Sequence record: OL780484.1
Strand: one strand, 5' to 3'
From: Escherichia phage vB_EcoM-E33
DNA: 64,000 bases
Shown here: positions 1 to 64,000 of the stretch, one piece after another
Numbering within the stretch: position 1 is the first letter of the stretch
Layout: each line of letters starts with the position of its first letter
Translations under genes and position numbers: made by a program
The notes under the pieces: model-generated
What the model was told of the DNA's origin: nothing
What the model saw: the letters and a program-made list of their open reading frames with translations, nothing else
The model's database searches: none

Positions 1-33
1 TTTACCCTGAAGACATCTGATTTAACAGGCGAA

Positions 34-510
34 ATGAAGGTCAAGATTAAGGATACCGTATTGTATTCCTTAAGCCAAGACCCGTCCCAAGATAAGAAAG
101 AAGTATTGACTCGGTGTGTCATTGCAACGTATGCCGAGTACATGGTTGCTGATTGGTTGAAAGGATATGTTAACAGTGGTCTGGAAGACCATGACGACCC
201 TTATACCTATGCATGGGATGTTTTAGCTCATCCTATGTATTGTGGACTACGTGTAGAGGTCAAGACCCATCAGTCGGATTCTAAGTGGATTTCCTGCACT
301 ACAGGATACTCCGGTGACTTCCCTTATGGAACAGGGATTAACCTGGGCCCGCTCTTGAATCATAAAGTTGCAGATTGTATAATTATATTCGACACTTCGG
401 TAAATGAGGCAGGCGATGTCCTGTTCACTCCTAAGTTCTCTGGTGACAGAGAAGCCATCACAAAGCTAGTCCGTAAGAGCAATTACAACGGCTGGTATCT
501 CGCCTTATAA
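34..510 (+). CDS. hypothetical protein, 158 aa, in the denB/ndd.x slot upstream of ndd
   Basis: ORF track; position only; no motif recognised. Confidence 0.5.
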   Translation: MKVKIKDTVLYSLSQDPSQDKKEVLTRCVIATYAEYMVADWLKGYVNSGLEDHDDPYTYAWDVLAHPMYCGLRVEVKTHQSDSKWISCTTGYSGDFPYGTGINLGPLLNHKVADCIIIFDTSVNEAGDVLFTPKFSGDREAITKLVRKSNYNGWYLAL

Positions 511-525
511 ATTTTTTAAATAAGT

Positions 526-555
526 GTTTACATACACCAAGGATGGTGTTACTAT
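526..555 (+). promoter_or_regulatory. T4-type early promoter (GTTTACA -35, 17 nt spacer, TACTAT -10), spacer has inverted repeat acacca/tggtgt
   Basis: motif read directly from sequence. Confidence 0.5.
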
Positions 556-583
556 CTTCCTATCAACTTGAGAGGAAAACAAA

Positions 584-841
584 ATGAAATTCTATTACGC
601 CAAACATAAAATTACCCGTGAGTTTGTATCGTTTTCAACCTTTTCAGATGAAGAAGACTTTTGCATCACTGGTCTGGATTTATCTAAATATGAAACCGAC
701 CAGCCTTATTTGACCACTCATGACGAGATTCAACGTTTGGTGAACGGTGAGCTAAATAATTCTTACTGCACTCAAATTTACCCTGCTTTGAAAAAAGCTA
801 TCAATGCTAATCAGATTGAAATCATTGAGGTGGAATTGTGA
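584..841 (+). CDS. hypothetical small protein, 85 aa; paralog of the next ORF
   Basis: ORF track; shares YYAKHK-T N-terminus and IEI-EV C-terminus with ORF 838..1104. Confidence 0.55.
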   Translation: MKFYYAKHKITREFVSFSTFSDEEDFCITGLDLSKYETDQPYLTTHDEIQRLVNGELNNSYCTQIYPALKKAINANQIEIIEVEL

Positions 842-1104
842 ATATCAAATTATATTACGCTAAACACAAAGTTACGGGTACGGTTGTTGCCGCCATGTAT
901 GACGCGTCAGGTGAAGGTGATGATGTTACTACAGAGTTATCTCTTTCTGATTGTAAATTTCTCCGTCCCTTAATCGCATCAAAGGAAGATTTAGAAAAGC
1001 TTATTGATGGAAAACTGGATAATGTTGACGGCATAGATATTCTTTATGACCTCCGCACGGCATTGTACAGGGGATTGATTGAGATAAAAGAGGTGGTGTT
1101 TTGA
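838..1104 (+). CDS. hypothetical small protein, 88 aa; paralog of the previous ORF
   Basis: ORF track; ATGA start/stop overlap with upstream ORF. Confidence 0.55.
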   Translation: MNIKLYYAKHKVTGTVVAAMYDASGEGDDVTTELSLSDCKFLRPLIASKEDLEKLIDGKLDNVDGIDILYDLRTALYRGLIEIKEVVF

Positions 1105-1194
1105 GTAGCAAAACGTGGTGCCTTATTTGGATGGCCTGTATCCCAGTGATTTGCGTGTGTTTTAGTTTATTGTTGTGGAAATTGGCATAAATCA

Positions 1195-1223
1195 GTATAC
1201 ATCTCCATTAATCATGATATTAT
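1195..1223 (+). promoter_or_regulatory. T4-type early promoter (GTATACA -35, TATTAT -10) followed by conserved TATAGACCTATCAACTAATGGAG initial transcribed region
   Basis: motif read from sequence. Confidence 0.45.
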
Positions 1224-1249
1224 AGACCTATCAACTAATGGAGATGATT

Positions 1250-1360
1250 ATGAAAAACTTACTTAAAGCAATTTGGAACATGTTTGTGTTGTTAATGGTA
1301 TTGAGCATTTTCCCAATCGTTTTTATGATTGACCATGTACGTGTATTCTTTAACTTCTGA
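1250..1360 (+). CDS. hydrophobic micro-protein, 36 aa
   Basis: ATG 9 nt after GGAG; sequence MKNLLKAIWNMFVLLMVLSIFPIVFMIDHVRVFFNF; below the ORF-track size cutoff. Confidence 0.3.
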   Translation: MKNLLKAIWNMFVLLMVLSIFPIVFMIDHVRVFFNF

Positions 1361-1370
1361 GGAAAATATT

Positions 1371-1583
1371 ATGAAACTTTTTAAAGATGTGGTAGTCGGC
1401 GAGAGCTTTGTATTGCATAATGGCCAACAACTGATTCGCATTTCTCCTTTGCAAGTTGGGACCGAATTACAACCTGTTAATGCTACAGACCTTTATGATT
1501 CAACTAAGCGTTTTTGTGTAGGCCCTAGTGTGCAATGCCTTACTGTTGATGAGTTGATGGCTATTTCTGTTGACGCTGAATAA
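1371..1583 (+). CDS. hypothetical protein, 70 aa
   Basis: ORF track, start moved to ATG preceded by GAGGAAAATATT RBS. Confidence 0.5.
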   Translation: MKLFKDVVVGESFVLHNGQQLIRISPLQVGTELQPVNATDLYDSTKRFCVGPSVQCLTVDELMAISVDAE

Positions 1584-1593
1584 GGAAAATATT

Positions 1594-1938
1594 ATGTCTA
1601 AATTATTTTTTGGTAATCGCAACATTATGTTCTTTGAGCAACTCAGTCTTAAAGAGGCATTGAAGGCCTTCAATCAAGAACTGGTTACTGGGCTAGATTC
1701 AAAAACTATGGCAAGTGCGGATTTCGTTTTCGTTCAAGACCCGGATACAGGTTTTTATCGATTCATCAAATTCCGTATGAGCATGGACCCTGACTATCGT
1801 AGTGCTTACTACGTGAGTTATGAAAACGTTATCAAAGAATTACGTGATACCTATGGACGCGCTTTGAACCCACTGAACAAGGTTTATAATGCTTCTTTTT
1901 ATACGAGCGGATTTATTTTAGAACAGCTACAAAAATAG
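1594..1938 (+). CDS. hypothetical protein, 114 aa
   Basis: ORF track, start moved to ATG preceded by AAGGAAAATATT RBS. Confidence 0.5.
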   Translation: MSKLFFGNRNIMFFEQLSLKEALKAFNQELVTGLDSKTMASADFVFVQDPDTGFYRFIKFRMSMDPDYRSAYYVSYENVIKELRDTYGRALNPLNKVYNASFYTSGFILEQLQK

Positions 1939-1966
1939 TTTACAACCTCGAGAATCATGTTATAAT
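1938..1966 (+). promoter_or_regulatory. T4-type early promoter upstream of ndd (GTTTACA, 16 nt spacer, TATAAT)
   Basis: motif read from sequence. Confidence 0.55.
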
Positions 1967-2015
1967 GGTTCTCGTTGACTGGATAACAAAACATTAATCT
2001 ACTGAGGAAATTGAT

Positions 2016-2465
2016 ATGAATACTTATATGACTCGCCGTAACGTTCTGTCTGCTGGTGCTACTACTGTTGCTTATGTTAAGAACGGTGAATACCAAAATG
2101 GCAAACCTTCTAAAGAAATCTCTGCTCAGCCAGGCTTCTACTTCTTTGTTAAAGGTGAAGCGGATTCTCGTGTCGTAGCTGCACGCTTTTATGTCGGTAA
2201 TCAACGTTCGGCTCAAGGTCTCGATGGTATCGTGGCTAACATTCGTAAGAAACGTTCTCAATCAGCCCGCACTATGGCAGTGAACGGTGTTGTGTATGAA
2301 GTTCTTTATGTACCAGCTTCTAAGATGAAACCTCTGACTACAGGTTTTGGTAAGGGTCAAATTGCAATGGCTTTCACTCGTAATCATAGTTCCGACCTCC
2401 AGACACTGGAAGAAATGAACCGTATGTTGGCTGATAACTTTAAATTCATCCTGCAGGCTTACTAA
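2016..2465 (+). CDS. ndd: Ndd nucleoid disruption protein
   Basis: 149 aa; strong remembered similarity to T4 Ndd, including the C-terminal [17 protein letters not shown] and [17 protein letters not shown]. Confidence 0.85.
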
Positions 2466-2542
2466 TGAGTAATTTCCATAACGAGCATGTGATGCAGTTC
2501 TATCGTAACAATCTTAAAACTAAAGGCGTCTTCGGACGCTAA
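2465..2542 (+). CDS. stp: Stp peptide (25 aa), activator of the host PrrC anticodon nuclease in T4
   Basis: translation [25 protein letters not shown] matches remembered T4 Stp; start overlaps ndd stop (TAATG). Confidence 0.8.
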
Positions 2543-2552
2543 TGAGGAAAAT

Positions 2553-2714
2553 ATGGTTATCCTAGTTTTTATTGAACTTATTATGGCTATAGTCTGTTCA
2601 GTTTGCTTCTTTTTAGGAGTGTGGGCCCCTGGTCCGATATTCTTAAGTTTTCTGCTTATTGGTTGGGTTCTTTCTACTTTTGTCGGTTTACTTAAGACGA
2701 TTAAAAATGATTAA
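2553..2714 (+). CDS. ac: small membrane protein, 53 aa, in the position of T4 ac
   Basis: hydrophobic 53-aa ORF after GAGGAAAATATGG; synteny stp-ac-52.1-52. Confidence 0.45.
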   Translation: MVILVFIELIMAIVCSVCFFLGVWAPGPIFLSFLLIGWVLSTFVGLLKTIKND

Positions 2715-2847
2715 TAAAATCCTGGGCTACTCGTTAGCCCTTGCTGCTTTATTAGTAGCGCTGTATTACGGAGTAATGTTCGGACTTATCCAAGTTGTGC
2801 TTTTTATTTCCGATGTTATTATGGCTATTCATTCACTAGTATGGTAA
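2707..2847 (+). CDS. small hydrophobic protein, 46 aa, in the position of T4 52.1
   Basis: internal ATG of ORF 2659..2847; size and position match T4 52.1. Confidence 0.4.
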   Translation: MINKILGYSLALAALLVALYYGVMFGLIQVVLFISDVIMAIHSLVW

Positions 2848-2851
2848 AATT

Positions 2852-4231
2852 ATGGCTGATGTAATTGATACCCTTTTTAAACAGGCTTTAGATGTTTACG
2901 ATGATTCTTTCACTCGTCGTGACTTAAAAAGTATTATCGACAACGAAGCATTGGCTTATGCAATGTATACTGTCGAAAACCGAGCCATTCCAAATATGAT
3001 TGATGGCTTTAAACCTGTACAACGTTTTGTAGTGGCTCGTTGTCTTGATATGGCTCGTGGTAATAAAGAAAAATTCCACAAACTGGCTTCTATCGCTGGT
3101 GGTGTAGCCGACCTCGGATATCACCACGGTGAAGGTTCTGCTCAGGAAGCAGGGGCTTTGATGGCTAACACATGGAACAACAACTATCCATTGTTAGACG
3201 GTCAAGGTAACTTCGGTTCTCGATTGGTTCAAAAGGCTGCAGCCTCTCGTTATATTTTTGCTCGTATCGGAAGTAACTTTGCAAAAGTTTATAAGGACAC
3301 AGAATATGCTCCGGTTCATGCGGATGTCGAACATAAGCCACCGGCTTTTTATCTGCCTATTATTCCTACTGTTCTTCTTAATGGCGTTTCCGGTATTGCA
3401 ACTGGTTATGCAACTAATATTCTTCCTCATAGTTTTGATTCTGTTAAGAAAGCTGTACTGCAAGTTCTTCAGGAAAAACGAGTAACCAAACCCAAAGTGG
3501 CTTATCCTGAATTCCGTGGTGAAGTTGTTGAGATTGAACCTGGTAGTTATGAGATTCGTGGAACGTATAAGTTCACATCTCGAACCCAAATGCATATCAC
3601 GGAAATCCCATACAAATACGACCGTGAAACATATGTGGCTAAGGTATTAGACCCTCTGGAAGACAAAGGGTATATCACATATGATGATGACTGTGACGAG
3701 AACGGTTTTGGCTTCAAGGTTAAGATTCGTAAAGAATACGAATTGCCTACTGATGAAAACAAGAAGCATGAAAAAATCATGAAGGACTTCGGGTTAATCG
3801 AACGTCGTTCACAAAACCTGACTGTCATTAATGAAAAAGGTAAACTTAAGGTTTACGAAGATGCAGTTGAACTGATTCGTGATTTCGTTGAGGTCCGTAA
3901 GACCTTTGTACAGAAACGTATTGATGGTAAAATCATCGAAACTGAAGAAGCTTTCAAACTGGCATTGGCTAAAGCCACATTTATCAAAGATGTTATTGAT
4001 GGTGTAGTGGTTATCCAAGGTAAGACCCGTAAGGTTTTAACCGAAGAATTGACCGGTAATAAAGTCTATGGCGAATATGCCGATAAACTAGTGGCCATGA
4101 ACATTTTCCATATCACTTCTGACGAAGCCAAGAAACTGGCCCTCGAAGCCAAGGCTAAGAAAGAAGAGCATCAATATTGGAAAACCACTGATGTTGTAAC
4201 TGAGTATGTTAAAGATTTGGAGGCTCTATGA
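2852..4231 (+). CDS. 52: DNA topoisomerase II medium subunit gp52
   Basis: 459 aa; long collinear similarity to remembered T4 gp52 (RDLKSIIDNEALAYAMYTVENRAIPNMIDGFKPVQRF). Confidence 0.9.
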   Translation: MADVIDTLFKQALDVYDDSFTRRDLKSIIDNEALAYAMYTVENRAIPNMIDGFKPVQRFVVARCLDMARGNKEKFHKLASIAGGVADLGYHHGEGSAQEAGALMANTWNNNYPLLDGQGNFGSRLVQKAAASRYIFARIGSNFAKVYKDTEYAPVHADVEHKPPAFYLPIIPTVLLNGVSGIATGYATNILPHSFDSVKKAVLQVLQEKRVTKPKVAYPEFRGEVVEIEPGSYEIRGTYKFTSRTQMHITEIPYKYDRETYVAKVLDPLEDKGYITYDDDCDENGFGFKVKIRKEYELPTDENKKHEKIMKDFGLIERRSQNLTVINEKGKLKVYEDAVELIRDFVEVRKTFVQKRIDGKIIETEEAFKLALAKATFIKDVIDGVVVIQGKTRKVLTEELTGNKVYGEYADKLVAMNIFHITSDEAKKLALEAKAKKEEHQYWKTTDVVTEYVKDLEAL

Positions 4232-4332
4232 GCCTTGGAGTCGAGTTCTTGTTACTCTGTATCTTTGCTGTTATCCTAGGCCTGGCGACAGGCTTAGCTA
4301 TAGGTTTAATAGCAGCCCACTTTAAAAAGTAA
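4228..4332 (+). CDS. hydrophobic micro-protein, 34 aa, overlapping the gp52 stop (ATGA)
   Basis: translation MSLGVEFLLLCIFAVILGLATGLAIGLIAAHFKK; directly followed by a terminator. Confidence 0.3.
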   Translation: MSLGVEFLLLCIFAVILGLATGLAIGLIAAHFKK

Positions 4333-4356
4333 GGAACCTTCGGGTTCCTTTTTTGG
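4332..4356 (+). terminator. intrinsic terminator, stem aggaacc/ggttcct with UUCG loop and T-run
   Basis: hairpin plus TTTTTT read from sequence. Confidence 0.6.
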
Positions 4357-4373
4357 GTTTAGTGCAAAAAAGT

Positions 4374-4403
4374 GTTTACATCTGCTTTAAACATGATACT
4401 ATA
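4374..4403 (+). promoter_or_regulatory. T4-type early promoter upstream of motA
   Basis: GTTTACA, spacer, GATACTATAG. Confidence 0.55.
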
Positions 4404-4440
4404 GACCTATCAAATAAATGAACTGAAACGGAGATACAAA

Positions 4441-5073
4441 ATGTCTAAAATTACTTATATCATCAAAGCTTCTGAAGACGTCCTGAATGAAAAAACTGCT
4501 TCGATCTTAGTACATATCATCAAGCATAACTTCATCACTTCAGGCGAAGTCCGTGAAGCCCTGAGTGAGCATTTTAGTGCTGCGGTAGTTAACTCTAACA
4601 TCGGTGTATTGATTAAGAAAGGATTCATCGAAAAATCTGGTGACGGTTTAGTGGCTACAGGTGAAGCAATGGACCTAGTTCAAAAAGCCGCCGACCTGTT
4701 CGCTTCTGAAAATGCTCCAGAGATGTTGGAAAAACGTAAAACACGTAGCTCACGTGGTGTTACTCCTGAAATGGTAACCATGGCCGATGAAGTTAAAGCT
4801 TTATTAGAAGATCGTATCGAGATTCGTGAAATTGCTGAAAACCGTAGCAACCTTGAAGTTCGATTCGCCAAACGTACCAATGGTATTCGTCAAATTGAAG
4901 TCCGTCGTGACGGAATGATGCGTATCTTCGGTTATAATATGACTGATAAAGAAAAACAAGTGTTTACTTCCTTGAATCTTGATGTTAAGATTAAGACTGG
5001 TGGTAAGAATACTTATATCGACTTCCAAAATGTATCATCTGAAGTTATCAAAACCGTAACCAACGCAATTTAA
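4441..5073 (+). CDS. motA: MotA middle-transcription activator
   Basis: 210 aa; N-terminus MSKITYIIKASEDVLNEKTASILVHI and NSNIGVLIKKGFIEKSGDGL match remembered T4 MotA. Confidence 0.9.
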   Translation: MSKITYIIKASEDVLNEKTASILVHIIKHNFITSGEVREALSEHFSAAVVNSNIGVLIKKGFIEKSGDGLVATGEAMDLVQKAADLFASENAPEMLEKRKTRSSRGVTPEMVTMADEVKALLEDRIEIREIAENRSNLEVRFAKRTNGIRQIEVRRDGMMRIFGYNMTDKEKQVFTSLNLDVKIKTGGKNTYIDFQNVSSEVIKTVTNAI

Positions 5074-5091
5074 CTGACTGAGGAAATTATT

Positions 5092-5421
5092 ATGAACAAG
5101 CTTAATATTGTTAATGAACTTCGTCGTTGTGCAGAACCTACTCAAGAAGGTTGGGACATTTGGTACCACGGTGCTTATCTCGGCACTATTGTTAAGATTA
5201 AAGCAGGTAAATACTTAATCATCCGTGGTGGTTCTGAAGCTTCTATGGGAATTCGCAAAAACTTTATGGCAGCAATCAGCACCTTTGTTCCGGCGGCCTA
5301 CGAAGTTTATAAAGCGGACTACAAAGAATACCAGGAATCACAGCCGGTTATTCGTTCAATTGGTGTTAATAAAGCTCAACAGAAAACTTTATGGCAACGT
5401 GTTAAAGGATGGTTCAAATGA
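5092..5421 (+). CDS. hypothetical protein, 109 aa
   Basis: ORF track; RBS GAGGAAATTATT. Confidence 0.5.
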   Translation: MNKLNIVNELRRCAEPTQEGWDIWYHGAYLGTIVKIKAGKYLIIRGGSEASMGIRKNFMAAISTFVPAAYEVYKADYKEYQESQPVIRSIGVNKAQQKTLWQRVKGWFK

Positions 5422-5756
5422 TTCCGATGGAACTTGACTGGGACGGCGAAGGCCATTCCCTTAAATTAATCGAAGAGCAGCGTAATGATTGGGACGAGCG
5501 TGTAGCTCTGGTAAACGGTATTAAGAAAATTTATCAACTCAATCTCCAGATTGATAACGTTCATCTTGAATTTGGTATGCAGTTATTACGATTTCTTGAG
5601 ATTATTTTTATTGAAAAGGTAAATATAACTTCGTATGGCGAGGGCCAAACAGTTGATATTAAATTATCATCCTATTATAAAGGTGATTTAATTGAAACTG
5701 CCACCAAAATTCAAGAATTTGCTAAAGATAATGGCCATAAGGTGATTTTCAAATGA
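5409..5756 (+). CDS. hypothetical protein, 115 aa
   Basis: ORF track; overlaps neighbours. Confidence 0.5.
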
Positions 5757-6241
5757 ACCCATTAAAAGGTAAAGAATTATCCTTTAAAGACCGTATGGCC
5801 TTGTTGGATAAAGCTCTTTCTCGCGAGACTCCTGAAAGTCTAGCAGCTAAATTACAGGCCTATGGTGATTACACCGAATATACAGAAGAGGATGTTTTAG
5901 AAGAGGTTCCTGAAATCTGTTGGCAAGTGGCCCATTGGTGTGAAGACCAAAAATTCCAGCGTCGAATTGTGTGTGCTGCAAACCGTTTTAAGTTAAAAGA
6001 TGGTGGAACTCTGGTTATTCCTGCGACACGTCATTACTCTAAAGATATGGGTGCGGTTATCAAGGCAGTTGAAGATAAATTGGTAACACGATTTGTCTGT
6101 GATGATGACCAAGGCTTTGTCGACCAATATGGTAATTATTGGACTCGTGAAGAAGCAATGATAATTGCAACATATGCTAATCAGGTTCGTATTGAACGTG
6201 GTGGTAGTGAAAAAGAACTTTACTCTGAGGACCTTTACTAA
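5753..6241 (+). CDS. hypothetical protein, 162 aa
   Basis: ORF track. Confidence 0.5.
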
Positions 6242-6522
6242 TGAATCTTAAACAACTTCAAATCGATGCAATCGAAACCCATATTAATCATGTTAAACGA
6301 CTGAATGTCATGCTGGAAGACAACTGGGGAACTTATGTCAACCAACCGGCTTGGGATGCTTTAGACCACGAATATATAAAGAATATTAGTTCTAAGACAA
6401 TCCACGGGAATATGGAAGGTTTGAAGCCGTTCCTACGTGATATGTATATTGCAACTAATAAAGAAATTATCAGCTCTCTTGAATATCAATTAAGGAAATT
6501 ACGTGAACAATCTGGTAGCTAA
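6241..6522 (+). CDS. hypothetical protein, 93 aa, in the arn/arn.x cluster position
   Basis: ORF track; size and position near asiA; Arn identity not verifiable from memory. Confidence 0.45.
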   Translation: MNLKQLQIDAIETHINHVKRLNVMLEDNWGTYVNQPAWDALDHEYIKNISSKTIHGNMEGLKPFLRDMYIATNKEIISSLEYQLRKLREQSGS

Positions 6523-6611
6523 GCACGATTTCAATAAGGCTTCTGTCCATAAGGACAAGAAGAAAAATCTTAAAGAGTCTAAACGTAAACAGAAACATAA
6601 GGGTAAAGGCT

Positions 6612-6770
6612 ATGAGTCATAACTTAGAGAATACCGTAACAGGCATGCGTACGCGTGAGCAGGAGTGCTTTGAGGAATTCCTGGGAGCTGATTTTAAGTT
6701 CCAGGAACCAATAGAAGAGATGTATCAGGAATATGTTAAAAAGAACGAAGAACATGTTTACAATCCCTAA
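6612..6770 (+). CDS. small acidic protein, 52 aa
   Basis: ATG after AAGGCT; below the ORF-track cutoff. Confidence 0.3.
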   Translation: MSHNLENTVTGMRTREQECFEEFLGADFKFQEPIEEMYQEYVKKNEEHVYNP

Positions 6771-6784
6771 GGATATGTTAGTAT
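6756..6784 (+). promoter_or_regulatory. T4-type early promoter upstream of asiA
   Basis: GTTTACA, 16 nt spacer, TAGTAT. Confidence 0.45.
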
Positions 6785-6825
6785 AGCCCTATCAGATAAT
6801 GACGTACTGAATTGAAGAGAATATT

Positions 6826-7101
6826 ATGACTAAAATTGAAATTGTTTCCGAAATTGCTACTATTGTTTCCATTTTGATTAAAACGGATTGTGAAGACATC
6901 ATGCAACGTCGTGATGAGTTTATTGCCTTTTTGAATGAGTTGGGTATTCGTAATGAACATGGAAAGGAACTTAATGGTTTGTCTTATAACAAATTATTTA
7001 AGTCATTAACTGAAGATGAACGTGACACTCTTATTGAGCAATTTAATGAAGGGTATGAAGATATACACCGTTACTTAATGATGTATACCTCCAATTTCTA
7101 A
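6826..7101 (+). CDS. asiA: AsiA anti-sigma70 factor
   Basis: 91 aa; similarity to remembered T4 AsiA (ASILIK, FIAFLNE-G, LI-EFNEG-E, YRYL-MYT). Confidence 0.85.
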   Translation: MTKIEIVSEIATIVSILIKTDCEDIMQRRDEFIAFLNELGIRNEHGKELNGLSYNKLFKSLTEDERDTLIEQFNEGYEDIHRYLMMYTSNF

Positions 7102-7751
7102 CGTGTTCGACCTAATGTCCTCCCAGCCTGACCGCACATAGACGAAAGTCTAGGAAATCCTAAATCCGGTTTGATATCATACCAGTACAACGATATCGAG
7201 CCGGCGTAGACGTTATCCAAATTAAAAAACGGGCACGAAAACATATACGTGAATTGTGTTTTCTTCTTTGTAGGAAGGAACACAGTTTCGGTACTTGATT
7301 CAAAATAGTTCCCGTTAACTCCCGCCATATATTCTACTGACGTTTTGTCAATTGGAAACCCTCCCGTGTTTTTTGCGTCTACCGTTTCCGGTAATTTACC
7401 CTCGTAAGCCACCATATCCACAAAATAATTCATGTTGGTCGGTCTAAAAGAATATATTGCTGTGAAGTCTGCGCCTGAAGAAGAATGCACTATTCGGAGC
7501 TGCTCGATAGCCGCAATTTTAAATCTATTGTCCTGGTCTTGTCTAATCATTTCAGTATAAGAGGCATAAGTAGTCTCTTTATAAAAGTTTAGAATATACT
7601 CGCCTTTATACCAAACCAATGCCATAAAGAACAATAATATTACGACTAGGACCCGGGAAAAAACTACTTTCCCGGAAGAAGTATCTTTAAAAATTCTATC
7701 AAGAAGTCCAAAAAGTAGGTCTGATAATGATATTCCTACTTTTGGTTCCAT
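7098..7751 (-). CDS. t: holin T
   Basis: 217 aa; collinear similarity to remembered T4 holin t (DLLFG-LDR-FKD, VVILLF-MA-VWY, YSFRP-N-NYFVD-AYEGKLP). Confidence 0.9.
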   Translation of the reverse strand: MEPKVGISLSDLLFGLLDRIFKDTSSGKVVFSRVLVVILLFFMALVWYKGEYILNFYKETTYASYTEMIRQDQDNRFKIAAIEQLRIVHSSSGADFTAIYSFRPTNMNYFVDMVAYEGKLPETVDAKNTGGFPIDKTSVEYMAGVNGNYFESSTETVFLPTKKKTQFTYMFSCPFFNLDNVYAGSISLYWYDIKPDLGFPRLSSMCGQAGRTLGRTR

Positions 7752-7769
7752 ACTTTTCTCCTTTAAAGA

Positions 7770-7777
7770 TATTTATA
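7770..7777 (-). promoter_or_regulatory. T4 late promoter TATAAATA for gene t
   Basis: plus-strand TATTTATA about 19 nt upstream of the t start codon. Confidence 0.6.
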
Positions 7778-7788
7778 GAGCTTATGCA

Positions 7789-8583
7789 CTATAGCCAGGA
7801 ACCGTAGATAACACCTGTATTATGCCAAGTAGGAGAACTTCCAGCAACAGCAGCTCCTGCGCCGCCGCCAGCGCCGACTTTTAGAACTTTACCACCATCA
7901 TTCCATGCGTTCTGGCCTGCGGCGCCAGCATCACCGCCATGACCTGAGTGGGCGTTACCATAATTGTATCCACCGCCAGGGCTTTCATAAGAAGCACCAC
8001 CGCCAGAGTATCCACCGCCGCCACCAGGGCCAAATGGACGTCCACCACCACCACCGATATCTTGCCAGTTAGCACCTGAGTGAGGACGATACGCAATGCC
8101 GCCACCGCCGCCGCCACCGCCACAGATAACCCCACCATTATTAATTCTTAAACGACCACCAATATCATTTACAATACAAGTTCCACCCCATTGGCCGTTG
8201 CCATCGCCACCCGAGTGGGTCCAACCACCTTGACCACCTCGGCCCCATATATGAACCCCACCACCAATATTCAATTGAACATATTCGTTTGGAGTATCCC
8301 CATACATAAAGAACAATGGAACATCACGGGTATAAGATACTAATGTACCTGTAAGATTAAACACAATAGGCGCACTACCAGCTTCAAAGCAACGGTCGCG
8401 GAACCACTGCCCATTAAAGTTATGGTCCCCACCTAAAGTATGAATAACTTCAACAGACCGGCCGTTCATATTACTCATCCAAAATGGGACACCCATTCTT
8501 AATCTTACAGCGGCTCCTGCCATCCAAGGGTCTCCTGTCTGCGCCCTTGCAGAAGTTCCTATCCACGGTCCTGCTACTGCCAT
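7789..8583 (-). CDS. 38: gp38 receptor-binding adhesin, T2-type with glycine-rich motifs
   Basis: 264 aa from the internal ATG preceded by GGAGG; poly-Gly blocks ([22 protein letters not shown]) separated by variable segments. Confidence 0.8.
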
Positions 8584-8614
8584 ATAAACCTCCAAGGGGC
8601 CGAAGCCCCTCTTA

Positions 8615-11600
8615 TTATTTTAACAATGATTTAATTAATGCTTTAAGTTCTTCAATCTCTGATTTCAATTCTGCTATTTCTGCAGTGTGCTCATTGATTG
8701 CAGCTGTATTTAAACCAATTACACCGTTATAGTTCAAACGAAGTAAAGCTTCACCATCAGGGTCACCTTCAACTAATTCTGGTAAAATAGCTTGAACTTC
8801 TTGAGCTATCAAACCGGCGTTAGGTTCCCATTTCTGATTGCCTTCTTCATCTAGGCCTCGCTTCTGCATATAAGTGTAACCATTAATTTTAGAAAGTGTT
8901 TGTGAAGCATTTTCAAATTTAACGAGGTCTTTTTTAACGCGAATATCAGAACGGACATAAACATCACGGACAAACGTTGAATAGGCATCACCCTGTTGGA
9001 CTAAATGACCATGAGAAACAATTGCTTTACCGACTTCTGTCCAAAAAGCACCGGATGAATCCCATAACCCCTCATGTGCCAGACGTTGAGATCCCCATGA
9101 CGCAATATGAACACTATCGGCAAACATGTTAATACGGCCGTCACCGCCCCAGACTAAACCAGTATCATTATCACCAATAACAAGACACGGCCCGGGCCAT
9201 GCAGGGTCTCCACCACCAGCTGATAATCTTGCTCCAGTTTTAACCATATTAGGAACATACAGAACTCCATTGTGATGGAATTCATAGATAGCTTGTGGGT
9301 CTTGACCATTTTCCTGGTTACCTACACGAATAATACCTTGCGCCCAAGTATTAGTAATGCGTCGCATACCAAAATCTACACCCGATATGTATCCTTCGTT
9401 AGTAATACCAGATTTTCCTTTGATAATCGGGTAATAACTATCATTACCAACATTACCAAAATCTACAAACACCGGAGCTTCTTGTCGCCATTGATTACCC
9501 CAATCGCCAGCTTGGTGTGCAGCCCATTGTGAACCCTTTATATAAAGACGGTCCCTATTAAAATAAAAAGTATCCGCCCCTTGAGGAGCTAAACCAACTT
9601 CTCCACTATTATGAATATTAACGCCTGAATTAGTTTGGAAACTATAAAACGATAAGTTGTTATCAGCGCCGCCATTACCAACATACCAGTTATTAACGCC
9701 TGCTTTTTGTCCTTTCACATAACCAGATTCGGTTGCAGCACTGTTAATAACAATAGCATCCGAGTTTGCATTGATAGTTAAGCGGCCGGTCATCGTGTCG
9801 CCTTCTTTAGCCACACGGGAGGCAATAGCATCATGAATGTTAGTTATATCACCAGCAGAGGTAAATACGTTCCAAATGTTGGAGAAGATATTACCATTTC
9901 GAGCAATAGTAGCTTCACCGCCGCCAACCTGTACGTTATCCGGGAAATTAACTGTACCATCAGCATTAAATCTTGATGTATGACCTTGGGTCCCGTCTTC
10001 TTTGTAATGATGCAAAACAAAAGTCCCGGAATTAATTTCAGTACCTAAAGACCAAACAGCTTTTCCTTGTAAGAATTTCTGCTTAACAATAGGATAATAT
10101 TTACTTACCGCGTCATCATCAATTTCTTGGAAAACAGGAGCTGCTTGTGCATATTGAATATCGTAACCGCCTGCACCTGCACCATGTCCACCGAATTTAA
10201 TATAACCGTTTGCTGCAAAAAAAGCATAACTCAAATCTAGGTCAGGAATAACAACCTTACCGGTATCCAATGCCAAACTAAATGGACGAAGTGGTCCGAT
10301 ATCACCATTTTTACCTTCACCGTAAGCAGTTGGAATAATATGAAGACTTCCTTCTGAACGTCTAAAAATGGCACCGTAATCATTGTTCCAAATACGAAGA
10401 CCATTTACAGCATTTGTCGCGATTTCACCGGCTGCGCTGATTGTACCGTCAAATGTAGCATTTTTTACTACAGTCAAGTTTTCATTAACAATCTGGGTGC
10501 CATTTAGAACCGATTCGACTTTACCAGCAGTTGTTCGTTGAATATATTGCATCCAGCTAGTAGCATCAGATATTTCCATTACGTTTTTACGGTCGCCATC
10601 AACATTAGTAAAGGTATTACCCCAAACGCTGATAGTCATATTATCAACTGAACTACTTCCTGTAGTATTTCCTCTGAACATTAGTGTAGAAGCATTGTTG
10701 TGGCCATCAATATTAACCGAACCACCAACAACATCAATATTACCAGGAGTAACTAACAAACCACCAGCGGTGTTAACGTTTGTAGTACCCTTACCACGGA
10801 AATAGTGGTGATAATTGCCACCTTGATAATAACCTAAAAGAGTTTGACCGTCGCCATACGCGTTATTATCATGATAAGTGACAACCGTCGCCAAAGCATA
10901 GTTTTCCGACGGAGGAGTGGTTAAATCGGTACCGTTTACAGAATAACCCATAACCATTTTTCTAAGACTGGTGGTTTCTGCAGGGCCGTACAGGAAAGTT
11001 CTCGTGCCGTTATTAACGCTGAAATAATATCCATCCTGATGCCATTTTAACCCGGTGTCATTATCGCCAAGAGCAATTGAAGCCGTTCCTAATTCAGAAT
11101 ATCCTTTAGAGTTACCTGGGGTGCCTACAGAAATAGAATGGCCTGCTTTCAATCCACCGGACCAGGTAAATGACCAAAGATAAGCTTCTAAGCCGTCGCC
11201 GGCATACCAGGTTATTCCGTCATTATCTTTAACTTCATGGAAAATGCTCGAACTAACGGCATTTCGCATAACACGAAGGTGGTTAATAGCTGTTTCACTT
11301 TCTGCCAATGGGGTATTATCGGCCATTGAATAGATATCATAATCACCTTTAACCTTTTTATTAGTAATAACTTTATTGGTATAAATTACCGGAGTTGATA
11401 CAGATTTCCATCCAAAAACTTCAGGGGAAGAAAACACACCATTGCCTGAAAACGCGTAGGTGCTTTCGCCACTTGTCGCATAATCTTGTACGCGAATATT
11501 AACTACCTGAGTGGTCGCTCCAGCATTATTTGGCGAAAAGATAATGCCACGTTCGCGGGATGCGCCGTCAAAAAATCTCAAATGGGACGTCGATGCACTC

Positions 11601-11941
11601 TTAGAAATAAGCTCGCCACCTTCGGTCATTATCTGGCCAGCGGCAATAATGTCACGAGTTACACGAGCAATACCGGTTAAATTAAAATCACCTGTTTGGG
11701 TAAAGGTACCATTTAGGGTGTAATCGCCAGTCTGGTTGTAGTTACCGGTATGAATAACATTGCCGTCAATATTACCACCTTTAGCAAAGCCAAGGTCGAT
11801 AATCGCTCCAGTATCGTCTTTAGTAAAAAGTAAACGGTCCTTTAAGTTAATAGCCAGTTCGCCTTCAGCCAACTGGGCCGGTGCTGGACGTACACCGGCT
11901 ACTTTACTTCTTTTAAATTGGATTTGCTTTAAAGTAGCCAT
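8615..11941 (-). CDS. 37: gp37 long tail fiber distal subunit with C-terminal intramolecular chaperone-like domain
   Basis: 1108 aa; N-terminus [18 protein letters not shown]; C-terminus [15 protein letters not shown] followed by a coiled-coil tail. Confidence 0.9.
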
Positions 11942-11949
11942 AATGCCTC

Positions 11950-12597
11950 TTAATAATAACCAAAATCTTGAATAGAATCTTTAATAACAATCTGGTCAAA
12001 ACGAGGAACGTGTCCTGCGTCAGAGGCCGGATTCAGCGAAATAAAGTTAGGAGCAGCAAGTACCCCGGTCATTGTTTGCATGTTAGTATTATTTATTTGG
12101 ACTTGTTTTGCGTTATCTACTAACGATAATCCTACTTGAGCTTTAGTAGGGGTGTTGCCTGGGCTGAATACACGACCTGATTCGTCATAAACTTGACGGG
12201 ATAATGAATCACCCATTACTGTGAGGCGTTTAGCACCCACTACTGTACTTGGGTCAAATATAACGAACGGTGTACCGTCTTCCGTTTCATATCCAAAAGC
12301 ACCTTTAATACGGAAAGAAGCCGTGAACGGGGCCCCGCCAGTTCTTGCTCCTAATTTAATACCATATCCATTGGTATCATTAAAGGTCAGGCCTTTTTCA
12401 AAATACACGTTATTCTTATAATTACCACCATTTGCTTTTGAAACAAAGTCGTTATCAGCGGCTTGTGGTTTATTATATTCGGTGTAAACTTTATACGTTT
12501 TGTAAAGAAGGTCATTTGATACAGGCGTTAAGGGGAAATTACCTTGGTGCCATAATACTGAACCTCCTGCTGTAGAACCTAATTTTAAATCTGCCAT
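11950..12597 (-). CDS. 36: gp36 long tail fiber hinge (knee) protein
   Basis: 215 aa; synteny 34-35-36-37-38. Confidence 0.8.
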   Translation of the reverse strand: MADLKLGSTAGGSVLWHQGNFPLTPVSNDLLYKTYKVYTEYNKPQAADNDFVSKANGGNYKNNVYFEKGLTFNDTNGYGIKLGARTGGAPFTASFRIKGAFGYETEDGTPFVIFDPSTVVGAKRLTVMGDSLSRQVYDESGRVFSPGNTPTKAQVGLSLVDNAKQVQINNTNMQTMTGVLAAPNFISLNPASDAGHVPRFDQIVIKDSIQDFGYY

Positions 12598-12630
12598 TTG
12601 AGTTTCCTTTGGGAGTTATAGCCTTTTATA

Positions 12631-12638
12631 TATTTATG
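12631..12638 (-). promoter_or_regulatory. possible late promoter for gene 36 (CATAAATA, one mismatch to TATAAATA)
   Basis: near-consensus motif about 35 nt upstream of the gene 36 start. Confidence 0.3.
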
Positions 12639-12640
12639 GC

Positions 12641-12672
12641 CGTAGAAAACGAAAAAGGAACCCGAAGGTTCC
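12641..12672 (-). terminator. intrinsic terminator after gene 35 (ggaacc-CGAA-ggttcc stem plus U-run on the minus strand)
   Basis: hairpin immediately 3-prime of the gp35 stop, followed by TTTTTCGTTTTC on the minus strand. Confidence 0.5.
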
Positions 12673-13794
12673 TTAATATTTTTCTCTAAATTCAGCGACC
12701 CAAACCTGACCAGGTTTAGTGCCTGTTTTATCATATAGCTGGGCTATGGTAGTACCCATATTTTTAGTTTCTGTACCAAAGTTCATACGAATACCGTTAA
12801 CACCAAATTCAGCGGGTTTTGGCTGAGGTTCTGATTCAGATATCTCACCGAACATAACATTTCGAACTCCACCTTGTCCGGCCGAAGCTGTTTTTCTGGC
12901 ATAAAGGGTAAAGTCTGTAGTACCTTCAGGAACCATTACTACCCGTTCAAATGTCATCCATGCACCAGCAGGAACGTTGGAAGGAACGTCCATATTAACT
13001 GTCCCGGTTAAAGCACCTGAGGCATTAAAAAATCTAACAGACATCTGAGAGGTCCCGACGTCTTTTAAAGCTTGGTCGCGCATTAATTGAAACTTAAGGT
13101 AAAAGAATTCACCTGGTTTCATATTATAATCTGTTAATGGGGTTGTAGGAGATTCGGTAGGAAATCGCTTAATTTCATCTCCATCATTGCTTAGATAAGT
13201 GCTTTCGTCTTCAACAATTCTGACAGGATATCCTGTACCACCAACGTCGCTGATATCATCAAATACCACTTCTAATGGGGTAGAAACATCTTCGACCAAT
13301 ACCCCATCATTATAAAGCACATGTTCCATTACTATAGCATTCCTTCCTGAAACATAAAATGCCGAATAAGACGGCTCGAAGCGGTCTATTAGCCATTTAG
13401 ATGGAAATGCGGTACTTCCTGCTGCACGGAACCAATCGATAAGTTTTTGTGAAGCATTTAATCTACCAGAAGATACTAAACAAACTATTCTATTAGCCGG
13501 TATAGAATTTATATACGTTATAAAAGCTTCAGAAATAACATCAAAATCTTTTGTAAAACTATAAGTTTTGTTAGCCACTATTTTGGGTTCAGCACTAACA
13601 TCGATTTCTATAAGGTTTAATCCATTTTGAAAATTCTGGGAACCGAAGTTCCCATCTTGAAATTTAACATATGCTTTTGTGGTAGACTTAGTACAACTAC
13701 CAGCTATACTAAGTTTATACCTCACAGCATTGTTTTCAGATAATGTAGGAACCTGGACATATCCTTGTCCAAATTCTGCCATAAATCTTTCCAT
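12673..13794 (-). CDS. 35: gp35 long tail fiber hinge protein
   Basis: 373 aa; synteny and size. Confidence 0.8.
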   Translation of the reverse strand: MERFMAEFGQGYVQVPTLSENNAVRYKLSIAGSCTKSTTKAYVKFQDGNFGSQNFQNGLNLIEIDVSAEPKIVANKTYSFTKDFDVISEAFITYINSIPANRIVCLVSSGRLNASQKLIDWFRAAGSTAFPSKWLIDRFEPSYSAFYVSGRNAIVMEHVLYNDGVLVEDVSTPLEVVFDDISDVGGTGYPVRIVEDESTYLSNDGDEIKRFPTESPTTPLTDYNMKPGEFFYLKFQLMRDQALKDVGTSQMSVRFFNASGALTGTVNMDVPSNVPAGAWMTFERVVMVPEGTTDFTLYARKTASAGQGGVRNVMFGEISESEPQPKPAEFGVNGIRMNFGTETKNMGTTIAQLYDKTGTKPGQVWVAEFREKY

Positions 13795-13802
13795 AATACC
13801 TC

Positions 13803-16800
13803 TTATTCAATCCACTCAAACTTAACGGATTTAGTGACCGGGTCAGGAATAATACGAACGTTACCAATACGTAACCAATCAAGGATTGTAATGTTACCCA
13901 TTGTAGCGTTATCAGCAGGCAATGCACCAACCTCTTCAGCAGAAGGAGGGTTATCTGCCGTATAGACCATAGAGAACGTAGTCCATGCGTTTTTATTTTT
14001 CTGCCAGGTACGTGTATAACGAATAGTACCACCATTCAGTCCTGTAGGATAGCACACCCAATCCTGATAACATGAATCCAATGTATTACCAAACTGAGTT
14101 AACGTACCAGGATATTTAACTTCCTTATCACGAACAGAATAATCAAACCAAGTACCACGTAATTTCTGACCTGATGTACCGAGAACCTCGTCACCAAAAC
14201 TACCGTCTTCGTTACGATAACGAATAGCCGGAGAACTAAATGCACCTGTTTCTGTTAACCAACCAGAAGCATTCCATATCTCGTCAGAAACACCGGCAGG
14301 TTTAGTTTGGACCGTATCAATATTAACCTGACGTTTAGTTTTCATCGTCCAATAACCAGGGAACAGGTTAAATGTAGCCGAATCATCGATATCGACAGAC
14401 CAGAAGCCAACGGTTTCTGCAGTAGGGGCCTGGGATGCTAATGTAGGTTTAACACCAACAGAACGGACGTATTTTTGAGCAACCAAACCATTATTTGCCG
14501 ATACCTGCCCGGTGGAAACGATAGTACCTGAAGTAGTTACGTTTTGCAACGAAGACAGAGCAGAAGCATTTAGTGTGGTTGTAGAAACACCGTTAGAAGT
14601 GGTTATACCTGTGATATTAGCATTCTTAGAAATACTAATGGAACCACTATTAACAGCAAAGTCACCAGTCGTATTAAAGGTCCAGTAGAAAGATTCTAAA
14701 GAACCCGGCGATGGAAGATAATGTATTTTAAAATCACGAGTTCCGTCGTTTACAGTGCCTAAAGAGAATGTACCTTGCCCTAAACGTTGTTTAACAATAG
14801 GATGGAACTTGGCATCCGGGGTCGAATTTATCTCGGCAAAAATCGGAGCTAAAGTATCACCTTGAGAGTTCCAAGTACCTGCACCAGATTGGGGTCCTAC
14901 AAATTTAATAGATTTACCTGAGCTAACAGATACATCATTTTTAAAAGTAGAATTTCCAGTTACTTCTAGAGAACCTAAAATAGTGTTGCCGGTAATATTA
15001 GCCGTACTAGAAGACACCAGAGGAGCGGCCAGGTTCAATTGTTTTGTCAACGTTAAAGAACCATTAACCGTTTGGTCAACGTCTCTACGAATGAACTGGA
15101 GTGAATCTAGGCCATCCAATTTCTCGGAGTTCACAGCCGTAGCATTTATAGGTAAAAAGTTCTGTAAAGTTTTATTCATCTCGTAAGATGAAACAGCATA
15201 ACCTGTTTTAGGGTAGTTAGCTGCGTTCAGAACAGTATCGTCATTCTCATAAAGGCCTGTACCTGAGTTAAATTTAACACCAGAACCAGTAACTTTATTT
15301 CCTGAATAGGTTAAAGCACCTTCGGTTAGTTTAACAAATCCACGACGAAGTGCAGTAGCTTCCCAAGTGGTTTCAGTTTGTACTACATATTTTAAACCAG
15401 AAGGGCTTACAGCCAGAACTTTAGAAGTTCCTGCGGTTGTTTCGGTATTCGTTGCAACACGAATAATACCTTCAGAACTTTCAGTAGATTTTTTATAATG
15501 CAATTTCAAAGGAGTGATGATAGTTTTATCATCGGTACCAACGTTGACTTCGGTCTGGGTCGCCAGGCGAGCAGTACCACGTTGTGTCTCATTTGCTTCT
15601 CTAATATCTAGTGTATAATGGTTCCATAAGGTTCCTGATTCAATCAAACCACTGGCTGCTGAGACAGAAGTTCTAGCAGTATCATTAAATCTTGTTTTAA
15701 CTTTCAACGGAGTTGAAATAACATTATCTAACGTACCAGCATCAAATTCTACCTGTGTTGCAATTCTAGCAATACCAGTCAATCCTTCCGTAGCTTTCCT
15801 ATCATTTAACGTCTTAGGCGTTACCGCACGAGTATAATCTGTTCCAGTATCAGTTTCCTGTTGCGTAGCAATTTCAATTAACCCTGTACGAGTATCAAGG
15901 GCCACACGAGCATGTAATGTTTCCGGAGAAACAGCACTGTTGGCAAATCCACTTGCAGTTTGACCTGCGTTAACTTCAGATTGGTTAGAAAGATATACTG
16001 TACCCTGTTGAACTTGGGTAGCTTTATACTGGTCGAGAGCTTTAGGAGAAATAACCAAATTGCCTACGTTCTTATTATAAACGTTAGTACCTACAGTGTC
16101 TCTAGCAGTCGCAGGAGTGGTTCCTACAGTAGAGGTATATGTTACAATACCTGAAAGACTTTCCGAACCCTGGCGTGCTTGTAGCTTCTTAGGAGTGATG
16201 ATTGTAGTATCATCTGTACCCGTGTTAGTTTCAACTTGCGTAGCAATTTCAGCAACACCACGGCGAGTTTCGGTTGCAGTACGTTCGTTTAATTTCTTAG
16301 GAGAAATAATCAAATCGTCCTGGAATGCGAAGGTTGTGTCCTGGTTCACCTGAGCAGTAGTAGCAATACGAGCAATACCACGACGAGATTCAGTCGCTAC
16401 ACGATTAGCTAAAGTCTGTGGAGTAATTGCAAGTTCTTTCTCAGGGTTATTTTCATGGTCAACGTTTGCCTGAGTCTGCGACGCAAGGGCAATAACACCT
16501 AAACGAGCACGAGTTAAATCATCTTTAGAATCTACACGTTCTATAGTAGGAACGTTCTGAGCAACAACCCAATATTTGCCACCTGTAGTGGTGTCTTCGA
16601 TATAACTCAGTTCAATAACCGGAGTATAACTTATATTGCCATTAAAGGTCAGTACGTCATTCAATACCCATTCGGTTTCTGGTGGATATTCTGAACGTTT
16701 AGGGAATTGAAGCAACTGGACGGATGAAGCAATCTTATCTCCTACGGCAGCCTTAATATTTACTGTCTGAGCTTTACGGAGATAGTTCAGAGCAATCTTA

Positions 16801-17852
16801 ACGACATCACCCTGGGCCACACCGGTAGGTAATGTGATATTAATTGTCTGGGGTGTCGTGTTATTAGGACCAAAAACAATAACACTTTCGTTAGCCAAGA
16901 GTTCAACATCGTCACGAATTACACGTAAACGAGTTTGTCGGTCGCCGTCCCAAACATACCATAATTTTTCGGTAGAGTTATAAACAAAGAATCCATCACC
17001 TGAAGTACGGAATTCCATGCTATGCTGGCCAGGCTTACCTAATGAAGATGACGCATCAAATGTTTCAACGATTAAGTGGAATTTACTTCCTAAACCATCG
17101 ATATCAACGGTTTTAATAATATCACCTTGGTTCGCATACTTAGGAAGAGTAAACTTAATTACTGCACCTGAAGTATAACGACGTAAAACGTTATCACCCG
17201 CTTGTGATTGGAACTGGGCGGTGTTCGGTTCTACACGAATACCACGTTCTTCATTAGCTGCTTCCCAGAAATGCCATAAACGGTTGGCAAAGATAATCAT
17301 ATTATAGGAAAAAGGCTTCGTAATTAAGGTCTCAGTGAACTGGTTACCGAAACGGACAATTTTCTGATTACCACCACCTGGAGCAGAACTAGACTGGAGC
17401 TTAATTTCATTATAACCTACACGGCCACCAATATCCTTGATTACGATGGTATCACCATCAGTAGGGTTAGGAGGCAGGGTAAACGTAGTAAAGCTAGCAG
17501 CAGAATCCACAGCAATATATTCACCGGAAGCCAGCTGGCGTGTAGGAGATGCTACGGTAATCCATTTAGGGTCAGTACGGGTAGCAGTCCAATAACCTGG
17601 TACAAAGGCTCCTGCCGGAGCATCGATATCACGTTGAGCAACCCAGATACGTTGGTCATGGATTACGGCAAACCCTTTCTTATATCCGCGCGTCTCGTCG
17701 TACGCCTGGATGGTGTTCTCATCTATAAAGAATTCAACGTTGACGCCGTCGTCTAATACATTGTAATCGGCTTTGGCAACATTGATAACTTTCTCGCCTG
17801 CAGCATCGAGTCCGGATGTAGCACGGAAGGCAGGTTTTAAAATATCGGCCAT
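13803..17852 (-). CDS. 34: gp34 long tail fiber proximal subunit
   Basis: 1349 aa; extensive collinear similarity to remembered T4 gp34 (ARLGVIALA, TATETRRG-ARIAT repeats, C-terminal GNVRI-PDPV-K-VKFEW-E). Confidence 0.9.
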   Translation of the reverse strand: MADILKPAFRATSGLDAAGEKVINVAKADYNVLDDGVNVEFFIDENTIQAYDETRGYKKGFAVIHDQRIWVAQRDIDAPAGAFVPGYWTATRTDPKWITVASPTRQLASGEYIAVDSAASFTTFTLPPNPTDGDTIVIKDIGGRVGYNEIKLQSSSAPGGGNQKIVRFGNQFTETLITKPFSYNMIIFANRLWHFWEAANEERGIRVEPNTAQFQSQAGDNVLRRYTSGAVIKFTLPKYANQGDIIKTVDIDGLGSKFHLIVETFDASSSLGKPGQHSMEFRTSGDGFFVYNSTEKLWYVWDGDRQTRLRVIRDDVELLANESVIVFGPNNTTPQTINITLPTGVAQGDVVKIALNYLRKAQTVNIKAAVGDKIASSVQLLQFPKRSEYPPETEWVLNDVLTFNGNISYTPVIELSYIEDTTTGGKYWVVAQNVPTIERVDSKDDLTRARLGVIALASQTQANVDHENNPEKELAITPQTLANRVATESRRGIARIATTAQVNQDTTFAFQDDLIISPKKLNERTATETRRGVAEIATQVETNTGTDDTTIITPKKLQARQGSESLSGIVTYTSTVGTTPATARDTVGTNVYNKNVGNLVISPKALDQYKATQVQQGTVYLSNQSEVNAGQTASGFANSAVSPETLHARVALDTRTGLIEIATQQETDTGTDYTRAVTPKTLNDRKATEGLTGIARIATQVEFDAGTLDNVISTPLKVKTRFNDTARTSVSAASGLIESGTLWNHYTLDIREANETQRGTARLATQTEVNVGTDDKTIITPLKLHYKKSTESSEGIIRVATNTETTAGTSKVLAVSPSGLKYVVQTETTWEATALRRGFVKLTEGALTYSGNKVTGSGVKFNSGTGLYENDDTVLNAANYPKTGYAVSSYEMNKTLQNFLPINATAVNSEKLDGLDSLQFIRRDVDQTVNGSLTLTKQLNLAAPLVSSSTANITGNTILGSLEVTGNSTFKNDVSVSSGKSIKFVGPQSGAGTWNSQGDTLAPIFAEINSTPDAKFHPIVKQRLGQGTFSLGTVNDGTRDFKIHYLPSPGSLESFYWTFNTTGDFAVNSGSISISKNANITGITTSNGVSTTTLNASALSSLQNVTTSGTIVSTGQVSANNGLVAQKYVRSVGVKPTLASQAPTAETVGFWSVDIDDSATFNLFPGYWTMKTKRQVNIDTVQTKPAGVSDEIWNASGWLTETGAFSSPAIRYRNEDGSFGDEVLGTSGQKLRGTWFDYSVRDKEVKYPGTLTQFGNTLDSCYQDWVCYPTGLNGGTIRYTRTWQKNKNAWTTFSMVYTADNPPSAEEVGALPADNATMGNITILDWLRIGNVRIIPDPVTKSVKFEWIE

Positions 17853-17884
17853 TTTATTTCCTTTTCGTTTTCAGGGTATAGAAC

Positions 17885-17892
17885 TATTTATA
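17885..17892 (-). promoter_or_regulatory. T4 late promoter TATAAATA for gene 34
   Basis: plus-strand TATTTATA about 33 nt upstream of the gp34 ATG. Confidence 0.6.
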
Positions 17893-17899
17893 GCAAAGT

Positions 17900-17928
17900 G
17901 TTTACTTCTTCTAGGGTCGTGATATAAT
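17900..17928 (+). promoter_or_regulatory. T4-type early promoter upstream of rnh, divergent from the gene 34 late promoter
   Basis: GTTTACT, spacer, TATAAT; downstream hairpin gaacctct/agaggttc covers the rnh SD. Confidence 0.5.
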
Positions 17929-17959
17929 GAACCTCTACACTAATTGGACAGAGGTTCAT

Positions 17960-18907
17960 ATGAACGATTTAGATTTTTTACTTCCTGAAGAAGACCAACA
18001 AAAAGATGGATTTTTACTCCTAGATTTCAGCCAAATCATTATGGCTGCAGCTTTCCAAGAGTTTGGTGAGAATGCTGGATTTCCTAAAGTAACTACAGCA
18101 ATGCTTCGACACCTCGTGTTGAATTCAATTAAGAAAAATATTAAAGACTTTAAAAAACAGGGGTACAACCAACTGGTTATTTGTGTTGATAACTCTAAAT
18201 CAGGTTATTGGCGTCGTCGCTATTCACCTTATTATAAGAAAAACCGTGCTAAGGCACGTGACGAATCACCATTTGATTGGGAAGGTTTATTCACAGCAAT
18301 GCATATTATTGTTGATGAACTGGAACAAAACATGCCTTATATTGTTATGAATATCGATACAATCGAAGCTGATGACCATATTGCTGTTTTAACCCGAATC
18401 CTCACGGCTTTAGGCCATCCAGTTATGATTGGTTCTTCGGATGGCGACTTTACTCAACTCCATAAATTCCCTGGGGTAAAACAATGGTCTCCAATGCAGA
18501 AAAAATTCGTCAAAACAAAATCTGGCGATTCATTATTAGATTGTGTAACTAAGGTTGTTAAAGGCGACCGCAAGGATAACGTCGCGAGTATTAAAGTTCG
18601 TGGTGATTACTGGTTGACGATGGTTGAAGGCGAACGTACTCCTAGCACTCGTGCCAAGGAACTTGAAGCAATTGCTCTGAATTATTACGACCATGATATA
18701 ATTAAAACACTTCTTACTGAAGAACAATATGAACGTTTCTGTGAAAACCAAATCTTAATTGATATGGACTTTATTCCAGATGATATTGTTGCTTTAATTA
18801 CTGAAAGATATAATACGTATAACAAACCTTCGAAATCTAAAGTTTATCCTTATTTCGTTAAATCTGGTTTGTCTAAACTAACTGCTACAGTAGCTGATTT
18901 TTATTAA
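17960..18907 (+). CDS. rnh: RNase H (5-prime to 3-prime exonuclease, FEN family)
   Basis: 315 aa from the second ATG; similarity to remembered T4 RNase H (DFSQI, GYWRR, YKKNR-KAR-ES-DWEG, EADDHIAVL, SSDGDFTQLHK-P-VKQWSPM). Confidence 0.85.
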   Translation: MNDLDFLLPEEDQQKDGFLLLDFSQIIMAAAFQEFGENAGFPKVTTAMLRHLVLNSIKKNIKDFKKQGYNQLVICVDNSKSGYWRRRYSPYYKKNRAKARDESPFDWEGLFTAMHIIVDELEQNMPYIVMNIDTIEADDHIAVLTRILTALGHPVMIGSSDGDFTQLHKFPGVKQWSPMQKKFVKTKSGDSLLDCVTKVVKGDRKDNVASIKVRGDYWLTMVEGERTPSTRAKELEAIALNYYDHDIIKTLLTEEQYERFCENQILIDMDFIPDDIVALITERYNTYNKPSKSKVYPYFVKSGLSKLTATVADFY

Positions 18908-18917
18908 GGTGAATATA

Positions 18918-19187
18918 ATGGCTAAAGAAAAAGTGAAAGTTGAATTCAATCAAGAAGAACATGGTAACACATTGGCACAACTGATTAAGTCTGCTTCCGA
19001 TACTAAATTAAAAATGGAAGCTTACGGTGACGAAATTAAAGATATCAAAGACCGTGCTAAGACTGAACTTGGTGTAGACGGTAAAATGTTTAACCAACTG
19101 TTCTCTCTGTACCATAAAGGCACCCGTGAACGTTTCGAAGACGAAAAAACTGAAGTGGTAGAACTGTATGACACAATCTTTGAATGA
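18918..19187 (+). CDS. dsbA: DsbA double-stranded DNA-binding protein (late transcription)
   Basis: about 89 aa from the ATG; similarity to remembered T4 DsbA (ELGVDGKMFN, VVELYDT-F). Confidence 0.75.
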   Translation: MAKEKVKVEFNQEEHGNTLAQLIKSASDTKLKMEAYGDEIKDIKDRAKTELGVDGKMFNQLFSLYHKGTRERFEDEKTEVVELYDTIFE

Positions 19188-19470
19188 TTTTGATGGAGCG
19201 GTTAATACCGCTTCCGAACCTGTCCATGTGCTCGTAAACAAACAACAGAATGGCCTTGATATTGAGGCCTTTGTTGAAGCTGAAGGTTGTAGTTACCTCG
19301 AAGCGGCTACCGCATGGTTGGAAGAGAACAGCATCCCTGAAGGTAACTTTGCTCGTTATTTGCCTGCAGGAATTATTGATAAAATTATGAACGAAGCCAT
19401 TGATGATAACTTGCTTCGACCTTCAATGGCTCGAACGCAAAAAACTAATACTCTGGATTTCTTGTTATGA
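19168..19470 (+). CDS. 33: gp33 late transcription co-activator
   Basis: 100 aa; synteny dsbA-33-59; size. Confidence 0.6.
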   Translation: MTQSLNDFDGAVNTASEPVHVLVNKQQNGLDIEAFVEAEGCSYLEAATAWLEENSIPEGNFARYLPAGIIDKIMNEAIDDNLLRPSMARTQKTNTLDFLL

Positions 19471-20120
19471 TTAAGATTCGCATGCCACCAAACAATAACC
19501 GTATGGTGAATGGTAAGAGCGTATATTCACTATACTTAATGCTCAAACATCACTTCAATGCCAAATACGACGTTATAAAATATAACTGGGTCATGCGAAT
19601 CTCTGATACGGCTTATCAAAAACGTCGTGACAAATATTTCTTTGAGAAATTGAGTGATAAATACACTTTGAAAGAGCTTGCTCTTATCTTCATGAGTAAC
19701 TTGGTGGCTAACCAAGACGCATGGATTGGCGACATCAGTGATGCTGACGCCTTAGTCTTTTACCGAGAATATATCGGTAGACTTAAAAGAATAAAACAAG
19801 TTTTTGAGGATGATATCAAAAACATTTATTATTTTAGTAAGAAAGTGGAAGTTCAAGCGCTTTCTGAAATTTTTGATTATAATAAAAAAGTTAACTCGAG
19901 CTATATTTTTAAGCTCCTTCAATCGAATGTGATTTCATTCGAAACGTTTATTTTGCTTGATTCATTTATGGATATAATAAATAAACATGATGAACAGACC
20001 AACGATTTAGTATGGTCTAAGTATTCGACTAAATTAAATGCTTATAAGAAAATTCTTATAATCGATAATTTAGAAGCTCGTAAATGGTTCATTGAAACTA
20101 TCAAATCTTGTAAGTTTTAA
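19467..20120 (+). CDS. 59: gp59 helicase loader
   Basis: 217 aa; high collinear similarity to remembered T4 gp59 (KYDVIKYNW, AYQKRRDKYFF-KLS-KY-LKELALIF-SNLVANQDAWIGDISDADALVFYREYIGRLK). Confidence 0.9.
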   Translation: MIKIRMPPNNNRMVNGKSVYSLYLMLKHHFNAKYDVIKYNWVMRISDTAYQKRRDKYFFEKLSDKYTLKELALIFMSNLVANQDAWIGDISDADALVFYREYIGRLKRIKQVFEDDIKNIYYFSKKVEVQALSEIFDYNKKVNSSYIFKLLQSNVISFETFILLDSFMDIINKHDEQTNDLVWSKYSTKLNAYKKILIIDNLEARKWFIETIKSCKF

Positions 20121-20148
20121 TGCTTCAAACCAACTGTGTTAATATACT
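20119..20148 (+). promoter_or_regulatory. MotA-dependent middle promoter of gene 32 (MotA box TGCTTCA, about 12 nt spacer, TAATAT)
   Basis: motif and spacing read from sequence. Confidence 0.5.
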
Positions 20149-20209
20149 AACTCAATCTGTTAAAAACTGTTAATAAAATATAACTGCTAAATCTGCTAAG
20201 GTAAATAAT

Positions 20210-21115
20210 ATGTTTAAACGTAAAGACCCTTCCCAACTGGCTGCTCAACTGTCTGCAATGAAAGGTGGTTCTTCTTTCTCTTCCGATGATAAAGCTGAAT
20301 GGAAATTGAAAGATGACAATGGCGTTGGTACTGCGGTAATTCGTTTCCTACCTTCGAAAAACGAAGAAAATCCATCTCCATTCATTAAGCTCGTTAACCA
20401 CGGCTTTAAGAAAAATGGTCAATGGTACATTGAAAACTGTACGTCTACACACGGTGATTTCGATTCATGTCCTGTATGTAAATACATGAACCAGAATGAT
20501 ACCTTTAATACTAATAATGCCGAATACAAACTGATGAAACGTAAAACTTCCTTCTGGGCTAACATCCTTGTTATTAAGGATAGTGCAGTGCCTGCTAACG
20601 AAGGTAAAGTGTTTAAATTCCGTTTCGGTCAGAAAATTATGGATAAAATCAACCAGATGGTTGAAGTTGATACCGATATTGGTGAAGTGCCGGTTGACGT
20701 AACATGTCCGTTTGATGGTGCGAACTTCGTACTGAAATCTAAGAAAGTTGGCGACTTCAAGAACTATGACGATTCCAAATTCATGGGTCAGTCTGAAATT
20801 CCTAACATCAATGATGAAGCTTACCAAGCTAAATTGATGGAAGAAATGCACGACCTTTCTAAACTGCTCGATTTCAAATCATTCGAAACTAACGAAGCCA
20901 AGTTTAAGAAAGTTGTTGGTACAGCTGCTCTTGGTGGTGCTGCCGCTAAAGCTTCTGCAGCCGCTGATAAGATTGGTGATGACCTGGACGCATTCAGTGC
21001 AGACCTTGATGCATATGATTCTAAACCATCTACACCGACTCGTTCCACTACTCCTGAGCCGTCAGTAAGTCCTTCTGATGACGATGGTCTGGACGACCTG
21101 TTAGCTGGTCTATAA
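20210..21115 (+). CDS. 32: gp32 single-stranded DNA-binding protein
   Basis: 301 aa; strong similarity to remembered T4 gp32 ([51 protein letters not shown], acidic Ala/Asp-rich C-tail). Confidence 0.95.
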
Positions 21116-21131
21116 GTTATTGATTTATAAT

Positions 21132-21157
21132 GGGAAGACTTCGGTCTTCCCTTTTTG
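21132..21157 (+). terminator. intrinsic terminator after gene 32 (gggaagac-UUCG-gtcttccc plus T-run)
   Basis: hairpin plus TTTTT. Confidence 0.65.
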
Positions 21158-21167
21158 GCATTTAATG

Positions 21168-21196
21168 GTTTACAACGCCTTTAAACGTGATACTAT
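21168..21196 (+). promoter_or_regulatory. T4-type early promoter
   Basis: GTTTACA, spacer, GATACTATAG. Confidence 0.55.
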
Positions 21197-21224
21197 AGAC
21201 CTATCAACTACATGAGGAAATAAA

Positions 21225-21614
21225 ATGGAAATCGGTAAAACTTATGAACTTCGTCCTGAATGCATTAAAGACTTTATTGAAATGGACGAATATGAAAATA
21301 ATAAAAGCATGGTCGACCTTATCCAAGACAACGGAGGTTGGTTTGAAGTAAAGGATATGTTGACTATGGATGGCGACAAATTTGTGACTGAAATCGAATG
21401 TGCAAATGGCGAGATTTATAATGCATTTGGGTTGGTGCCAAATTATTTTGAGTTGCATGAAGATGAGTTCTATTGCTTCTGTGAATATGTTGTGGAAGAT
21501 AAAGAAATCGATGAGCCTATTGCTAAGGCCGGTGTGACTCAAATCCATTGCATTGTCACCGAACAGAACGTTGACCAAATCATTGAACTTTTGCAAAAAA
21601 CTTTTAAGGCCTAA
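21225..21614 (+). CDS. hypothetical protein, 129 aa (32-frd accessory cluster)
   Basis: ORF track; RBS GAGGAAATAAA. Confidence 0.55.
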   Translation: MEIGKTYELRPECIKDFIEMDEYENNKSMVDLIQDNGGWFEVKDMLTMDGDKFVTEIECANGEIYNAFGLVPNYFELHEDEFYCFCEYVVEDKEIDEPIAKAGVTQIHCIVTEQNVDQIIELLQKTFKA

Positions 21615-21615
21615 T

Positions 21616-21876
21616 ATGACTAAAGATGATTTCCTGGATGCAGTAGAAAAAGCCAGTGAGAAATTTGAAGTGATGGGTGTACGAGTTCATAAAGACCGAA
21701 ATTACGGGCTCGATATCCAAACTTATTCATTATGGCTTGTAGGTGAACATAGTCTTGTAACCACCTTAGTTATGGGTGTTGATGCCCAACCTTTACTGGT
21801 TAAATTTAGAAGTATGGAAAAAGCTACCAAAGAAATGATTAAGCTTGGTAAATGGCTTGATAAAATTCAAAAATAA
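21616..21876 (+). CDS. hypothetical protein, 86 aa
   Basis: internal ATG immediately after the upstream stop. Confidence 0.45.
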   Translation: MTKDDFLDAVEKASEKFEVMGVRVHKDRNYGLDIQTYSLWLVGEHSLVTTLVMGVDAQPLLVKFRSMEKATKEMIKLGKWLDKIQK

Positions 21877-21877
21877 G

Positions 21878-21907
21878 TGTTTACAATGCCTTTAAACATG
21901 ATACTAT
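21878..21907 (+). promoter_or_regulatory. T4-type early promoter
   Basis: GTTTACA, spacer, GATACTATAG. Confidence 0.55.
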
Positions 21908-21939
21908 AGACCTATCAACTAATGAGTGAGGAAAATAAA

Positions 21940-22167
21940 ATGGCTAAGGTTAATATTGATATCGTTGATTTTGAATACACTTACGAAGTTATCCGTAATC
22001 GTTATCCTTCTTTAGTTATGACCCATATTAAAGATACCCAATTCTGTAGTATGCAAATTGAAGTCCAAGGTCCTCTTGAAGACCTTACCCGCTTTATGGC
22101 TGACGAGTATTGTGACGGTATGCACCTGGAAGACGCTAAATTTTATATGGGCCTAATTCAAAAATAA
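21940..22167 (+). CDS. hypothetical protein, 75 aa
   Basis: ATG preceded by GAGTGAGGAAAATAAA. Confidence 0.5.
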
Positions 22168-22197
22168 GTTTACACCAGGCTATGGTAGTGATACTAT
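22168..22197 (+). promoter_or_regulatory. T4-type early promoter with spacer inverted repeat (ggctat/atagcc)
   Basis: GTTTACA, spacer, GATACTATAG. Confidence 0.5.
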
Positions 22198-22222
22198 AGC
22201 CTTATCAACTAAGGAGAATAAA

Positions 22223-23905
<1,683 letters not shown>

Positions 23906-23966
23906 AAATTCAAATAATCTGTACTCTGTTTTTGGTTATTATGGTTGGGCTGAATTTGGTGCTATA

Positions 23967-24260
23967 ATGAGAGTTTGCAGAGTTGTTAACAAGTATAAAG
24001 AAGACTTTGATGTCAATATCCAACGTGGAACTATGTGGGGTAATCCATTTAAAGATGGAACCCGCGAGGAAAACATCAAGAACTTTAAAGAATACTTTAT
24101 TGCTAAAATAAAATCGGGCGAAATTAAAAGAGAACATCTTGAAACCCTTAGAGGTATGCGTATAGCGTGTACCTGTAAACCTAAGGACTGTCATGGGGAT
24201 GTGATAGCCCTGGTTGTTAACAAACTTTTCAAAGACACGTTCTCATTAGAAGACCTATAA
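23967..24260 (+). CDS. hypothetical protein, 97 aa, with a C-x-C-x5-C-x-G motif
   Basis: ORF track. Confidence 0.5.
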   Translation: MRVCRVVNKYKEDFDVNIQRGTMWGNPFKDGTREENIKNFKEYFIAKIKSGEIKREHLETLRGMRIACTCKPKDCHGDVIALVVNKLFKDTFSLEDL

Positions 24261-24269
24261 ATATCAGTC

Positions 24270-24296
24270 CATGCTTAACAGGTTCTATGATAGAAT
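24270..24296 (+). promoter_or_regulatory. possible MotA-type middle promoter upstream of nrdA (TGCTTAA then TAGAAT); a TATAAATA late-type motif also lies at 24256..24263
   Basis: motifs read from sequence. Confidence 0.35.
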
Positions 24297-24326
24297 AATT
24301 ATAGAACCTAACATATTGAGGAAATT

Positions 24327-26582
24327 ATGCAAGTACAAAAAAGTAGTGGTGTATCCCAAGATTTTGACGCACAAAAAATTATTAAAGTTCTGACTTGGGG
24401 CTGTGAAGGAACCCAAATCGACCCCTATGAATTATACGAAGAAATCAAATCCCATCTTCGTGACGGTATGACTACCAAAGATATCCAAAATCTGACTGTT
24501 AAGGTAGCAGCCAACCTTATCTCGGTTGAAGAGCCTGATTACCAATATGTTGCTGCAAAAGAATTGATGTTTGCACTGCGTAAAGAAGTTTATGGGCAGT
24601 TCGAACCACGTAGCTTTATCGACCATATTTCCTATTGTGTTAACGAAGGTAAATATGACCCTGAATTGTTGTCTCGATATTCTGCAGAAGAAATTACTTT
24701 CTTAGAATCTCATATAAAGCATGAACGCGATTTCGAATTGACTTATGCTGGTGCGATGCAGCTTAAAGAGAAATATCTGGTTAAAGATAAAACAACCGGT
24801 AAAATCTACGAAACCCCTCAGTTCGCTATCATGTGTATTGGTATGGCCTTACACCAAGACGAGCCGGGTAATCGTTTAGCACATATTATTCGTTTTTATG
24901 ATGCTGTAAGTACCCGTCAGGTTTCATTACCAACTCCTATTATGGCTGGAGCACGTACACCAACCCGTCAATTTAGTTCTTGTGTGGTTATTGAAGCAGG
25001 CGACTCACTGAAATCTATTAACAAAACTGCTAACTCAATAATTGAATACATTTCTAAACGTGCCGGTATTGGTATCAACGTTGGTATGATTCGTGCTGAA
25101 GGTTCTCGTATTGGCATGGGCGAAGTCAAGCATACCGGTGTTATTCCATTCTGGAAACATTTCCAGACTGCTGTTAAATCATGTTCACAAGGTGGAATCC
25201 GTGGCGGCGCTGCTACTGCTTATTATCCTATTTGGCATTTGGAAGTTGAAAATCTGCTCGTTCTGAAAAACAACAAGGGTGTCGATGAGAACCGTATTCG
25301 TCATATGGACTATGGAATCCAGTTGAACGACCTGATGATGGAACGTTTCGGTAAGAATGATTACATTACTCTGTTTAGTCCTCATGAAATGGGTGGTGAG
25401 CTTTACTATTCTTATTTCGAAGACCAAGACCGTTTCCGTGAATTGTATGAAGCCGCAGAAAAAGACCCTAGTATTCGTAAGAAACGTATTAAGGCACGTG
25501 ACCTCTTTGAATTGTTCATGACTGAACGTTCAGGCACTGCACGAATTTATCCTCAATTCGTTGATAACACTAACAACTTCACACCATTTATTCGTGAGAA
25601 AGCTCCTATTCGCCAGAGCAACTTGTGTTGTGAAATTGCTATCCCGACTACTGACGTGAATAGTCCTGACGCTGAAATTGGTTTGTGTACGTTGTCTGCA
25701 TTCGTATTGGATAACTTCGATTGGCAGGACCAAGACAAAATCAACGAGCTGGCTGAAGTACAAGTACGTGCACTTGATAACCTGTTGGACTATCAAGATT
25801 ATCCTGTTCCTGAAGCTCTGAAGGCTAAGAAACGTCGTAACCTGGGTGTTGGTGTTACGAACTACGCCGCTTGGTTAGCAAGCAACTTTGCTTCTTATGA
25901 AGACGCTAACGATTTAACTCATGAATTGTTTGAGAGATTACAATATGGACTTATCCGAGCATCCATCAAGCTGGCCGAAGAAAAAGGACATTGCGAGTAT
26001 TATTCAGACACTAAATGGTCTCGAGGCGAATTACCTATCGACTGGTACAATAAAAAGATTGACCAAATCGCAGCCCCTAACTATGTTTGTGACTGGACGT
26101 CGTTGCGGGAAGACTTGGCTAAACATGGCATCCGTAATAGCACATTATCAGCACTTATGCCGTGTGAATCAAGCAGCCAGGTTTCCAACTCTACAAACGG
26201 TATCGAACCTCCACGTGGTCCGGTAAGTATTAAAGAATCTAAAGAAGGTAACTTCCGTCAGGTAGTTCCTAATGTAGAACATAACCAAGGACTCTACGAT
26301 TACGCTTGGACCCTTGCTAAGAAAGGTAATAAACCTTATCTTACCCAAGTGGCAATAGCGTTGAAATGGGTGTGTCAATCAGCATCAGCGAATACATATT
26401 ACGACCCACAGATTTTCCCAAAAGGAAAAGTTCCGATGTCGGTAATGCTTGATGACCTGCTGTATTTCTGGTACTACGGCGGTAAGAACCTTTACTATCA
26501 TAACACCCGTGATGGCTCTGGTACTGATGACTACGAAATCGAAACTCCTAAAGCCGACGATTGTGCAGCTTGTAAGCTTTAA
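24327..26582 (+). CDS. nrdA: ribonucleotide reductase large subunit
   Basis: 751 aa; very high collinear similarity to remembered T4 NrdA. Confidence 0.95.
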   Translation: MQVQKSSGVSQDFDAQKIIKVLTWGCEGTQIDPYELYEEIKSHLRDGMTTKDIQNLTVKVAANLISVEEPDYQYVAAKELMFALRKEVYGQFEPRSFIDHISYCVNEGKYDPELLSRYSAEEITFLESHIKHERDFELTYAGAMQLKEKYLVKDKTTGKIYETPQFAIMCIGMALHQDEPGNRLAHIIRFYDAVSTRQVSLPTPIMAGARTPTRQFSSCVVIEAGDSLKSINKTANSIIEYISKRAGIGINVGMIRAEGSRIGMGEVKHTGVIPFWKHFQTAVKSCSQGGIRGGAATAYYPIWHLEVENLLVLKNNKGVDENRIRHMDYGIQLNDLMMERFGKNDYITLFSPHEMGGELYYSYFEDQDRFRELYEAAEKDPSIRKKRIKARDLFELFMTERSGTARIYPQFVDNTNNFTPFIREKAPIRQSNLCCEIAIPTTDVNSPDAEIGLCTLSAFVLDNFDWQDQDKINELAEVQVRALDNLLDYQDYPVPEALKAKKRRNLGVGVTNYAAWLASNFASYEDANDLTHELFERLQYGLIRASIKLAEEKGHCEYYSDTKWSRGELPIDWYNKKIDQIAAPNYVCDWTSLREDLAKHGIRNSTLSALMPCESSSQVSNSTNGIEPPRGPVSIKESKEGNFRQVVPNVEHNQGLYDYAWTLAKKGNKPYLTQVAIALKWVCQSASANTYYDPQIFPKGKVPMSVMLDDLLYFWYYGGKNLYYHNTRDGSGTDDYEIETPKADDCAACKL

Positions 26583-26635
26583 TAAAATCTGATTATAATT
26601 GACTCATGGATGAGTCACTAACAAATGAGAATAAC

Positions 26636-27814
26636 ATGTCTACAGTTTTTAATACCACCCCAGTTGATGTTTTAGTCGAACCGATGTTCTTTGGTTCAGG
26701 ATTGGGTATTGCTCGTTATGATATCCAACGCCATAAAGTATTCGAAGAGCTTTGTGAGAAGCAGTTGAGTTTTTTCTGGCGTCCAGAGGAAGTTAACTTG
26801 ATGATGGATGCTGCCCAGTTTAATAAGCTTCCACAATTCCAGCAAAATATTTTTACCAATAATCTGAAGTATCAATCACTTCTGGATAGTATCCAAGGAC
26901 GTGCTCCTTCTGCTGCACTTCAAGCCTTGATTTCAGACCCTAGCCTTGATACATGGGTGGCTACATGGACCTTTAGTGAGACTATTCACTCTCGTTCATA
27001 TACCCATATCATGCGTAACCTCTATACAGACCCGTCAAAGGTATTTGATGAAATTCTGTTAGATGACGCTATTATGAAACGTGCTGAATCTATTGGTCGT
27101 TATTACGACGACGTTATTGAGAAAACTCGCTATTGGCAGAATGCTAAAGCTGATATCGAATACCAAAAAGAAATTAATGCAGACGAAGACGATATTGAAG
27201 ATGCTATTGAGCATGAGATGTATTGGAAGCGTGAGCTAATGAAATCCCTTTACCTTTGCCTTCATGTAATCAACGCATTGGAAGCTATTCGTTTTTATGT
27301 ATCTTTCGCATGCACCTTTAACTTCCATAAAAACATGGAAATCATGGAAGGTAATGCTAAGATTATGAAGTTCATTGCACGTGATGAACAGCTTCACCTT
27401 AAAGGTACTCAGTACATTATTCGTCAACTCCAACTTGGTACTGACGGTGACGAATGGGTTAAAATTGCTCAAGAGTGTGAACAAGAAGCAGTTGATATTT
27501 TCATGGAAGTTAACCGTCAAGAAAAAGAATGGGCTGCTCACCTGTTCAAAGATGGTACTTGCCCTGGATTAAATACTCAGAACATGGGTGCTTTTGTCGA
27601 TTACCTGACAGTTTCTCGTATGAAGCAATGTGGCTTACCGTGTCCTATTACTGATGCTCCTGCCCGCCATCCTTATCCTTGGATTCGCGAATACCTGAAC
27701 TCTGATGCTGTACAGGCTGCTCCTCAGGAAGTGGAAATAAGTTCTTACCTTGTAGCACAAATTGATAACGATGTCGATGAAAAAGTAATGGCATCGTACA
27801 AGAAATATTTTTAA
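26636..27814 (+). CDS. nrdB: ribonucleotide reductase small subunit, uninterrupted
   Basis: 392 aa from MSTVFNT; matches the remembered T4 NrdB N-terminus; no intron. Confidence 0.9.
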   Translation: MSTVFNTTPVDVLVEPMFFGSGLGIARYDIQRHKVFEELCEKQLSFFWRPEEVNLMMDAAQFNKLPQFQQNIFTNNLKYQSLLDSIQGRAPSAALQALISDPSLDTWVATWTFSETIHSRSYTHIMRNLYTDPSKVFDEILLDDAIMKRAESIGRYYDDVIEKTRYWQNAKADIEYQKEINADEDDIEDAIEHEMYWKRELMKSLYLCLHVINALEAIRFYVSFACTFNFHKNMEIMEGNAKIMKFIARDEQLHLKGTQYIIRQLQLGTDGDEWVKIAQECEQEAVDIFMEVNRQEKEWAAHLFKDGTCPGLNTQNMGAFVDYLTVSRMKQCGLPCPITDAPARHPYPWIREYLNSDAVQAAPQEVEISSYLVAQIDNDVDEKVMASYKKYF

Positions 27815-27841
27815 GGAATGGGGCTTCGGCCCCTTATTGCT

Positions 27842-28255
27842 ATGAAAGAAATCGCAGACGAATTTAGCTTTATCAAGTACGTCACCCTAGAACTCCAAGA
27901 TGACGCCACCATAGCTCCACTCACAGTACCAAATAAACAAAATGTCATATATGCTATAGCGGTTGATGATATACTAGTCTACGTCGGGAAGACTAAAAAT
28001 CTTCGTAAGCGCATCAACTACTACCGAACCGCTATTAATCGTAAGGACCAAACGTCGGATTCGACTAAGTCCATTCTGATTCATGAAGCATTAATGGCAG
28101 GTAAAAAGGTGGAGTTCTATGCACGGCAGTGCTTTAATCTGTCGATGACTAACGAACTTGGAACTATGTCAGTTGAGACCATGTCTCTTGAAGAGCCAAT
28201 GTTCATAAAGAAATTTAATCCACCTTGGAATACCCAACATAGGATAAAGCAATGA
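27842..28255 (+). CDS. denA: endonuclease II
   Basis: 137 aa from MKEIADEF; near-identical blocks to remembered T4 DenA (VYVGKTKNLRKRINYYRTAINRKD-TSDSTKS, FYARQCFNLSMTNELGTM). Confidence 0.9.
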   Translation: MKEIADEFSFIKYVTLELQDDATIAPLTVPNKQNVIYAIAVDDILVYVGKTKNLRKRINYYRTAINRKDQTSDSTKSILIHEALMAGKKVEFYARQCFNLSMTNELGTMSVETMSLEEPMFIKKFNPPWNTQHRIKQ

Positions 28256-29400
28256 TTGAATTATATGATAACTTGATGGCCCTGGTTAAAAACTCGACTA
28301 AATCTAAGTTCTTCTTTAAAGACTTTCAGAGTGCTCTAGGAGTCAACTATCGCATCTTTAGTTATAACTACGCATCATACAGTGATTGGTTGGAAGACGG
28401 CGCACTAGAGTGCCGAGGCATTATGTTTGAAATGGACGAGAAAGGTCCTGTACGTATTGCCGCTCGTCCTATGCAAAAGTTCTTTAACCTCGACGAAAAC
28501 CCTATGACTATCGGTCTGGATTTGTCGCCAGAAAATATCGACCTCGTAATGGCTAAGGAAGATGGTTCTCTGATTTCTACATTCATGGACCGACAGTATC
28601 TTTCTGTTAAATCTAAAGGCTCTATCCATTCATCAATGGTGCATGATTCTTTACGGTTCCTTCGTCTCCCTGAGAACGAGGCTTTTGCCGCACGTCTAGA
28701 AGAAATCACCAAAGCTGGGTATACCTGCAACCTTGAATATGTTGCACCTACCAACCGTATCGTGCTGGCTTACCAAGAAACAAATCTCATCCTGTTGAAC
28801 GTTCGTAATAATGAAACCGGTGAATATATTCCATATGCGGAATTGTTTAAGGACGGCGCACTGCGTAAGCATTTGGTTGAAAGCTATGAGCTCGCTGAGG
28901 GCGATTTCGTAGAAAACATCCGTAAGCAGGAAGGCATTGAAGGTTTCATCTTTGTACTGAAAGATGGTACGTTCTTTAAACTCAAAACCGCCTGGTACAG
29001 TGCACTGCATCATACCAAAGATTCCATTAACAACAACGAACGTTTGTTTGAAGTTGTAGTGGCTGGTGGAACTGATGACCTTCGTGGTCTGTTCAGTACA
29101 GATTCCTTTGCTATCGAGAAAATCGATGCCTTTGAACGCATCCATTTAGATTACCTAGAACAATCATTAGCCTTGTTAGAAGCAGCTTACTCTCAACTCA
29201 AAGGTCGCGACCGTAAAGACTATGCCGTTACTGGACAGCTAATCCTTAAGGACTTCCCAGGGTTGTTCTCTATTCTTATGCAGGCGTACGTAGGCGGTAT
29301 TAATTATGATACGGTCATGGACCAGATTAACTCTGTGTTCTTGAAAAATCATAAGGCCCAAATCCCTGAAAAATATTTGAAAGAAATTGTGGTAGAGTAG
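28252..29400 (+). CDS. rnlA: RNA ligase 1
   Basis: 382 aa; similarity to remembered T4 Rnl1 (YRIFSYNYASYSDW, ALECRGIMFEMD, APTNRIVLAYQE, LLNVR-NETGEYI). Confidence 0.85.
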   Translation: MIELYDNLMALVKNSTKSKFFFKDFQSALGVNYRIFSYNYASYSDWLEDGALECRGIMFEMDEKGPVRIAARPMQKFFNLDENPMTIGLDLSPENIDLVMAKEDGSLISTFMDRQYLSVKSKGSIHSSMVHDSLRFLRLPENEAFAARLEEITKAGYTCNLEYVAPTNRIVLAYQETNLILLNVRNNETGEYIPYAELFKDGALRKHLVESYELAEGDFVENIRKQEGIEGFIFVLKDGTFFKLKTAWYSALHHTKDSINNNERLFEVVVAGGTDDLRGLFSTDSFAIEKIDAFERIHLDYLEQSLALLEAAYSQLKGRDRKDYAVTGQLILKDFPGLFSILMQAYVGGINYDTVMDQINSVFLKNHKAQIPEKYLKEIVVE

Positions 29401-29429
29401 TTTACATCTCCTCATGACGTGTTAGTATA
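29400..29429 (+). promoter_or_regulatory. T4-type early promoter embedded in a stem-loop (tctcctcat ... atgaggaga) whose 3-prime arm is the SD of the alc-position gene
   Basis: GTTTACA, spacer, TAGTAT; inverted repeat read from sequence. Confidence 0.5.
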
Positions 29430-29458
29430 GACTTACCAACTAATGAGGAGAAAACAAA

Positions 29459-29959
29459 ATGAATATGCAAATGATTACTAACGAAATGGTTGTTAAGGCT
29501 TTTGGTGACTCTACTGACGGCATCCAAGTTTTTAAAGGTTCTCGTGCAGTAGGTTACCTGACCGATCTTCGTGTCACTTTAGCTAAAAATGCTAAAAAGA
29601 AAATCAAGCAAAAAGAATACTCTACCCGTTATGCAGAAGAAAAGCGTGAAGCAATGCCTCAAGCTGTTAACTCTATGGTCGAGTTTCTCCAAAACAACCT
29701 TTCCAAATACGATGCCGAGGTGTTTATTAATATTAGCCAACCTAATGTTAAAATCTCAGGCATCACGTTCTATTTGATTTGCGACCCATTAAGCGACAAG
29801 TTTAATCGCCTTGGCATTTCAAGTCCTTACCATACCGCTGAAGAATTGTGTTTTATGTTCGAAACGTACAAAATTCAGTGTGAAAATCCTAAAACAGTTC
29901 TTATTAATTCCCTGTCACGTGATGACATCATCGAGATTATTACCAAATGTCTAAATTAA
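29459..29959 (+). CDS. alc: Alc-like protein (inhibitor of host transcription), by position and size
   Basis: 166 aa; synteny rnlA-alc-pseT.x-pseT; sequence identity not verifiable from memory. Confidence 0.55.
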   Translation: MNMQMITNEMVVKAFGDSTDGIQVFKGSRAVGYLTDLRVTLAKNAKKKIKQKEYSTRYAEEKREAMPQAVNSMVEFLQNNLSKYDAEVFINISQPNVKISGITFYLICDPLSDKFNRLGISSPYHTAEELCFMFETYKIQCENPKTVLINSLSRDDIIEIITKCLN

Positions 29960-30300
29960 GTATTTACCTTTTAGCTGGAGCCATTGCAGTAGGTGCTTAC
30001 GGTTTTATTTCGTATCAATCAAGTCGTATTGATACCCTTACTGAAGAACTGAAAACTACCCAGCAAACGGCCAAACAGAATGCCGAAGCCGTAGAGGACC
30101 TACGTGGCCAATACTCGGATATTGAATTCCGTACTACTGAAATGAATGCCCGAATGGATAAAATTAAGGTAGAAAATGAAAAGCTCCGTAAAGATTCGAA
30201 GAAGGCGCACGTGGTGGCAAGTAAGCCAGGATTGGTCGAAAAACAAATCAACAAGTCCTTCGATTCCTTTACAGAAGACTTCAGGAGCATTACAGAATGA
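29947..30300 (+). CDS. i-spanin (inner membrane spanin; T4 pseT.3 position)
   Basis: 117 aa; N-terminal TMD LLAGAIAVGAYGFI then charged coiled-coil region. Confidence 0.7.
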   Translation: MSKLSIYLLAGAIAVGAYGFISYQSSRIDTLTEELKTTQQTAKQNAEAVEDLRGQYSDIEFRTTEMNARMDKIKVENEKLRKDSKKAHVVASKPGLVEKQINKSFDSFTEDFRSITE

Positions 30301-30587
30301 TTAAATTATCTGTGGTAGTATTATCTATTGGCTTGTTAGTTGGATGTGCCCAGGACATCCCTGTAGTGCCTAAGCAACAACTACATCCTTCATGGCCACA
30401 ACCTATTGCCAAACATAATGTTAAATGGCAGGTTAAGGTAATCGATGGTAAAGCTTGGGTTGGAATGCCATTTGAAGATTCCCAAGAACATCGTATTTGG
30501 TTGAATGACGTAAAAAGATATGTACAAGACCAGAAATCTATGTTATGTTATTATCGTTCTGGACTAAAAGAGGGGAAGTGCAAATGA
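30297..30587 (+). CDS. o-spanin (outer membrane lipoprotein spanin; T4 pseT.2 position)
   Basis: 96 aa; signal peptide with lipobox LLVGC; ATGA overlap with the i-spanin gene. Confidence 0.7.
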   Translation: MIKLSVVVLSIGLLVGCAQDIPVVPKQQLHPSWPQPIAKHNVKWQVKVIDGKAWVGMPFEDSQEHRIWLNDVKRYVQDQKSMLCYYRSGLKEGKCK

Positions 30588-30690
30588 TTGAGACATGCGT
30601 TTGCGGTTGGGATGCCGTTAGATTTGGCGCTGCATTCTTTTGTTTTGGGATTGTGTTCAGCATGTGTATGCATGGTCTTTTCGGAAAGTA

Positions 30691-30720
30691 GTTTACAAAC
30701 TCTTGGGAGCAGAGTATAAT
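30691..30720 (+). promoter_or_regulatory. T4-type early promoter (GTTTACA, 17 nt spacer, TATAAT), spacer inverted repeat ggagca/tgctcc
   Basis: motif read from sequence. Confidence 0.55.
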
Positions 30721-30754
30721 GCTCCTACGGATTATAAAAATTGAGGAAATTATT

Positions 30755-31958
<1,204 letters not shown>

Positions 31959-31959
<1 letters not shown>

Positions 31960-32156
31960 TGAATAATATCGAAAAGATTTTTCGTACAATCGAAGAAATT
32001 GAAAAACGTAAATGCTTTTTCTTCGGCGTATGGCCTTTAACTGATGGACGTATTGGCCTGGATGTTATGGACTATAAAGATGAAGACAAGGTCGATGGTG
32101 GTATTTTTAAATCCGCTCCTGAACTCCTTGCCTTCTTGGAAGAACATTATGTATAA
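31959..32156 (+). CDS. hypothetical protein, 65 aa (cd.x cluster)
   Basis: ATG overlapping the pnk stop (TAATG). Confidence 0.4.
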
Positions 32157-32364
32157 CAAACACCACGAAGTTGAAGAAGAAGCTTATAAAGAGCTTCAGA
32201 AACTGGTAGGTCAGAATATGTCTCCTACCCTCATTAACTCACTAGCAGCCCTTCGTAATGACCTCAATGAACGTTACAAAGGCGAGTACTATGTTGAGTT
32301 CGTTCCTCTGACTGAAGTCGTTGACCGGTTTATTGTTAACGTGAAGGTCCATACAGTACACTGA
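32149..32364 (+). CDS. hypothetical protein, 71 aa
   Basis: internal ATG of ORF 32044..32364. Confidence 0.4.
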   Translation: MYNKHHEVEEEAYKELQKLVGQNMSPTLINSLAALRNDLNERYKGEYYVEFVPLTEVVDRFIVNVKVHTVH

Positions 32365-32371
32365 GGTAATT

Positions 32372-32650
32372 ATGTTCCCTACTTATTCTGAAATTGTTAA
32401 AGTAGTTTTTAGTCAGATTGTATCTGATTACCTATACGAACCCGTCGACACGTCGACTGAACTAAAGGTGCATGGTCGTTTGTCTGCTATTCTGGAAATC
32501 ATGTTCCCGGATGCAGTTGATGCAATCACTGTTCAACTCACGCCTGGTGCAGCAATTGCAATTGTCCCATTTAAAATTGATAACCACATTTTGGCTATTT
32601 CATGCAAAATGGACTTCCAGAAACAAACGGTAGTTGTCGAAGCAATTTAA
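32372..32650 (+). CDS. hypothetical protein, 92 aa
   Basis: ORF track. Confidence 0.5.
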   Translation: MFPTYSEIVKVVFSQIVSDYLYEPVDTSTELKVHGRLSAILEIMFPDAVDAITVQLTPGAAIAIVPFKIDNHILAISCKMDFQKQTVVVEAI

Positions 32651-32652
32651 GT

Positions 32653-32682
32653 GTTTACACTATGGTAGGACTGTGGTATAGT
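32653..32682 (+). promoter_or_regulatory. T4-type early promoter with a stem-loop in the spacer (ggtaggact/agtcctacc)
   Basis: GTTTACA, 17 nt, TATAGT; inverted repeat read from sequence. Confidence 0.5.
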
Positions 32683-32712
32683 AGTCCTACCGAAACAAAT
32701 GAGGAAATCGAA

Positions 32713-33267
32713 ATGAGCCAGTTCTTTGAAGAGCGTAAGTTTTATAAGTTCGTTGGTGAATACACTAAAAACAAATTCACTAATAACGGTGCTTATGGCC
32801 TCAATACAGCTTTTGCTAAGTATGTGGGTATGAATCCGTTTGAAGTTGAAATTGATTACCATAACGGGAAGCCACGTGTAAGCCGAATTCGTGTATATGA
32901 CGAGATGATGTTTGTCGACCCGAGCAAAATGACAGGTGATCCTAATGATGCAAATAGTGTTCTTTTTAATTCATCAGGCTTTTTTAGCCATGAATTCGAA
33001 TACTTTATCGAAGTGGTAGACCCTAAAGAACTGCAGTTAGTTTTCCAGAACCCTGAAATCAAACCTATTAAAACTCCGGCCGATTGGAAAGTGCTTATTG
33101 TTAAAAATGGTAAGATTGAAGTTCATTCTCGCCATAACACAAAGGAACAAGCCGATCGTCAGGCTGAAGAGCTTTTGACTAAGTCGTTCCAACAAGTGTG
33201 TTATATTGTTAAAGGCGACGTTACCCAAGCTACCACTACCAAACAACTTAAGTTGGAGACCATCTAA
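32713..33267 (+). CDS. hypothetical protein, 184 aa
   Basis: ATG after GAGGAAATCGAA. Confidence 0.5.
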   Translation: MSQFFEERKFYKFVGEYTKNKFTNNGAYGLNTAFAKYVGMNPFEVEIDYHNGKPRVSRIRVYDEMMFVDPSKMTGDPNDANSVLFNSSGFFSHEFEYFIEVVDPKELQLVFQNPEIKPIKTPADWKVLIVKNGKIEVHSRHNTKEQADRQAEELLTKSFQQVCYIVKGDVTQATTTKQLKLETI

Positions 33268-33500
33268 TGCTGAGCGAACAACCTATTACTGTAGAGCAGT
33301 TCCAAGTTAAAGTTAAAGAATTTGCTCAGGCCCTGATTAATAAGGTTTCTGTACGTTTTCCTGACGCAACTCTGCGAGTAATTCAGGAATCACCACGTGC
33401 GGTATTGGTTATCGTTAATCCTAAAAATGGCGGCCAGATTACCCAGTTGAAACTTGGTTCTGATGGTCTGGTCGAAGCGCAGCGAGTGTTCATAGAATGA
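33267..33500 (+). CDS. hypothetical protein, 77 aa
   Basis: ORF track; start overlaps upstream stop. Confidence 0.5.
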   Translation: MLSEQPITVEQFQVKVKEFAQALINKVSVRFPDATLRVIQESPRAVLVIVNPKNGGQITQLKLGSDGLVEAQRVFIE

Positions 33501-34042
33501 AAGCAAGCACATACCTTCAGATTGCATATCTGATTTCTCAAGAATCAAAATGTTGTTCATGGAAAGTGGGTGCGGTTATCGAAAAGAATGGTCGCATTAT
33601 CTCTACAGGCTATAACGGTTCACCGTCCGGCGGTGTTAACTGTTGTGACCACGCTGTGGAACAAGACTGGACCCGTGTTGTGTATGACCCAGCGCGGATG
33701 TCGCATAAATCTGTTCTTCTTAAAGAACACCGCATGGCTCACGCTGCATGGTCATCTAAAAATGAAATCCATGCTGAACTGAATGCTATTTTGTTTGCAG
33801 CTCGTACCGGAAGTTCTATTGATGGCGCTACGATGTACGTGACATTATCTCCGTGCGCCGATTGTGCTAAGTCTATTGCGCAGTCTGGAATTAAAACATT
33901 GGTTTATGCTGAGCTCTATGACCGAAATCCTGAAGGGTGGGACGATATCCTCCGTGAATCAGGCATCGAAGTTATCCAGTATAATCGTACAGGTCTCCGT
34001 TCTTTGAACTGGGAATCAATTCAAAACTATTGTGGTGAATAA
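33497..34042 (+). CDS. cd: dCMP deaminase
   Basis: 181 aa; similarity to remembered T4 Cd (MKASTYLQIAYL-SQESKCCSWKVGAVIEKNGRIISTGYNGSP, HAELNAILFAAR, YVTLSPC-DCAK-IAQSGIK). Confidence 0.9.
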   Translation: MKASTYLQIAYLISQESKCCSWKVGAVIEKNGRIISTGYNGSPSGGVNCCDHAVEQDWTRVVYDPARMSHKSVLLKEHRMAHAAWSSKNEIHAELNAILFAARTGSSIDGATMYVTLSPCADCAKSIAQSGIKTLVYAELYDRNPEGWDDILRESGIEVIQYNRTGLRSLNWESIQNYCGE

Positions 34043-34275
34043 TGAAATTTCGTCTAGTTAAATTTTCAGGTCTGAACTCAAAAGGTGAAAACCTGATAGC
34101 CTATTCAGTAGAATATAAAAAGTACTTTTTCTCTCGTTGGAAATCGTACTATAAATCCGAGTGGGTTCGCGCTGAAATGAAATATAAAACGGTGCCTATT
34201 CTTGATAATTGCCATAGCCTATTAAGAGCTCTAAAAGAGCGTAATGCAACCACTATCAAAACTATTCTGGAATAA
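34042..34275 (+). CDS. hypothetical protein, 77 aa
   Basis: ORF track. Confidence 0.5.
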   Translation: MKFRLVKFSGLNSKGENLIAYSVEYKKYFFSRWKSYYKSEWVRAEMKYKTVPILDNCHSLLRALKERNATTIKTILE

Positions 34276-34277
34276 TT

Positions 34278-34577
34278 ATGATTTTAACCGAACAAGAAAC
34301 TATTCGTCTCCGTGAAAAAGTCAAGACTATTTTGTCTGTTGGTTTTCACGAAGTCCTGTTTGAAAAAGCCGATGGTAGCGCCCGTCGTATGACTTGTACT
34401 CGCGACTTAGACCTGCTGCCATATAAAGAAGTCCAGGCCCCTGGACCAGAAGCCAATAAAGAACCTGTTAATTATATCAGAGTATTTGATACTAAGGTTA
34501 ATGATTGGCGCTCATTCCGTTTCGATAAGCTGATTTCTATTAACGGCCTTCAGACTGAAACTCTGCTTGTCCTGTAA
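34278..34577 (+). CDS. hypothetical protein, 99 aa
   Basis: ORF track. Confidence 0.5.
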   Translation: MILTEQETIRLREKVKTILSVGFHEVLFEKADGSARRMTCTRDLDLLPYKEVQAPGPEANKEPVNYIRVFDTKVNDWRSFRFDKLISINGLQTETLLVL

Positions 34578-34635
34578 TATGCTTTAAGAATAGCGTGTTA
34601 TTATTAATCTATCAACAAAACAATATGGATTAAAT

Positions 34636-34959
34636 ATGGAACTTCCTATTAAAGCGGTCGGAGAATATGTTATTCTCGTTTCCGAACCAAAACAAGCTGG
34701 TGATGAAGAAACTACTGCATCTGGTATCGTTATTGGCAAACTTCATCAAGGTGAAATCCCTGAACTTTGTGAAATTTATTCTGTAGGACCTGATGTCCCT
34801 GAAGATTTTTGTGAAGTAGGTGATTTGACTCCACTTCCTGTTGGTAAGATTGCTAACGTGCCTCATCCTTTGGTTGCATTGGGTATTAAACAACCTAAAG
34901 AAATTAAACAAAAATTCGTTACCTGTCACTATAAAGCTATTCCTTGCCTTTATAAGTGA
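34636..34959 (+). CDS. 31: gp31 co-chaperonin (GroES analogue for capsid protein folding)
   Basis: 107 aa; very high similarity to remembered T4 gp31 ([32 protein letters not shown]). Confidence 0.9.
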
Positions 34960-34967
34960 TATAAATA
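34960..34967 (+). promoter_or_regulatory. T4 late promoter TATAAATA immediately after the gene 31 stop; about 140 nt leader before rIII
   Basis: exact TATAAATA. Confidence 0.5.
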
Positions 34968-35105
34968 ATAATATGGATTGGCTGCCGGACTAGTTAGTTA
35001 ACCGGAGAATCCTAAGCGGTGGACTACAACTGAGAGACTTGCCGAAAGGAAGTGAAATTCAGAAGAACGTGTCCACCAATCTTTATCTCGAATTGAGAAA
35101 CTAAA

Positions 35106-35354
35106 ATGAACAAACAATTGAATCACGCTCTTGAACTGCAACGCAACGCTTGGAACAACGGTCACGAAAACTACGGCGCATCTATTGATGTTGAAGCCGA
35201 AGCACTGGAAATCCTGCGTTATTTCAAACATCTGAATCCTGCTCAGGCTACTCTGGCTGCTGAACTGGAAGCTAAAGATGAACTGAAATTTGCTAAGCCT
35301 TTGGCTTCAGCAGCTCGTAAAGCAGTACGTCATTTTATTATTACCCTGAAGTAA
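35106..35354 (+). CDS. rIII: rIII lysis inhibition accessory protein
   Basis: 82 aa; synteny 31-rIII-30.x; size identical to T4 rIII. Confidence 0.7.
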   Translation: MNKQLNHALELQRNAWNNGHENYGASIDVEAEALEILRYFKHLNPAQATLAAELEAKDELKFAKPLASAARKAVRHFIITLK

Positions 35355-35616
35355 GTTAAATCGAGGAGCCGTCGAACTGTTTGATTAATGATTTGCGAAT
35401 CATTATAGTTTTAAGACCCCAACAGTTTTACGGTGTACCTCTTGAATGTATTTTGTACTATCACGCGTCAGAAAAAGGTTATCTGTCTAAGTCGTGGTTG
35501 GTATGATGACGAGGTTTATGGTTATCCTGTCGTTAAATATCCGAAACCTATGTTCCCCTTGAGGGCTTGCGCAGGCAACGCCAATAAGTCCTGCATCCTA
35601 ATTTAAGAGATTTAAA

Positions 35617-35778
35617 ATGGCTAAGAAAGAAGTTAAAGTAGTTGACGGTACCTCTAAACGCGCTGGTTACAAGCGTGCGTCCAACAAGCGTATCAATCAG
35701 GTAGTTGATAAGCTTCAAGCTCGTGCTCGTGCAGTATTGCGTGCAGATGCTGCTTGCTTTGGTAAGCCTCAGGCATAA
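35617..35778 (+). CDS. small basic protein, 53 aa
   Basis: ATG with good context; codon usage like highly expressed genes; followed by a terminator; below the ORF-track cutoff. Confidence 0.4.
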   Translation: MAKKEVKVVDGTSKRAGYKRASNKRINQVVDKLQARARAVLRADAACFGKPQA

Positions 35779-35783
35779 GTTAT

Positions 35784-35808
35784 GGGACTCTTCGGAGTCC
35801 CATTTTTG
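35784..35808 (+). terminator. intrinsic terminator (gggactc-UUCG-gagtccc plus T-run)
   Basis: hairpin plus TTTTT. Confidence 0.65.
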
Positions 35809-35830
35809 TTTCTAAATCTTTAAAAAAAGG

Positions 35831-35860
35831 GTGTACATCTCCGGTAGGCATGATACTATA
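35831..35860 (+). promoter_or_regulatory. T4-type early promoter heading leader-repeat copy 1
   Basis: GTGTACA, spacer, GATACTATAG; ctccggt/accggag inverted repeat pairs the spacer with the downstream SD. Confidence 0.5.
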
Positions 35861-35900
35861 GACATGTACCAAATAATACTAAAACAAACCGGAGAATAAA

Positions 35901-36233
35901 ATGAAAACTGTAAATCTGAATGCATCTGTTAAAGCTAAATGTTTCAACGGTGAATATCAAGAAACCATGTGGGTCCTGACTGCAGTTGAAGGTGATATCA
36001 TCGAAGTTGAAACAACTGAAGGTATGGGTACTGATTTTACATTCACCATCGAGCTTCACAACTTCTTTACAGGTTGGATTTATGAACTGAAAACTGTAAT
36101 TACTGGTCGTATTGAAGAAAACAAAAATGGTGAATTCTATTATGTTAATGCCCGTACACGTGCTGAACGTCTGATTGCTCAGATGAAAAAAGTTGGTAAA
36201 CTTGATATGAAAAATTGGAATGTTGTGAAATAA
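35901..36233 (+). CDS. hypothetical protein, 110 aa
   Basis: ORF track; RBS GGAGAATAAA. Confidence 0.55.
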   Translation: MKTVNLNASVKAKCFNGEYQETMWVLTAVEGDIIEVETTEGMGTDFTFTIELHNFFTGWIYELKTVITGRIEENKNGEFYYVNARTRAERLIAQMKKVGKLDMKNWNVVK

Positions 36234-36235
36234 AT

Positions 36236-36265
36236 GTTTTACTTTGGTACAGGTTGTGTTATTAT
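36236..36265 (+). promoter_or_regulatory. T4-type early promoter heading leader-repeat copy 2
   Basis: GTTTTAC, spacer, TATTAT; ggtacagg/cctgtacc inverted repeat. Confidence 0.45.
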
Positions 36266-36306
36266 AGACCTGTACCAAATAATACGAAAACAAACTGGAG
36301 AATAAA

Positions 36307-36672
36307 ATGAACTACATCAACTTCGAACGTAAATATGTTTCTAACGGTATCGCTGGTTCTTCTGAAGTTATTTGCCTGTGGAAACACAACAACGGCGCGG
36401 TGTGCGAAATCGAACAGTGCATGACTCCTAACTACGTTTATATGCGCTTTGAAAATGGTATTACGGTTTCAATCACAATGGAAGGTTCTACTTTTAAAAT
36501 CGCTTTAGATGATGATTTCCGTCAACGTGATTTAGGTACCCATCCTTGCTGGAACGGTGTTAATCGTAAGCTTCTGGTTAAAACTTGGATTCGACACATC
36601 CTGAGCAACCGAGCTAAACCTGAACACCTGGAAGCAATCTTTGATGTAGTTCTGAACGAATTCGACATCTAA
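36307..36672 (+). CDS. hypothetical protein, 121 aa
   Basis: ORF track; RBS GGAGAATAAA. Confidence 0.55.
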   Translation: MNYINFERKYVSNGIAGSSEVICLWKHNNGAVCEIEQCMTPNYVYMRFENGITVSITMEGSTFKIALDDDFRQRDLGTHPCWNGVNRKLLVKTWIRHILSNRAKPEHLEAIFDVVLNEFDI

Positions 36673-36713
36673 TCTTAAAAATGGAGGCTTCGGCCTCCTT
36701 TGAGGAAAATATT

Positions 36714-37001
36714 ATGTTTATGACCACTTATTTCGATACTCGTAAAAATTTCTGTGAAGTTGTTTTCTCTAAAGCAGGTAAAGACGTTCCTGCCGACAAA
36801 CAACCTACTCGTGAATCTATTAAGGCCTATGCTGATGTTGTATGTCCAGTAGAATTCCGTACTGTTAATGGTCGTGATACCTTAGCAATCACTAAGCTCA
36901 ACCGTGATATCAATATCGACCCTAGTGCCGCCCGTGAAGTCAACACCTCTGACATCTACGGCGGTAATGTTAAATCACACGGCTTTCAGATGAGGTTCTA
37001 A
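36714..37001 (+). CDS. hypothetical protein, 95 aa
   Basis: ATG after GAGGAAAATATT; upstream hairpin ggaggc-UUCG-gcctcc. Confidence 0.5.
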   Translation: MFMTTYFDTRKNFCEVVFSKAGKDVPADKQPTRESIKAYADVVCPVEFRTVNGRDTLAITKLNRDINIDPSAAREVNTSDIYGGNVKSHGFQMRF

Positions 37002-37195
37002 TGCAACTATTTTTATCGCAAACAGTCCAGTTAAAAGGTGTAGGTATTCCTGGAATGATTTCAAAGGTTCTACCTGCTTTTAAATTAGGTAATGTTACTA
37101 TTAAAGAAGCCTACACCGTCCTATGGGTCGATGGAACTGAAGATGTTCGCATGGGTGGTGAACTGTCTGTAATCAAATGTTTAAAGCGAGGATAA
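37001..37195 (+). CDS. hypothetical protein, 64 aa
   Basis: ORF track. Confidence 0.45.
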   Translation: MQLFLSQTVQLKGVGIPGMISKVLPAFKLGNVTIKEAYTVLWVDGTEDVRMGGELSVIKCLKRG

Positions 37196-37196
37196 T

Positions 37197-37409
37197 ATGG
37201 TTAAGAAATTGATTCAGAAATTATTAGGTACGGAAATGGTCGAAGTGACTTATCGTGTGACTGATTTATCTCCTGTGCATCCGCAAGATGAACCATATAC
37301 TAAAACAATTAAAATGCTGAAATCTGATGGCGGATTATCTATTGAAGACCGTCTACCTGGTTATGGTCATTGGGCTGATGTCGAAATTATAAGTGTCAAA
37401 GATGTCTGA
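37197..37409 (+). CDS. hypothetical protein, 70 aa
   Basis: ORF track. Confidence 0.45.
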   Translation: MVKKLIQKLLGTEMVEVTYRVTDLSPVHPQDEPYTKTIKMLKSDGGLSIEDRLPGYGHWADVEIISVKDV

Positions 37410-37860
37410 GTTAGAAATAAGAAGCAATTTTCCATGGCCATCGTGTGCATTAAGTAACTTTGCTAAATGGCCTTTCGTTATGGATGGTATCCAATTTGGA
37501 GGGCTCGAAGGATTCCTCCAAGGGTGTAAGGTGAGAAATCATGAACAACAAAAACGTATATTTGGGATGTCCGGTCTGGCCGCACAACAAACTGGAAGAG
37601 CTTATGCAAGAGCTGCGGACCGTGGGACGCTTTTCTGGCTTGGAATTCCCTTTTCAAGATACTCTACATCATGGAAAGAGTTGTATACAAATGCATATTT
37701 TGAAGCAGCGCTCCAAAACAAAGGATTCCGCGACGCATTACAAGCTACAAAGGGCAAAGTTTTAAAGCATTCGATGGCGAGCCACCTTACAGAATGTGAT
37801 ACAATACTAACTGAAAAAGAGTTTATCGACATCCTAAACAAATTGAGAGATTTATTATGA
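37393..37860 (+). CDS. NADAR-like (YbiA/DUF1768-like) protein, 155 aa
   Basis: SNFAKWPF ... DGIQFGGLEGFLQGCK resembles the NADAR N-terminal core motif; the C-terminal part is divergent. Confidence 0.45.
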   Translation: MSKMSELEIRSNFPWPSCALSNFAKWPFVMDGIQFGGLEGFLQGCKVRNHEQQKRIFGMSGLAAQQTGRAYARAADRGTLFWLGIPFSRYSTSWKELYTNAYFEAALQNKGFRDALQATKGKVLKHSMASHLTECDTILTEKEFIDILNKLRDLL

Positions 37861-38495
37861 AACCAGTTATCTTAACAGATATCGATGGAGTATGTTTAAG
37901 TTGGCAGTCCGGCTTGCCTTATTTCGCACAGAAATATAATTTGCCTTTAGAACATATTTTGAATATGATTCAGGACGAACGTTTCTTATCTCCTGGTGAG
38001 CTGTTTAATTGTGATAATGAATTAGGCGCTCGTTTAATCGAGAAGTACAATCAGTCAGATTTTATTCGTTATCTGTCTCCTTACATGGACGCATTAAAAC
38101 ATATCAACAAGCTCAAAAAAGACTTCGATTTTGTAGCCGTGACTGCGCTAGGCGACTCAATTGATGCACTGCTGAATAGACAATTCAATTTGAATGCTTT
38201 GTTCCCTGGCGCATTCAAGGAGATTCTGATGTGTGGTCATTCAGAATCAAAAGAAGACCTCTTCATAAGAGCTAAAAATACGTACGGTAAACGTATTAAG
38301 TTTTATGTTGATGATTTGGCTCACCACTGTGATGCCGCATCTAATGTTCTCATGGATATCCAAGTTTATTGGTTGGCTCGTGGTGAACGTGACTTTAAAC
38401 CTAATTTGGCCGTAAAGGTTAATTCATGGGACGATATCGCAGCAATCGAATCCCTTCGTAATAATGCCGCAGTTGAATGGATTGCTCGAGGTTAA
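37857..38495 (+). CDS. HAD-superfamily phosphatase, possibly a 5-prime(3-prime)-deoxyribonucleotidase
   Basis: 212 aa; N-terminal motif I LTDIDGV. Confidence 0.5.
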   Translation: MKPVILTDIDGVCLSWQSGLPYFAQKYNLPLEHILNMIQDERFLSPGELFNCDNELGARLIEKYNQSDFIRYLSPYMDALKHINKLKKDFDFVAVTALGDSIDALLNRQFNLNALFPGAFKEILMCGHSESKEDLFIRAKNTYGKRIKFYVDDLAHHCDAASNVLMDIQVYWLARGERDFKPNLAVKVNSWDDIAAIESLRNNAAVEWIARG

Positions 38496-38496
38496 T

Positions 38497-38646
38497 ATGT
38501 TTGTAGTTCATACAATTTCAGACTATGGTCCTACCACTACAATGGATTATGGTCATGTAAACCAGTTTATTCGTCATGTGAATCATGATTACTCATTTGA
38601 TGTAAATCCGGCTAAAGACCATCCTGTTTGGCGCGAATGCGTCTAA
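38497..38646 (+). CDS. hypothetical protein, 49 aa
   Basis: ATG after GAGG, overlapping the HAD stop. Confidence 0.35.
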   Translation: MFVVHTISDYGPTTTMDYGHVNQFIRHVNHDYSFDVNPAKDHPVWRECV

Positions 38647-38732
38647 CAGGGATTCATTTATGTCCACTTTATGTCCAAGTTCAAATCTGATGGGCGAATG
38701 AGATTTGTGTTCTCTTATCATAAGCGATTAGA

Positions 38733-38760
38733 CTTGCTTTTGGCTGATGTGGCTTATAAT
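38733..38760 (+). promoter_or_regulatory. middle/sigma70-type promoter upstream of DNA ligase (TTGCTTTT, 13 nt, TATAAT)
   Basis: motifs read from sequence. Confidence 0.45.
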
Positions 38761-38785
38761 AGAATCCATGACTAATGAGGTGATT

Positions 38786-40312
38786 ATGATTTTAGATATT
38801 TTAAACGAAATTGCTGCTATTGATTCTACTAAAGCTAAAGAAGCCATTATTGCTCGTGAAAAGGACAATGAGCTTCTGAAACGTGTTTATCGTATGGCTT
38901 ATACCCGTCGTCTGAACTACGGTATTAAAAAGTGGCCAGAACCTGGATTTACATCTCAATCCTTTGGTATGATTACTCTTGAAGACCTTCTTGATTTCGC
39001 TGAATTCACATTAGCCACACGTAAGATTACGGGTAATGCGGCTATTGAAGAACTGGCTCAAATCATTGCTGATGCCAAGGCCCCGGATGCCGAGGTATTA
39101 CGTCGTGTAATGATGCGCGACCTTGAATGTGGTGCATCGATTTCTATTGCTAACAAGGTTTGGAAAGGTTTAATCCCTGAACAACCGCAGATGTTGGCGA
39201 GTTCTTATGATGAAGCTTTGATTAAGAAAAATATTAAATGGCCAGCGTTTGCTCAATTAAAAGCTGATGGTGCTCGTTGTTTTGCCGAAGTTCGTAACGA
39301 TGGTGTGACATTCCTTACTCGTGGTGGTAACGAATATCAAGGGCTTAATCTTTTGGCGGCTGAATTAATGGCCATGACCGAAGAAGCTCGACAACGCCAT
39401 CCTAATGGCGTTATGATTGATGGCGAATTAGTTTACCATACTCCTAAGGTAGAACCTAAAGCATCTAATGATTTGTTTAGTATGTTTGACGAGGAACTTC
39501 CTGAATTAAGTAAGGCTAAGGAATTCCAAACTGCCGCCGATCGTTCTACGTCAAATGGATTGGCTAATAAGGCTCTTCAAGGAACTATTTCGGCTACTGA
39601 AGCCGCTGGTATGGTATTACAGGCATGGGATTATGTCCCACTGGATGTCGTGTATTCTGAAGGCAAAATTAAAGGCGATAAGTATGATGTACGCTTTACA
39701 GCCTTAGAACTTATGGTGGCTCATAATGTCGTATTGCATGGTACAACGCGGGTTGAAGCTATCGAAAACCAGTGGGTTAATAATCTTGAAGAAGCTAAAG
39801 TCGTTTATAAGAAATATGTCGACCAGGGCCTGGAAGGTATTATCCTTAAGAACATGGACTCCTACTGGGAAAACCGCCGTTCTAAGAATCTTATCAAGTT
39901 CAAAGAAGTAATCGATATTGCTTTAGAAGTGGTGGGTTATTATGAACACTCGAAGGACCCTAACAAGCTAGGTGGTGTCGAGTTGGTATCACGTTGTCGT
40001 CGAATTACAAGCGACTGTGGTTCAGGCTTTAAAGATACCACCCATAAGAAAGATAAATCAGGTAAAAAAGTATTGATTCCATTGGAAGACCGTCCTGATT
40101 TAGACCGTGAACTTCTTATGAAACAAGCTCGTGAAGGTAAATTGATTGGCCGTATTGCCGACTGTGAATGTAATGGTTGGGTTCATTCTAAAGGACGTAC
40201 CGATACTGTAGGTATTTTCCTTCCAATTATTAAAGGTTGGCGTTTCGATAAAACAGAAGCTGATACATTTGAAGATGTATTCGGGTCGTGGGACCAAACA
40301 GGACTTAATTAA
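38786..40312 (+). CDS. 30: ATP-dependent DNA ligase gp30
   Basis: 508 aa from MILDILNEIAAI; similarity to remembered T4 ligase (KDNELLKRVYR, FAQLKADGARCFAEVR, IDGELVYH). Confidence 0.9.
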   Translation: MILDILNEIAAIDSTKAKEAIIAREKDNELLKRVYRMAYTRRLNYGIKKWPEPGFTSQSFGMITLEDLLDFAEFTLATRKITGNAAIEELAQIIADAKAPDAEVLRRVMMRDLECGASISIANKVWKGLIPEQPQMLASSYDEALIKKNIKWPAFAQLKADGARCFAEVRNDGVTFLTRGGNEYQGLNLLAAELMAMTEEARQRHPNGVMIDGELVYHTPKVEPKASNDLFSMFDEELPELSKAKEFQTAADRSTSNGLANKALQGTISATEAAGMVLQAWDYVPLDVVYSEGKIKGDKYDVRFTALELMVAHNVVLHGTTRVEAIENQWVNNLEEAKVVYKKYVDQGLEGIILKNMDSYWENRRSKNLIKFKEVIDIALEVVGYYEHSKDPNKLGGVELVSRCRRITSDCGSGFKDTTHKKDKSGKKVLIPLEDRPDLDRELLMKQAREGKLIGRIADCECNGWVHSKGRTDTVGIFLPIIKGWRFDKTEADTFEDVFGSWDQTGLN

Positions 40313-40482
40313 TGAAAGTTTATTTAGAAACAATTGTTATATCAAATACAAATATTACGGCAGTCTCTCAAATCATCCTTGATTTTGAGGACGAAATAGC
40401 TTTTGCTGATTTTAAAGATACCTTCGATGGCTATGAAAAAGGCCCTACATTCGAAGTATATCGTACACTGTTACCACTTTAA
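40312..40482 (+). CDS. hypothetical acidic protein, 56 aa
   Basis: ATG overlapping the ligase stop (TAATG); stop lies within the terminator stem. Confidence 0.35.
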   Translation: MKVYLETIVISNTNITAVSQIILDFEDEIAFADFKDTFDGYEKGPTFEVYRTLLPL

Positions 40483-40499
40483 GGCCTTCGGGCCTTTTC
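40482..40499 (+). terminator. intrinsic terminator (aggcc-UUCG-ggcct plus TTTT)
   Basis: hairpin plus T-run. Confidence 0.5.
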
Positions 40500-40532
40500 T
40501 GGCATAAATAAGGTTATTAAAGAGGAATTATT

Positions 40533-42428
40533 ATGTCCGAACAATTGAATGAGGTATTTGATGGTGATATAAATTTATCTGCTGTCAATTTAAACCCTAA
40601 ACTTAAAGTCCCACAGATTTGGAATATAAAGGCTGAAGGTAACGAGAACCTTGTTGCCCGCATGGTTTCATATACTTCCGAAGGCGATGTAATTCGTCAG
40701 GTTAAGCCTGGTGACAAGTATGTTCATGTCGTTTTAATGAGCCTATCGGCTAAAGGTTCTCCTGCCGAACTCAAAGGTGGATTAGGTACCAATCCTATTT
40801 CCGCTATTCGTTCTATATTTGATATCGTCTATGAACAGGTCAAGGCCCTTCGTATGGACGCTGTTATGTTCCGTTTTCCTACCAAGAAAATGAAAGGGCA
40901 GGAAAAAGCTATACAGAGGGTATTGGCTAAATTAATAGCCTCTAGAGCAGGCGGACAGTTTAAAGTTCTTGATGCCTTGTATCAATTCACCGGTAAGCAT
41001 TCGTATGTTTTTATCTATCGTAAAAATAAAAATATAGAATCTATAAATGGTATTCCTAATATTAATTTAGAATTGTATACTAAAGTCGAATCTGAAGTCG
41101 GTGACGTGTATGTTTCAAAGAAAACAGGCGAAGATGTTACCAAACTAGAAGCTATAGCTAAGTCCATAGACGAAATAGAAAAATCACGTTCTGATAAAAC
41201 TGTTATAACCAAAACAAAGGTTTCTAAACGTGCTGCTATCAATGCTTTATATCCTACAGCAGAGCCTACAGGATTGAGTAAATTTTCGGCAGAGCACAAA
41301 AAAGCTTATGCAGATTATTCTGCTACTAGTTCCGTTCATTCTTCTGAAGATTCTAAAGAAAGCCAAATAGCTTTAGCCAGTAATAAAATATTAAAAGACA
41401 CCTCTAAAGAAATGGCAGAATATTTGGATTATATTTTTAACGGTGTTAATCCATCATTTGAAGTAGACGAGCGCAAACTTAAACTAATTGCTGATATAAA
41501 GTTTGCTTTAGAGGCATCAGATTCTTTAGATAAATCTAATAGTGTCATAGAGGCTTTAAAATCAGGTAAATCTCATGTAGACATTCTTAGACTAGTCGCT
41601 GCGGCCCTTTTAGATGATTCAGTTAAAGGTACTTGGGCTAGAGAATCTAAAATCAAGGAAGTAATAAAATCCTTAGTAGCAGTTTATACAAAATCTATCC
41701 AACCATTGTTTAAGATATCTGATAATCCTAATTTATCCAAACCTCAAGAAGAGGCAGTCAAAAAGTATACTCGTGGCGGCTACAACCATATAAACAACTT
41801 TTTGCTAGGTAAAACAGATACCACCGATGAAATGATAAAAATGATGGGTGAGTTGGATTCTACATTTGAAAATGGTACAAAACTTCCTAAAGGAACCATA
41901 GTGTATCGTTCTCAGATAATGCCTACCGAAATGGCTTTGAATTCTATAAAACATAAGGTGATGTATCTTCCTATTTTTGCATCAACTTCATTGGCTCCTA
42001 ATATTTTCGGTGAAATGGGTCATGCTCAATCCAACTTAGACCCTGAAGCTCTTTCTAGCGATATAGATAGTAATCTTGAAGACACCATTAAAAGTGCGAC
42101 CGGAAGTGCTAGAGATACCATTAAGCTAGGGTTAATTATTAAAGGTGCTGATAAAATTAAGGTTATTGTGCCCGGTGACTTGGCTAATTGGTCTACAGAA
42201 ACCGAAGTAATTCTTCCTCGTGGGGTTATGCTTAAGATTAATAAAGTATACGGTGCTTCCAAGGGACCTATGGGTTCAATTGGTAAATATGTTTTAGTGG
42301 AATGTGAAGTTGTAGCTACCGAGCAAATCACAGAGGAAAATTCATATAGCACCGGATTCTCGTTTGGAAATTATGATAGAATTATGTATGAAGATTCTAT
42401 GGAAAAATTAGCAAATTTATTTAAATAG
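40533..42428 (+). CDS. Alt-like ADP-ribosyltransferase paralog 1 (631 aa)
   Basis: about 230 aa N-terminus shared with the two downstream ORFs; C-terminal YRSQ ... ASTSL ... ETEVILPRG (R / S-x-S / E-x-E ART triad). Confidence 0.7.
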   Translation: MSEQLNEVFDGDINLSAVNLNPKLKVPQIWNIKAEGNENLVARMVSYTSEGDVIRQVKPGDKYVHVVLMSLSAKGSPAELKGGLGTNPISAIRSIFDIVYEQVKALRMDAVMFRFPTKKMKGQEKAIQRVLAKLIASRAGGQFKVLDALYQFTGKHSYVFIYRKNKNIESINGIPNINLELYTKVESEVGDVYVSKKTGEDVTKLEAIAKSIDEIEKSRSDKTVITKTKVSKRAAINALYPTAEPTGLSKFSAEHKKAYADYSATSSVHSSEDSKESQIALASNKILKDTSKEMAEYLDYIFNGVNPSFEVDERKLKLIADIKFALEASDSLDKSNSVIEALKSGKSHVDILRLVAAALLDDSVKGTWARESKIKEVIKSLVAVYTKSIQPLFKISDNPNLSKPQEEAVKKYTRGGYNHINNFLLGKTDTTDEMIKMMGELDSTFENGTKLPKGTIVYRSQIMPTEMALNSIKHKVMYLPIFASTSLAPNIFGEMGHAQSNLDPEALSSDIDSNLEDTIKSATGSARDTIKLGLIIKGADKIKVIVPGDLANWSTETEVILPRGVMLKINKVYGASKGPMGSIGKYVLVECEVVATEQITEENSYSTGFSFGNYDRIMYEDSMEKLANLFK

Positions 42429-42436
42429 GATAGATT

Positions 42437-44518
42437 ATGACCCAATTAAATGAAGTGTTCGAGTCCGAAGGTACACTGCCTGTTGTGAACTTGAACCCAA
42501 AACTTAAAGTACCTCAGATTTGGAAGATTGGAGACGCGGAGTCTCAGTTAGTAGCACGTATGGTATCCTATGCTTCTGAAGGCGATGCTATTAAACAGGT
42601 TAAGATGGGTGATAAATATGCCCACGTTATCCTTATGAGCCTTTCAGCTAAAGGTACTCCAGCAGAACTTAAAGGTGGCTTAGGCCCTACTCCTATTGAT
42701 GCTATTAATACCATTTTCGACGTAGTATTCGAACAGGTTAAAAAGCTTCGTATGGATGCCGTGATGTTCCGTTTCCCTACTAAGAAAATGAAAGGTCAAG
42801 GCCCTATCGTTCAACGGATTATCCAACGTTTGGTAGCACAGAAAACAGGTGGACGTTTTAAAGTAGTTCCGGCTATGTACCAATTTACCGGTAAACATAC
42901 TTACATCCTGGTAGTTCGTAAACAAGCTGATATAGAAGATATCAAAGGTATGCCTGGAATTAATGCTGAATTGTATACTAAGGTAGATTCTGATGTCGGT
43001 GAAGTTTATATTTCTAAAAAAGAAGGCGTGCAGGTTACTAAAGAAACTGCTATCGCCGGTAGTATTGCTAAGGTTGAAGAACGTCGCACTGATAAAATGG
43101 TTATAACCAAGACTAAGATTTCTCGACGTGCTATTGCAGCAAGTCAATCGTTAGAATCTTATCGTAATGAAAGTGAGCTGTTTAAGAAATATGAAGCTAC
43201 TGCAGTAGATTTTAATAAACCGGCAACAGTTCCATTAATCCCTGAGGCTCAGGAAATGGTTACTAATAACAATTCTCCTGCGGCTAAAAATAAGGTTGCT
43301 AATATAGTGGCTGAAGGCACTGCTGAAGAATTGCATTACGATTATAAAATGTTCCCACTTCACGGTATTGGCGAAATCCAAGAGAAAATTAAAGAGAAAA
43401 TTCTTACAGCAATAAAAAACGAACCTTTGACATCTGTTAAAGCTCTAGAAAAATATGCCTCTGCTATTAATACCATTTTCGAAGAATATAAAGGCGAGTG
43501 GCTGGCTATCCATAACAGAACTCGTAAAGGCCAACCTGATGACCTTTGGAACGAATTGACAGAGGCCAAGTGGAAAGCAGCCAAGACTAAGTTCATTAAA
43601 AAACGCGTGTATAGTTTTGCTGGTGTGGGTGGTGGTATTATGGTTGATATTACTATTGCTCGTGAAGGTTCTAAATATACTCCATCACAAAAGCGTGGTA
43701 TCAGAGAATATTGTGGTTCAGGATATACAGACATAAATAATCTTCTTTTAGGACGTTATAATCCTCAGAACTATGAGGTTATGAGCGAAAAAGATATCGA
43801 ATCCGCTGTAAATAATTTAGATTCAGCTTTTGAAAATGGTGACCGTATACCGGAAGGCATTACAGTTTATCGTGCCCAGAGTATGACTGCTCCTATATAC
43901 GAAGCACTAGTTAAAAATAAAGTGTTTTATTTTAGAAATTTTGTATCTACTTCTTTAACTCCTATAATTTTCGGACGTTTTGGTGTTACGCACGCTGGTA
44001 TTGGTCTTTTAGAACCGGAAGTTCGCAACGAATTGACAGTTGATAAAAATGAAGAAGGAATAACTATTAATCCTAATGAAATAAGAGCATATAAAGAAAA
44101 TCCTGATTATGTTAAAGTTCAAATAGGATGGGCTATTGATGGGGCCCATAAAGTTAATGTCGTATATCCAGGAAATCTCGGAATAGCAACTGAAGCCGAA
44201 GTTATTCTACCGCGTGGATTAATGGTCAAAGTTAATAAAATAACAGATGCTTCTAATAATGATGGAACAACATCTAGTAATACAAAACTCATTCAAGCTG
44301 AAGTTATGACAACAGATGAGCTTCAAGAATCTGTGGTATATGATGGTGATGTACTAATGGAAACCGGCGAGTTGGTCGTATATCAAGATGACTTCGATAC
44401 TTCCGAAAGCCCCTTATCTTTTGATTCATTTGTTAAATCTACACGGTTTGATGTACTGCCTCTTTTGGCTTCATGCATAGACCTCTATGACATCCCAGAA
44501 AAATTCATCCAAGGGTAA
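42437..44518 (+). CDS. alt: Alt ADP-ribosyltransferase (693 aa), likely the T4 alt ortholog
   Basis: C-terminal GITVYRAQSMTAPIYEALVKNKVFYFRNFVSTSL and EAEVILPRGLMVKVNKITDAS match my recollection of T4 Alt. Confidence 0.7.
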   Translation: MTQLNEVFESEGTLPVVNLNPKLKVPQIWKIGDAESQLVARMVSYASEGDAIKQVKMGDKYAHVILMSLSAKGTPAELKGGLGPTPIDAINTIFDVVFEQVKKLRMDAVMFRFPTKKMKGQGPIVQRIIQRLVAQKTGGRFKVVPAMYQFTGKHTYILVVRKQADIEDIKGMPGINAELYTKVDSDVGEVYISKKEGVQVTKETAIAGSIAKVEERRTDKMVITKTKISRRAIAASQSLESYRNESELFKKYEATAVDFNKPATVPLIPEAQEMVTNNNSPAAKNKVANIVAEGTAEELHYDYKMFPLHGIGEIQEKIKEKILTAIKNEPLTSVKALEKYASAINTIFEEYKGEWLAIHNRTRKGQPDDLWNELTEAKWKAAKTKFIKKRVYSFAGVGGGIMVDITIAREGSKYTPSQKRGIREYCGSGYTDINNLLLGRYNPQNYEVMSEKDIESAVNNLDSAFENGDRIPEGITVYRAQSMTAPIYEALVKNKVFYFRNFVSTSLTPIIFGRFGVTHAGIGLLEPEVRNELTVDKNEEGITINPNEIRAYKENPDYVKVQIGWAIDGAHKVNVVYPGNLGIATEAEVILPRGLMVKVNKITDASNNDGTTSSNTKLIQAEVMTTDELQESVVYDGDVLMETGELVVYQDDFDTSESPLSFDSFVKSTRFDVLPLLASCIDLYDIPEKFIQG

Positions 44519-44521
44519 ATA

Positions 44522-46645
44522 ATGGAAAATTTAAACGAAGTTTTTGATAGTGATTCCGCTAAAAACTATCCAGTAACAAATCTTAAACCGGGTTCCGGTA
44601 TTCCACAGATTTTCTCTATCCAAGCGCCAGGTAACGATAACCTGGTTGCTCGTATGGTATCTTATGCGTCTGAAGGCGATGCTATTAAAATGGTTAAGCC
44701 AGGCGATAAGTACGTCCATGTCATCCTAATGAGTTTATCTGCTAAAGGCGCCCCGGCAGAACTCAAGGGTGGTTTGGGTACCGATCCACTCGGTACACTG
44801 AACACCATTTTCGATACCATATATGAACAAATAAACAAACTTAAAATGGACGCGGTTTTGTTCCGTTTCCCTACTAAGAAAATGAAAGGTAAAGGTCCTA
44901 CCGTTCAGCGCGTATTAGCTCGCTTGGCTATGGCTCGTACCGGTGGTAAGTTTAAAGTTGTTGACGACATGTTCCAATTCAGCGGAAAACATACCTACGT
45001 TCTTTTAGTACGTCGTGGTGCTAATATTGAAGATATCAAGGGTATGCCTGAAATTAATGCCGATCTTTATACTAAAGTTGAGTCTAAAGTTGGCGAAGTG
45101 TATGTTTCTAAGAAAACCGGCCAGGCTGTAAGTAAGGTCGAAGCCGTAGCGGCATCTATTGCACAAGTTGAAGAGAAACGTACTGATAAGGCTGTCATTA
45201 CTCGTACTAAGATTTCGCGTCGTATGGCAGCGGCGGCGCAGTATTCTACTGCTGAGCCTGAAACTTTGTCCCCTAAAGAATTGCAGGTTTATAACGAGTT
45301 TGAAGCTTCTGTACCGGTTCACACGGCTGAAGGCCCTGAGAATGAAGGTATTGAACAGATTAGTCAGAACTTTAAAAAAGGTGCTATTACCAAAATGCGC
45401 CAGGCTTCTCAGTTTAAATCTAAGAGCGAGGACCTTGCCAACTTTAGATACACTATTGCTCTCACACACGCTTTAATGACTGATAGTAAATTTAAACTAA
45501 ATTATGCTAATAGAGATAAACAAGGGTTTGAAATTTACTCTAATAATATGGCATTTTTTAATACAGAAGTCGATAGACTTTTAAGTGGCCTTTCGCAAAT
45601 CAATACAACCAATAGTCTGGATATTATTAAGAAAATTGTTAATAACCTGAGTACCCGTTTTAAGGGTTCCCCTTCAGAGAAAGCATCTAGAATTGCTTTC
45701 GCTATGGAAGCCGTTTATAAACTGGTTAACGATTCTATTAGTGATGCATATGCTTATTCAGGCGAGCTCATTAAACCTAAGGACCTAACCAAAGACGAAA
45801 GCAATGCTATTATTGAATATTGCGCGGCTGAATATGCTCCTATGAACTTATTCCTTTTAGGTAAACCTGAATCCGAAAACAATACAACGGCTATTAAATT
45901 GATTAAGGATTTAGACTCGGCATTTACTAAGGGTATTAAACTTCCTAAGGGTACTATTTTGTATCGTGGTCAGGATTTGCCATACAAAATTCTGCGCCAT
46001 AATATCGATAACAAAACATTTTACTTTAAGAACTTTGTGTCAGCCTCACTAAAACCTAACATCTTTGGTGAATTTGGTAAAAATTATATGGCCCTCGACA
46101 ACCAAGCCGTTTTTGTTGGCGGTGAAGGTTCTTTGTCCTCAGCTGATGAGTTGTTTAAATTGGCTAGTGGTAGTTCATCTGATGTGGGTGAAGTCGATGA
46201 CGAAGAGGTAGAATGGGAAGAAGACGAGTTCGGTAATCCAATTGCACCTGAAGGTCCTGCGGATAGAATTGCTGAAATTGGTATGGTTATTCGAGGTGCT
46301 GAAGCAGTTAAAGTTATCGCTCCTGGTGACCTTACAGAATATGCCGAAGAAGCAGAAATTATCCTTCCGCGTGGATTATTGTTGAAGGTTGATAAAGTAG
46401 CGGCTTTTGCCATGAATGATAGAGTATCTCACAAATACCTTATGGAAGCTACCGTAACGCCTCCTTCAGAGCTCAGCGAATCTGTTTACGATGGCGACCA
46501 TTTGATGGAAACTGGTGAAGTTCGCCTGATGGATGGATTCAGTCAATTCTTGGTTAATGAATCCGTTTCTGAAAGCAACGAAGCTATGGAAATCCTTGCC
46601 GCGTCTTTGGATATCTCTTCTTTATCAAATAAATTCAAAATGTAG
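44522..46645 (+). CDS. Alt-like ADP-ribosyltransferase paralog 3 (707 aa) with an acidic insertion
   Basis: shared N-terminal module; YRGQ ... SASL ... EAEIILPRG; acidic segment DVGEVDDEEVEWEEDEFGN. Confidence 0.7.
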   Translation: MENLNEVFDSDSAKNYPVTNLKPGSGIPQIFSIQAPGNDNLVARMVSYASEGDAIKMVKPGDKYVHVILMSLSAKGAPAELKGGLGTDPLGTLNTIFDTIYEQINKLKMDAVLFRFPTKKMKGKGPTVQRVLARLAMARTGGKFKVVDDMFQFSGKHTYVLLVRRGANIEDIKGMPEINADLYTKVESKVGEVYVSKKTGQAVSKVEAVAASIAQVEEKRTDKAVITRTKISRRMAAAAQYSTAEPETLSPKELQVYNEFEASVPVHTAEGPENEGIEQISQNFKKGAITKMRQASQFKSKSEDLANFRYTIALTHALMTDSKFKLNYANRDKQGFEIYSNNMAFFNTEVDRLLSGLSQINTTNSLDIIKKIVNNLSTRFKGSPSEKASRIAFAMEAVYKLVNDSISDAYAYSGELIKPKDLTKDESNAIIEYCAAEYAPMNLFLLGKPESENNTTAIKLIKDLDSAFTKGIKLPKGTILYRGQDLPYKILRHNIDNKTFYFKNFVSASLKPNIFGEFGKNYMALDNQAVFVGGEGSLSSADELFKLASGSSSDVGEVDDEEVEWEEDEFGNPIAPEGPADRIAEIGMVIRGAEAVKVIAPGDLTEYAEEAEIILPRGLLLKVDKVAAFAMNDRVSHKYLMEATVTPPSELSESVYDGDHLMETGEVRLMDGFSQFLVNESVSESNEAMEILAASLDISSLSNKFKM

Positions 46646-46674
46646 TTTACAACACCACAAGGATGTGGTACTAT
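46645..46674 (+). promoter_or_regulatory. T4-type early promoter (GTTTACA, 17 nt, TACTAT), spacer inverted repeat ccaca/tgtgg
   Basis: motif read from sequence. Confidence 0.5.
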
Positions 46675-46702
46675 TACCTTACACAAACATGAGGAGAACA
46701 TT

Positions 46703-46993
46703 ATGAAATCTGCATTCCGTTTTAATGGTCAAGAACTGGTAGTTGAAAACGTTATCCCTGCTTCTGAAGAGTTTGACAGTGCAGTGGGTAATGAATTACG
46801 TCGAGTTTTCGGTGAAGACAAACAGTTTGATATCCGACCTGTTGAGAATTTTTCTTATCCAGAACAAACCGAAAACATTTTTAACGGTGTAGTGACAGGA
46901 CAACTCGAATCCGAAGCTCCTATTTCGGTTACGGTGTTTGTTAAAAAGCAACCACTAATGACCACAGCAGGTTTCATTTCGTTCCGTAAATAA
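46703..46993 (+). CDS. hypothetical protein, 96 aa, in its own promoter-to-terminator unit
   Basis: ORF track; RBS GAGGAGAACATT. Confidence 0.55.
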   Translation: MKSAFRFNGQELVVENVIPASEEFDSAVGNELRRVFGEDKQFDIRPVENFSYPEQTENIFNGVVTGQLESEAPISVTVFVKKQPLMTTAGFISFRK

Positions 46994-47002
46994 ACCCCTA
47001 AA

Positions 47003-47026
47003 GGAGAGCATATGCTCTCCTTTTTT
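47003..47026 (+). terminator. intrinsic terminator (palindrome ggagagcatatgctctcc plus TTTTTT) between convergent units
   Basis: perfect 18-nt palindrome plus T-run. Confidence 0.65.
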
Positions 47027-47027
47027 G

Positions 47028-47957
47028 TTATAACAACCTCGATATTCCACTATTAACCAATCCTGTTAATCCACTAGAAGCTCCTGAAAGTCGGCTTAAT
47101 TTAGCTACTGAAGAACTCAGGGAATTGCTCTCACTTATACCCGCCACGCCTTTAAGGACTTTATCTTCCAACCATTCATAAGCAGCTTGTTTGCCAACTG
47201 CACCAGTCTGTACACTTCTATAAGCAAATGTAACATCAAATGAAGCAATTTGGTTATCACCGTCGTAAGATAATTCCGGGGAAGATACGCTCATTGGAAC
47301 GCAACCATTAAGCATTACTACCGTATGTGGTAATCCATTACGGGAATGAAGGTTGACTTGAATGTCAGCTTCAACATCCTCCGGTAATGCTCTTAATTGT
47401 GTAATAGGGTCTTGAACACTATTGACCCAATCATTAAAAGCACGGTAGTTAGCAGCTTCAGAATCCATACGGAAGCTTAATACTAATGGAGAATATTCTC
47501 TTCCGGTAATTTTGATGTTAGGTGAGTTGTGGTTCAAATCCATTTCATAGTTCAAAGTATTATCCGGGATTTTAACGGCGTGGACTAAAAGACCTGCCGT
47601 AGGATAGGCCATATTGAAAAAATCCATCAGATATGTACCTACTTCAAACTCTCCTAGTAAGCTCTGCACAACCCTGGATGACATAGCTCCAATCAAATAT
47701 TTACTTATGCCTGACTTACGAATCAACTTCTGAGTGCCCGCTGTCACTAATGTCGTAACACCTTGGGTCAACTCTCCTTGTGTAATACCAAACAAATCGC
47801 TATTCAATGGGATATTGTTAAATAAAGCTCCACCGAACTGGTCGAGGAGCGTCTGAGATTTAGAAGAAGGAACTGTGGCAAATACCACACTAAACAGGTT
47901 ATTCCTTTGTAGGTCAATATTAATTGCCTGATTCTGAAATTCTTGTAAAGTATACAT
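47028..47957 (-). CDS. 54: gp54 baseplate tail tube initiator
   Basis: 309 aa; collinear similarity to remembered T4 gp54 (FQRNN-FS-VFAT, LIRKSG-SKYLIGAMS, DVEADIQVNLHSRNGLPHT). Confidence 0.9.
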   Translation of the reverse strand: MYTLQEFQNQAINIDLQRNNLFSVVFATVPSSKSQTLLDQFGGALFNNIPLNSDLFGITQGELTQGVTTLVTAGTQKLIRKSGISKYLIGAMSSRVVQSLLGEFEVGTYLMDFFNMAYPTAGLLVHAVKIPDNTLNYEMDLNHNSPNIKITGREYSPLVLSFRMDSEAANYRAFNDWVNSVQDPITQLRALPEDVEADIQVNLHSRNGLPHTVVMLNGCVPMSVSSPELSYDGDNQIASFDVTFAYRSVQTGAVGKQAAYEWLEDKVLKGVAGISESNSLSSSVAKLSRLSGASSGLTGLVNSGISRLL

Positions 47958-49045
47958 TAGAATCCTTCCGTATAAAGTGAGCCACGGTTCAGAGTAATAA
48001 TTTCACGGAAAGTAACTTCTAAACTAAACGTAGATGGTAAGTTAGGAGCAATAGCCAATCCGTTAAAATGGCCGTCCGGAGTTTTATCAAAACGGATACT
48101 CTGGATTTGGCATGGGCCAAAAATATCTTCACGACCATCATATGAACTGCTATCACCAAAGTTTCGGATATACCAAATGGTTGGGTTACTTACCACAATA
48201 ACATTAGAAAGGAAGCTTGTAATACTTTCCCCTAATAGCTTACCATCAAACTTGTCAATAGCTTCTTTTTTAAATGTAGAACGATACCAAGTATCAATCT
48301 TCTCTTTTAATTCACCTGCGAAAGCCGAATTACCCGTTTCGCCGTAAGAATAATAGTTGAAGATTTCGTATATTTTAATAATCTGGATAAGGTCTTGGGC
48401 ATTTCGTGGAGTCATTTCCCAAGTGAATACCTTAGTACGGTTATCCGGACCGGCGTACATACTACGAGCTGTAGTGTATATCTGTTCGCCTGAATCAGCC
48501 ATTACGCCGTTAGTCACAGATTCTAATGCACCAAATACCGCGGTACTAGCAACGTTACTTAAAATACCTGTAGCAGTACCACCGCCTTTAGTAATTAAGG
48601 ACTCACCAACATCATTAAATTTGTGTGATACGGAATCCACATCAGATTTAGAACGAGGTAAAAGGATATTAGCTAAGGCTTGGCTATCAAATTTAACGCC
48701 CTTAGTATTTCCACCAAATAAGTTTTTAACAGCACTATATGTTCCACTATTGCCTGTTAATTTGCTGGCTGCACTTGAGAACTTTTTAGTCATTTGACTC
48801 GAACGGTCGTTACGCAAATCCGGAGATACACGAGAACTAAAATTATATGCGGTAAAAAGCAATCCATTTTTATAGAGGTCGTTTAATACCATATCGGTTG
48901 AGGTATCATTACCTGAAGCCCGCTCAGCTGGATACTGAGCGGTTACCGTGGTTTTTATTGGTGGTGTTTTAGATTGACCTGCGGAGGTCTTTGAACCTCC
49001 TTTAAACAAGGAGGCTACATCAAAGTCAAGTTCTTTTACTTTCAT
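47957..49045 (-). CDS. 48: gp48 baseplate tail tube cap
   Basis: 362 aa; synteny 29-48-54. Confidence 0.8.
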   Translation of the reverse strand: MKVKELDFDVASLFKGGSKTSAGQSKTPPIKTTVTAQYPAERASGNDTSTDMVLNDLYKNGLLFTAYNFSSRVSPDLRNDRSSQMTKKFSSAASKLTGNSGTYSAVKNLFGGNTKGVKFDSQALANILLPRSKSDVDSVSHKFNDVGESLITKGGGTATGILSNVASTAVFGALESVTNGVMADSGEQIYTTARSMYAGPDNRTKVFTWEMTPRNAQDLIQIIKIYEIFNYYSYGETGNSAFAGELKEKIDTWYRSTFKKEAIDKFDGKLLGESITSFLSNVIVVSNPTIWYIRNFGDSSSYDGREDIFGPCQIQSIRFDKTPDGHFNGLAIAPNLPSTFSLEVTFREIITLNRGSLYTEGF

Positions 49046-49053
49046 TATTAATC

Positions 49054-50790
49054 CTAATTAACTTTAGTAGCTTGACGCATACCAGGAGCAGGAGTAGAGG
49101 ACTGTGGAGGCATATTATAGCTTGTCTTACTCGTTTTCTTGATATTCGTTTGCTGATTTATTTGAGTTGGAGCTTGCTGACTATATTTAGCATTTTCCTT
49201 TGCTCTCATTTGCTCATCAACCTTTTTAACCTGGGTATTTTCAGGAGATTCCGCTACAGAAGCAGGTTTAGGCTTTTCAGCTTCATTAAATTTCTCTAAA
49301 GATTTATTCATCTTATCAAGTAATTGCTGGATATTAAGGTCTTTCGGTGCCCCACCTTTAGCCATAATAGGGTCGGCCAATTGTTTCTCGATATCAGCTT
49401 TAAATGCTTTAGCATTTTCGATATCTTTAGAATCTGGCTTCATTATATTATCAGCGGTTTGTGTCAAACGAATAATATCAGCCTGAGCTTTATCACGTTT
49501 CTTGAAATACTCTAAACGTTCTTCTTCAGGGAGGTCACGGAAGCTTGTGTCAATTCCACCTGCGCGTAATTGGTCGGCTTGTTCTTTAGTAAGATTACCG
49601 TATTTCTCTGCCTGGTTTATAAGCTCAGGTTTATCCTTATACTTCTTATTCATTTTCTCGGCTGTTTCTAAAGCCTCGGCAGAACGTCTATCATGGTACT
49701 TGGCCACTTTAGTTTGGTCTTCATCGTCTAAAGTGGCTCCGGTATTTTGCTGATATGACATTAAAGCAGAAGCCTCTACGTTTTCAGCTAAATCACCCAT
49801 ACCAGGTATTTTACTTAAAATAGCAGAAATCAACTTAGAAATACCAAGCATTAAAAGTTGTGCCATATTTTTGGTAAGATTAACCATACCACGAATAATA
49901 GCTTCAGCCAGACCTAACCAGTTTCCTTCACTAAACATGGCTTCAGCATTCTTGGCCCATGTCATTAGCCCTTCAAGTAATGGTCCCCACTCTTTAAACT
50001 TATCGTTAAATTCTTTCCACCCTGACTCAAATTGGTCCATGAAATATTGGAAGTATACGCGAATGGCATCTATACCAAATATTAAAAGGACTAAACCTGC
50101 TGCGAGTTTAGCAGCTTCAGCGGCAGCGGTAATGGTATACTTAAAAAGCATGCCTGAAATTCTATCAGCGACGCCTATAGAAGCTTTAAATCCCTTTTCA
50201 GTTATTTTAGTAAGGGCTTCGATTTTCTCGGAAAGAGAAGTCTTATCACCTTCTTTACCTTCATCTGAATTTTTAGGAGGCTCAGGCATAAATTCGGCGT
50301 CAGGTTTATTATCTTCAGGTGGAAGAATATCTTCAACAACAGCAGGAACTTTAGGAGTTTCGGCCTTAGGTTCTTCTGGAATAGAGTCTTCAATAACCTT
50401 TAATGAGCTCCCTTCCGGTGGAATAGAAATACCAGAAAATTTAGCCTCCAACATATTAGAAAGCTTATTAATCTTTTCGTTTAATGCATCCGAAAGAGCT
50501 TTAGACTGTTGGGTTTGTTCTGATATGGCTTCGGCCGTTAATTCTGTTCCAGCGACAACATCTTGGACGCTTTTGTCTACTCGGTCTACAGAATTAATAA
50601 TCTGGTTAGACTTTGTCTCAACAACTTCAGAGAGCAATTCAGACGCCGCCTGGGAATCGGATAAAACATCTGATATATTTCCTAATTCGTCGTTCTGAGT
50701 TTGGGCTAGCGCCTCAGCACGACGCTGAGGAGCCATTTCTTCAATCAGTTTATTGCGACGAAAACTATTCTGATTAGATTCGTTCTTCAT
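49054..50790 (-). CDS. 29: gp29 tail tube length determinant (tape measure) / baseplate hub
   Basis: 578 aa; synteny 51-27-28-29-48-54. Confidence 0.8.
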   Translation of the reverse strand: MKNESNQNSFRRNKLIEEMAPQRRAEALAQTQNDELGNISDVLSDSQAASELLSEVVETKSNQIINSVDRVDKSVQDVVAGTELTAEAISEQTQQSKALSDALNEKINKLSNMLEAKFSGISIPPEGSSLKVIEDSIPEEPKAETPKVPAVVEDILPPEDNKPDAEFMPEPPKNSDEGKEGDKTSLSEKIEALTKITEKGFKASIGVADRISGMLFKYTITAAAEAAKLAAGLVLLIFGIDAIRVYFQYFMDQFESGWKEFNDKFKEWGPLLEGLMTWAKNAEAMFSEGNWLGLAEAIIRGMVNLTKNMAQLLMLGISKLISAILSKIPGMGDLAENVEASALMSYQQNTGATLDDEDQTKVAKYHDRRSAEALETAEKMNKKYKDKPELINQAEKYGNLTKEQADQLRAGGIDTSFRDLPEEERLEYFKKRDKAQADIIRLTQTADNIMKPDSKDIENAKAFKADIEKQLADPIMAKGGAPKDLNIQQLLDKMNKSLEKFNEAEKPKPASVAESPENTQVKKVDEQMRAKENAKYSQQAPTQINQQTNIKKTSKTSYNMPPQSSTPAPGMRQATKVN

Positions 50791-51301
50791 TTAAGATATC
50801 CATGATTTTAAGCAATCCTTTGATAGGACCATTAGGACCAGGGATAGCTACAGTAGAAGTTATATCGTCGGCCCATGTAGCAACAAAGGCAGGCATATCC
50901 AGAAAATCTGGTACATCATCACCAAGATAAAGAGATTGTAGTACACTATCAACAGGACCAAATGTTTGAAATGGTTCGTGTGATTTAAATTTAAATGTCT
51001 TACCTTGGAACTGGAATTCAAGTCGTTGGCAAATATAAAGGTCATTTAAATTATATGTGAATCCATCTTTAGTTACTTTTTCTTTTAATCGTCCGTTGAA
51101 TTCTAAAAGGTGTAAAGCAGCAAAATCTGTTTCTGCTGCAGACAGTCCTTTACAAATGGATTCCATTGTCATATAGAGGGCCTTGTAAGGGTCCTTTTCA
51201 TCTTTAACCAATTTCTGGTGTTTAAGACCCAATTTAGGAATGGAAATCTCTTTGTCACCCAGCGTTATTTTCTTGATCGGGAGTATCAGTTTTAAGTTCA
51301 T
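50774..51301 (-). CDS. 28: gp28 baseplate hub distal subunit
   Basis: about 175 aa from the internal ATG ([17 protein letters not shown]); synteny. Confidence 0.7.
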
Positions 51302-52424
51302 TTTTAACCTTCGGCGGTTCTTCAATCTTAATAGGCTTACCATTAGTAAACATATAAAGGTTTGTAATTGATGTATTGTTACTCACTTCATGAATAACTT
51401 CGTCTACATAAAAATCGTACTGGAATTGGTTTTTAGGGTCATAGAAATTAATCTTATCGCCTGGAGTTAGTTCAAAGTTACCATATACCTTACAATGAGC
51501 GTATCCATCGTATTGGGCCATAGTAACTAATCTATCGGCTTCTTCAAAACCGTTTCGGTAGGTATAATCAGAATATCCACCGGAGCGAGAAACCAATATA
51601 CTGTTTTGCCCGTCACCAAAAGTAATTCGTGTGGCGTTTTTGTCTAAGAAAGAGTGGGCGTATACAGTAGCGTTTTCATATGGTTTTCTGGAATGTTGGT
51701 TGGCTTTAGTTAACCATTCAAAATCAAATGCGATAGGTGTATCCATATCTTGAACGTATTGACCTATTAATCGCGGCTCACCCACTACAAAATTAATAGG
51801 CTCTTGGTTAACCATAAATTCGTAGTCCATGATAGAAATACCATCTATATCTTCCCAGACAAATACAAATTTATCAGATTCAACGGCCATACCTACTTCT
51901 CGTACAAATTCCATATAACGGTCCATTGAATCACACCAAGGAACATTAGGAACGTAAACGTTTATCCCGTTCAAAGGAGGAGCAAGAAGCGGACGGTCTT
52001 GATAAATAACACCAATCATTTCAGTTAATGTTTCTTGAACACTCGGGAAGAACATACGACTAAATTTAAGATTCTCTAAAAAGTGGATTGGGGCGAGTTG
52101 TATTGTTATGATATTGTCGCCCTTCGAATCCACTCCTACAGCAAAGTGTTTACTTCCATAAATTCTTGATTGGGTACGTTCAGAGTTAGCATTCTTAACA
52201 GAAATTTGAATAATCTGCTCACCGTCCATTTTAGTATGAAGGTTCTTTGCATCATAAAACTGAAGCAACCCTTCATTACTACCGTAAAGCCCATCTCGCA
52301 TTGTTAGAGTAGTAAATGTCGCGCCTAGTTCAACAAAACGATGCTCTAACCAGGCGTCATAATCTTCGTAAAGGCGTATACTAATATTAGGAAAGCCTTC
52401 ACGTTGCATAGTTTTTGAACTCAT
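51255..52424 (-). CDS. 27: gp27 baseplate hub subunit
   Basis: 389 aa; size and synteny match T4 gp27. Confidence 0.8.
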
Positions 52425-53173
52425 TTCTTAAGGTCCTTTTCAACCAAAGACAAAGCAATACCGCGTTCGATTGGAATCATCTGCATAATGCTTTCTAATG
52501 AATAATTGTTCTTTACCAATAAATGGTTTATTTGGTAAAATAAAAATATCTCATCCGGATTGACTATAAGCTTAAACACCTCTAAAATATCGGTATACGT
52601 AATTGTTCTACGATTACAGCACCCATATTTGAGTTCGAAATGAATAGGGCTAGTTTGTTTAACTATATCCTCTAAAGTGGATAAGTCTATAGCATCTATT
52701 ACGGCTAATTGGTCTTCTTCAGAAAGGTCAGTCCAATTATATTTCCCGTTTTCATCTTCCACGGTTTGGAGGGTGTTCAGAATCAATTCGGATTTGTCTT
52801 GATATTCTATTTCTGGAAATTTGAATGTTAGCTTCAAGCCGGCCACTTCAATTGTGGGATTATCTAACTTGGTCTGTTTCAAATTGAATAAAACTTGTCT
52901 ATCCTTTTCACACTTACTACAAGTGTATCGGATAGGAATTTTGGTCTTGCCGAGTGATGACGTATAAAGTTCAATGAACATATATGGGCGCCATGACATA
53001 GGATATTCACCGAAGTATTCTTCCAGTAACTCATCTAAAATTTGTTTTTGCTCTTCAGGCGATTTATTATTCATGTCATTTCGAATCAAAATAAAATCAC
53101 GATAATCAGCTACTGTAAAAGGTTTAAATCGGTGGACTCCATCAGGCATTTCACAACGTACTATATTAGCCAT
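52421..53173 (-). CDS. 51: gp51 baseplate hub assembly catalyst
   Basis: 250 aa from the internal ATG preceded by GAGGA (MANIVRCEM); synteny. Confidence 0.7.
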
Positions 53174-53193
53174 AGGGTGTCCTCTTATTGATG

Positions 53194-53201
53194 TATTTAT
53201 A
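53194..53201 (-). promoter_or_regulatory. late promoter TATAAATA (minus strand) for the gp51-27-28-29-48-54 operon
   Basis: part of the palindrome TATTTATAAATA. Confidence 0.55.
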
Positions 53202-53205
53202 AATA
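53198..53205 (+). promoter_or_regulatory. late promoter TATAAATA (plus strand) for gp26-gp25
   Basis: exact TATAAATA 19 nt upstream of the gp26 ATG. Confidence 0.6.
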
Positions 53206-53223
53206 AGCTTAAAGGAGAAGACA

Positions 53224-53847
53224 ATGAATTATACTTTTGACGTAAAAATTAAAAACAAAACCATAAAATGCAGAGCATTTACCCTCAGAGAGTATAAGGA
53301 CTTGCTCCAAGCTAAATTAGAAGGCAGAATAGAGTCCTTTATCAATGAACTCATTTCGAATTGCACAGATGCTCGTGATTTAAACAAGCAAGAATCTGAG
53401 CTCCTGGTGATAAACCTGTGGGCCCATTCATTAGCTGAAGTGAATATAGAACGTGAGTGGAGTTGTAGTTGTGGCCGCTCACAGGTTGTCCCTATGACAC
53501 TAACTCGAGCAACATTGGGTAAAGAGCCGGATGTTATTAAAGACTTTGGCAACTTTAAAATTGTTTTCAGATATCCTAAACTCTTTGAAGATAAAAATAG
53601 AGCTATGATGGTCGCAGGGTGTATCGATTATATTTTAACTTCTGCAGGCGAAAAGCTTCTTCTTTCCGATTTAAGCGATGCGGAACTTGATGACCTTTAT
53701 TCTGTGATAACAGAAAAAGATATAAAAGAAGTTTATGATGCACTAGTCGCCCCTAAGCCTATTTTGGCTATACCTATTTCTTGTGAATGTGGTGAACACA
53801 CCGTCCACGTTATTGAGGGACTTAAAGAGTTCTTTAAGGTGATGTAA
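53224..53847 (+). CDS. 26: gp26 baseplate hub subunit
   Basis: 207 aa; synteny 51 / 26-25. Confidence 0.75.
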   Translation: MNYTFDVKIKNKTIKCRAFTLREYKDLLQAKLEGRIESFINELISNCTDARDLNKQESELLVINLWAHSLAEVNIEREWSCSCGRSQVVPMTLTRATLGKEPDVIKDFGNFKIVFRYPKLFEDKNRAMMVAGCIDYILTSAGEKLLLSDLSDAELDDLYSVITEKDIKEVYDALVAPKPILAIPISCECGEHTVHVIEGLKEFFKVM

Positions 53848-54236
53848 TGAATATCAATAAAATGTATTCAGATTTAGACCCTGAAATGAGGACGTCTTGG
53901 AATAGAGACGTCGCTAAAGCTACAGGTGCTCGCGCAGTAAAAAATAGTTTGTTAGGCATTATTACTACTCGCAAGGGTTCGCGCCCTTTTATGCCTGAAT
54001 TCGGTTGTGACATCAGCAACCAATTGTTTGAGAATATTACTCCATTAATCACAGACACCATTAAGCGTAATATAGTTTCCGCAGTGCGGAACTTCGAACC
54101 TAGAATTTCTGCTCTAGCTGTAGGTGTGACACCTGTGTACGATGATAACTCGATTATCGTGACCGTTCAGTTTAGTATCGTTGATGACCCAGATACATTA
54201 GAGCAAATTAGAATCCAGCTCTCGCAGAGTGGTTAA
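53847..54236 (+). CDS. 25: gp25 baseplate wedge protein
   Basis: 129 aa; similarity to remembered T4 gp25 (INK-YSD-DPEM, SLLGIITTRKGSRPF-PEFGCD-S-QLFEN-TPL, AVRN-EPRI). Confidence 0.9.
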   Translation: MNINKMYSDLDPEMRTSWNRDVAKATGARAVKNSLLGIITTRKGSRPFMPEFGCDISNQLFENITPLITDTIKRNIVSAVRNFEPRISALAVGVTPVYDDNSIIVTVQFSIVDDPDTLEQIRIQLSQSG

Positions 54237-54263
54237 TTGCTGTTCAAATGAATAGTGTATAAT
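54236..54263 (+). promoter_or_regulatory. middle-type promoter upstream of uvsY (TTGCTGTTCA, about 12 nt, TATAAT)
   Basis: motifs read from sequence. Confidence 0.45.
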
Positions 54264-54294
54264 GGTCCTATGGTTATTACACAGGAAACATGCG

Positions 54295-54729
54295 ATGAGT
54301 AAAGAGATTGAGTACAAGTTGGAGTCGTTTCAAGATGCTTTGGATGAAGATTTAAAGATTGATGGAACTCGTTTACAATATGAAGTACAGAACAACGTTT
54401 TGCTGCACAGCAAATGGCTAAGGCTGTATACGAATTGTAAGAAAGAAATAATGAGATTAGAAATCCAGAAAAAGACCTCACTTAAGAAGCGATTAGATTT
54501 CTACACGGGACGTGGAGAGCCTGGTGATGAGGTTTGTATGGACCAATATGAGAAATCTGAATTAAAGACCGTTATGGCTGCGGATTCTAGTGTAATTAAA
54601 ATCGACACATCAATTCAGTATTGGGCTTTATTACAAGACTTTTGTAGTTCAGCACTTGATGCTATTAAGGCGCGTGGTTTTAACCTTAAGACCATGCATG
54701 AGATGAGACAATTTGAGGCGGGCAAATGA
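54295..54729 (+). CDS. uvsY: UvsY recombination mediator
   Basis: 144 aa from MSKEIEY; similarity to remembered T4 UvsY (T-LQYE, MD-YEKSE-KTV, DTS-QYW-L-DFCS-ALDAIK-RGF, FEAGK). Confidence 0.85.
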   Translation: MSKEIEYKLESFQDALDEDLKIDGTRLQYEVQNNVLLHSKWLRLYTNCKKEIMRLEIQKKTSLKKRLDFYTGRGEPGDEVCMDQYEKSELKTVMAADSSVIKIDTSIQYWALLQDFCSSALDAIKARGFNLKTMHEMRQFEAGK

Positions 54730-54830
54730 GTTATCGTAAACCAGTCATCAATAAATGCCCTAAACCATCTAAAGAGCGGATGGACGAACTCCAAAAATTC
54801 ATTAATGCTGCTTTAGCAAGTAATAAATAG
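54726..54830 (+). CDS. small basic ORF, 34 aa (uvsY.-1 position)
   Basis: ATGA overlap with the uvsY stop. Confidence 0.25.
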   Translation: MSYRKPVINKCPKPSKERMDELQKFINAALASNK

Positions 54831-54858
54831 GTATGTAAGTTAAACTAAGGAGACAATC

Positions 54859-55026
54859 ATGTCAGATAAGATTTGCGTTGTCTGTAAAACTCCAATCGAT
54901 GCTGCATTGGTTGTTGAAACAGAAAAAGGTCCGGTTCATCCGGGCTCATGCTATAATTACGTTCAAAGCCTGCCTGTTACGGAAAACACTGAAGAACAGC
55001 TGAACGAAACCCAATTACTACTTTAG
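54859..55026 (+). CDS. small protein, 55 aa, with CxxC and GSC motifs (uvsY.-2 position)
   Basis: ATG after AAGGAGAC; followed by a terminator. Confidence 0.4.
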   Translation: MSDKICVVCKTPIDAALVVETEKGPVHPGSCYNYVQSLPVTENTEEQLNETQLLL

Positions 55027-55055
55027 TCTAGTGTGTATAGCCATTTATGGTTATT

Positions 55056-55084
55056 GGCCCTTCCGAAAGGTTGGGCCTTTTTTG
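55056..55084 (+). terminator. intrinsic terminator (ggccc ... gggcc stem plus TTTTTT)
   Basis: hairpin plus T-run. Confidence 0.55.
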
Positions 55085-55085
55085 T

Positions 55086-55313
55086 TTAGAAATCTTCCTC
55101 TTCCTCGTCGTCCATCGACTCCAATTCAGCTCTCTTACCAGCCAATGCATCACGCACGCTAATATCGTCCGAATCACGAAGTTCAGCTTCCTTACTACGA
55201 GTTTTGTAATACTTCTCTAGTTCCTTCAGACCGTCCATAGTCTGACAAGAACCAATTTTAGCCATGAAGCTTTCAATAGATGCTTCTTGAATAACTTCTT
55301 TAAAGGTTTTCAT
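55086..55313 (-). CDS. uvsW.1: UvsW.1
   Basis: 75 aa acidic ORF overlapping the uvsW stop by ATGA. Confidence 0.7.
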   Translation of the reverse strand: MKTFKEVIQEASIESFMAKIGSCQTMDGLKELEKYYKTRSKEAELRDSDDISVRDALAGKRAELESMDDEEEEDF

Positions 55314-56806
55314 AAATCCACCTGTTTCATTACGTAATTAAATTTCTCATCAGCATAACGTTGAATACGTTCTAAAGCGTGTTTGAGGGCGTAGTTCAAA
55401 TGAACATATTTCTTTTTAGCCGTAGCTGATTTAGGCTTAACACCCATGTCGTCGATGATATCCCACACCTGTGCTGTTGATTTAGAGGCATGTTTACGGA
55501 GTACACGACCAATTGTCTGGAGTACAATGATTTTAGATTTTACTGGATGGGCAAATACAACGTGGTGAAGGTTCTTAACGGAAATACCAGTAGAGAACAC
55601 ACCATAACTTGCCACAACAATAATACCCTTACCATTTTCCGCCATTACTTTCAGAGCATTACGCGTTTCGGTATTAACTTCACCTGATACGTAATAAACT
55701 TCTTTATGTTGCTCTTTAACCATTTCAAAAAGAGTTTTACCGTGTTCGATGTTTTTAAACATCAGGAATACGTTCTCTTCTTTCTTAGCGAGTTTAACAG
55801 CTAAATTAGCAACCCATTTATTACGACGAGTAGCCTTAGTAATGACCTTGATTTCTGATTGGTAATCTTTACCTTTCATTTTAACCGTGAATTCGTCTGG
55901 GTATCGAAGGAAAATACTGTTGATTTTAAGGTCAGTAACCTGTCCTTCTTCCATTAACTGGGAGGTGGATACTGGCTTAAACACATCACCAAACAAACCC
56001 ATATATTGCATTAAATTAGCTTTACCATCTTTTAAAGAACCAGACAAACCGAATTTAAACATACAGTTGGTTAGGCCTTCGATGATAGTAGAAATAGATT
56101 TACCTGTAGCCAAATGGCATTCGTCGTTCATAAACATACCGAACTGAGCAAACCATTCTTTAGGTTGCTTGATAGCGGTTTGATAAGTTGAAACATAAAT
56201 CATTGCATCGGAATCACGAGCAGTACCTGAACGAATACCAAGCATTGCGGCTTTAGGGAACAGACGATAATCGATGAAGTCGTTAATCATCTGGTCGACA
56301 AGTGCAGTAGTAGGAACTAAGATGAGGATTTTACCTTCATAGTTCTCAACGTAATATCGACTCAGGAGCGCCTGGATTAATGATTTACCTGCGGATGTAG
56401 GTAAATTCAGAATTGCACGACGTTTTGTCAGGCCGTTGTATACGGCTTCATTCTGATACCAATGAGGCTCAATCTTGGTAGACCCTGAATAAATTTCTTG
56501 AGAAGCTACCCATGAATCAAAATCTTCACGAGAAATATCTTCCTGTTCAAGAATACGTGGGTCAATCCACAGAGAGTATTCAAATTGTTCAGCGAACTTT
56601 TTAATTTGAGGGACCAATCCATAAGGAAGTTTACGGTTGTAATCCAGAAGGCGAATACGTCCGTCCCATTGGCCATAACGAAATTTAGGGTTGAATTTAT
56701 ATCCATCAGCTTCAAAGCTAAAATAGTCTCTGAGTTCGTAGAATGTAGATTCATCGCATTCAATACGGACATGACTAAAATTATCAAAATGTACTTGAAT
56801 TTGCAT
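55310..56806 (-). CDS. uvsW: UvsW SF2 DNA helicase
   Basis: 498 aa; Walker A-like LNLPTSAGKS; helicase motifs; synteny. Confidence 0.85.
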   Translation of the reverse strand: MQIQVHFDNFSHVRIECDESTFYELRDYFSFEADGYKFNPKFRYGQWDGRIRLLDYNRKLPYGLVPQIKKFAEQFEYSLWIDPRILEQEDISREDFDSWVASQEIYSGSTKIEPHWYQNEAVYNGLTKRRAILNLPTSAGKSLIQALLSRYYVENYEGKILILVPTTALVDQMINDFIDYRLFPKAAMLGIRSGTARDSDAMIYVSTYQTAIKQPKEWFAQFGMFMNDECHLATGKSISTIIEGLTNCMFKFGLSGSLKDGKANLMQYMGLFGDVFKPVSTSQLMEEGQVTDLKINSIFLRYPDEFTVKMKGKDYQSEIKVITKATRRNKWVANLAVKLAKKEENVFLMFKNIEHGKTLFEMVKEQHKEVYYVSGEVNTETRNALKVMAENGKGIIVVASYGVFSTGISVKNLHHVVFAHPVKSKIIVLQTIGRVLRKHASKSTAQVWDIIDDMGVKPKSATAKKKYVHLNYALKHALERIQRYADEKFNYVMKQVDL

Positions 56807-56819
56807 AAGTAATTCTCAG

Positions 56820-56827
56820 TTATAAAT
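56820..56827 (+). promoter_or_regulatory. late promoter TATAAATA for inh-hoc
   Basis: exact motif about 34 nt upstream of the inh ATG. Confidence 0.55.
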
Positions 56828-56833
56828 ATAGTT

Positions 56834-56841
56834 ATATTTAT
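56834..56841 (-). promoter_or_regulatory. late promoter TATAAATA (minus strand) for uvsW, divergent from the inh promoter
   Basis: plus-strand TATTTATA about 27 nt upstream of the uvsW ATG. Confidence 0.5.
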
Positions 56842-56861
56842 ACACCAACAAGAGACTAATT

Positions 56862-57533
56862 ATGGATACTCAATATATTGAAGAGCTTCGTGCACTCGAA
56901 GATAAAAAAGAAGCTAAAGCTAAGTTAATCGAATACGGCGAACAGTTTGGTTTAAAACTTAAGAAAACCCGTTCGTTTGATAATTTGATTATCGATATCT
57001 CTGAAGGCCTTAAAGCCTTGGCTGACGAACCACTTCCGGAAACCGAAGGGTTGTCCATTTCTGATTTGATTGATGCTGCTGATGAACTCACTGGTGATAA
57101 AGATTTTATCGAAGGTGTAGAACCAGCTAAAGAAGAAGCAACCCTGTTGTTCGATGCCCCTGAGGCTGCAGTAGAAGTCGTTGAGGTAGCCGAACTTCCT
57201 AAGGTAGAGATTATCGAAGAGGATGTTCCATTTGACGAAGAGAAATTCAAAGGGGCTATAGCCAAGGTTGTTGAATCTGAAAAACCTGTATTCTCTTTAC
57301 CTGAAAACTTCAGTCCTAATCTTTTGCTTATCGGTAAGAACCCAGGTTATTGCACCGTTCCTTGGTGGATTTACCAATGGATTTCTGAGACTCCGGATTG
57401 GAAAGAACGTCCAACTGCTTTCCAACATCCTTCTGCCCACCAAACATTATTTAGTCTGATTTATTACATTAATCGTAATGGTTCAGTATTAGTACGTGAA
57501 ACTCGTAACTCATCTTTTGTCACTTTAAAATAA
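56862..57533 (+). CDS. inh: Inh-like protein (inhibitor of prohead protease), by position and size
   Basis: 223 aa; synteny uvsW-inh-hoc. Confidence 0.5.
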   Translation: MDTQYIEELRALEDKKEAKAKLIEYGEQFGLKLKKTRSFDNLIIDISEGLKALADEPLPETEGLSISDLIDAADELTGDKDFIEGVEPAKEEATLLFDAPEAAVEVVEVAELPKVEIIEEDVPFDEEKFKGAIAKVVESEKPVFSLPENFSPNLLLIGKNPGYCTVPWWIYQWISETPDWKERPTAFQHPSAHQTLFSLIYYINRNGSVLVRETRNSSFVTLK

Positions 57534-57542
57534 GGGTTTATT

Positions 57543-58391
57543 ATGGCTTATACCGTAGATATGGCTCCTTTGGCGGCTACGGCCGTTATTGGAGCAACAA
57601 CCAATTTCACTGCGACCGGTTCCGGTGCTGCAGCTGAAGGTACCGAATCATTTGTCTGGACCGTTGATGGCGTTCCTCAATCTTCTGTGACTGCTGCAAT
57701 GGATTATGTTGCTGTTGGCCCGGCAGGCAGCAAGACTATTAAAGTTGTTGCAACAACTACACCGGCGGACGGCGAACCAGAAACAGCTGAAGCCGAAACA
57801 ACTTTAACTATCCAGAATAAAACCATTTCCGGTGTTTCTGTGACATTAACCCCAGCTTCGATTAATGTTCCGGAAGGCACTCCAGCTTCTTTTAAAGCGG
57901 ATGTGGTCGGCGCTCCTGCCGGCGCTACTTTTGCCTATTCTTGGAAGAAAGACGGTTCTCCTGCAGTTGGCACCACGGATACTCTAGCAATCGACACAAG
58001 CACTGAAGGTTCACAGGTTATTGAAGTTTCTGTTGTGGTTTCGGCGACTGATTATGACCCTGCGACTGTCACAAAAACCGGTAATGTAACAGTCACGGCT
58101 GAAGTCGCACCAGTTCCGGATGGTGAACTACCTTACGTTCATCCGCTGCCGGTACGTAATTCGGCTTATATTTGGTGCGGTTGGTGGGTTATGGACGAAA
58201 TTCAGAAAATGACTCTTGCTGGTCAAGACTGGAAAACAGATAACCCAGATAGCCCGTATTATTTGCACCGATACACACTTCAAAAAATGATTACCGACTA
58301 TCCAGAGGTTGATGTACAAGAATCTCGTAATGGTCGAATTATTCATCGCACCGCTTTAGAAGCTGGTATTATATACGATTACGTTTACTAA
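57543..58391 (+). CDS. hoc: Hoc outer capsid decoration protein, short form
   Basis: 282 aa; C-terminus LPYVHPLP, AYIWCGWWVMDEIQKMT, DWKTD-PDS-YYLHRYTLQKM, YPEVDVQESRNG matches the remembered T4 Hoc capsid-binding domain. Confidence 0.85.
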   Translation: MAYTVDMAPLAATAVIGATTNFTATGSGAAAEGTESFVWTVDGVPQSSVTAAMDYVAVGPAGSKTIKVVATTTPADGEPETAEAETTLTIQNKTISGVSVTLTPASINVPEGTPASFKADVVGAPAGATFAYSWKKDGSPAVGTTDTLAIDTSTEGSQVIEVSVVVSATDYDPATVTKTGNVTVTAEVAPVPDGELPYVHPLPVRNSAYIWCGWWVMDEIQKMTLAGQDWKTDNPDSPYYLHRYTLQKMITDYPEVDVQESRNGRIIHRTALEAGIIYDYVY

Positions 58392-58395
58392 TTAT

Positions 58396-58415
58396 GGGCC
58401 GCAAGGCCCATTTTG
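58396..58415 (+). terminator. intrinsic terminator after hoc (gggcc-GCAA-ggccc plus ATTTTG)
   Basis: hairpin plus short T-run. Confidence 0.5.
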
Positions 58416-58435
58416 CATTAAAGTACAAAATTCCT

Positions 58436-58465
58436 GTTTACAAGTTAAAAATTCTATGTTAAGAT
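58436..58465 (+). promoter_or_regulatory. T4-type early promoter (GTTTACA, 17 nt, TAAGAT)
   Basis: motif read from sequence. Confidence 0.4.
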
Positions 58466-58494
58466 GGGTTTACCAACTCAACGAGAGAATTGAT

Positions 58495-58704
58495 ATGGAT
58501 AAGGTTAAAGTACATTTTTTACACGAATCTGGGTTGAATTTTATAGAAATTGCTAAAAAAATGGGCGGGACCGCTAAGGATATGGCCAAAGCATGGGTTG
58601 ATGTAGAACAAGCCAAGGCCAAATTTAAAGCGAAAGAAAAGGTTGTTTATCGTAAAAGATTGAACAACAAGGTTCGGCGCAAAGCGCGTTCTGGTTCAAA
58701 GTAA
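58495..58704 (+). CDS. small protein, about 69 aa, with a possible HTH and a basic C-tail
   Basis: internal ATG of ORF 58456..58704; ESGLNFIEIAKKMGGTAKDMAKAW then RKRLNNKVRRKARSGSK. Confidence 0.45.
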   Translation: MDKVKVHFLHESGLNFIEIAKKMGGTAKDMAKAWVDVEQAKAKFKAKEKVVYRKRLNNKVRRKARSGSK

Positions 58705-58732
58705 TATGCTTTAAATTTAGGTGTGATATAAT
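58705..58732 (+). promoter_or_regulatory. MotA-type middle promoter upstream of rnlB (TGCTTTA, 13 nt, TATAAT)
   Basis: motifs read from sequence. Confidence 0.45.
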
Positions 58733-58818
58733 GGGTCTAGGTCCTTCCGTTAAACCATTTGGCTTGGTGACAGAAGACTACTAGCTCTTCTATTTAATTA
58801 TATTTATTATGGTGATTT

Positions 58819-59826
58819 ATGTTCAAGAAATATAGCAGTCTCGAAAACCACTACAACAGTAAGTTTATCGAAAAACTCCGTACTAACGGTTTGACTGGTG
58901 GTGAATGGGTAGCACGTGAGAAGATTCATGGAACCAACTTTAGTTTAATCATAGAACGTGACGCAGTCACATGCGCCAAGCGCACTGGCCCTATCCTCCC
59001 TGCTGAAGATTTCTATGGTTATGAAATTGTACTTAAGAACTATGCTGATTCTATTAAATCTGTTCAACATCTAATCGAATCGATTAATTACCAGTCATAT
59101 CAGATTTACGGCGAATTCGCTGGGACAGGTATCCAGAAGAATGTGGACTACGGCGATAAAGACTTTTATGTGTTCGATATCCGAGTTACTAAAGAAGATG
59201 GCTCAGAATCTGTTCTAACCGATACATTGATGGAAGCCTTCTGTATTATCCATAAGTTTAAGGTAGCTCCATGTCTGGCCACTGGTAGCTTTGAAGACCT
59301 TATTAAACTTCCTAATGATTTTGATTCAGTTGTTCCTGATTATAATTTTGCAGTGGATAACGCAGGCTTAACTATTGCAAACTCAACCGATTTTATTCCT
59401 AAGGTAGAAGGTAAGGTATTCACGGCTGAAGGCTTTGTATTGAAACCTGATGTTCCTACCTGGCTTCCAAACGGAAATCGTGTGGCGATTAAATGTAAGA
59501 ACTCTAAATTCAGCGAGAAGAAAAAGTCTGATAAGCCTATTAAAGTTGCAGTGGTATTGTCCCAAGACGATATGGATTTGATGTGGCAATTCACCGATTA
59601 TGTGACTGTTAACCGCATTAACAATGTCATCAGTAAGATTGGCGAAGTATCGCCGAAGGATTTCGGAAAGGTGATGGGCTTGACAGTCCAGGATATCCTT
59701 GAAGAAGCCGCCCGTGAAGAATTGGAATTAACTGATGCGGAAAATCCCGTTGAAGTTAAAAAGCAGCTCGTTGAGTGCGTAAAAGAAACATTAAGACATG
59801 TATGGATTGAACTAGTATCCAAATAA
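58819..59826 (+). CDS. rnlB: RNA ligase 2
   Basis: 335 aa; very high similarity to remembered T4 Rnl2 ([58 protein letters not shown]). Confidence 0.95.
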
Positions 59827-59834
59827 ACGATAAA

Positions 59835-59860
59835 GGGACCTTACGGTCCCTTTTATTTTT
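59835..59860. terminator. bidirectional terminator between convergent rnlB and gene 24 copy A (gggacc-UUAC-ggtccc, T-runs on both sides)
   Basis: hairpin with flanking T/A runs. Confidence 0.55.
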
Positions 59861-61133
59861 CTAAAGGCGGTAATTTTACGCCGAGATAAGAACTCAATTG
59901 ACTTTGATTAGCCATTTTGTCCATATCAGAACCATCAATAATGCGGGCTTCTTTATCGTCCTTAGCGACGGTATAAGGGTTTGCAGTCAATGCATAACGA
60001 GCAAGCAATGCTACTGTAGGTTGTAAGCTTTCCGGGTCAACAATAACCTTAAATTCACCAACTGAAGTATCACCTTCTTCGTCAACCACATTCAAACCTT
60101 CCGTATAAGGCGCATAATATAAAGATGCGACCGTCTGTCCTTCACCCATCTGGGCATTTACACCAACAATAACATAATCACATGGACTATTCATATCAGC
60201 ATAAAGTGGTAGGCCATTCTTTAATATACCATAAGCCAATTCGTCCTGGTCTTCCTTTTTCTCAACCCAACCAGAGGCGGCGAGAATAGCAGCACAACGA
60301 GAACTAGCTACTGCATAAGTCCCGGCAAAAGAAGTCTGTCGTTGGACGGCAGAGTTCATCTCACACATATAATAATATAATGTGCGAGCACGGTCCTGGG
60401 CATTATCGTAGCGAGGGTTGGTAAGGTCTAATACACCCTTTTCAGAAACACCCCGGACTTTAAAACGAGAGCTCACGGTAATTAATGACTGTAATACATC
60501 CTTATTAATTTCTTCTGCCATTTGAATGCCTAGCAGATTTTCAACGAAATTAGGAGCATTAAACCCGTTAGATTCTAGGTCTTGGGCTAATTCGACTGTC
60601 AATGAAGTTTTCAGTTTACGTGATTTAACTTCAGATTGCCATTTGTCGATACGGAATCCGGTTTCAGCAATTTCAGGATGGCCTTGTTCAAATTTAGAAG
60701 TAATAGCAGCATCCGACACCATACGGATATGGCCGGCTGCCACTGCTTCAGAAATAACTTCGCTGAGGTTGGTTTCTGTGGTTCCGGCGAAAGGAGATGC
60801 TTCTAGAACTTTAAACACTACGCTTTCAAACTGGAACATATCACCGACCGCATAAGCTGTAGATGAATCAGTAAATTCTGGAATATTTTCACGTTCCGTC
60901 ATACCAATCTGGCCCGCAAATGTTGCTCCACCAAGATAAGTCATTTTGTCGTCAGGATTCAGTACACGTACCCCATACAGAGCAGCAACCGGTTGATTTG
61001 TTTTTTGTTCAGCAACTAGGGCTTTAAAGATTCGTTTATTAGTTGCTTGGGTGTATGAAAGAAGAGCAGGACGGCCAACCGAGCTGGCAGCCGTCAATGT
61101 GGATTCTTTAATTAGGTCTACAATCTTAGACAT
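59853..61133 (-). CDS. gp24-like head vertex protein, paralog A (426 aa)
   Basis: about 55-60 percent identical by eye to the adjacent gp24; shared blocks RKLKT-LTVELAQD-ESNGF-AP-F, EINKDVLQSLITVS, ANPYTVAKDDKEAR. Confidence 0.75.
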   Translation of the reverse strand: MSKIVDLIKESTLTAASSVGRPALLSYTQATNKRIFKALVAEQKTNQPVAALYGVRVLNPDDKMTYLGGATFAGQIGMTERENIPEFTDSSTAYAVGDMFQFESVVFKVLEASPFAGTTETNLSEVISEAVAAGHIRMVSDAAITSKFEQGHPEIAETGFRIDKWQSEVKSRKLKTSLTVELAQDLESNGFNAPNFVENLLGIQMAEEINKDVLQSLITVSSRFKVRGVSEKGVLDLTNPRYDNAQDRARTLYYYMCEMNSAVQRQTSFAGTYAVASSRCAAILAASGWVEKKEDQDELAYGILKNGLPLYADMNSPCDYVIVGVNAQMGEGQTVASLYYAPYTEGLNVVDEEGDTSVGEFKVIVDPESLQPTVALLARYALTANPYTVAKDDKEARIIDGSDMDKMANQSQLSSYLGVKLPPLEK

Positions 61134-62416
61134 TAATCAGCCTCGTAAATAATTGCCGGAAGTTTAACGCCAACCAGATAAGACATATTGCTCTGTCCAG
61201 CCATTAAATCCATATTGGTTGCATCGATAACACGAGCTTCTTTATCGTCTTTAGCCACGGTGTACGGGTTAGCTGATAGTGCATAACGAACCATCAGAGA
61301 AATAGAAGGTTGTAATGAATCCGGGTCAACAATAACCTTATAAGCACCGACGTGTTCTTGGTCATCTAAATCTAAGCCTTCGGTATAGGGAGCGTAGAAA
61401 ATAGAACCGACAACTTCATTACCGCCGTAATTCTCTTTAACACCAACGGTAACATAATCTAATGGACTGTTAACGTCACAAAACAGAGGCAGACCATTCA
61501 ACAAATATCCGTATGCAGTTTCCGGAAGCCAATTATTATCTTCGGGTTTATGTTTTAACCAGCCAGAACCTGCAAGCATTGCAGCCACACGACTTGAAGC
61601 CACAACAAACGTGCCAGAATAAGAAGTAGTTTTCTGGATTTCAGAATTCATCTCACAAACGAGTTCATAAAGTTTACGTGCAGATTCAGGAGCACTGTCA
61701 TAAGACAAATCGATGATGCCGTTATCAGATACACCAGTAACTTTATAACGTTTGGATACGGTTATTAGAGATTGCAGAACGTCTTTATTAATTTCATCTG
61801 CCATTACTGTAGCCAAGAGGTCTTCTAAGAACGCCGGCGCGTCAAAGCCATTTGATTCCATATCCTGCGCTAATTCTACAGTCAAAGCCGTCTTCAATTT
61901 ACGGGTCTTAACCGGAGCATTCCATTTATTAACCTGGAATACAGCATCAGAGATTTCTACATCACTCGCTTCAAATTTAGTGGTATGGGCAGCATCAGGA
62001 ACCAGACGACATGTTAATGACACTAAACCTTCTTGAAGAGCATCAGCCAATTCTGTGGCGCTAGTGGACGCGAGTGGGCTTGCTTTAAGAGCCTTATAAA
62101 CCACATTCTGGTACTTGAAATATTCACCCTGAGCAATCGCCTGGGCCTTATCTGTGAGTTCTGGGATAGTTTCACGGTCTTTAGAACCAACTTCACCACC
62201 ATAAGAGGCACCTGTCTGGAAACTAAATTCATTATCAGGGGTAAGATATTTGACACCATACAGTGCAGCAATAGGCTGGCTAGTACGTTGTTCGGCGATA
62301 ATATCACGGTAAATCAATTTGGTTGTAGCACGGGTCAAAGCAACAAGATTAGGGCGACCCAATGAGTTGCTGGAAGTAGTTGTTGACTCGCGCAGTAATT
62401 CGTTAATCTTTGCCAT
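61133..62416 (-). CDS. 24: gp24 head vertex protein (427 aa), closest to T4 gp24
   Basis: N-terminus MAKINELLRESTTT-SNS-GRPNLVALTRATTKLIY and long collinear similarity to remembered T4 gp24. Confidence 0.9.
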   Translation of the reverse strand: MAKINELLRESTTTSSNSLGRPNLVALTRATTKLIYRDIIAEQRTSQPIAALYGVKYLTPDNEFSFQTGASYGGEVGSKDRETIPELTDKAQAIAQGEYFKYQNVVYKALKASPLASTSATELADALQEGLVSLTCRLVPDAAHTTKFEASDVEISDAVFQVNKWNAPVKTRKLKTALTVELAQDMESNGFDAPAFLEDLLATVMADEINKDVLQSLITVSKRYKVTGVSDNGIIDLSYDSAPESARKLYELVCEMNSEIQKTTSYSGTFVVASSRVAAMLAGSGWLKHKPEDNNWLPETAYGYLLNGLPLFCDVNSPLDYVTVGVKENYGGNEVVGSIFYAPYTEGLDLDDQEHVGAYKVIVDPDSLQPSISLMVRYALSANPYTVAKDDKEARVIDATNMDLMAGQSNMSYLVGVKLPAIIYEAD

Positions 62417-62444
62417 TGCGCTTTCCTTATTGAGGGTATATGTT

Positions 62445-62452
62445 TATTTATA
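62445..62452 (-). promoter_or_regulatory. late promoter TATAAATA for gene 24
   Basis: plus-strand TATTTATA about 28 nt upstream of the gp24 ATG. Confidence 0.55.
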
Positions 62453-62458
62453 AAAGTT

Positions 62459-62488
62459 GTTTACAGCAAGATTCTCACATGTTACTAT
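62459..62488 (+). promoter_or_regulatory. T4-type early promoter on the opposite strand, abutting the gene 24 late promoter
   Basis: GTTTACA, 17 nt, TACTAT, then TATAGACATATCAAAACATGAGGAG. Confidence 0.5.
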
Positions 62489-62517
62489 AGACATATCAAA
62501 ACATGAGGAGATTAAAA

Positions 62518-62784
62518 ATGAACAAGTTAAACTTTATTCGTACTACTCTTTCCGCTCTTGATAAAGACATCAAAGCTCTGGTAGAAAAATTCGGTAACAA
62601 TCCTAATGGTAATGCAGTGAATGCCTTAGTTAAGAAATACGAAGCCATGGCTTATGCTACCGACTTCTGGTGGAACGGTGAATACTCTACCCATACCAAA
62701 GACAAATCTGGTAACTGGCTGAAAATCCAAGAAAATCGTATTGACTTCCGTGATATCATCAACCGCCGAGTTAAGATTGCATAA
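62518..62784 (+). CDS. hypothetical protein, 88 aa, between genes 24 and 23 where T4 has segD
   Basis: ATG after GAGGAGATTAAAA. Confidence 0.5.
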   Translation: MNKLNFIRTTLSALDKDIKALVEKFGNNPNGNAVNALVKKYEAMAYATDFWWNGEYSTHTKDKSGNWLKIQENRIDFRDIINRRVKIA

Positions 62785-62799
62785 TACAGAAACAAGAAT

Positions 62800-62817
62800 G
62801 GGAGACCGAAGTCTCCC
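62800..62817 (-). terminator. terminator hairpin downstream of gene 23 on the minus strand (gggagac-UUCG-gtctccc)
   Basis: hairpin 17 nt after the gp23 stop, followed on the minus strand by a U-rich tract. Confidence 0.5.
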
Positions 62818-62833
62818 ATAATAAGGTTATATC

Positions 62834-64000
62834 TTAGATACCTTTAACATATACGCGACGGAAGTAACCATTCAGACCAAGGCTGTTAACGATGTCAGGC
62901 ATACCATTCTGGATACGTTTGGTAGGAGCCTGAGCAGCAGGGTCAGCGAACGGGTTGATACCGATACCGTAACGAGTTTTGAAGCCCATTACCGGTTGGA
63001 AGTTCTTCGGATCGGAACCACGCAGCGGGGTCAGTGCAACGTACGGAGCATAGTAGATACCTGCGTCCATTTCGTTAGCGCCTTTATAACCGATGGTGAA
63101 GTAATCGGAACGTGCATACTGGTCGATGTAAACGCGATATTTACCACCAAGAACACCGGCAAATACTGCTTTGGTTGTGTCAACGTTGAAACCTTGACCC
63201 AGACCTTGAGCTGCATAACTTACAGAAGTATCAACTGCAGCCAGTACGTTAACTACGTTACGGGAAGCGATGATGAAGTTACCAGCACCACGACCGGTCT
63301 GACGAGCGATTTCGGCTGCTTCTTTATCAATCTGGAACAGAAGGGCTTTAAAGCTCTCACCGGCCCAACGAGCACCACGGATATCAATCGGGTCCTGGAA
63401 GTCAAACACACCAGCTTTAGCGCCAACGGTGTTGGTCATACCAGATTTACCAACCTGTGCAGAGTAGTTAATCCAATCGATAACTTCACGGTTGATTTCG
63501 AGCATAATTTCGGTAGCAAGGATACCGGACAGTTCAGCATCTGCATCCATACCGTGTACTGCACGAAGGTCCTGTGCCAGTTCGATAGAGTAGCTTGCTT
63601 TCAGCTGACGGGATTTAGCTTCGATAACTTGTTTGTCGATGCGGAAGCCCATTTCGTTCCACGGGTTATCGGTAGAACCGTTAAAGCCTTCCTGAAGTTC
63701 GGCGATAGAAGTAGCCATACCTTCAGCCAATTCAGCCAACTTACCAGCTTCAATCAAAGCGGTAACAGCAGCATCCAGTTTAGCGGCATCAGTAGCAGCA
63801 GCATCAACGGTTACGGCTTCAACAGCCTGGAAGTGTGCAGCACCGGTAGCTTCGAAGAAGTGAGAATAAATTTTACCAACTTCCAGAACTTTGCTTGCCG
63901 CCAGTGCTTCGAAAGTTTCAGCAGCACCCTGACCAGAGAACATAGCGTCTGGAGAATACATCGGATGGAAAGCTTCTTTAGCGCCAGAAGCGATAGGGTC
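62834..64000 (-). CDS. 23: gp23 major capsid protein, C-terminal part (5-prime end of the gene lies beyond the window)
   Basis: ORF open to the window edge; codon usage of a highly expressed gene; C-terminus GYFRRVYVKGI. Confidence 0.85.
   Translation of the reverse strand, partial: DPIASGAKEAFHPMYSPDAMFSGQGAAETFEALAASKVLEVGKIYSHFFEATGAAHFQAVEAVTVDAAATDAAKLDAAVTALIEAGKLAELAEGMATSIAELQEGFNGSTDNPWNEMGFRIDKQVIEAKSRQLKASYSIELAQDLRAVHGMDADAELSGILATEIMLEINREVIDWINYSAQVGKSGMTNTVGAKAGVFDFQDPIDIRGARWAGESFKALLFQIDKEAAEIARQTGRGAGNFIIASRNVVNVLAAVDTSVSYAAQGLGQGFNVDTTKAVFAGVLGGKYRVYIDQYARSDYFTIGYKGANEMDAGIYYAPYVALTPLRGSDPKNFQPVMGFKTRYGIGINPFADPAAQAPTKRIQNGMPDIVNSLGLNGYFRRVYVKGI

Follow-up and report, generated by a model that had tools for sequence, protein, structure and literature searches.

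The open reading frame at positions 37402–37860 (+ strand) of the phage DNA analysed here, a stretch of 64,000 nucleotides that we call the window, very probably encodes the counter-defence NADAR enzyme AdfN, and the gene that follows at 37857–38495 a HAD phosphatase that AdfN does not need for its function. T4 gp30.3, the product of the orthologous T4 gene, was described in publications of 2023–2025 and renamed AdfN (anti-DarT factor NADAR) by Johannesman et al. 2025 (PMC11825919). Its role against DarTG1 is already established for T4, so that what we report is the occurrence of a known gene in another, related phage. An earlier note on this DNA had suggested that a NADAR protein encoded here could counter DNA ADP-ribosylating toxins, in agreement with the published work, where the 86% identical T4 ortholog strips ADP-ribose from guanine and counters DarTG1 (PMC11825919, PMC11125620).

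According to the mechanism that we propose, the bacterial toxin DarT1 would ADP-ribosylate guanines of the phage DNA during infection. AdfN, working as a stand-alone NADAR-fold glycohydrolase, would cut the N-glycosidic bond that links ADP-ribose to guanine, and this cleavage would give replicable DNA again and free ADP-ribose. The neighbouring gp30.2 would be a HAD phosphatase that depends on Mg and has a helical cap; its gene, part of the conserved '30.x' early-gene block of T4, would share a transcript with adfN and be coupled to it in translation. The assignment has little significance beyond annotation: the label 'hypothetical protein' that these genes have in genomes of Dhakavirus can now give way to adfN and HAD-family phosphatase, and the present phage is predicted to resist DarTG1.

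The adfN gene and its product

The gene, adfN (T4 gene 30.3 ortholog; 37402–37860, +), encodes a 152-aa NADAR-fold protein, a predicted DNA ADP-ribosylglycohydrolase, and is identified by Pfam PF08010, identity to T4, AF2 and Foldseek. The ORF had been placed at 37393–37860 before; the ORF itself is real, but its start is most likely not the GTG at 37393 but the ATG at 37402, since the latter gives MSELEIR..., the N-terminus of T4 gp30.3, and is the start annotated in Escherichia phage vB_EcoM_FB. Between this ATG and the stop of gene 30.4, which lies upstream, there is an overlap of 8 nt: ATGTCTGA. Both motifs that had been quoted from the ORF, SNFAKWPF and DGIQFGGLEGFLQGCK, were found in it. 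The reported overlap with the HAD ORF is also there, as an ATGA in which the stop TGA (37858–37860) and the start ATG (37857–37859) are interlocked. Neither of the two is a chance ORF, as the first matches Pfam Phage_30_3 (PF08010) with E = 3.9e-64 and the second PHROG 420 with E = 1.5e-70.

The product can be aligned with T4 gp30.3 (NP_049816) over 152/152 aa without gaps, at 86% identity and with 22 substitutions. Searches with more distant models gave little: there was no match of the product to Pfam NADAR (PF08719) at E ≤ 1, the family having its own model in PF08010, and PF08719 was matched by 8 of the 48 family members (best E = 1.5e-7). Among PDB sequences YbiA came out on top, sub-threshold at E = 1.2 for the single sequence and at E = 0.02 for the family profile. 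The match to TIGR02464 reached E = 0.093 (13 bits, cut-off 73.7), no PADLOC model was matched significantly, and a single-sequence NCBIfam search stayed sub-threshold too. Because sequence and profile searches were weak or sub-threshold, the fold assignment had to rest on structure prediction. The AF2 model, built from alignments that left out T4 sequences, had a pLDDT of 94.8 and a pTM of 0.89. Foldseek matches of this model in the PDB with a probability of ≥0.99 were solely YbiA (2B3W), the Phytophthora NADAR (PnNADAR, 8BAU) and the DarG1-type NADAR of G. lovleyi (Geobacter; 8BAT), and the remaining PDB matches had a probability of 0.01. The NADAR fold of the model and these matches bear out the NADAR-like call that had been made from the sequence. 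The predicted NADAR membership of the product is based on its fold, on its catalytic residues and on hits reached transitively through the family.

To follow conservation residue by residue we aligned 48 homologs with identities as low as 36%; E36, Q40, K43 and H123 are invariant in them, and the E-x(3)-Q-x(2)-K helix is retained. E36 is the catalytic glutamate (codon GAA, 37507–37509, +; PMC11825919), K43 the ADP-ribose-contacting lysine (AAG, 37528–37530, +; PMC11825919), and H123, in the last strand, the defining residue of the gp30.3 clade of phages (CAT, 37768–37770, +; PMC11125620, PMC11543638). The adfN product keeps all three. E36 and K43 are equivalent to the positions mutated in T4 AdfN, which is impaired by E36A, by K43A and by loss of the C-terminal helix, the last through the natural frameshift of RB69; the RB69 allele, which does not have this helix, is inactive (PMC11825919). 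The product in the window is full length and its model includes the C-terminal helix (138–151). The allele is full length, this helix and the three key residues are intact, and together with orthology and fold this lets us infer with high confidence that it has the same function as T4 AdfN.

Among NADARs, the gp30.3 proteins of phages are recognised as a clade of their own, marked by a His at the position of the YbiA Glu and the DarG1/BC4488 Asp (PMC11543638, PMC11125620), and the literature places them closest to the DarG1-type NADARs. The features of the T4 gp30.3/AdfN clade were all found here: H123, identity over the full length, the gene order 30.4-30.3-30.2-30.1-30 and the C-terminal helix. 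Those of a DarG1 antitoxin were not, as the neighbours are 30.4 and 30.2 and not darT1, an N-terminal extension is missing, and residue 123 is His and not Asp. Those of the YbiA family were not found either, given the 13 bits against the TIGR02464 cut-off of 73.7 and the His where YbiA has Glu.

The best single-sequence match and the best Foldseek match are nevertheless both E. coli YbiA, and with the weak hit to TIGR02464 they would fit a housekeeping N-glycosidase of the YbiA type, acting on intermediates of the riboflavin pathway and not on DNA. We regard this as extremely improbable: the TIGR02464 score lies far under its cut-off, the YbiA-defining Glu has become His123 (PMC11125620), and the T4 ortholog has been demonstrated to act in DNA de-ADP-ribosylation. 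The label 'YbiA-like', used in the earlier note, is not supported either, because of the same replacement of the YbiA Glu by the phage-clade His.

Many close adfN relatives are recorded as shortened products of 91–126 aa, for instance in phages UGJNEcP4, SV76 and vB_Eco_NR1 (proteins P0124–P0126, P0133, P0135 and P0139; locus L084, 4636–5001). They recall the RB69 frameshift and could reflect either recurrent loss of AdfN or differences in gene calling.

The adfN gene also contains a nested ORF of 74 codons in the +1 frame (37541–37765, +), which corresponds to what is annotated as 30.3' in T4. Of the 15 orthologs with ≥82% identity, 14 keep this frame open. Its product shares ~58% aa identity with T4 30.3', compared with 86% for the main frame; divergent NADARs have no long 30.3' ORF (median 41 codons, comparable to the shuffle mean of 44), and the nested ORF was marginal against a codon shuffle (P ~0.03). 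We rejected it as a real overlapping gene on account of its poor protein conservation, its being shut in divergent NADARs and the marginal shuffle P, and it is probably not a conserved functional gene.

Genomic context and the Alt-type ADP-ribosyltransferases

The source phage is a T-even phage of the genus Dhakavirus. The 2.2 kb surrounding both ORFs are 99.7% identical to phage FB (Straboviridae, Tevenvirinae, Dhakavirus), and the same region is 98–99% identical to phages IME281, QL01, WG01 and MX01. Against the T4 and FB annotations, the local gene order reads cd - 31 - rIII - 30.9 ... 30.4 - 30.3 - 30.2 - 30.1 - 30 (ligase) - alt, which matches T4 when its opposite strand is read, and 30.8, 30.7, the ligase and two Alt-type ADP-ribosyltransferases were confirmed by Pfam. 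DNA ligase (gene 30) lies at 38786–40312 (+; Pfam DNA_ligase_A_M, E = 1.9e-23; FB annotation), and the two Alt-type protein ADP-ribosyltransferase paralogs occupy 40533–44518 (+), the first at 40533–42428 and the second at 42437–44518 (Pfam ADPrib_exo_Tox, E = 5.6e-13 and 4.6e-36). The paralogs are tandem and full-length, with 631 and 693 aa; the corresponding region of T4 differs in having one full alt gene and the degenerate fragments alt.-1 and alt.-2.

Upstream of adfN is the T4 gene 30.4 ortholog (37197–37409, +; 70 aa; PHROG 2042, E = 6.9e-34), the gene whose stop overlaps the adfN start. On the other side, after 30.2, comes a shortened homolog of 30.1 (DUF3045; 38497–38646, +), of 49 aa against the 92 aa found in phage FB. 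Relative to FB it carries one GAA->TAA change at 38644 (codon 38644–38646), and its Pfam DUF3045 match spans profile positions 1–44 of 88. The shortening is probably a recent pseudogenisation or a sequencing error. A promoter scan of the 30.x block reported promoter-like sites no commoner than in shuffles, and a terminator scan from 30.8 to the ligase found none that was convincing, which fits one transcription unit and is in itself uninformative.

The distance that the earlier note had given to the phage's own ADP-ribosyltransferases, about 3 kb, was confirmed, as the Alt genes start 3.1 kb further downstream, with the ligase in between. A functional link to them is not supported. Under such a link the NADAR enzyme would edit or reverse what the Alt/Mod ADP-ribosyltransferases of the phage itself have modified, and its place close to alt would be explained; what speaks for this is position alone, namely that two Alt paralogs follow ~3 kb downstream. 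The arrangement 31-30.x-30-alt, however, is the ordinary T4 gene order, and divergent NADAR loci adjoin neither alt nor the ligase block. Alt is annotated for a protein target, host RNA polymerase, whereas the tested NADARs cleaved guanosine-ADPr on DNA and not thymidine-ADPr; purified T4 gp30.3 hydrolysed the former in vitro and left the latter (PMC11125620). An independent transposon screen in T4 showed, moreover, that 30.3 is dispensable on K-12 and lost under DarTG1 (bioRxiv 10.1101/2025.11.20.689424), a phenotype limited to DarTG1. There is hardly any chance, in our estimate, that the enzyme edits or reverses Alt/Mod modifications, and a role of AdfN against DarTG1 is the reading that we retain.

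The HAD-family gene and its relation to adfN

The T4 gene 30.2 ortholog (37857–38495, +) encodes a predicted phosphatase of the HAD superfamily (type IA, helical C1 cap) with 212 aa. It shares 74% identity with T4 gp30.2 over 194 residues, without the ~66-aa C-terminal tail of the T4 protein. HAD motifs I–IV were recognised as D8-x-D10-G-V, T96, K132 and D152-D153; in 41 gp30.2 sequences D8, D10, G11, K132, D152 and D153 are invariant, and T96 occurs in ≥90%. Motif I (D8-I-D10-G-V12; 37878–37892, +) holds the nucleophile Asp and the general acid/base Asp. The second Asp of this motif is typical of phosphatases and argues against a dehalogenase. As gp30.2 has this DxD motif, established HAD enzymology points to a phosphatase rather than a dehalogenase, and by the same second Asp it would be Mg-dependent. 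The protein has the Rossmannoid HAD core fold, and the HAD-superfamily call that had been made on the basis of LTDIDGV is upheld by the presence of this motif, by the fold and by the phosphatase-type DxD.

The substrate class can be narrowed tentatively. Single-sequence searches with gp30.2 against PDB sequences, NCBIfam and PADLOC stayed below threshold, as they did for the adfN product. Pfam NT5C (PF06941) was matched below threshold by gp30.2 (13.4 bits vs the gathering cut-off of 24.8, E = 0.074). Of the 41 family members, 8 matched Pfam Hydrolase and 4 matched NT5C, the latter at E ≤ 0.1, and the family profile reached mouse 5'(3')-deoxyribonucleotidase 2JAO with E = 0.063. Judging from the relatives nearest in sequence, the 5'(3')-deoxyribonucleotidases, a nucleotidase is the best guess, although it passes no curated threshold. 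A few database records of gp30.2 homologs already read 'HAD-superfamily hydrolase' or '5'(3')-deoxyribonucleotidase', and none of the papers searched mentions gp30.2. The predicted phosphatase is widely conserved and dispensable. The length of its C-terminal tail is very variable, from none here (212 aa) through ~66 aa more in T4 to up to ~347 aa in other phages, and the longer forms that were compared (including the one at 5475–6311 of locus L001) have a conserved G-I/T-E-Y-L...P-T motif in common.

The earlier note had treated the two genes as functionally coupled, with the HAD enzyme perhaps acting in nucleotide salvage or on the released sugar phosphate. They are indeed linked physically, by the ATGA overlap, by their common strand and with no terminator between them. 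A two-enzyme module, in which the HAD protein acts on the ADP-ribose or sugar phosphate that AdfN sets free or is itself the T-even factor that AdfN needs, could be argued from this start/stop overlap and from the same-strand adjacency of the genes throughout T-even-type loci. It could be argued also from the finding that T4 AdfN is reported to require a further T-even factor (PMC11825919). Outside T-even infection T4 AdfN is no working antitoxin, and it cannot substitute for DarG1 in uninfected cells (PMC11825919, PMC11125620). In T-even infection AdfN is necessary and sufficient for DarTG1 resistance (PMC11825919). What speaks against the module is that the purified T4 protein is active alone in vitro.

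The T4 Tn-seq table speaks against the module most directly. Under DarTG1 the mean reads of 30.3 fell from 261.0 to 0.7 (log2FC -7.25, q = 0), whereas those of 30.2 (71 TA sites) went from 271.5 to 249.8 (log2FC -0.12, q = 1.0); that this sheet of the resampling table compares control with DarTG1 was deduced from where it stands in the file and from the text, which describes the loss of 30.3. As 30.2 is neutral under DarTG1, gp30.2 is therefore not needed for the counter-defence by AdfN. The genes are also separable across T4-like phages. A NADAR gene lies within 5 kb of gp30.2 in 34 of 68 loci, always upstream and either abutting or 23–1228 bp apart, and of the 80 NADAR loci in viral contigs 19 have gp30.2 no more than 4 kb away. 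In at least nine T4-like genomes gp30.2 sits by the ligase block, with a more divergent NADAR (~40% identity to the adfN product) 55–60 kb off. Taken together, these results make a module of the two enzymes very unlikely. We rejected gp30.2 as the missing T-even partner of AdfN on the T4 Tn-seq data and the patchy synteny; the factor on which T4 AdfN depends is unlikely to be this protein. The HAD gene is thus read here as a neighbour that AdfN can do without.

For these genomes the loci L033, L035, L049, L053, L066, L072, L074, L076 and L079 were set against L130, L112, L115, L098, L148, L143, L110, L108 and L106. The placement of these divergent NADARs suggests relocation or independent acquisition within T4-like phages.

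Besides 30.3, 30.4 was the only gene within the 30.x block to be significantly depleted in the T4 Tn-seq data under DarTG1, and modestly so (log2FC -1.79, q = 0.014). Homologs of gp30.4 are confined to T-even-type loci with a T4-type AdfN and always abut adfN. The depletion may be a polar or translational-coupling effect on the expression of adfN, or gp30.4 may contribute. That the AdfN of T-even phages was 'domesticated', so as to depend on a partner from the phage, and that gp30.4 is this partner, we consider improbable.

Comparison with known systems

The HAD type IA C1-cap phosphatases that can be compared with gp30.2, B. subtilis YfnB (3I76) and the 5'(3')-deoxyribonucleotidases 2JAO and 3BWV, share only 13–18% identity with it. 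For the adfN product, the best structural match is E. coli YbiA (2B3W; E = 6.9e-5, TM 0.68), a riboflavin-intermediate N-glycosidase with which it has the core SNF...W/HP...E..Q..K in common. The two differ in that their identity is 19%, the family-defining Glu of YbiA is His in the adfN product, and YbiA has another biological role. The DarG1 NADARs (BC4488 family; G. lovleyi 8BAT, E. coli C7) have the same fold (Foldseek probability 0.99) and the same chemistry, hydrolysis of guanine-ADPr, as shown for the T4 ortholog of the adfN product. Unlike them, the adfN product has neither an N-terminal extension nor an adjacent darT, and where they have the catalytic Asp in the last strand it carries His. 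Closest of all is T4 gp30.3/AdfN. Both proteins have 152 aa, E36, K43, H123 and the C-terminal helix, and both genes are overlapped by 30.4 upstream and by 30.2 (ATGA) downstream. The differences are the 22 substitutions and the genus, T4 belonging to Tequatrovirus and the present phage to Dhakavirus.

Follow-up and report, generated by a model that had tools for sequence, protein, structure and literature searches.

A Dhakavirus-specific acidic segment in the PN-loop insert of the third Alt-family ADP-ribosyltransferase of a T-even phage

The third Alt-family ADP-ribosyltransferase of a Dhakavirus carries, at the distal end of the PN-loop insert in its catalytic domain, a 31-residue acidic core that matched only Dhakavirus records in our search and that shows no amino-acid change among the genomes compared. 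Tentatively, we regard this core as an element of target specificity. Its gene lies in the 64,000-nucleotide stretch of Escherichia phage vB_EcoM-E33 (OL780484.1), a Dhakavirus of the JS98/IME08-like T-even type, that was analysed here and is called the window. It amounts to a modest variant of an enzyme that is already well known.

Alt gene array and family membership

Three Alt-family ADP-ribosyltransferase genes stand in tandem on the plus strand of the window: W1 (40533–42428; 631 aa, with a short C-terminus), W2 (42437–44518; 693 aa) and W3 (44522–46645; 707 aa), the last being the ‘altb’ of JS98 and IME08 and, by homology, a putative Alt-like Arg-specific ADP-ribosyltransferase. The array follows DNA ligase (gene 30, 38747–40312) and is followed by an alt.-3-like ORF (46703–46993) and by gene 54 on the opposite strand, an order that matches IME08, T4 and T6. 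W3 matches both the ADP-ribosyltransferase exoenzyme domain (Pfam PF03496, 63.3 bits against a cutoff of 23.4) and the full-length Alt profile (PHROG 802, E=2.6e-250, residues 1–707), which places it in the Alt family, and its DNA is 93–98% identical to annotated Dhakavirus altb genes. An L-N-E tripeptide conserved at residues 4–6 of W3 and W2 and 5–7 of W1 resembles the I-T-E of T4 Alt.

T4 Alt (gpAlt, NP_049811) is an Arg-specific mono-ADP-ribosyltransferase that acts on RNA polymerase (alpha subunit) and other host proteins. It is packaged in the head, processed N-terminally by gp21 and injected with the DNA (PMC9958956), and packaging with DNA followed by injection is described for the Alt protein family (PMC9958956, PMC9503650). 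W3 shares with T4 Alt its architecture (a conserved N-domain, a variable helical middle, the R-S-E ART domain and a C-tail), its locus between DNA ligase and gene 54, its catalytic motifs and the presence of a long insert after S-x-S, and is about 38% identical to the aligned C-terminal segment of T4 alt (693 nt, about 230 aa). The nearest relatives, which belong to the same lineage as W3, are the second Alt paralogue of T6/T2-type Tequatrovirus (T6 BBF63615, 685 aa), degenerate in T4 as alt.-1/alt.-2, and the metagenomic sequences P0002 and P0003; they occupy the same position in the gene array and are about 55–60% identical to W3 in the ART region, P0002 reaching 72% over the full length. 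A protein search restricted to the C-terminal domain gave a single match, the T6-type P0121. W2 is 66–69% identical overall to the homologues P0098, P0100 and P0090, and the spacers of these three sequences resemble that of T4 Alt; the W2 spacer itself equals that of T6 Alt paralogue 1 except at four positions.

Catalytic motifs and fold of W3

The complete R-S-E signature is present in W3, with the arginine, the first serine and both glutamates invariant in an alignment of 71 sequences. It comprises the catalytic Arg482 within YRGQ (45965–45967), the S-x-S motif S507-A508-S509 (46040–46048), which lies on strand 506–509 of the model, and the catalytic E610-A611-E612 of the E-x-E motif (46349–46357). 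S-x-S is directly followed by the PN-loop core LKPNIFG (aa 510–516; 46049–46069), in which P512 is invariant and F515 nearly so, and the ARTT-loop region (aa 600–609) runs into the E-x-E motif (46319–46357 together). The E-x-E form accompanies arginine specificity. W3 is thus predicted from its motifs to be a catalytically intact, arginine-specific ADP-ribosyltransferase of the Alt family. It differs from T4 Alt in two details of these motifs: the middle residue of S-x-S is Ala, where most homologues have Thr (S-T-S), and an aromatic residue, Y607, stands three positions before E610, where W1 and W2 also lack one. The ARTT loop is, beside the PN loop, the second loop concerned with target recognition, and W3 thus departs from W1 and W2 in both; an aromatic residue in the ARTT loop has a described role (PMC3000352).

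Foldseek matched the W3 catalytic domain to Vis, Certhrax, C3bot1/2, CDTa and VIP2 (E from 2e-7 to 6e-5), with probability 1.0 and a target TM of about 0.6, consistent with the C3-like/binary-toxin ART fold. Searches of the PDB with a single sequence and with the family profile returned no solved Alt structure.

Length and charge of the spacer

The spacer between S-x-S and E-x-E measures 100 aa in W3, 79 in W2, 69 in W1 and 68 in T4 Alt, so that W3 exceeds W2 by 21 residues and W1 by 31. The sequence-only reading, which had credited W3 with about 45 extra residues, therefore overstated the difference: against the nearest relatives (spacers of 77, 79 and 86 aa) the excess is 14–23, and an excess of at least 45 holds only against the canonical toxins, for which spacers of 35–44 aa were calculated from residue numbers in PMC3000352 in 5 of the 6 tabulated. 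At 100 aa the W3 spacer is far from that of those toxins, in which a compact PN loop of about 10–20 residues goes with a spacer of about 35–44 aa. Nor do the other two paralogues lack an insert, as had been claimed. Every Alt homologue, W1, W2 and T4 Alt included, carries a long insert after S-x-S (spacers of about 46–100 aa) that is non-homologous in sequence and, outside W3, not strongly acidic. As to whether the segment is present in all Alt homologues, the position of the insert is universal and the acidic core is not.

What sets W3 apart is the combination of length and charge. With a net charge of −17, its spacer is the longest and most acidic among about 190 family members, the other sequences having spacers of 46–94 aa and net charges of at most −10. 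The nearest relatives are mildly acidic (−8 to −10), whereas the T4 Alt spacer has a net charge of −4 and no acidic run. Among the three paralogues the spacers of W1, W2 and W3 carry −4, −3 and −17, and the ART domains without the spacer carry +3, −1 and +2; the catalytic domains thus differ in charge because of the W3 spacer. The paralogues are least conserved in the PN insert and the central linker, with identities of 14–31% in the PN insert, 39–47% in the ART core and 64–68% in the N-domain, and most HMMER matches to the family are broken exactly at the PN-loop insert.

Anatomy and predicted structure of the insert

The segment at 46120–46270 encodes W3 residues 533–583 (GGEGSLSSADELFKLASGSSSDVGEVDDEEVEWEEDEFGNPIAPEGPADRI), and both the peptide that the sequence-only reading quoted and its placement between S-x-S and E-x-E proved correct. 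The acidic insertion is real and located as claimed; its size and its supposed absence from the other paralogues are not as claimed. Two parts can be told apart by alignment with the T6 second paralogue, P0002 and P0003. The proximal insert (aa 517–551; 46070–46174) is common to this lineage, which shares the module KNYMxLD...GEGS...ELxxxGS, and includes a predicted helix, ADELFKLA (541–548), of low to moderate model confidence. It is followed by the Dhakavirus-specific acidic core, SSDVGEVDDEEVEWEEDEFGNPIAPEGPADR (aa 552–582; 46175–46267), in which 13 Asp/Glu stand against 1 Arg, with W565 and F570 interspersed. Shuffling the W3 protein 5000 times produced a 30-aa window with a net charge of −13 only 10 times. 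At the place of the core the three relatives have short, unrelated sequences of about 10–18 aa.

In the AlphaFold model, the insert begins directly after the conserved P-x-I-F-G and lies between strand 506–509 and the β-strand IAEIGMVIR (aa 583–591; 46268–46294; assigned by DSSP, pLDDT 84–94), with 73 residues from S-x-S to this next strand. The position is topologically that of the PN loop of C3bot, iota Ia, CDTa, Vis, Certhrax, EFV and TccC5. PN loops of such toxins span about 10–20 residues, with insertions of 6–8, whereas the addition in W3 is highly charged and of low complexity. By topology the insert thus belongs to the PN-loop region, and the acidic core would probably lie near the active site. 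The core is modelled with low confidence. Its pLDDT is mostly below 50–57, and the sole regular structure is the one short helix upstream; the core is probably disordered, although part of the reason for the low values may be a thin alignment, with about five relatives whose inserts are non-homologous, and not genuine disorder. The W2 PN-loop insert is confidently predicted as a helical sub-domain (pLDDT 79–96 over aa 510–560).

Distribution and conservation of the core

Alignments show the core to be absent from the T6 second paralogue, P0002, P0003, W1, W2 and T4 Alt. A search of 50,697 phage records matched it in 43 Dhakavirus records only, with nothing similar outside Dhakavirus altb, and in the literature we found no earlier description of the insert. 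The Dhakavirus sequences compared show no amino-acid change in it: all 43 records agree at 100% identity over the unmasked tail of 16 aa, EFGNPIAPEGPADRIA(E), and in 41 of them the C-terminal region is of one length. Across 10 genomes the 31 core codons hold 12 synonymous variants and 0 amino-acid changes (pS 0.26, pN 0), and the downstream ART domain and C-tail have a pN/pS of 0.136. The absence of amino-acid change in the face of synonymous change argues that the core is not junk. The corresponding test has limited power: 16 proteins contain 56 variable positions, all of them outside the core, in whose 31 residues about 2.5 would be expected at the whole-protein rate (P(0) about 0.08) and about 4.2 at the rate of the downstream region (P about 0.015).

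Proposed role and alternative explanations

Of the functions that the sequence-only reading had offered for the insertion, target selection is reasonable by position, and DNA mimicry is without specific support. The PN loop holds NAD by the phosphate on its nicotinamide side and also touches the target, small insertions in it have been discussed as possible targeting or specificity determinants, and in the toxins it is flexible, with an aromatic residue that stacks on nicotinamide (PMC3000352). Because this loop flanks the NAD pocket and helps to contact the substrate protein, the reading we prefer, still tentatively, is that the acidic core may act as a flexible, negatively charged target-specificity element. 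W3 would probably be packaged in the phage head and then injected. Alt-family enzymes share a large hypervariable PN-loop insert between the S-x-S strand and the next β-strand, at whose distal end the Dhakavirus altb lineage has gained an acidic, probably disordered segment. That segment could steer W3 to basic, arginine-rich (e.g. nucleic-acid-binding) surfaces of host proteins rather than to the proteins that W1 and W2 modify, and the three paralogues would share out, or widen, the range of host proteins that are modified as infection begins. The acidic C-terminal tails of SSB and T7 gp2.5, which compete with nucleic acid for basic surfaces, may offer a partial parallel: they too are short, D/E-rich and punctuated by aromatics, as is the probably disordered W3 core, but they are free C-termini with defined partner pockets, whereas the core is an internal loop of an enzyme, without sequence similarity or a known partner. 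T4 Alt acts on RNA polymerase without an acidic stretch, so the core is dispensable for the canonical activity of the family. An extension of the preferred reading, speculative and in our view improbable, is that the core serves as a nucleic-acid-like bait that draws DNA/RNA-binding host proteins into the active site, the hypervariable PN-loop sub-domain being a target-evolving module. Nucleoid, ribosomal or nuclease-type defence proteins would then enter by their basic binding faces and have key arginines modified within the first seconds of infection.

The strongest competitor, which we consider less probable yet a serious one, is that the core is a tolerated expansion with no specific role. 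The distal PN-loop insert would then be a surface loop that readily takes up insertions, and the acidic run would have arisen as a lineage accident and have persisted, if for any reason, because of solubility or overall charge. The nearest relatives carry unrelated sequences of 10–31 residues at the same point, the broad range of spacer lengths in the family and the low confidence of the core prediction fit such tolerance, T4 Alt functions without the core, and the conservation statistics are only moderately significant. From a neutral loop one would, however, expect gradual change in sequence and length, such as separates the lineages, and in the Dhakavirus sequences compared the core shows no amino-acid change against 12 synonymous variants, with one length in 41 of the 43 records and an identical tail in all 43. 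Another explanation makes the core an autoinhibitory or regulatory lid that, folded over a basic patch or the NAD/substrate cleft, holds the enzyme inactive in the producing cell or the capsid until injection. Its anchor would be the PN loop, a mobile element that shuts over nicotinamide in C3-like enzymes (PMC3000352), and an insert of about 65 residues would suffice to reach the cleft. A lid is nevertheless unlikely: neither of two models gave a confident docked conformation, a release mechanism is not evident, and W1, W2 and T4 Alt, presumably packaged likewise, have no such element.

The last point also weighs against nucleic-acid mimicry apart from catalysis, by which the core would, as an imitation of DNA, bind and block a host DNA-binding defence protein, or else would stop W3 from adhering to packaged DNA and ease its exit through the tail. 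Known DNA mimics such as Ocr, ArdA and Arn are folded scaffolds whose ordered charge (carboxylate) arrays imitate the DNA backbone. Dense negative charge with aromatics, in a family packaged and injected with DNA (PMC9958956, PMC9503650), is what a mimic might look like, but the core is short, of mostly low pLDDT and predicted to be disordered, and it has no homologue beyond altb in the phage records searched, which makes this role more doubtful still. A literature search yielded no usable virion proteomics for JS98-type phages. Least probable of all, and hardly to be expected, is that an exposed I583-A-E585 is nicked within the catalytic domain by the prohead protease during head maturation. 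The consensus of this protease is L/I-x-E. A motif scan places I583-A-E585, which fits it, just where the disordered segment ends on its C-terminal side, and gp21 does process Alt and other core proteins (PMC9958956); yet the motif begins a confidently predicted core β-strand, relatives have MAE, RAE and ETS in its place, so that it is not conserved, and cleavage there would split the ART fold.

Alt enzymes are the earliest-acting phage proteins in T-even infection, and two or three paralogues are found in many T-even phages. Those analysed here diverge most in the central linker and the PN-loop insert around a conserved catalytic core. A lineage that has fixed an extreme acidic PN insert offers a way into the question of substrate choice by injected ADP-ribosyltransferases. 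Should the loop determine specificity, it might also serve to redirect such enzymes to other targets; should it have no effect, the finding is a lineage-specific decoration of an annotated gene.

Origin of the core

An origin by slippage or duplication was rejected, since 45900–46500 contains no tandem repeat. An overlapping antisense gene was likewise discarded: the 109-aa ORF at 46084–46413 on the minus strand is Ser/Thr-rich as a mirror image of a sense strand rich in GAA/GAT, and pS in the core region is as high as elsewhere and thus gives no sign of dual coding. Neither blastn-short nor tblastn located a donor sequence elsewhere in the window, where the only match to the core, 17 nt long (E=0.065) and probably due to chance, falls in the SDVGEV motif of the W2 N-domain.

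A long acidic spacer in the third Alt paralogue

The window phage is of the Dhakavirus type (JS98/IME08/QL01-like T-even phage), and three tandem Alt-family ADP-ribosyltransferase paralogues fill its interval from the DNA ligase gene (38747-40312, 5′ of the array) to an alt.-3-like ORF: W1 (40533-42428, + strand, 631 aa), W2 (42437-44518, 693 aa) and W3 (44522-46645, 707 aa). Each of them scores above the cutoff of PF03496 (Pfam, ADP-ribosyltransferase exoenzyme) and aligns with PHROG 802 over the full length; W3 is an Alt family member by domain, motifs, full-length profile and synteny. The W3 gene (2124 nt) is 93-98.5% identical to genes of the 25 best-matching records, all from JS98/IME08-type (Dhakavirus) phages, in which it is annotated as altb or as Alt-like RNA polymerase ADP-ribosyltransferase. 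Its annotation dates back to the JS98 and IME08 genomes. One alt gene and the remnants alt.-1/alt.-2 are found in T4, two complete copies in T6 and two in IME08; duplication of alt into paralogues had already been pointed out (PMC1524935). W1 makes a third Alt paralogue in the window phage; IME08 has alta and altb only, and QL01 and UGJNEcP3/4 show three matching places. W1 is without most of the conserved C-terminal tail (VYDGDxLMETGE...KFKM region) and scores lowest of the three against the Pfam model.

The sequence-only reading placed an acidic insertion of about 45 residues, absent from the other two paralogues, at 46120-46270. This segment corresponds to W3 residues 533-583, with the peptide quoted correctly, and is flanked as described by S507-A-S509 (46040-46048) and E610-A-E612 (46349-46357). 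The acidity also holds, the spacer between the S-x-S and E-x-E motifs containing 23 D/E versus 6 K/R (net -17). The size was overestimated: the spacer measures 100 residues in W3 versus 79 in W2 and 69 in W1 (68 in T4 Alt), so that the excess over the sister paralogues is 21-31 residues. Nor do the sisters lack an insert, as a long spacer is present in every Alt-family protein examined, spanning 55-100 aa across 120 word-indexed homologues and ~46-94 aa across 80 further 50%-identity representatives. In characterised toxins the equivalent spacer is 35-44 aa, and 72 in TccC5 (computed from residue numbers tabulated in PMC3000352).

No other family member examined has a spacer as long as that of W3, and none comes near it in acidity. 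The next most acidic spacers belong to relatives of W3, namely the metagenomic proteins P0002 (-10) and P0003 (-8), P0138 (-9) and the second Alt paralogue of T6, alt2 (-8); typical spacers lie at about +5 to -6. Without the spacer, the catalytic domains carry +3 (W1), -1 (W2) and +2 (W3), and with it that of W3 falls to -15. Upon shuffling of the W3 sequence, a 30-residue window at net -13 was reached in 10 of 5000 shuffles. The S-A-S of W3 and its Dhakavirus orthologues replaces the usual S-T-S, as it does in P0010; S-C-S, S-T-T and S-T-A variants occur in other Alt-family members.

Predicted structure and make-up of the PN-loop insert

Searches of the PDB by sequence and by profile found no Alt structure. 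An AlphaFold model of W3, built on a 71-sequence alignment (mean pLDDT 75.9), gives a catalytic domain with fold matches to Vis, Certhrax, C3bot, CDTa and VIP2. Strand 506-509 carries S-x-S, the next confident strand is 583-591, and 612-615 carries E-x-E. Since the ARTT-loop segment ahead of E-x-E is of normal length, the extra length in the model is wholly in the PN-loop region, directly past the conserved P512-x-I-F515-G; the ARTT loop is also distinct in W3, with aromatic Y607 three residues ahead of E610. Within the insert the sole predicted element is a short helix (541-548), and pLDDT drops below 50 at residues 518-538, 550-565 and 573-577, although the W3 lineage is sparse in the alignment, which by itself reduces pLDDT. 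In the W2 model (mean pLDDT 83.7), the PN-loop insert (43955-44114, residues about 507-559) forms a small helical sub-domain at pLDDT 79-96; the W2 spacer matches that of T6's first alt copy. From this model, the Alt family seems to have made the PN loop into a structured sub-domain, to whose W3 version a probably disordered acidic segment has been added. We found no description of such a sub-domain in Alt enzymes, nor of the acidic insert, in the papers searched. Most family matches are split by HMMER at the PN-loop insert.

Alignment of W3 with T6 alt2 (~55-60% identical in the insert region), P0002 (72% overall) and P0003 (51% overall) shows that residues 517-551 (KNYMALDNQAVFVGGEGSLSSADELFKLASGS), which make up the first half of the insert, form a module common to the W3 lineage. 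Past a conserved GS the four proteins become unrelated and length-variable, converging again at (A/T)E(I/V)G(M/F)VI(K/R)G. At this hypervariable point W3 has the acidic core SSDVGEVDDEEVEWEEDEFGNPIAPEGPADR (residues 552-582, 46175-46267; 13 D/E, one R), and the other three have ~10-18 residues unrelated in sequence. Neither a tandem repeat around the core (45900-46500) nor a donor sequence elsewhere in the window was found. The start of the core (SDVGEV, 46178-46194) matches the SDVGEV motif of the W2 N-domain (42989-43005) at 16 of 17 nt (blastn-short E=0.065), probably by chance, though microhomology of this kind could have had a part in how the insert arose. A Ser/Thr-rich, low-complexity antisense ORF of 109 aa (46084-46413, - strand) overlaps the insert and mirrors its GAA/GAT-rich sense strand; it is very likely no gene, because synonymous divergence there is normal.

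Conservation of the acidic core

A tblastn search with the C-terminal 238 residues of W3 matched 41 phage records at 95.8-100% identity, the region being exactly 714 nt in all 41, together with two records of vB_EcoM_005 that keep the acidic core and lose 33 residues including E-x-E. The insert peptide matches only these 43 of 50,697 phage records, all of which share its unmasked stretch, EFGNPIAPEGPADRIA(E), at 100% identity. Across 10 Dhakavirus genomes, the 31 codons of the core contain 12 synonymous variants but encode an unchanged peptide (pS 0.26, pN 0); pN is likewise 0 in the upstream catalytic part, and pN/pS is 0.136 downstream of the insert. Variation among 16 distinct W3 proteins touches 56 of 707 positions, all of them outside the core. 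Both comparisons have limited power, as 2.5 (protein-wide rate) or 4.2 (downstream rate) variable positions are expected in the core. Even so, on these comparisons the core behaves like the catalytic core and unlike a drifting linker.

In the vB_EcoM_005 orthologue (L004 4594-6618; MK295203.1 15586-17610), the core is unchanged. Because its in-frame deletion takes out E-x-E and the following strands (EEAEIILPRG...KYLM), the product should be catalytically dead, or else the record is misassembled (155 kb vs about 170 kb).

Possible roles of the acidic segment

The PN loop directly follows S-T-S, binds the nicotinamide-side phosphate, locks nicotinamide through an aromatic residue and contacts the target; the 6-8-residue PN-loop insertions of EFV, Vis and TccC5 have been discussed as a possible influence on targeting (PMC3000352). 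W3 departs from the C3-like toxins in PN-loop size. Identity among the three paralogues is 64-68% in the N-domain, 39-47% in the ART core, 14-31% in the PN insert and 10-24% in the central linker. The most economical reading, which we advance tentatively, is that W1, W2 and W3 have diverged in substrate choice, and that the acidic, flexible segment of W3 would steer this arginine-specific enzyme electrostatically toward basic, arginine-rich surfaces. A tolerated expansion without function is a less probable explanation, weakened by the conservation of the core. It is unlikely that the core serves as an autoinhibitory lid, and more doubtful still that it mimics nucleic acid in a role apart from catalysis; that I583-A-E585 serves as a protease-processing site is highly improbable.

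W3 is a known type of enzyme with a lineage-specific variation. Its main interest is in pointing to the PN-loop sub-domain as the part that likely sets specificity in the tandem Alt paralogues.

Possible processing motifs and the 3′ flank

About 40 copies of T4 Alt are packaged per head, its N-terminus is trimmed by gp21, and RNA polymerase is among the host proteins that it modifies upon injection (PMC9958956, PMC10468400, PMC9503650). Where T4 Alt has I-T-E, the paralogues have L-N-E, at residues 4-6 in W3 (44531-44539) and W2 (42446-42454) and 5-7 in W1 (40545-40553). These tripeptides agree with the L/I-x-E consensus for cleavage by the prohead protease and suggest that all three may be packaged and trimmed.

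Directly 3′ of W3, the alt.-3-like ORF (46703-46993, + strand, 96 aa) matches PHROG 1739 and is annotated as alt.-3 in relatives; in T4, mutations that extend the C-terminus of Alt.-3 (96 aa) allow the phage to escape the CmdTAC defence system (PMC11618068). A strong terminator-like hairpin with a 10-bp stem and a T-run (47000-47023, + strand) separates alt.-3 from gene 54, which is transcribed convergently.

Follow-up and report, generated by a model that had tools for sequence, protein, structure and literature searches.

The T-even gene alt.-3 and its predicted immediate-early transcription unit at the alt/gene 54 junction of a Dhakavirus

The 96-aa open reading frame (ORF) located between the last alt gene and baseplate gene 54 of Escherichia phage vB_EcoM-E33 is very probably the Dhakavirus ortholog of T4 alt.-3, furnished with an immediate-early transcription unit of its own. 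We analyzed a stretch of 64,000 nt of this genome (OL780484.1), referred to as the window in the following; the genome belongs to the genus Dhakavirus and shows 99.4% identity with phage WG01. The alt.-3 ortholog is a small, early T-even gene (DUF5498) that has already been catalogued and is not a new discovery, and the discovery value of the locus is correspondingly small. No evidence was encountered that contradicts either the identity of the gene or the anatomy of its transcription unit. This study establishes which sequence elements are present, how far they are conserved, and the orthology of the gene; the expression class, dispensability and escape phenotype of the T4 gene were determined by others. 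The features of the locus are listed in Table 1.

Table 1. Features of the alt.-3 locus, with positions given in the window
Feature	Position	Strand	Remarks
Third tandem Alt ADP-ribosyltransferase copy	44522–46645	+	ORF list, Pfam ADPrib_exo_Tox, WG01 annotation
−35 element of T4-type early promoter, GTTTACA	46645–46651	+	Hexamer TTTACA at 46646–46651
Extended −10 (TGg at 46666–46668) and hexamer TACTAT (46669–46674)	46666–46674	+	17 nt past the −35 element
Shine-Dalgarno sequence GAGGAG	46691–46696	+	6 nt before the ATG at 46703
alt.-3 ortholog	46703–46993	+	96 aa, 10.8 kDa, pI 4.8
Predicted intrinsic terminator hairpin	47000–47026	.	10-bp stem, 4-nt loop ATAT, flanked by AAA and T6
Gene 54, baseplate tail-tube initiator	47028–47957	−	Convergent with alt.-3

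The Pfam profile DUF5498 (PF17602) matches the ORF with 116.7 bits (gathering cutoff 27, E = 6.7e-34) and covers it completely, residues 1–96 aligning with profile positions 1–96; a match to phrog_1739 was obtained with E = 2.6e-42. T4 Alt.-3 (T4p197, UniProt P39493) also consists of 96 aa, is 58% identical to the window protein over the full length, and is encoded on the same strand at the equivalent site, with alt or what remains of it on one side and gene 54 on the other. In the alignment, protein identities between the window protein and orthologs from other genera range from 27 to 58%. An N-terminal MKSxxRxNGxE motif and a C-terminal (P)AFxxFRK motif are conserved throughout the family, which spans approximately 92–114 aa; the window protein carries both motifs and falls within this length range. 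Judged by the dN/dS ratio of 0.04 between the window gene and that of IME08, alt.-3 is under strong purifying selection. The AF2 model of the protein is compact and confident (pLDDT 92.4) with the predicted fold β-β-α-β-α-β-β.

This predicted fold is without relatives among solved or annotated structures. Neither the sequence nor the family profile of Alt.-3 matched an entry in the PDB, NCBIfam and PADLOC gave no match either, and no sequence or structural similarity to proteins of known function was found. An exhaustive HMM search of 1.84 billion representatives returned 22 matches, about 18 of which are genuine clusters. Two long matches (P0028 and P0033) turned out on inspection to be repetitive proteins and were regarded as spurious, and the other two long matches (P0037 and P0038) are probably spurious, too. 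All relatives in BFVD are proteins of T4-like phages, a word-indexed protein search gave close relatives only, and the Alt.-3 family is restricted to T4-like phages. The preliminary description of this locus had listed the product as being of unknown function; this assessment holds, as homology and structure searches provided a family and orthologs but no functional relative.

The gene occupies a conserved slot with the order ligase–alt.1–alt(n)–alt.-3→ ←54–48–29. We found alt.-3 at this site in Tequatro-, Mosig-, Dhaka-, Marfa-, Kanagawa-, Winkler-, Gelderland-, Kagamiyama-, Karam- and Jiaodavirus, that is in 10/10 Tevenvirinae-type genera sampled. Gene order in T4T, IME08, WG01 and eight other genera matches that of the window, and alt.-3 is co-oriented with alt. 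The proposal of a self-contained unit at the junction of two convergent blocks is substantiated: in the window, the unit is bordered by the final one of three tandem alt copies on one side and by gene 54 on the other. T4 differs in that the degenerate alt.-1 and alt.-2, remnants of a second alt copy according to an annotation note, precede alt.-3, whereas the window contains a third intact alt.

The promoter fits the T4 early type with respect to its TTTACA hexamer, the 17-nt spacer, the TG in front of the −10 element and TACTAT; it scores 9/12 in a sigma-70 scan and has an extended −10 TG. GTTTACA takes its first G from the third alt copy, whose stop codon (46643–46645) ends with that base, and transcription would be expected to start near position 46681. 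A generic sigma-70 scan of the window revealed no enrichment, with 10 sites found and 13.4 expected. Since the generic sigma-70 and terminator scans were not enriched over shuffled sequences, the argument rests on the count of a phage-specific motif and on conservation across genera. The motif GTTTAC-N16–19-TAYWRT occurs 11 times in the window compared to 0.5 expected occurrences, exclusively on the + strand and including the site upstream of alt.-3. For conservation we compared 11 genomes from 10 genera, among them the window and IME08 as a further Dhakavirus. GTTTAC is invariant in 11/11 genomes, TAYWRT is present at equal spacing in the orthologous loci, and every locus compared has TGAGGA ahead of the ATG, so that the −10 element and the Shine-Dalgarno sequence are likewise preserved upstream of the ortholog. 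These data confirm the early promoter at 46645–46674, with its coordinates, as well as the 96-aa ORF with a strong Shine-Dalgarno sequence, both of which had been described before.

T4 early promoters are composed of UP, −35, TGn and −10 elements together with extra consensus regions (PMC2988021). The last codons of the third alt copy (...NKFKM followed by the stop) form the A/T-rich stretch just 5′ of the −35 element, and the same KFKM-stop/GTTTACA junction is found at T4 alt.-2. This stretch (46620–46644, CTTTATCAAATAAATTCAAAATGTA), which is part of the alt coding sequence, may represent a UP element. A hairpin in the promoter spacer (46656–46669) was considered as an RNA element or alt terminator and rejected, as its fold is unremarkable against shuffles (z = −0.85) and no U-run follows. 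The purine patch and RTGn features are also present in other early promoters of the window, and the spacer region is therefore probably part of the early-promoter consensus. The late promoter motif TATAAATA did not occur in the vicinity of the unit, and its count in the window showed no enrichment.

At the downstream end, a perfect 18-nt palindrome, GGAGAGCATATGCTCTCC, spans 47003–47020 and extends to a 10-bp stem over 47000–47023. The T6 run ends at 47026, 1 nt away from the stop codon of gene 54 (47028–47030). A palindromic terminator had been reported at 47003–47026, and this span is recovered as the palindrome plus the T-run. The + strand RNA folds with −16.3 kcal/mol (z = −6.5 compared to shuffles). 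The same hairpin forms on the − strand, where it is followed by the tail UUUAGGGG (z = −3.6), although the terminator scan did not list it on that strand. In fPS-90 and PhAPEC2 a terminator is annotated on both strands at this junction. A hairpin follows the alt.-3 stop codon in 11/11 genomes with energies between −12.8 and −21.0 kcal/mol and differing stem sequences; orthologous terminators were folded singly, and RNAalifold covariation counts are not meaningful due to unequal stems and an alignment out of register. The hairpin is the predicted junction terminator serving both the early unit on the + strand and, from the opposite side, the late operon of gene 54. Muldoon has no alt.-3, yet a terminator is annotated between its alt and gene 54. 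A match of Rfam STnc390 over the hairpin (18.6 bits with a threshold of 50, E = 0.45) was treated as chance.

The T4 locus shares this layout. Its alt.-3 promoter consists of GTTTACA, a 17-nt spacer and TAnnnT and begins on the upstream stop codon, the ribosome-binding site is TGAGGA, and the hairpin terminator is common to gene 54. Differences concern the terminator stem (GGAGAGC in the window, GGGGACC in T4), the T-run, which is better in the window, and the Shine-Dalgarno sequence, which contains GGAG in the window compared to GAGGAA in T4. In T4, alt.-3 yields an early RNA and an early protein, the latter detected by proteomics, whereas alt and alt.-1/-2 RNA belong to the middle class and the Alt protein is late (PMC9697503 supplements). 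Autonomous expression, as proposed in the preliminary description, fits this separation from the upstream genes and the conservation of the promoter across genera; for the window gene, the conserved early promoter points to early expression. In the T4 omics data, gene 54 RNA is classed as 'early' and its protein as late. Deletion of T4 alt.-3 is viable (PMC11618068), and a CRISPRi-ART knock-down was classed 'Not Fit', meaning no fitness cost (PMC11879866 supplement). The gene alt.-3 is one of many conserved, dispensable T4 early genes, here with a fold without relatives: it is conserved, yet not an essential 'core' gene. It already has one genetic link to an anti-phage system, CmdTAC: T4 mutants with C-terminal read-through of Alt.-3 escape this defence by gain of function, while wild-type Alt.-3 neither triggers nor inhibits CmdTAC (PMC11618068).

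The unit had also been interpreted as a moron, i.e. a recent, horizontally mobile promoter–gene–terminator cassette that is variably present among close relatives, and this interpretation did not withstand comparison with other phages. Like the morons of temperate (e.g. lambdoid) phages, alt.-3 is a compact promoter–ORF–terminator unit at a block junction with a gene dispensable in the laboratory. However, its terminator is common to the neighbouring operon, and it resides in a strictly lytic phage and belongs to the early programme, with a standard phage early promoter. Neither variable presence in close relatives nor a deviant composition was observed: besides the constant position in the sampled genera, tblastn detected Alt.-3 in 846 phage records, with more divergent orthologs in Jiaodavirus; at ≥80% identity there are 83 records for Alt.-3 and 87 for gp54; and the GC content of 0.38–0.40 across the ORF equals that of its flanks (0.38–0.41 in genes 54 and 48). 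The divergence between genera together with constant flanking genes fits vertical descent, as seen by sequence comparison, and the junction terminator is annotated even where alt.-3 is missing. A moron is therefore highly improbable; what we see is the catalogued T4 alt.-3 ortholog, inherited by T-even phages at exactly this spot and kept under purifying selection. Conservation at this position, on which a check for presence or absence in relatives was to decide, is essentially what we found, although the gene is dispensable and absent from distant genera. Among the Straboviridae sampled, Krisch-, Biquarta-, Jiangsu-, Muldoon-, Lazarus- and Pseudotevenvirus lack alt.-3, and in such distant Straboviridae Alt directly adjoins gene 54. 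An ORF in the same slot of Krischvirus was examined as a divergent homolog and rejected as unrelated, which makes an ancient single insertion plausible. Given the genera without the gene, alt.-3 may have entered the junction once, in the ancestor of the T-even group.

For the alt.-3 unit we propose the following course of events. Host sigma-70 RNA polymerase would fire right after DNA injection at the strong T4-type early promoter (GTTTACA, TGn, −10), whose 5′ end lies within the stop codon of the final alt copy. The product would be a monocistronic mRNA of ∼350 nt, whose strong Shine-Dalgarno sequence would drive translation of the acidic 96-aa α/β protein, and transcription would end at the hairpin and T-run, which is predicted to close the convergent operon of late gene 54 as well. 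During the first minutes of infection Alt.-3 might then act stoichiometrically by binding a host or host-defence protein, as an accessory take-over or counter-defence factor needed on some hosts only. We consider this mode of action possible but tentative; it takes into account that the protein is small and acidic (pI 4.8) with a compact, confidently predicted fold and that its family is limited to T4-like phages. Cross-genus comparison of signals, termini and the limits of the distribution could guide a targeted functional study.

Other readings of the ORF differ in how well they agree with these data. The region could be a regulatory spacer instead of a gene, providing a promoter for antisense RNA against gene 54 and a terminator; read-through antisense transcription from the alt.-3 promoter could account for the early RNA and late protein of T4 gene 54. 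This is effectively refuted by coding selection and by the proteomic detection of the early T4 protein, in addition to the full-length Pfam and PHROG matches, the conserved Shine-Dalgarno sequence and ATG and the confident AF2 fold. A tie to the neighbouring Alt ADP-ribosyltransferases, with Alt.-3 as partner, regulator, antidote or remnant of an alt duplication, is suggested by the fact that alt.-3, wherever present, directly follows alt in the same orientation, and by the T4 neighbours alt.-1 and alt.-2 being known remnants of this kind. We regard it as quite improbable: several genera have Alt without Alt.-3, alt.-3 stays single while alt copies vary from 1 to 3, and the late Alt and early Alt.-3 proteins differ in timing in T4. 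No sequence relation to Alt was detected (hhalign probability 0.06%), and an origin as a remnant of an alt copy was rejected on these grounds.

We also considered a native role for Alt.-3 in modulating Clp-dependent proteolysis of the host, or the stability of toxin–antitoxin and defence systems, the escape alleles exaggerating an existing activity. All CmdTAC escape mutants mapped to alt.-3 alone, and the extended T4 Alt.-3, which has 110 or 117 aa, prevents the antitoxin CmdA from being degraded in a ClpP-dependent manner (PMC11618068 and preprint). Early synthesis in T4 and the strongly conserved C-terminus would suit such a role, for which the T4 Lon protease inhibitor PinA is a precedent (PMC11618068 preprint): it belongs to the same phage group, and the only known phenotype of Alt.-3, the CmdTAC-escape alleles, likewise concerns host proteolysis. 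Alt.-3 itself resembles no protein of known function, and no similarity to known protease adaptors or inhibitors was detected. Moreover, wild-type Alt.-3 had no stabilising effect on CmdA and gave no rescue from CmdTA toxicity, and deletion of alt.-3 left CmdTAC defence unchanged (PMC11618068). The extensions are hydrophobic peptides produced by read-through across the terminator and into gene 54 antisense sequence, and their effect may be purely neomorphic. Such a modulator therefore appears unlikely, and we are equally doubtful that wild-type Alt.-3 is a dedicated early counter-defence or host-proteostasis factor acting, for example, on Clp-dependent antitoxin turnover. If it were, the conserved free C-terminus (...FxxFRK) would be functionally critical, and the Dhakavirus allele, like that of T4, would need a single stop-codon mutation to become a 117-aa form escaping CmdTAC; computed read-through of the window alt.-3 stop codon adds TPKGEHMLSFFVITTSIFHY and yields a protein of 117 aa.

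The 96-aa ORF between the alt array and gene 54 is the ortholog of the T4 gene alt.-3, and both this orthology and the anatomy of the unit are secure. The protein aligns over its full length with Pfam DUF5498 (PF17602; 116.7 bits, cutoff 27) and also hits phrog_1739 (E = 2.6e-42), and it shares 58% identity with the product of the gene annotated alt.-3 in T4; the name is also used in JS98, IME08 and PG7. A tblastn search found it in 846 phage records, full length in every one. The window belongs to Dhakavirus: over positions 46500–47200 its identity is 99.4% with the Escherichia phages WG01, IME281 and LHE83 and 88.7% with IME08. T4 alt.-1 and alt.-2 are annotated as remnants of alt duplication, whereas the alt.-3 ortholog of the window is not such a remnant, and a relationship to Alt itself was rejected (hhalign probability 0.06%). 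Some database entries list Alt.-3 with 106–107 aa (P0005, P0006, P0010; 6171–6491 in the fetched IME08 locus L001), and the annotated IME08 start lies 30 nt upstream, within the -10 region of the promoter; because the Shine-Dalgarno sequence and the ATG are conserved and the T4 length is reported as 96 aa, we consider these starts mis-annotated. The unit is an already known feature, the T-even-type alt.-3 immediate-early unit.

Sequence reading of positions 46400–47300 and ORF listing bore out the promoter, Shine-Dalgarno sequence, ORF and palindromic terminator where the preliminary description had placed them. The first base of GTTTACA is the G of the third alt stop codon. The stem core GGAGAGCATATGCTCTCC (47003–47020) is a perfect 18-nt palindrome, and the hairpin is followed by T6 ending at 47026.

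Features of the alt.-3 unit, its neighbours and candidate early promoters
Feature	Position	Strand	Basis or remark
alt copy 1	40533–42428	+	ORF list, 631 aa
alt copy 2	42437–44518	+	ORF list, 693 aa
alt copy 3	44522–46645	+	ORF list, 707 aa; stop TAG 46643–46645
-35 hexamer TTTACA	46646–46651	+	sequence reading
TGg	46666–46668	+	promoter scan
-10 hexamer TACTAT	46669–46674	+	17 bases after -35
Shine-Dalgarno GAGGAG	46691–46696	+	6 nt 5′ of ATG at 46703
alt.-3 ortholog	46703–46993	+	ORF list, 96 aa
Hairpin, 10-bp stem, 4-nt loop	47000–47023	shared junction	sequence reading
Gene 54 stop codon	47028–47030	- (convergent)	ORF list
GTTTAC-N16–19-TAYWRT matches	526, 1938, 4374, 17900, 21168, 21879, 22168, 30691, 32653, 46645, 62459	+	

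A generic sigma-70 scan yielded 10 sites where 13.4 were expected, no excess over shuffled sequence, so evidence for the promoter must come from other tests. The 64-kb window holds 11 matches to the motif GTTTAC-N16–19-TAYWRT, all of them + strand, where 0.5 would be expected; none of the shuffles gave as many, and the site at 46645 is among the 11. These sites provide a ready map of candidate early promoters in the window, and the motif fits the account of T4 early promoters as UP, -35, TGn and -10 elements plus further consensus positions (PMC2988021). The terminator hairpin has a folding energy of -16.3 kcal/mol; its z-score is -6.5 for the + strand and -3.6 for the - strand. Within the promoter, the spacer (46656–46669) carries the inverted repeat CCACA-AGGA-TGTGG, with similar sequences in several other genera, and a second early-type promoter (526–555) contains ACACCA-AGGA-TGGTGT; such repeats are probably part of the extra T4-type early consensus (purine patch plus RTGn). 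The T4 endoribonuclease RegB cuts early mRNAs at GGAG in their ribosome-binding sites; this motif is contained in the alt.-3 Shine-Dalgarno sequence of the window (46693–46696) and of Karamvirus PG7, while most other genera have GAGGAA.

In order to follow the unit across phages, the locus was fetched from representatives of many genera, and the counts apply to those sampled. The order ligase (30)–alt.1–alt (1–3 copies)–alt.-3→←54–48–29 recurs unchanged in ten genera: Tequatrovirus (T4T, fPS-90), Mosigvirus (APCEc01, PhAPEC2), Dhakavirus (IME08, WG01), Marfavirus, Kanagawavirus, Winklervirus, Gelderlandvirus, Kagamiyamavirus, Karamvirus and Jiaodavirus. All ten carry GTTTAC(A), an equally spaced TAYWRT-type -10 and TGAGGA in the ∼58-nt gap 5′ of the alt.-3 ATG, and, 3′ of the stop codon, a hairpin that folds stably (-12.8 to -21.0 kcal/mol) and whose stem varies among genera (GGAGAGC, GGGGACC, GGGAGAC, GGGAGCC, GGGGCC). 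The Jiaodavirus protein is beyond the reach of tblastn, yet it is a homolog (hhalign E = 6.8e-6, 88 columns) with the same slot and promoter; this explains most of the difference between the 1397 records positive for gp54 and the 846 positive for Alt.-3. In the Biquartavirus, Jiangsuvirus and Muldoonvirus loci alt.-3 is absent and Alt directly adjoins gene 54; it is also absent from the rearranged Lazarusvirus and Pseudotevenvirus loci. Muldoon still has a terminator annotated between alt and gene 54, which assigns the terminator to the convergent junction and not to the ORF. Outside the T-even group the junction takes different cargo.

The Krischvirus ORF in this slot (161 aa, lipoprotein-like) was dismissed as unrelated to alt.-3. 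In Escherichia phage MIZ4 (Krischvirus; locus L014, 4465–4950) it has a lipoprotein-type signal peptide (…AAFMLTGC), with an extra short ADP-ribosyltransferase gene upstream. In Enterobacter phage PG7 (locus L010, 3289–3320), repeated AAAAT units (TAAAATAAAATAAAATAAAATAAAATAAA) separate the alt.-3 stop codon from the terminator hairpin. Intact tandem Alt ADP-ribosyltransferase paralogs number three in the window, two in IME08 and one, plus the decayed remnants alt.-1/alt.-2, in T4: alt copy number is fluid in evolution and the downstream alt.-3 remains single.

The unit had been proposed to be a moron, a reading that is not supported: alt.-3 is fixed in position across the sampled Tevenvirinae-type genera, native in composition and under purifying selection. 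Compared with IME08, the ORF shows dS = 0.49, dN = 0.02 and dN/dS = 0.04 (0.32 against T4, where dS is saturated), and its GC content of 0.38–0.40 equals that of genes 54 and 48; neither low dN/dS nor native GC is consistent with recent foreign acquisition. Even so, alt.-3 is an accessory and not an essential core gene. It probably entered the alt/gene 54 junction once, in an ancestor of the Tevenvirinae-type group.

Autonomous expression, as originally suggested, is upheld. Time-resolved omics of T4 place alt.-3 in the early class for both RNA and protein, alt in the middle class for RNA and the late class for protein, and alt.-1/-2 in the middle class for RNA (PMC9697503), which supports an independent early promoter immediately 5′ of alt.-3. 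Judging from sequence, host RNA polymerase would transcribe the unit from its strong early promoter, and transcription would end at the junction terminator common to the late gene 54 operon. T4 gene 54 RNA is classed as 'early' and its protein as late (PMC9697503); transcripts that start at the alt.-3 early promoter and run past the terminator, weaker in T4, into the antisense strand of gene 54 might account for the early class.

The window protein (10.8 kDa, pI 4.8) gave a confident AlphaFold2 model from an 11-sequence alignment (pLDDT 92.4, pTM 0.80) with the predicted order beta-beta-alpha-beta-alpha-beta-beta. Foldseek with this model found nothing in the PDB below E = 0.2, PDB (sequence and profile), NCBIfam and PADLOC searches returned no matches, and BFVD matches were uncharacterised T4-like phage proteins only, the distant ones including Yersinia TG1 and Morganella MP1. 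When 1.84 billion representatives were searched exhaustively with a profile, only ∼18 genuine clusters emerged; most are 92–114 aa long, and a few are shorter fragments. In the family alignment, conservation is strongest at the N-terminal MKSxxRxNGxE, in a GxxE(G/S)ExP loop and at the C-terminal (P)AFxxFRK. These homology and structure searches gave no characterised relative, in keeping with the preliminary description, which assigned the unit no function.

A full-text literature search found alt.-3 discussed only in the study of CmdTAC, a toxin-antitoxin-chaperone anti-phage system. All T4 escapers carry a frameshift or stop-codon mutation that lengthens the 96-aa Alt.-3 to 110 or 117 aa, and the extended protein protects the antitoxin CmdA from ClpP-dependent degradation; wild-type Alt.-3 has no activating or inhibiting effect on CmdTAC, and T4 with nearly the whole gene deleted is viable and does not escape (PMC11618068 and preprint). 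In CRISPRi-ART, alt.-3 knock-down was classed as 'Not Fit', that is, without fitness cost (PMC11879866). Our best, low-confidence proposal is that Alt.-3, a small, early, dispensable and acidic protein, may bind a component of the host or of its defences; a role in Clp proteolysis, suggested by the neomorphic alleles only, is improbable. The translated T4 read-through frame is exactly 117 aa and the frameshift product ∼110 aa. Loss of the alt.-3 stop codon in the window would add 21 residues (46991–47053) and likewise give 117 aa, the length of the T4 escape allele; the terminator and the strand antisense to the 3′ end of gene 54 would supply the codons for the tail after the stop-replacing residue, TPKGEHMLSFFVITTSIFHY.

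Follow-up and report, generated by a model that had tools for sequence, protein, structure and literature searches.

A conserved 12-bp palindrome between genes 51 and 26 of Escherichia phage vB_EcoM-E33 as a very probable pair of overlapping, divergent T4-type late promoters

Overlapping late promoters driving divergent transcription of the baseplate cluster of phage T4 were reportedly mapped by Scarlato et al. in 1989 (Virology 171:475). The T4 transcripts are reported to be mapped, while the starts given below for vB_EcoM-E33 are predicted. Among the papers covered by a literature search on T4 late promoters and transcript starts, none describes the promoters between genes 51 and 26. No promoter features are annotated at this junction in the T4 records NC_000866 and AF158101 and, because of this, the T4 annotation could not be used as evidence. 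A published prediction was found for phage RB69, where Additional file 5 of Nolan et al. (2006; PMC1524935) lists Pl:118620 on the plus strand (118620-118662) and Pl:118672 on the minus strand (118630-118672). Both predicted intervals extend across the 26/51 gap of RB69 (118623-118669) and include, at 118641-118652, the same 12-bp palindrome as the locus described here. The RB69 gap measures 47 bp, compared with 50 bp in vB_EcoM-E33, and both members of the pair are purely computational predictions.

The late promoters of T4 consist of an 8-bp box without a -35 element and are used by gp55 on the host core polymerase, together with the co-activator gp33 and the gp45 clamp docked upstream (PMC2988020). 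The box occupies positions -13 to -6 (Nolan et al. 2006, PMC1524935), and its limited variation is found mainly at -13 (PMC1524935, PMC2988020). The co-activator gp33 cross-links at -39 and at -36/-35, and the footprint of the activated complex is 13 bp longer on the upstream side (PMC2988020). Activation of T4 late transcription is polar, in that it requires a nick in the non-transcribed strand and depends on the orientation of the gp45 clamp (PMC2988020).

The window analyzed here is a stretch of 64,000 nucleotides of vB_EcoM-E33 (OL780484.1). It derives from a Dhakavirus, a T4 relative of the JS98/IME08 type; IME08 is itself classed in Dhakavirus, a T4-like genus of the Straboviridae. Over the region 52400-54300, sequence identity was 99.8% with Shigella phage PSD9 and 97-99% with WG01, QL01, Bp7 and IME08. 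The window is oriented opposite to the T4 record. Its local gene order, 54-48-29-28-27-51 / 26-25-uvsY, was assigned from the annotation of IME08 (24, rnlB, hoc, inh, uvsW, uvsY.-2, uvsY, 25, 26, 51, 27, 28, 29, 48, 54, alt) and is the same as in T4.

A 12-bp palindrome, TATTTATAAATA, occupies exactly 53194-53205, midway along the 50-bp gap that separates gp51 (ATG 53173, minus strand) from gp26 (ATG 53224, plus strand). On each strand it holds a perfect match to the T4-type late promoter box TATAAATA, and two opposed late boxes are thereby present inside the 51/26 gap. The putative P51 box, directed towards gp51, occupies 53194-53201 on the minus strand (reading from 53201 to 53194), with 53194-53197 as its private bases. 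The putative P26 box, directed towards gp26, occupies 53198-53205 on the plus strand, with 53202-53205 as its private bases. The two boxes are offset by 4 nt and have the central TATA at 53198-53201 in common. A first-pass annotation of this DNA had described a 12-nt palindrome with the box on both strands and a 4-nt offset, and the sequence reads precisely so. In the window the exact 12-mer occurred once, compared with 0.01 copies expected from dinucleotide-preserving shuffles. When one mismatch was allowed, 0.9 copies were already expected, and the weight therefore rests on the exactness and the position of the 12-mer. A back-to-back overlap through the self-complementary TATA is the tightest outward-facing layout in which both boxes remain perfect, and a pair of promoters with their short leaders and ribosome-binding sites fits into about 50 bp. 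Treated as single-stranded DNA, the 50-nt gap folded no better than its shuffles (z = -0.10), and a hairpin or cruciform role of the palindrome was dropped on this basis.

The first gene to the left encodes the baseplate hub assembly protein gp51 (52421..53173, minus strand), which is followed on the same strand by the ORFs of gp27 (51255-52424) and gp28 (50774-51343) and then, by synteny, by 29, 48 and 54. To the right, the ORFs and the annotation of relatives indicate the baseplate hub subunit gp26 (53224..53847, plus strand) and, as second gene, the baseplate wedge subunit gp25 (53847..54236, plus strand). Each box has a late-gene orthologue downstream in its own orientation, these being the baseplate genes gp51 and gp26. 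The boxes had been proposed to face gp51-27-28-29-48-54 on the minus strand and gp26-gp25 on the plus strand, which agrees with both their placement and the IME08-like gene order. With the box at -13 to -6 (PMC1524935), the gp51 transcript is predicted to start with an A at 53188 (minus strand) and to have a 15-nt leader, AUAAGAGGACACCCU, and the gp26 transcript is predicted to start with an A at 53211 (plus strand) and to have a 13-nt leader, AAAGGAGAAGACA. The two predicted starts are 23 bp apart and each lies just ahead of a ribosome-binding site, for which the Shine-Dalgarno sequences GAGGA (53180..53184, minus strand, gp51) and AAGGAG (53212..53217, plus strand, gp26) were read from the sequence.

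The gp51 protein of the window aligned with T4 gp51 from residue 1 (MANIVRC versus MANIIRC), with 51% identity overall, and its start was therefore placed at ATG 53173 (250 aa). The TTG at 53224, which opens the longest gp51 ORF (267 aa), was rejected because the alignment with T4 gp51 favours ATG 53173. In the IME08 record (HM071924, extract 10428-11854), genes 26 and 51 are annotated with starts too far upstream, and the two CDSs consequently overlap across the palindrome. The palindrome helps to settle the true start codons of genes 51 and 26.

The box TATAAATA was detected at nine sites in the window, compared with 6.4 expected from shuffles. This is no over-representation and fits a window of mostly early genes. 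Since the raw count was non-significant, a test of placement was used in its place. At seven of the nine sites, 13-28 nt separate the predicted start from the ATG of a long ORF downstream, and each of these ORFs has a T4 late gene as its orthologue (t, 34, 51, 26, uvsW, inh and 24). The holin t, gp34 and the vertex protein gp24 were identified in the window, while gp51, gp26, uvsW and inh were taken from the IME08 annotation. Such placement was found for only 4% of 455 sites of composition-matched 8-mers (5 A + 3 T), corresponding to a binomial P of 5e-9. By its placement, TATAAATA marks late genes in the window in a strongly non-random manner.

The two other sites are both on the plus strand, and neither adjoins a gene start. 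One (24256-24263) lies at the 3' end of a plus-strand ORF, 58 nt before a 751-aa ORF (24327-26582), and the other (34960-34967) at the 3' end of a plus-strand ORF, 133 nt before an 82-aa ORF. These could be chance sites or long-leader late promoters within the early-gene region. The common A(-13) late variant, AATAAATA, was present at 54822-54829 (plus strand), with a predicted start 24 nt before a uvsY.-2-like ORF (54859-55026). A terminator-like hairpin, GGCCC-ttccgaaaggtt-GGGCC followed by TTTTTT, is located at about 55058-55085 (plus strand) between the converging uvsY.-2 and uvsW.1 ORFs. It was not picked up by a simple terminator scan and is probably where the rightward 26-25-uvsY transcription unit ends. 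A scan for sigma-70 promoters revealed no early-type promoter inside either the 51/26 or the uvsW/inh gap, and the number of sites in the region was that expected by chance.

Comparison with the T4 51/26 junction had been suggested earlier as a check. T4 carries the identical 12-mer in its own 50-bp gap (reading ...ttattcTATTTATAAATAtgataaataaaggag...), between the same flanking genes, even though the two gp51 proteins share only 51% identity, and in both phages the two leaders are short and contain a Shine-Dalgarno sequence. The flanks differ. The palindrome of the window lies 3 bp nearer gp26, with leaders of 15 nt (gp51) and 13 nt (gp26) compared with 12 and 16 nt in T4, and T4 has an extra GATAAATA beside the palindrome.

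The comparison was extended to gap sequences from phages of other genera, from RB69 and from 36 IMG/VR loci found by gp26 alignment. This sample was collected via gp26 similarity and consists mostly of Tevenvirinae, with KVP40 and the cyanophages left out. The 12-mer was found in T4, RB69 and 13 further distinct gap sequences, representing at least 10 genera. It was exact in nine of the 14 junctions listed and in 35 of the 36 IMG/VR loci. The genera with the exact 12-mer were Dhakavirus, Tequatrovirus, Mosigvirus, Gaprivervirus, Winklervirus, Gelderlandvirus, Jiaodavirus, Tegunavirus and Lazarusvirus, and the carriers include T4, Aplg8 and the unclassified SonariX. When the 15 distinct gap sequences were anchored on the core, all 12 core positions were invariant, while the commonest base in the flanks averaged 57%. 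No conserved -35 element was present in these flanks, the -35 position of each box falling in the leader of the other. The best-kept flank position was the sixth base to either side of the core (right, A in 86%; left, T in 93% of the 15 lineages). These two bases coincide exactly with the predicted +1 positions 53211 and 53188, the plus-strand T at 53188 being an A in the gp51 RNA. Across the lineages the gp51 leader measured 10 to 19 nt and the gp26 leader 11 to 28 nt. Since the leaders vary in length, the two-box unit shifts its position in the gap without changing in sequence.

The perfect boxes, the leaders of 13 and 15 nt, the identical 12-mer of T4 and the invariance in 15 gap sequences together support the first-pass reading of this locus as a divergent late-promoter pair. 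We consider it very likely that the palindrome represents two back-to-back, overlapping and outward-facing late promoters of the T4 type. From orthology and conservation we infer that both boxes would function in vB_EcoM-E33.

Some lineages have other layouts at the same junction. Morganella phage MP1 (extract 1158-1203) carries TATAAATATTTATA, in which the same boxes stand in reverse order with an overlap of 2. The Krischvirus GEC-3S (extract 1131-1200) has an exact box towards gp51, TATTTATA; to the right, after a few bases, comes a plus-strand CTAAATA, the core reported for the late promoters of Aeh1 (PMC1524935). In the Tulanevirus Aes508 (extract 1153-1200), TTATTTAAATA was found at the 51/26 junction. 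Lineages without the 12-mer retain two opposed boxes, which argues that the promoters are conserved, rather than the palindrome or a single operator sequence. Selection thus maintains two opposed late boxes rather than one operator.

It might be argued that only one of the boxes works, and that the other arises as a side effect of TATAAATA being partly self-complementary, its gene being transcribed from elsewhere. Half of each box (TATA) does come free with the other box, and not all of the listed T4 consensus sites for late promoters have been proven active in vivo (PMC2988020). However, the private bases of both boxes (53194-53197 and 53202-53205) do not vary among 15 lineages whose flanks do, and no other late box or sigma-70-like site that could serve gp51 or gp26 was present in the 50-bp gap. 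Upstream beyond the gap there is only oppositely oriented coding sequence. In MP1 and Krischvirus a pair of boxes has been rebuilt with another arrangement, and in RB69 both directions were predicted (PMC1524935). A single working box is in our opinion improbable.

The two consensus boxes explain the 12-mer fully, and they make it unnecessary to assume that the palindrome owes its conservation chiefly to DNA binding by a dimeric regulator of the baseplate genes, such as DsbA. A perfect 12-bp palindrome is what a classic dimer operator looks like, the window encodes DsbA (18909-19187, plus strand), and this protein was reported on A/T-rich sites overlapping two late promoters (PMC2988020). Nevertheless, the affinity of DsbA is micromolar, its gene is non-essential, and it had no effect on late transcription in vitro (PMC2988020). 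MP1 retains the boxes but alters the palindrome, Krischvirus separates the boxes, and the gap showed no unusual single-strand folding at the z of -0.10 given above. This explanation is even less probable than that of a single working box. The probability of a chance A/T-rich palindrome in an A/T-rich intergenic spacer is negligible: although TATAAATA is not more frequent than in the shuffles (9 versus 6.4) and the 12-mer with one mismatch is expected 0.9 times, the exact 12-mer is expected only 0.01 times, and invariance at the same junction in at least 10 genera refutes this explanation.

The pair of overlapping late promoters at 51/26 has a counterpart elsewhere in the window, between uvsW (55310-56806, minus strand) and inh (56862-57533, plus strand), both assigned from the IME08 annotation. 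This unit, TATAAATA-tagtta-TATTTATA, occupies 56821..56842 and has one box on each strand. The first-pass annotation had recorded a non-overlapping pair between inh and uvsW at 56820-56841. The pair exists, with coordinates that were one base off, and the label applies to the boxes but not to the promoters, since each predicted start adjoins the box of the other. The inh-facing plus-strand box (56821-56828; predicted start 56834) lies nearer uvsW and the uvsW-facing minus-strand box (56842-56835; predicted start 56829) lies nearer inh, so that the two promoters face each other. Judged from the predicted starts, the uvsW/inh pair is not independent, and its promoters overlap even more than those of the 51/26 pair. 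With starts at 56834 (plus) and 56829 (minus), the first 6 nt of the predicted transcripts are complementary. The predicted uvsW and inh mRNAs would both begin with A-UAUUUAUA.

The 22-bp pattern WATAAATA-N6-TATTTATW was found once in the window, with 0 expected. The unit TATAAATA-N6-TATTTATA with the same 6-nt spacer was also present in CHI14, STP4-a and a Jiaodavirus. T4, VR7 and RB69 have the unit with the same 6-nt spacer but with AATAAATA, the common A(-13) variant. In T4 (segE; extract 4009-4675) and in Salmonella phage STP4-a (extract 10464-11148), a homing endonuclease gene is located between the late-promoter unit and uvsW. Because they are inserted at this point, both endonuclease genes sit downstream of the uvsW-facing box. 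A further ORF insertion in STP4-a breaks the annotated uvsW helicase into three CDSs.

The gene for the late-transcription co-activator gp33 was identified in the window at 19168..19470 on the plus strand (PF16805, E = 1e-25; PF11126, E = 1.4e-25), and genes 55 and 45 would, judging by the T4 gene order, presumably fall outside it. The dsbA gene (18909-19187) is located just upstream of gene 33 and overlaps its start (19168-19470). The overlap of dsbA and gene 33 is conserved and was flagged as unexplained in the review by Geiduschek and Kassavetis (PMC2988020).

In the proposed mechanism, the minus-strand TATAAATA would steer the host RNA polymerase with gp55 and gp33 to start near 53188 and to transcribe 51-27-28-29-48-54. 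The plus-strand TATAAATA would steer the late polymerase to start near 53211 and to transcribe 26-25. Position -39 of P26 corresponds to 53172, inside the gp51 start codon, and position -39 of P51 corresponds to 53227, in the second codon of gp26. An activated complex, reaching to about -39 and carrying the gp45 clamp in addition, would cover the other promoter, its start and its whole leader. Since one complex would cover the other promoter, simultaneous occupancy would be sterically excluded, and each DNA molecule would be transcribed in one direction at a time. Competition between the two directions, as the first-pass annotation had proposed, would thus be sterically reasonable. Such mutual exclusion need not have a regulatory effect.

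As T4 late activation depends on clamp orientation, it may be the clamp, rather than simple competition, that sets the direction at the divergent pair, if the in vitro polarity rules can be extrapolated to this locus. From the polarity, clamps loaded at plus-strand 3' ends would activate P26, and those loaded at minus-strand 3' ends would activate P51. That the opposed late boxes read the orientation of the clamp instead of simply competing is a tentative suggestion that we hold to be rather doubtful. If it were true, passage of the fork would be followed by firing of P26 (26-25) on the daughter formed by leading-strand synthesis and of P51 (51-27-28-29-48-54) on the lagging-strand daughter, and inh and uvsW would be divided likewise. 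Two boxes within one footprint would then guarantee a usable promoter for either clamp orientation, and the relative output of the two baseplate units would follow the proportion of clamps in each orientation. In that case, this function, and not genome compaction alone, would account for the layout being invariant across genera. Compact opposed pairs would be convenient natural substrates for asking whether the orientation of the gp45 clamp sets the direction of late transcription.

Among the related arrangements, the uvsW/inh unit resembles the 51/26 pair in having opposed boxes within one polymerase footprint and divergent late genes. Its boxes face each other and its predicted transcripts overlap by 6 nt, whereas the 51/26 boxes face outward. 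A similar pair is present in Aeromonas phage Aeh1, in the gap between gene 4 and the tail tube cap gene (extract 987-1038). This gap contains TATTTAGCTAAATA, two abutting opposed copies of CTAAATA, which coincides with overlapping plus- and minus-strand predictions of Nolan et al. Here again opposed boxes within one polymerase footprint stand between divergent late genes, but the Aeh1 boxes abut without common bases and follow the Aeh1 consensus CTAAATA, whereas those at 51/26 have TATA in common. The Aeh1 pair indicates that opposed late boxes are general in T4-like phages and not specific to the 51/26 junction. It was rejected as an instance of the 51/26 junction itself because of its location between gene 4 and the tail-tube-cap gene. 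The overlapping RB43 pair of Nolan et al. was likewise rejected as the same junction, as it is located upstream of gene 34, without a divergent partner gene.

A more distant parallel is offered by the bidirectional sigma-70 promoters of E. coli, which arise from the symmetry of the -10 element (Warman et al. 2021; Warman et al. 2026, PMC12825309). Like the 51/26 pair, they rely on a short, pseudo-symmetric -10-type sequence that can be used both ways, with binding in one direction excluding the other. Divergent starts 10, 18 or 23 bp apart are preferred among them (PMC12825309), and the 23-bp class, a common one, has the spacing predicted here, although the starts at 51/26 are predicted and the sigma factor is gp55. 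The basal activity of the E. coli promoters is too low for interference, and repression was seen only when the other direction was strongly activated (PMC12825309). The 51/26 pair differs from them in its use of gp55, an 8-bp box, no -35 element and an orientation-specific sliding clamp, whereas sigma-70 promoters use site-bound activators. Both directions at 51/26 serve essential structural operons, whereas sigma-70 bidirectional promoters have been described as a general by-product of -10 symmetry.

The divergent late-promoter pair at 51/26 is already known, since it is orthologous to the known T4 element and has been predicted in RB69, and in this sense it is ordinary. As a discovery it carries little weight, being a well-studied regulatory feature of T4 that was confirmed unchanged in a Dhakavirus. 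Mildly new are the invariant core, the rearranged layouts, the conserved face-to-face unit and the idea of clamp orientation. The comparison with the other T4-like phages adds, in a modest way, that the 12-mer has stayed invariant in at least 10 genera amid drift, that alternative layouts exist, and that the face-to-face unit between uvsW and inh is equally conserved.

Follow-up and report, generated by a model that had tools for sequence, protein, structure and literature searches.

The conserved T4 gene 24.3 (DUF2774) ortholog between hoc and rnlB of a JS98-like phage: a predicted minimal winged helix-turn-helix protein

What might be the function of a very small and very basic protein that T4-like phages keep between the hoc and rnlB genes, and is the helix-turn-helix (HTH) that can be read in its sequence the part by which it acts? 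The question arose in a window of 64,000 nucleotides, the whole stretch of DNA that we analysed, from a JS98-like T4-type phage (Dhakavirus). The local gene order in the window is uvsW (minus strand), inh, hoc, a 69-residue ORF, rnlB and gene 24 (minus strand), and over bases 57500–59900 the identity to phages LQ5, PSD2002, WG01 and Bp7 is 98%, that to JS98 93%. The ORF lies on the plus strand at 58495..58704, stop codon included, and its translation, MDKVKVHFLHESGLNFIEIAKKMGGTAKDMAKAWVDVEQAKAKFKAKEKVVYRKRLNNKVRRKARSGSK, is a protein of 7.9 kDa with a pI of 10.5. The original prediction had described an ORF of about this size as a helix-turn-helix followed by a lysine- and arginine-rich tail, a possible small DNA- or RNA-binding regulator, without recognising it as a member of a known family; the peptide that it quoted corresponds to residues 11–34 of the protein.

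The ORF is a real gene and a syntenic ortholog of T4 gene 24.3. This identification draws on the ORF list, Pfam, PHROG, tblastn and the comparison with relatives. The protein matched the Pfam family PF11242 (DUF2774) with an E-value of 5.3e-30 and a score of 103.8 bits, where the gathering cutoff is 29.2, and residues 1–61 aligned to positions 1–62 of the 63-position model; it also matched PHROG 1566, a group of unknown function, at 3.5e-31, while NCBIfam held no model matching it. T4 gp24.3 (NP_049792, UniProt P39492) belongs to the same family by the curated threshold, is encoded at the same position and on the same strand between hoc and rnlB, and shares with the 69-residue protein both an hESGxxFxEIA motif and an EKVVYRKR motif, the identity between the T4-group protein and ours being ~50%. 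The order hoc, 24.3, (24.2), rnlB is common to T4, JS98, PEi20, UFV01, Roth80, SP18 and QL01, and in TG1 the order of 24.3 and rnlB is the same and hoc is missing there. Neither tblastn nor the family HMM found a second copy of the gene in the window. The family has been catalogued already as a conserved hypothetical (T4 24.3, DUF2774, PHROG 1566), known but uncharacterised: the JS98 copy is annotated as 'RB69 gp24.3-like', database copies that are 100% identical to the 69-residue protein carry a hypothetical-protein annotation, and our literature search found no experimental or functional paper on 24.3 or DUF2774 and no mention of either in a main text.

Conservation of the ORF in relatives, the absence of which had been named as grounds for discarding the prediction, turned out to be strong. 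A tblastn search identified a 24.3 homolog in 1,031 phage records, nearly always at one place per record, most of them T4-like phages with hosts in Escherichia, Klebsiella, Shigella, Enterobacter, Yersinia, Salmonella, Citrobacter and Proteus, and a divergent branch of the family is present in Aeromonas T4-like phages. The traits found family-wide in DUF2774 proteins, E-[KR]-[VI]-V-Y-R-K-R and the core residues G13, F16, I19 and A20, are all present in the 69-residue protein. Comparison of the gene with its orthologs in IME341 and SP18 gave a dN/dS of 0.17–0.24 at a pS of ~0.6, and on this sequence comparison the gene is under purifying selection. The program-made ORF list had included an 82-residue form beginning at an ATG at 58456, which we rejected in favour of the 69-residue form, since that ATG lies inside the spacer of a promoter and other genera do not conserve the 13 additional residues. 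One relative, P0079, sits on a 261-kb contig composed of scrambled T4-like gene fragments, where the surroundings of the gene are uninformative.

The transcription signals around the gene follow a T4 pattern. An intrinsic terminator hairpin lies after hoc (58394..58411, plus strand), with a 7-bp stem, a GCAA loop and a following TTTTG; its RNA folds at −13.2 kcal/mol (z = −2.4), and a GC-rich tetraloop hairpin occurs at the equivalent post-hoc position in JS98, PEi20, UFV01, Roth80 and T4, with the corresponding hairpin of TG1, where no hoc is annotated, coming after inh. Directly downstream, a sigma-70 scan located a T4-type early promoter at 58436..58465 (plus strand) with GTTTACA as its −35 element, a 17-nt spacer and a TG-extended TAAGAT as its −10 element, the whole reading GTTTACA-N-TGTTAAGAT. 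In the window GTTTAC-N14-16-TGNTANNNT is matched 14 times, with every match on the plus strand, where shuffling predicts 0.2, and the element is kept in the four relatives JS98, QL01, IME341 and SP18 despite differing flanks; IME341, for example, has ~300 nt of unrelated sequence inserted upstream of it. A Shine-Dalgarno-like GAGAG at 58483..58487 (plus strand), 7 nt before the ATG, was read from the sequence and is also kept in JS98, QL01 and IME341. As far as sequence patterns can tell, transcription of the 24.3 ortholog from an early promoter of its own, directly after the hoc terminator, fits the T4 arrangement.

A second promoter follows the gene. Pattern matching placed a MotA-box middle promoter for rnlB at 58707..58732 (plus strand), consisting of TGCTTTA, 13 nt and TATAAT; the general form TGCTTYA-N11-13-TANNNT has 7 matches in the window where 1.8 are expected, and the site is kept in JS98, QL01 and IME341, the SP18 equivalent lying before rnlB and after its gene 24.2. 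Since both calls concern enriched, conserved T4 consensus patterns, the promoters proposed in the original prediction are sound, with one correction: the middle promoter had been said to overlap the 3′ end of the ORF, and it abuts the coding sequence instead, because its core box begins 3 nt past the stop codon (58702–58704). JS98-like phages, unlike T4, have no gene 24.2, so that the ORF is followed directly by this promoter and a 114-nt leader before rnlB (RNA ligase 2; 58819..59826, plus strand), which concerns us here as a neighbour only. The leader folded no better than its shuffles (z = +0.49), and no Rfam family matched the region 58300–58900 at an E-value of 1 or less.

The frequent proximity of 24.3 and rnlB raises the prospect that the protein is an RNA-binding partner of RnlB, one with an affinity for broken or structured RNA that would help RnlB (together with 24.2, where present) in RNA repair. 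Gene 24.3 precedes rnlB in the same orientation in Tequatrovirus, Dhakavirus, Gaprivervirus, Karamvirus, Kanagawavirus and Tegunavirus, and it does so too in T4-like phages of Klebsiella and in one Bragavirus of Proteus; the protein is, moreover, very basic. However, rnlB is driven from its own middle promoter, which puts the two genes in separate timing classes, and the interval between hoc and 24 is a hyperplastic region in which adjacency carries little weight. The two genes also part company: Aeromonas phage 44RR2.8t has a DUF2774 gene (2.5e-30) and no rnlB in its hoc–24 interval, and RnlB itself is found in 1,375 phage records that include 71 Acinetobacter and 55 Vibrio phages, whereas neither Acinetobacter nor Vibrio is among the ten organisms named for the 24.3 matches. 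As, in addition, the neighbours of the predicted fold (see below) are binders of double-stranded DNA, we regard a partnership with RnlB as distinctly improbable.

Roughly half of the T4 genes, 24.3 included, are without a function. Data on the T4 gene itself come from the supplements to two published studies. In the first of these T4 24.3 is classed as 'early-RNA_middle-Protein', with an early RNA and a protein detected by mass spectrometry (PMC9697503), and this early class agrees with the early promoter of the gene in our window. In the second, which also assigns the T4 gene to PHROG 1566, CRISPRi-ART knockdown of 24.3 was scored 'Not Fit' (−0.52, p = 0.86; PMC11879866), a score which indicates that the gene is dispensable in T4 under laboratory conditions and which leaves the family with no knockdown phenotype by which its function could be anchored.

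An early gene that can be dispensed with in a defence-poor laboratory host has a profile typical of anti-defence genes, and the orthologs of Klebsiella phages Roth77 and Roth80 are labelled in GenBank as 'anti-TA protein alt3', so that we considered whether the family might be an anti-defence factor related to T4 Alt.-3, blocking a host toxin-antitoxin defence such as CmdTAC. A comparison by hhalign of T4 Alt.-3 (96 residues) with the 24.3 family gave a probability of 0.3% over 10 aligned columns, and CmdTAC is not inhibited by wild-type Alt.-3, inhibition being a property of C-terminally extended mutants (PMC11618068). Given that there is no similarity to Alt.-3 and that wild-type Alt.-3 is not inhibitory, the label is almost certainly a mis-annotation, and we rejected this identity for the Roth77 and Roth80 orthologs, which have no homology to T4 Alt.-3. 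We found nothing specific in support of a more generic anti-defence role, and consider a relationship of this kind to Alt.-3 very improbable.

The HTH itself proved difficult to secure by sequence. Among the curated HTH families the 69-residue protein passed no threshold, and a Pfam search at E ≤ 10 returned DUF2774 alone. Below threshold, HTH families did recur among 64 family members (HTH_micro in 14, HTH_7 in 12, HTH_Tnp_4 in 11, HTH_38 in 7, and GerE and Sigma70_r4_2 in 4 each), the best such match in any member being to HTH_micro at 1.9e-4. A search of 1.84 billion representative sequences with a 24.3 profile identified 106 matches, ~40 of which were small DUF2774 proteins; most of the others were long proteins, each matched in 3–9 stretches, and the five of these that we scanned consisted of 5–8 tandem HTH_Tnp_1, HTH_28, HTH_23, CENP-B_N or Sigma70_r4_2 repeats. 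The part of the 24.3 profile that matched these tandem-HTH proteins was positions ~6–43. Against the sequences of solved structures the profile gave weak matches to region 4 of RpoE (E = 0.011) and to the HTH of IstA (E = 0.08), and otherwise matched only designed helical-repeat proteins.

Structure prediction pointed in the same direction, and the other ground named for discarding the prediction, failure to predict an HTH fold, does not hold either. An AlphaFold2 model of the 69-residue protein, built on an alignment of 64 sequences, had a mean pLDDT of 81.7 and three helices, H1 (residues 2–11), H2 (16–23) and H3 (27–46), with pLDDT values of 87–94 over residues 1–50 and a coil and tail of lower confidence beyond. 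The predicted tri-helical HTH-like domain, for which the model, Foldseek and the profile matches all argue, is encoded at 58498..58632 (plus strand). The model of a Klebsiella-phage ortholog, P0022, was better still (pLDDT 90.2) and showed the same three helices followed by a hairpin (strands 49–51 and 54–56) and a C-terminal helix (61–73); the hairpin has pLDDT values of 76–86 in this model, while the same residues are coil at ~66 in the model of the 69-residue protein.

Foldseek searches of the PDB with the two models yielded no statistically significant match (best E-values of 0.2–1.2, all above 0.1), as is to be expected for a domain of 45 residues, and the matches do not amount to proof. 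Essentially all of the top neighbours of both models, in the PDB and in BFVD, were HTH or winged-HTH DNA-binding domains. For the 69-residue model these included an archaeal transcription factor (rmsd 0.7 Å over 43 residues), the LuxR-type proteins RcsB, TraR and DosR, the HTH of the IstA transposase, the DNA-binding domain of DnaA and Tn3 resolvase, with local superpositions on HTH domains at rmsd values of 0.6–1.0 Å over 32–43 residues; for the P0022 model they were MntR, MepR and ZitR (MarR type), LysR-type DNA-binding domains, DeoR and LexA. Among viral models 24.3 family members ranked first, followed by a psq-type HTH protein of Aeromonas phage Aeh1 and Hin-like HTHs, and further neighbours were GcrA, IS150 InsJ-like HTHs and sigma-70 region 4 proteins. 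The best reading of these models is that the protein is a minimal winged HTH with the order H1-H2-H3-wing(-H4).

Comparison with known HTH proteins brought out both the likeness and its limits. With the simple tri-helical domains (the resolvase/Hin HTH_7, HTH_23/HTH_28/psq, LuxR/GerE and sigma-70 region 4 types) the family shares the pattern 'G-x-s-x-x-E-I-A-k-x-l-g-i-s' over helix 2 and the turn, but its putative recognition helix has A-K-E-A-A-K-x-W in place of the usual S/T-V-x-R, and nothing in these domains corresponds to the family's conserved basic C-terminal hairpin. The LysR, DtxR/MntR and MarR winged HTHs, which were the top PDB neighbours of the ortholog model, match that model in the order H1, H2, turn, H3, beta-hairpin wing and H4. 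Scores against them were not significant, however (E = 0.2–1.4), and the rmsd over full-length alignments was high; in addition, the 24.3 family has no effector or dimerisation domain, its predicted helix 3, at 20 residues, is longer than usual and without conserved DNA-reading residues, and the 69-residue protein has no H4.

The strongest conservation in the family lies outside the HTH. In the alignment of 64 sequences the least variable columns by entropy were E48, K/R49, V/I50, V51, Y52, R53, K54, R55 and L/M56, with R55 invariant, Y52, R53 and K54 conserved in at least 97% and V51 in at least 94% of the sequences. This motif, E-K-V-V-Y-R-K-R-L (residues 48–56, 58636..58662, plus strand), would on the ortholog model form a basic beta-hairpin 'wing', and it persists in the most divergent relatives, from Aeromonas phages and metagenomes, as REPVVYRKR, KDPVVYRKR or RVVYRKR. 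The basic tail of the original prediction thus has to be divided in two: there are indeed 11 lysines and arginines in the final 23 residues (tail pI 11.9), but the beginning of this segment is the conserved motif and predicted hairpin, and what follows (residues 57–69, 58663..58701, plus strand) is a variable lysine- and arginine-rich tail. Every family member is basic beyond the motif, though the tail itself varies, and in orthologs from Klebsiella, Enterobacter and Edwardsiella phages an amphipathic helix with the pattern H-x-K-L-V-x-x-M-R takes its place.

Conservation within the HTH part is of another kind. Its core comprises E11, G13, F16, I19, A20, G24, W34, V37 and A40, and the conserved positions of helix 3 are either hydrophobic (A31, W34, V37, A40) or acidic (E29, E38), with a variable solvent face; across the 64 sequences no polar or basic residue that could contact DNA is conserved in the putative recognition helix. 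Judged from the alignment this pattern is atypical of a sequence-specific HTH, and a helix 3 that keeps no reading residues points to low sequence specificity, to lineage-specific targets or to a protein-binding role. The reading of the ORF as an HTH with a basic tail is therefore partly supported, being broadly upheld by the predicted fold of both the protein and its ortholog, if not by any curated threshold or significant structural match, and refined to an HTH with an invariant basic hairpin. That the predicted functional surface would be this Y-R-K-R hairpin and not the 'recognition' helix gives a concrete structural hypothesis for a widely conserved early ORF.

Taking these observations together, we put forward, at about an even chance of being right, a minimal winged-HTH protein acting as a non-essential early accessory factor that probably binds double-stranded nucleic acid, likely DNA. 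The model would comprise a three-helix HTH, a short beta-hairpin with Y-R-K-R at its tip and a lysine- and arginine-rich tail; double-stranded nucleic acid, probably DNA, would be bound directly, the invariant basic wing and the tail making most of the conserved contacts and helix 3 lying in or along a groove; and the protein might thereby serve an early accessory role, e.g., in modulating transcription or host DNA during takeover. The identity of the gene, its conservation and purifying selection, the promoter matches and the predicted fold were computed here, and the RNA, protein and knockdown data are those of the T4 papers; from these we infer the binding of nucleic acid, its target and the biological role. 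The role of a small DNA- or RNA-binding regulator, as first suggested, is likewise one that we infer. A point against the winged-HTH model is that T4 DNA carries glucosyl-hydroxymethylcytosine in its major groove, which disfavours the reading of phage DNA by a classical HTH.

The same features can be read in terms of protein binding. Many small T4 early proteins, AsiA, Alc and Arn among them, work by binding host proteins, and with this precedent the 24.3 protein might be an adaptor in which an HTH-like scaffold, perhaps imitating sigma-70 region 4 or a LuxR-type domain, supports the VVYRKR strand as it docks to a host or phage protein, adding to a beta-sheet or entering an acidic groove of its partner and redirecting or inhibiting it early in infection; RNA polymerase, a sigma or anti-sigma factor, a nuclease or a chaperone would be examples of such partners. 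Conservation does peak in a short linear segment and not in helix 3, whose conserved residues include acidic ones and none for contact with DNA; the best sequence match to a natural protein in the PDB is that to sigma factor region 4 (RpoE), with GerE and Sigma70_r4_2 among the sub-threshold families; and the homolog in 44RR2.8t adjoins a gene annotated as 'decoy of host sigma70', which is a matter of adjacency alone. On the other hand, a strong positive charge combined with an HTH-and-wing topology is the classic signature of nucleic-acid binding, an adaptor has no known partner here, and the similarity to sigma region 4 is weak and common to many generic HTH families. We therefore hold the adaptor to be unlikely, while giving it some weight beside the winged-HTH, nucleic-acid-binding factor described above.

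A more far-reaching proposal, and one that we think quite unlikely, joins elements of both. The gp24.3/DUF2774 proteins might be no conventional DNA-reading HTHs at all, but host-takeover or counter-defence factors in which a scaffold resembling sigma region 4 or LuxR carries the invariant basic VVYRKR hairpin, and which would either tell unmodified host DNA from glucosyl-hydroxymethylcytosine phage DNA through contacts with the minor groove or the backbone, or attach themselves to RNA polymerase or to an immunity protein of the host. If this were true, the family would be a class of small T4 early effectors not recognised before, conserved among the T4-like phages of enterobacteria and Aeromonas.

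The gene in our window is in itself ordinary, an annotated conserved hypothetical within a standard T4 architecture of early and middle promoters, and for its family the analysis clears away the database labels 'anti-TA protein alt3' and 'DNA primase-helicase subunit', both of them misleading. It also suggests that the reference entry for the T4 protein is too short by 11 residues.

When we compared the T4 reference genome with that of a resequenced T4 clone, T4_7t1 (NC_000866 versus OL964745.1), the two copies of gene 24.3 were found to differ in length: the reference gene (NC_000866 109915-110085, corresponding to L002:2416-2586 of our T4 comparison locus, on its minus strand) encodes 56 aa, and that of T4_7t1 (L014:145-348) encodes 67 aa. 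The reference copy lacks 33 bp, consisting of CTCGAG plus 27 bp, and this segment is flanked by two XhoI sites (CTCGAG). It looks as though either a small XhoI fragment was lost when the genome was first sequenced from clones, or a deletion occurred between the 6-bp repeats. The long form is also present in other Tequatrovirus records and in P0070, a cluster with 94 member sequences; therefore, the T4 reference entry UniProt P39492 ("6.6 kDa") is probably 11 residues too short, the residues absent from it probably being the C-terminal half of the predicted helix 3.

Some orthologs of the 58495..58704 ORF also appear in public records under misleading product names. Those of Klebsiella phages Roth77 and Roth80 (L003:2501-2728 in the latter) are labelled "anti-TA protein alt3", and these orthologs have no homology to T4 Alt.-3; those of Yersinia phage vB_YenM_P8, Enterobacter phage fGh-Ecl04 and Klebsiella phage KPP95 (the last being Q0MUT0, family member P0011) are labelled "DNA primase-helicase subunit".

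Gene 24.2 is absent from the JS98-like phages; in T4, SP18, PEi20 and others, it or other small ORFs are located between 24.3 and rnlB. In the window, the 24.3 ORF and rnlB are separated by only a 114-nt non-coding leader (58705-58818), which starts with GGGTCTAGGTCC directly 3' of the middle promoter, is near-identical among the window, JS98, QL01 and IME341, and gave no significant structure in a fold test.

Phage IME341 differs from the window by two insertions (L011:1663-2082 and L011:2296-2779), which show how plastic the hoc-24 interval is. One insertion (~300 nt) sits after the hoc terminator and before the 24.3 promoter, and contains a second terminator-like hairpin as well as a small hydrophobic ORF; the other (~370 nt), with one annotated ORF of 54 aa, separates rnlB from a duplicated rnlB leader/start region. 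Aeromonas phage 44RR2.8t (L010:3359-3883) has no rnlB in the interval between hoc and gene 24; its DUF2774 homolog, the 102 aa ORF167c, sits there within a block of small early ORFs. The block also contains an HD protein of the (p)ppGpp-hydrolase-like type, together with a gene carrying the annotation "decoy of host sigma70".

The T4 early-promoter pattern GTTTAC-N14-16-TGNTANNNT matched at 14 sites in the window, versus 0.2 expected; all 14 are on the plus strand, between positions 526 and 62488, and they offer a ready-made map of the window's early transcription units. The head-vertex gene 24 is also present twice in the window, in tandem on the minus strand (59853-61133 and 61133-62416), and the products, of 426 and 427 aa, are 55% identical; in JS98 the two copies are annotated as 24b and 24a.
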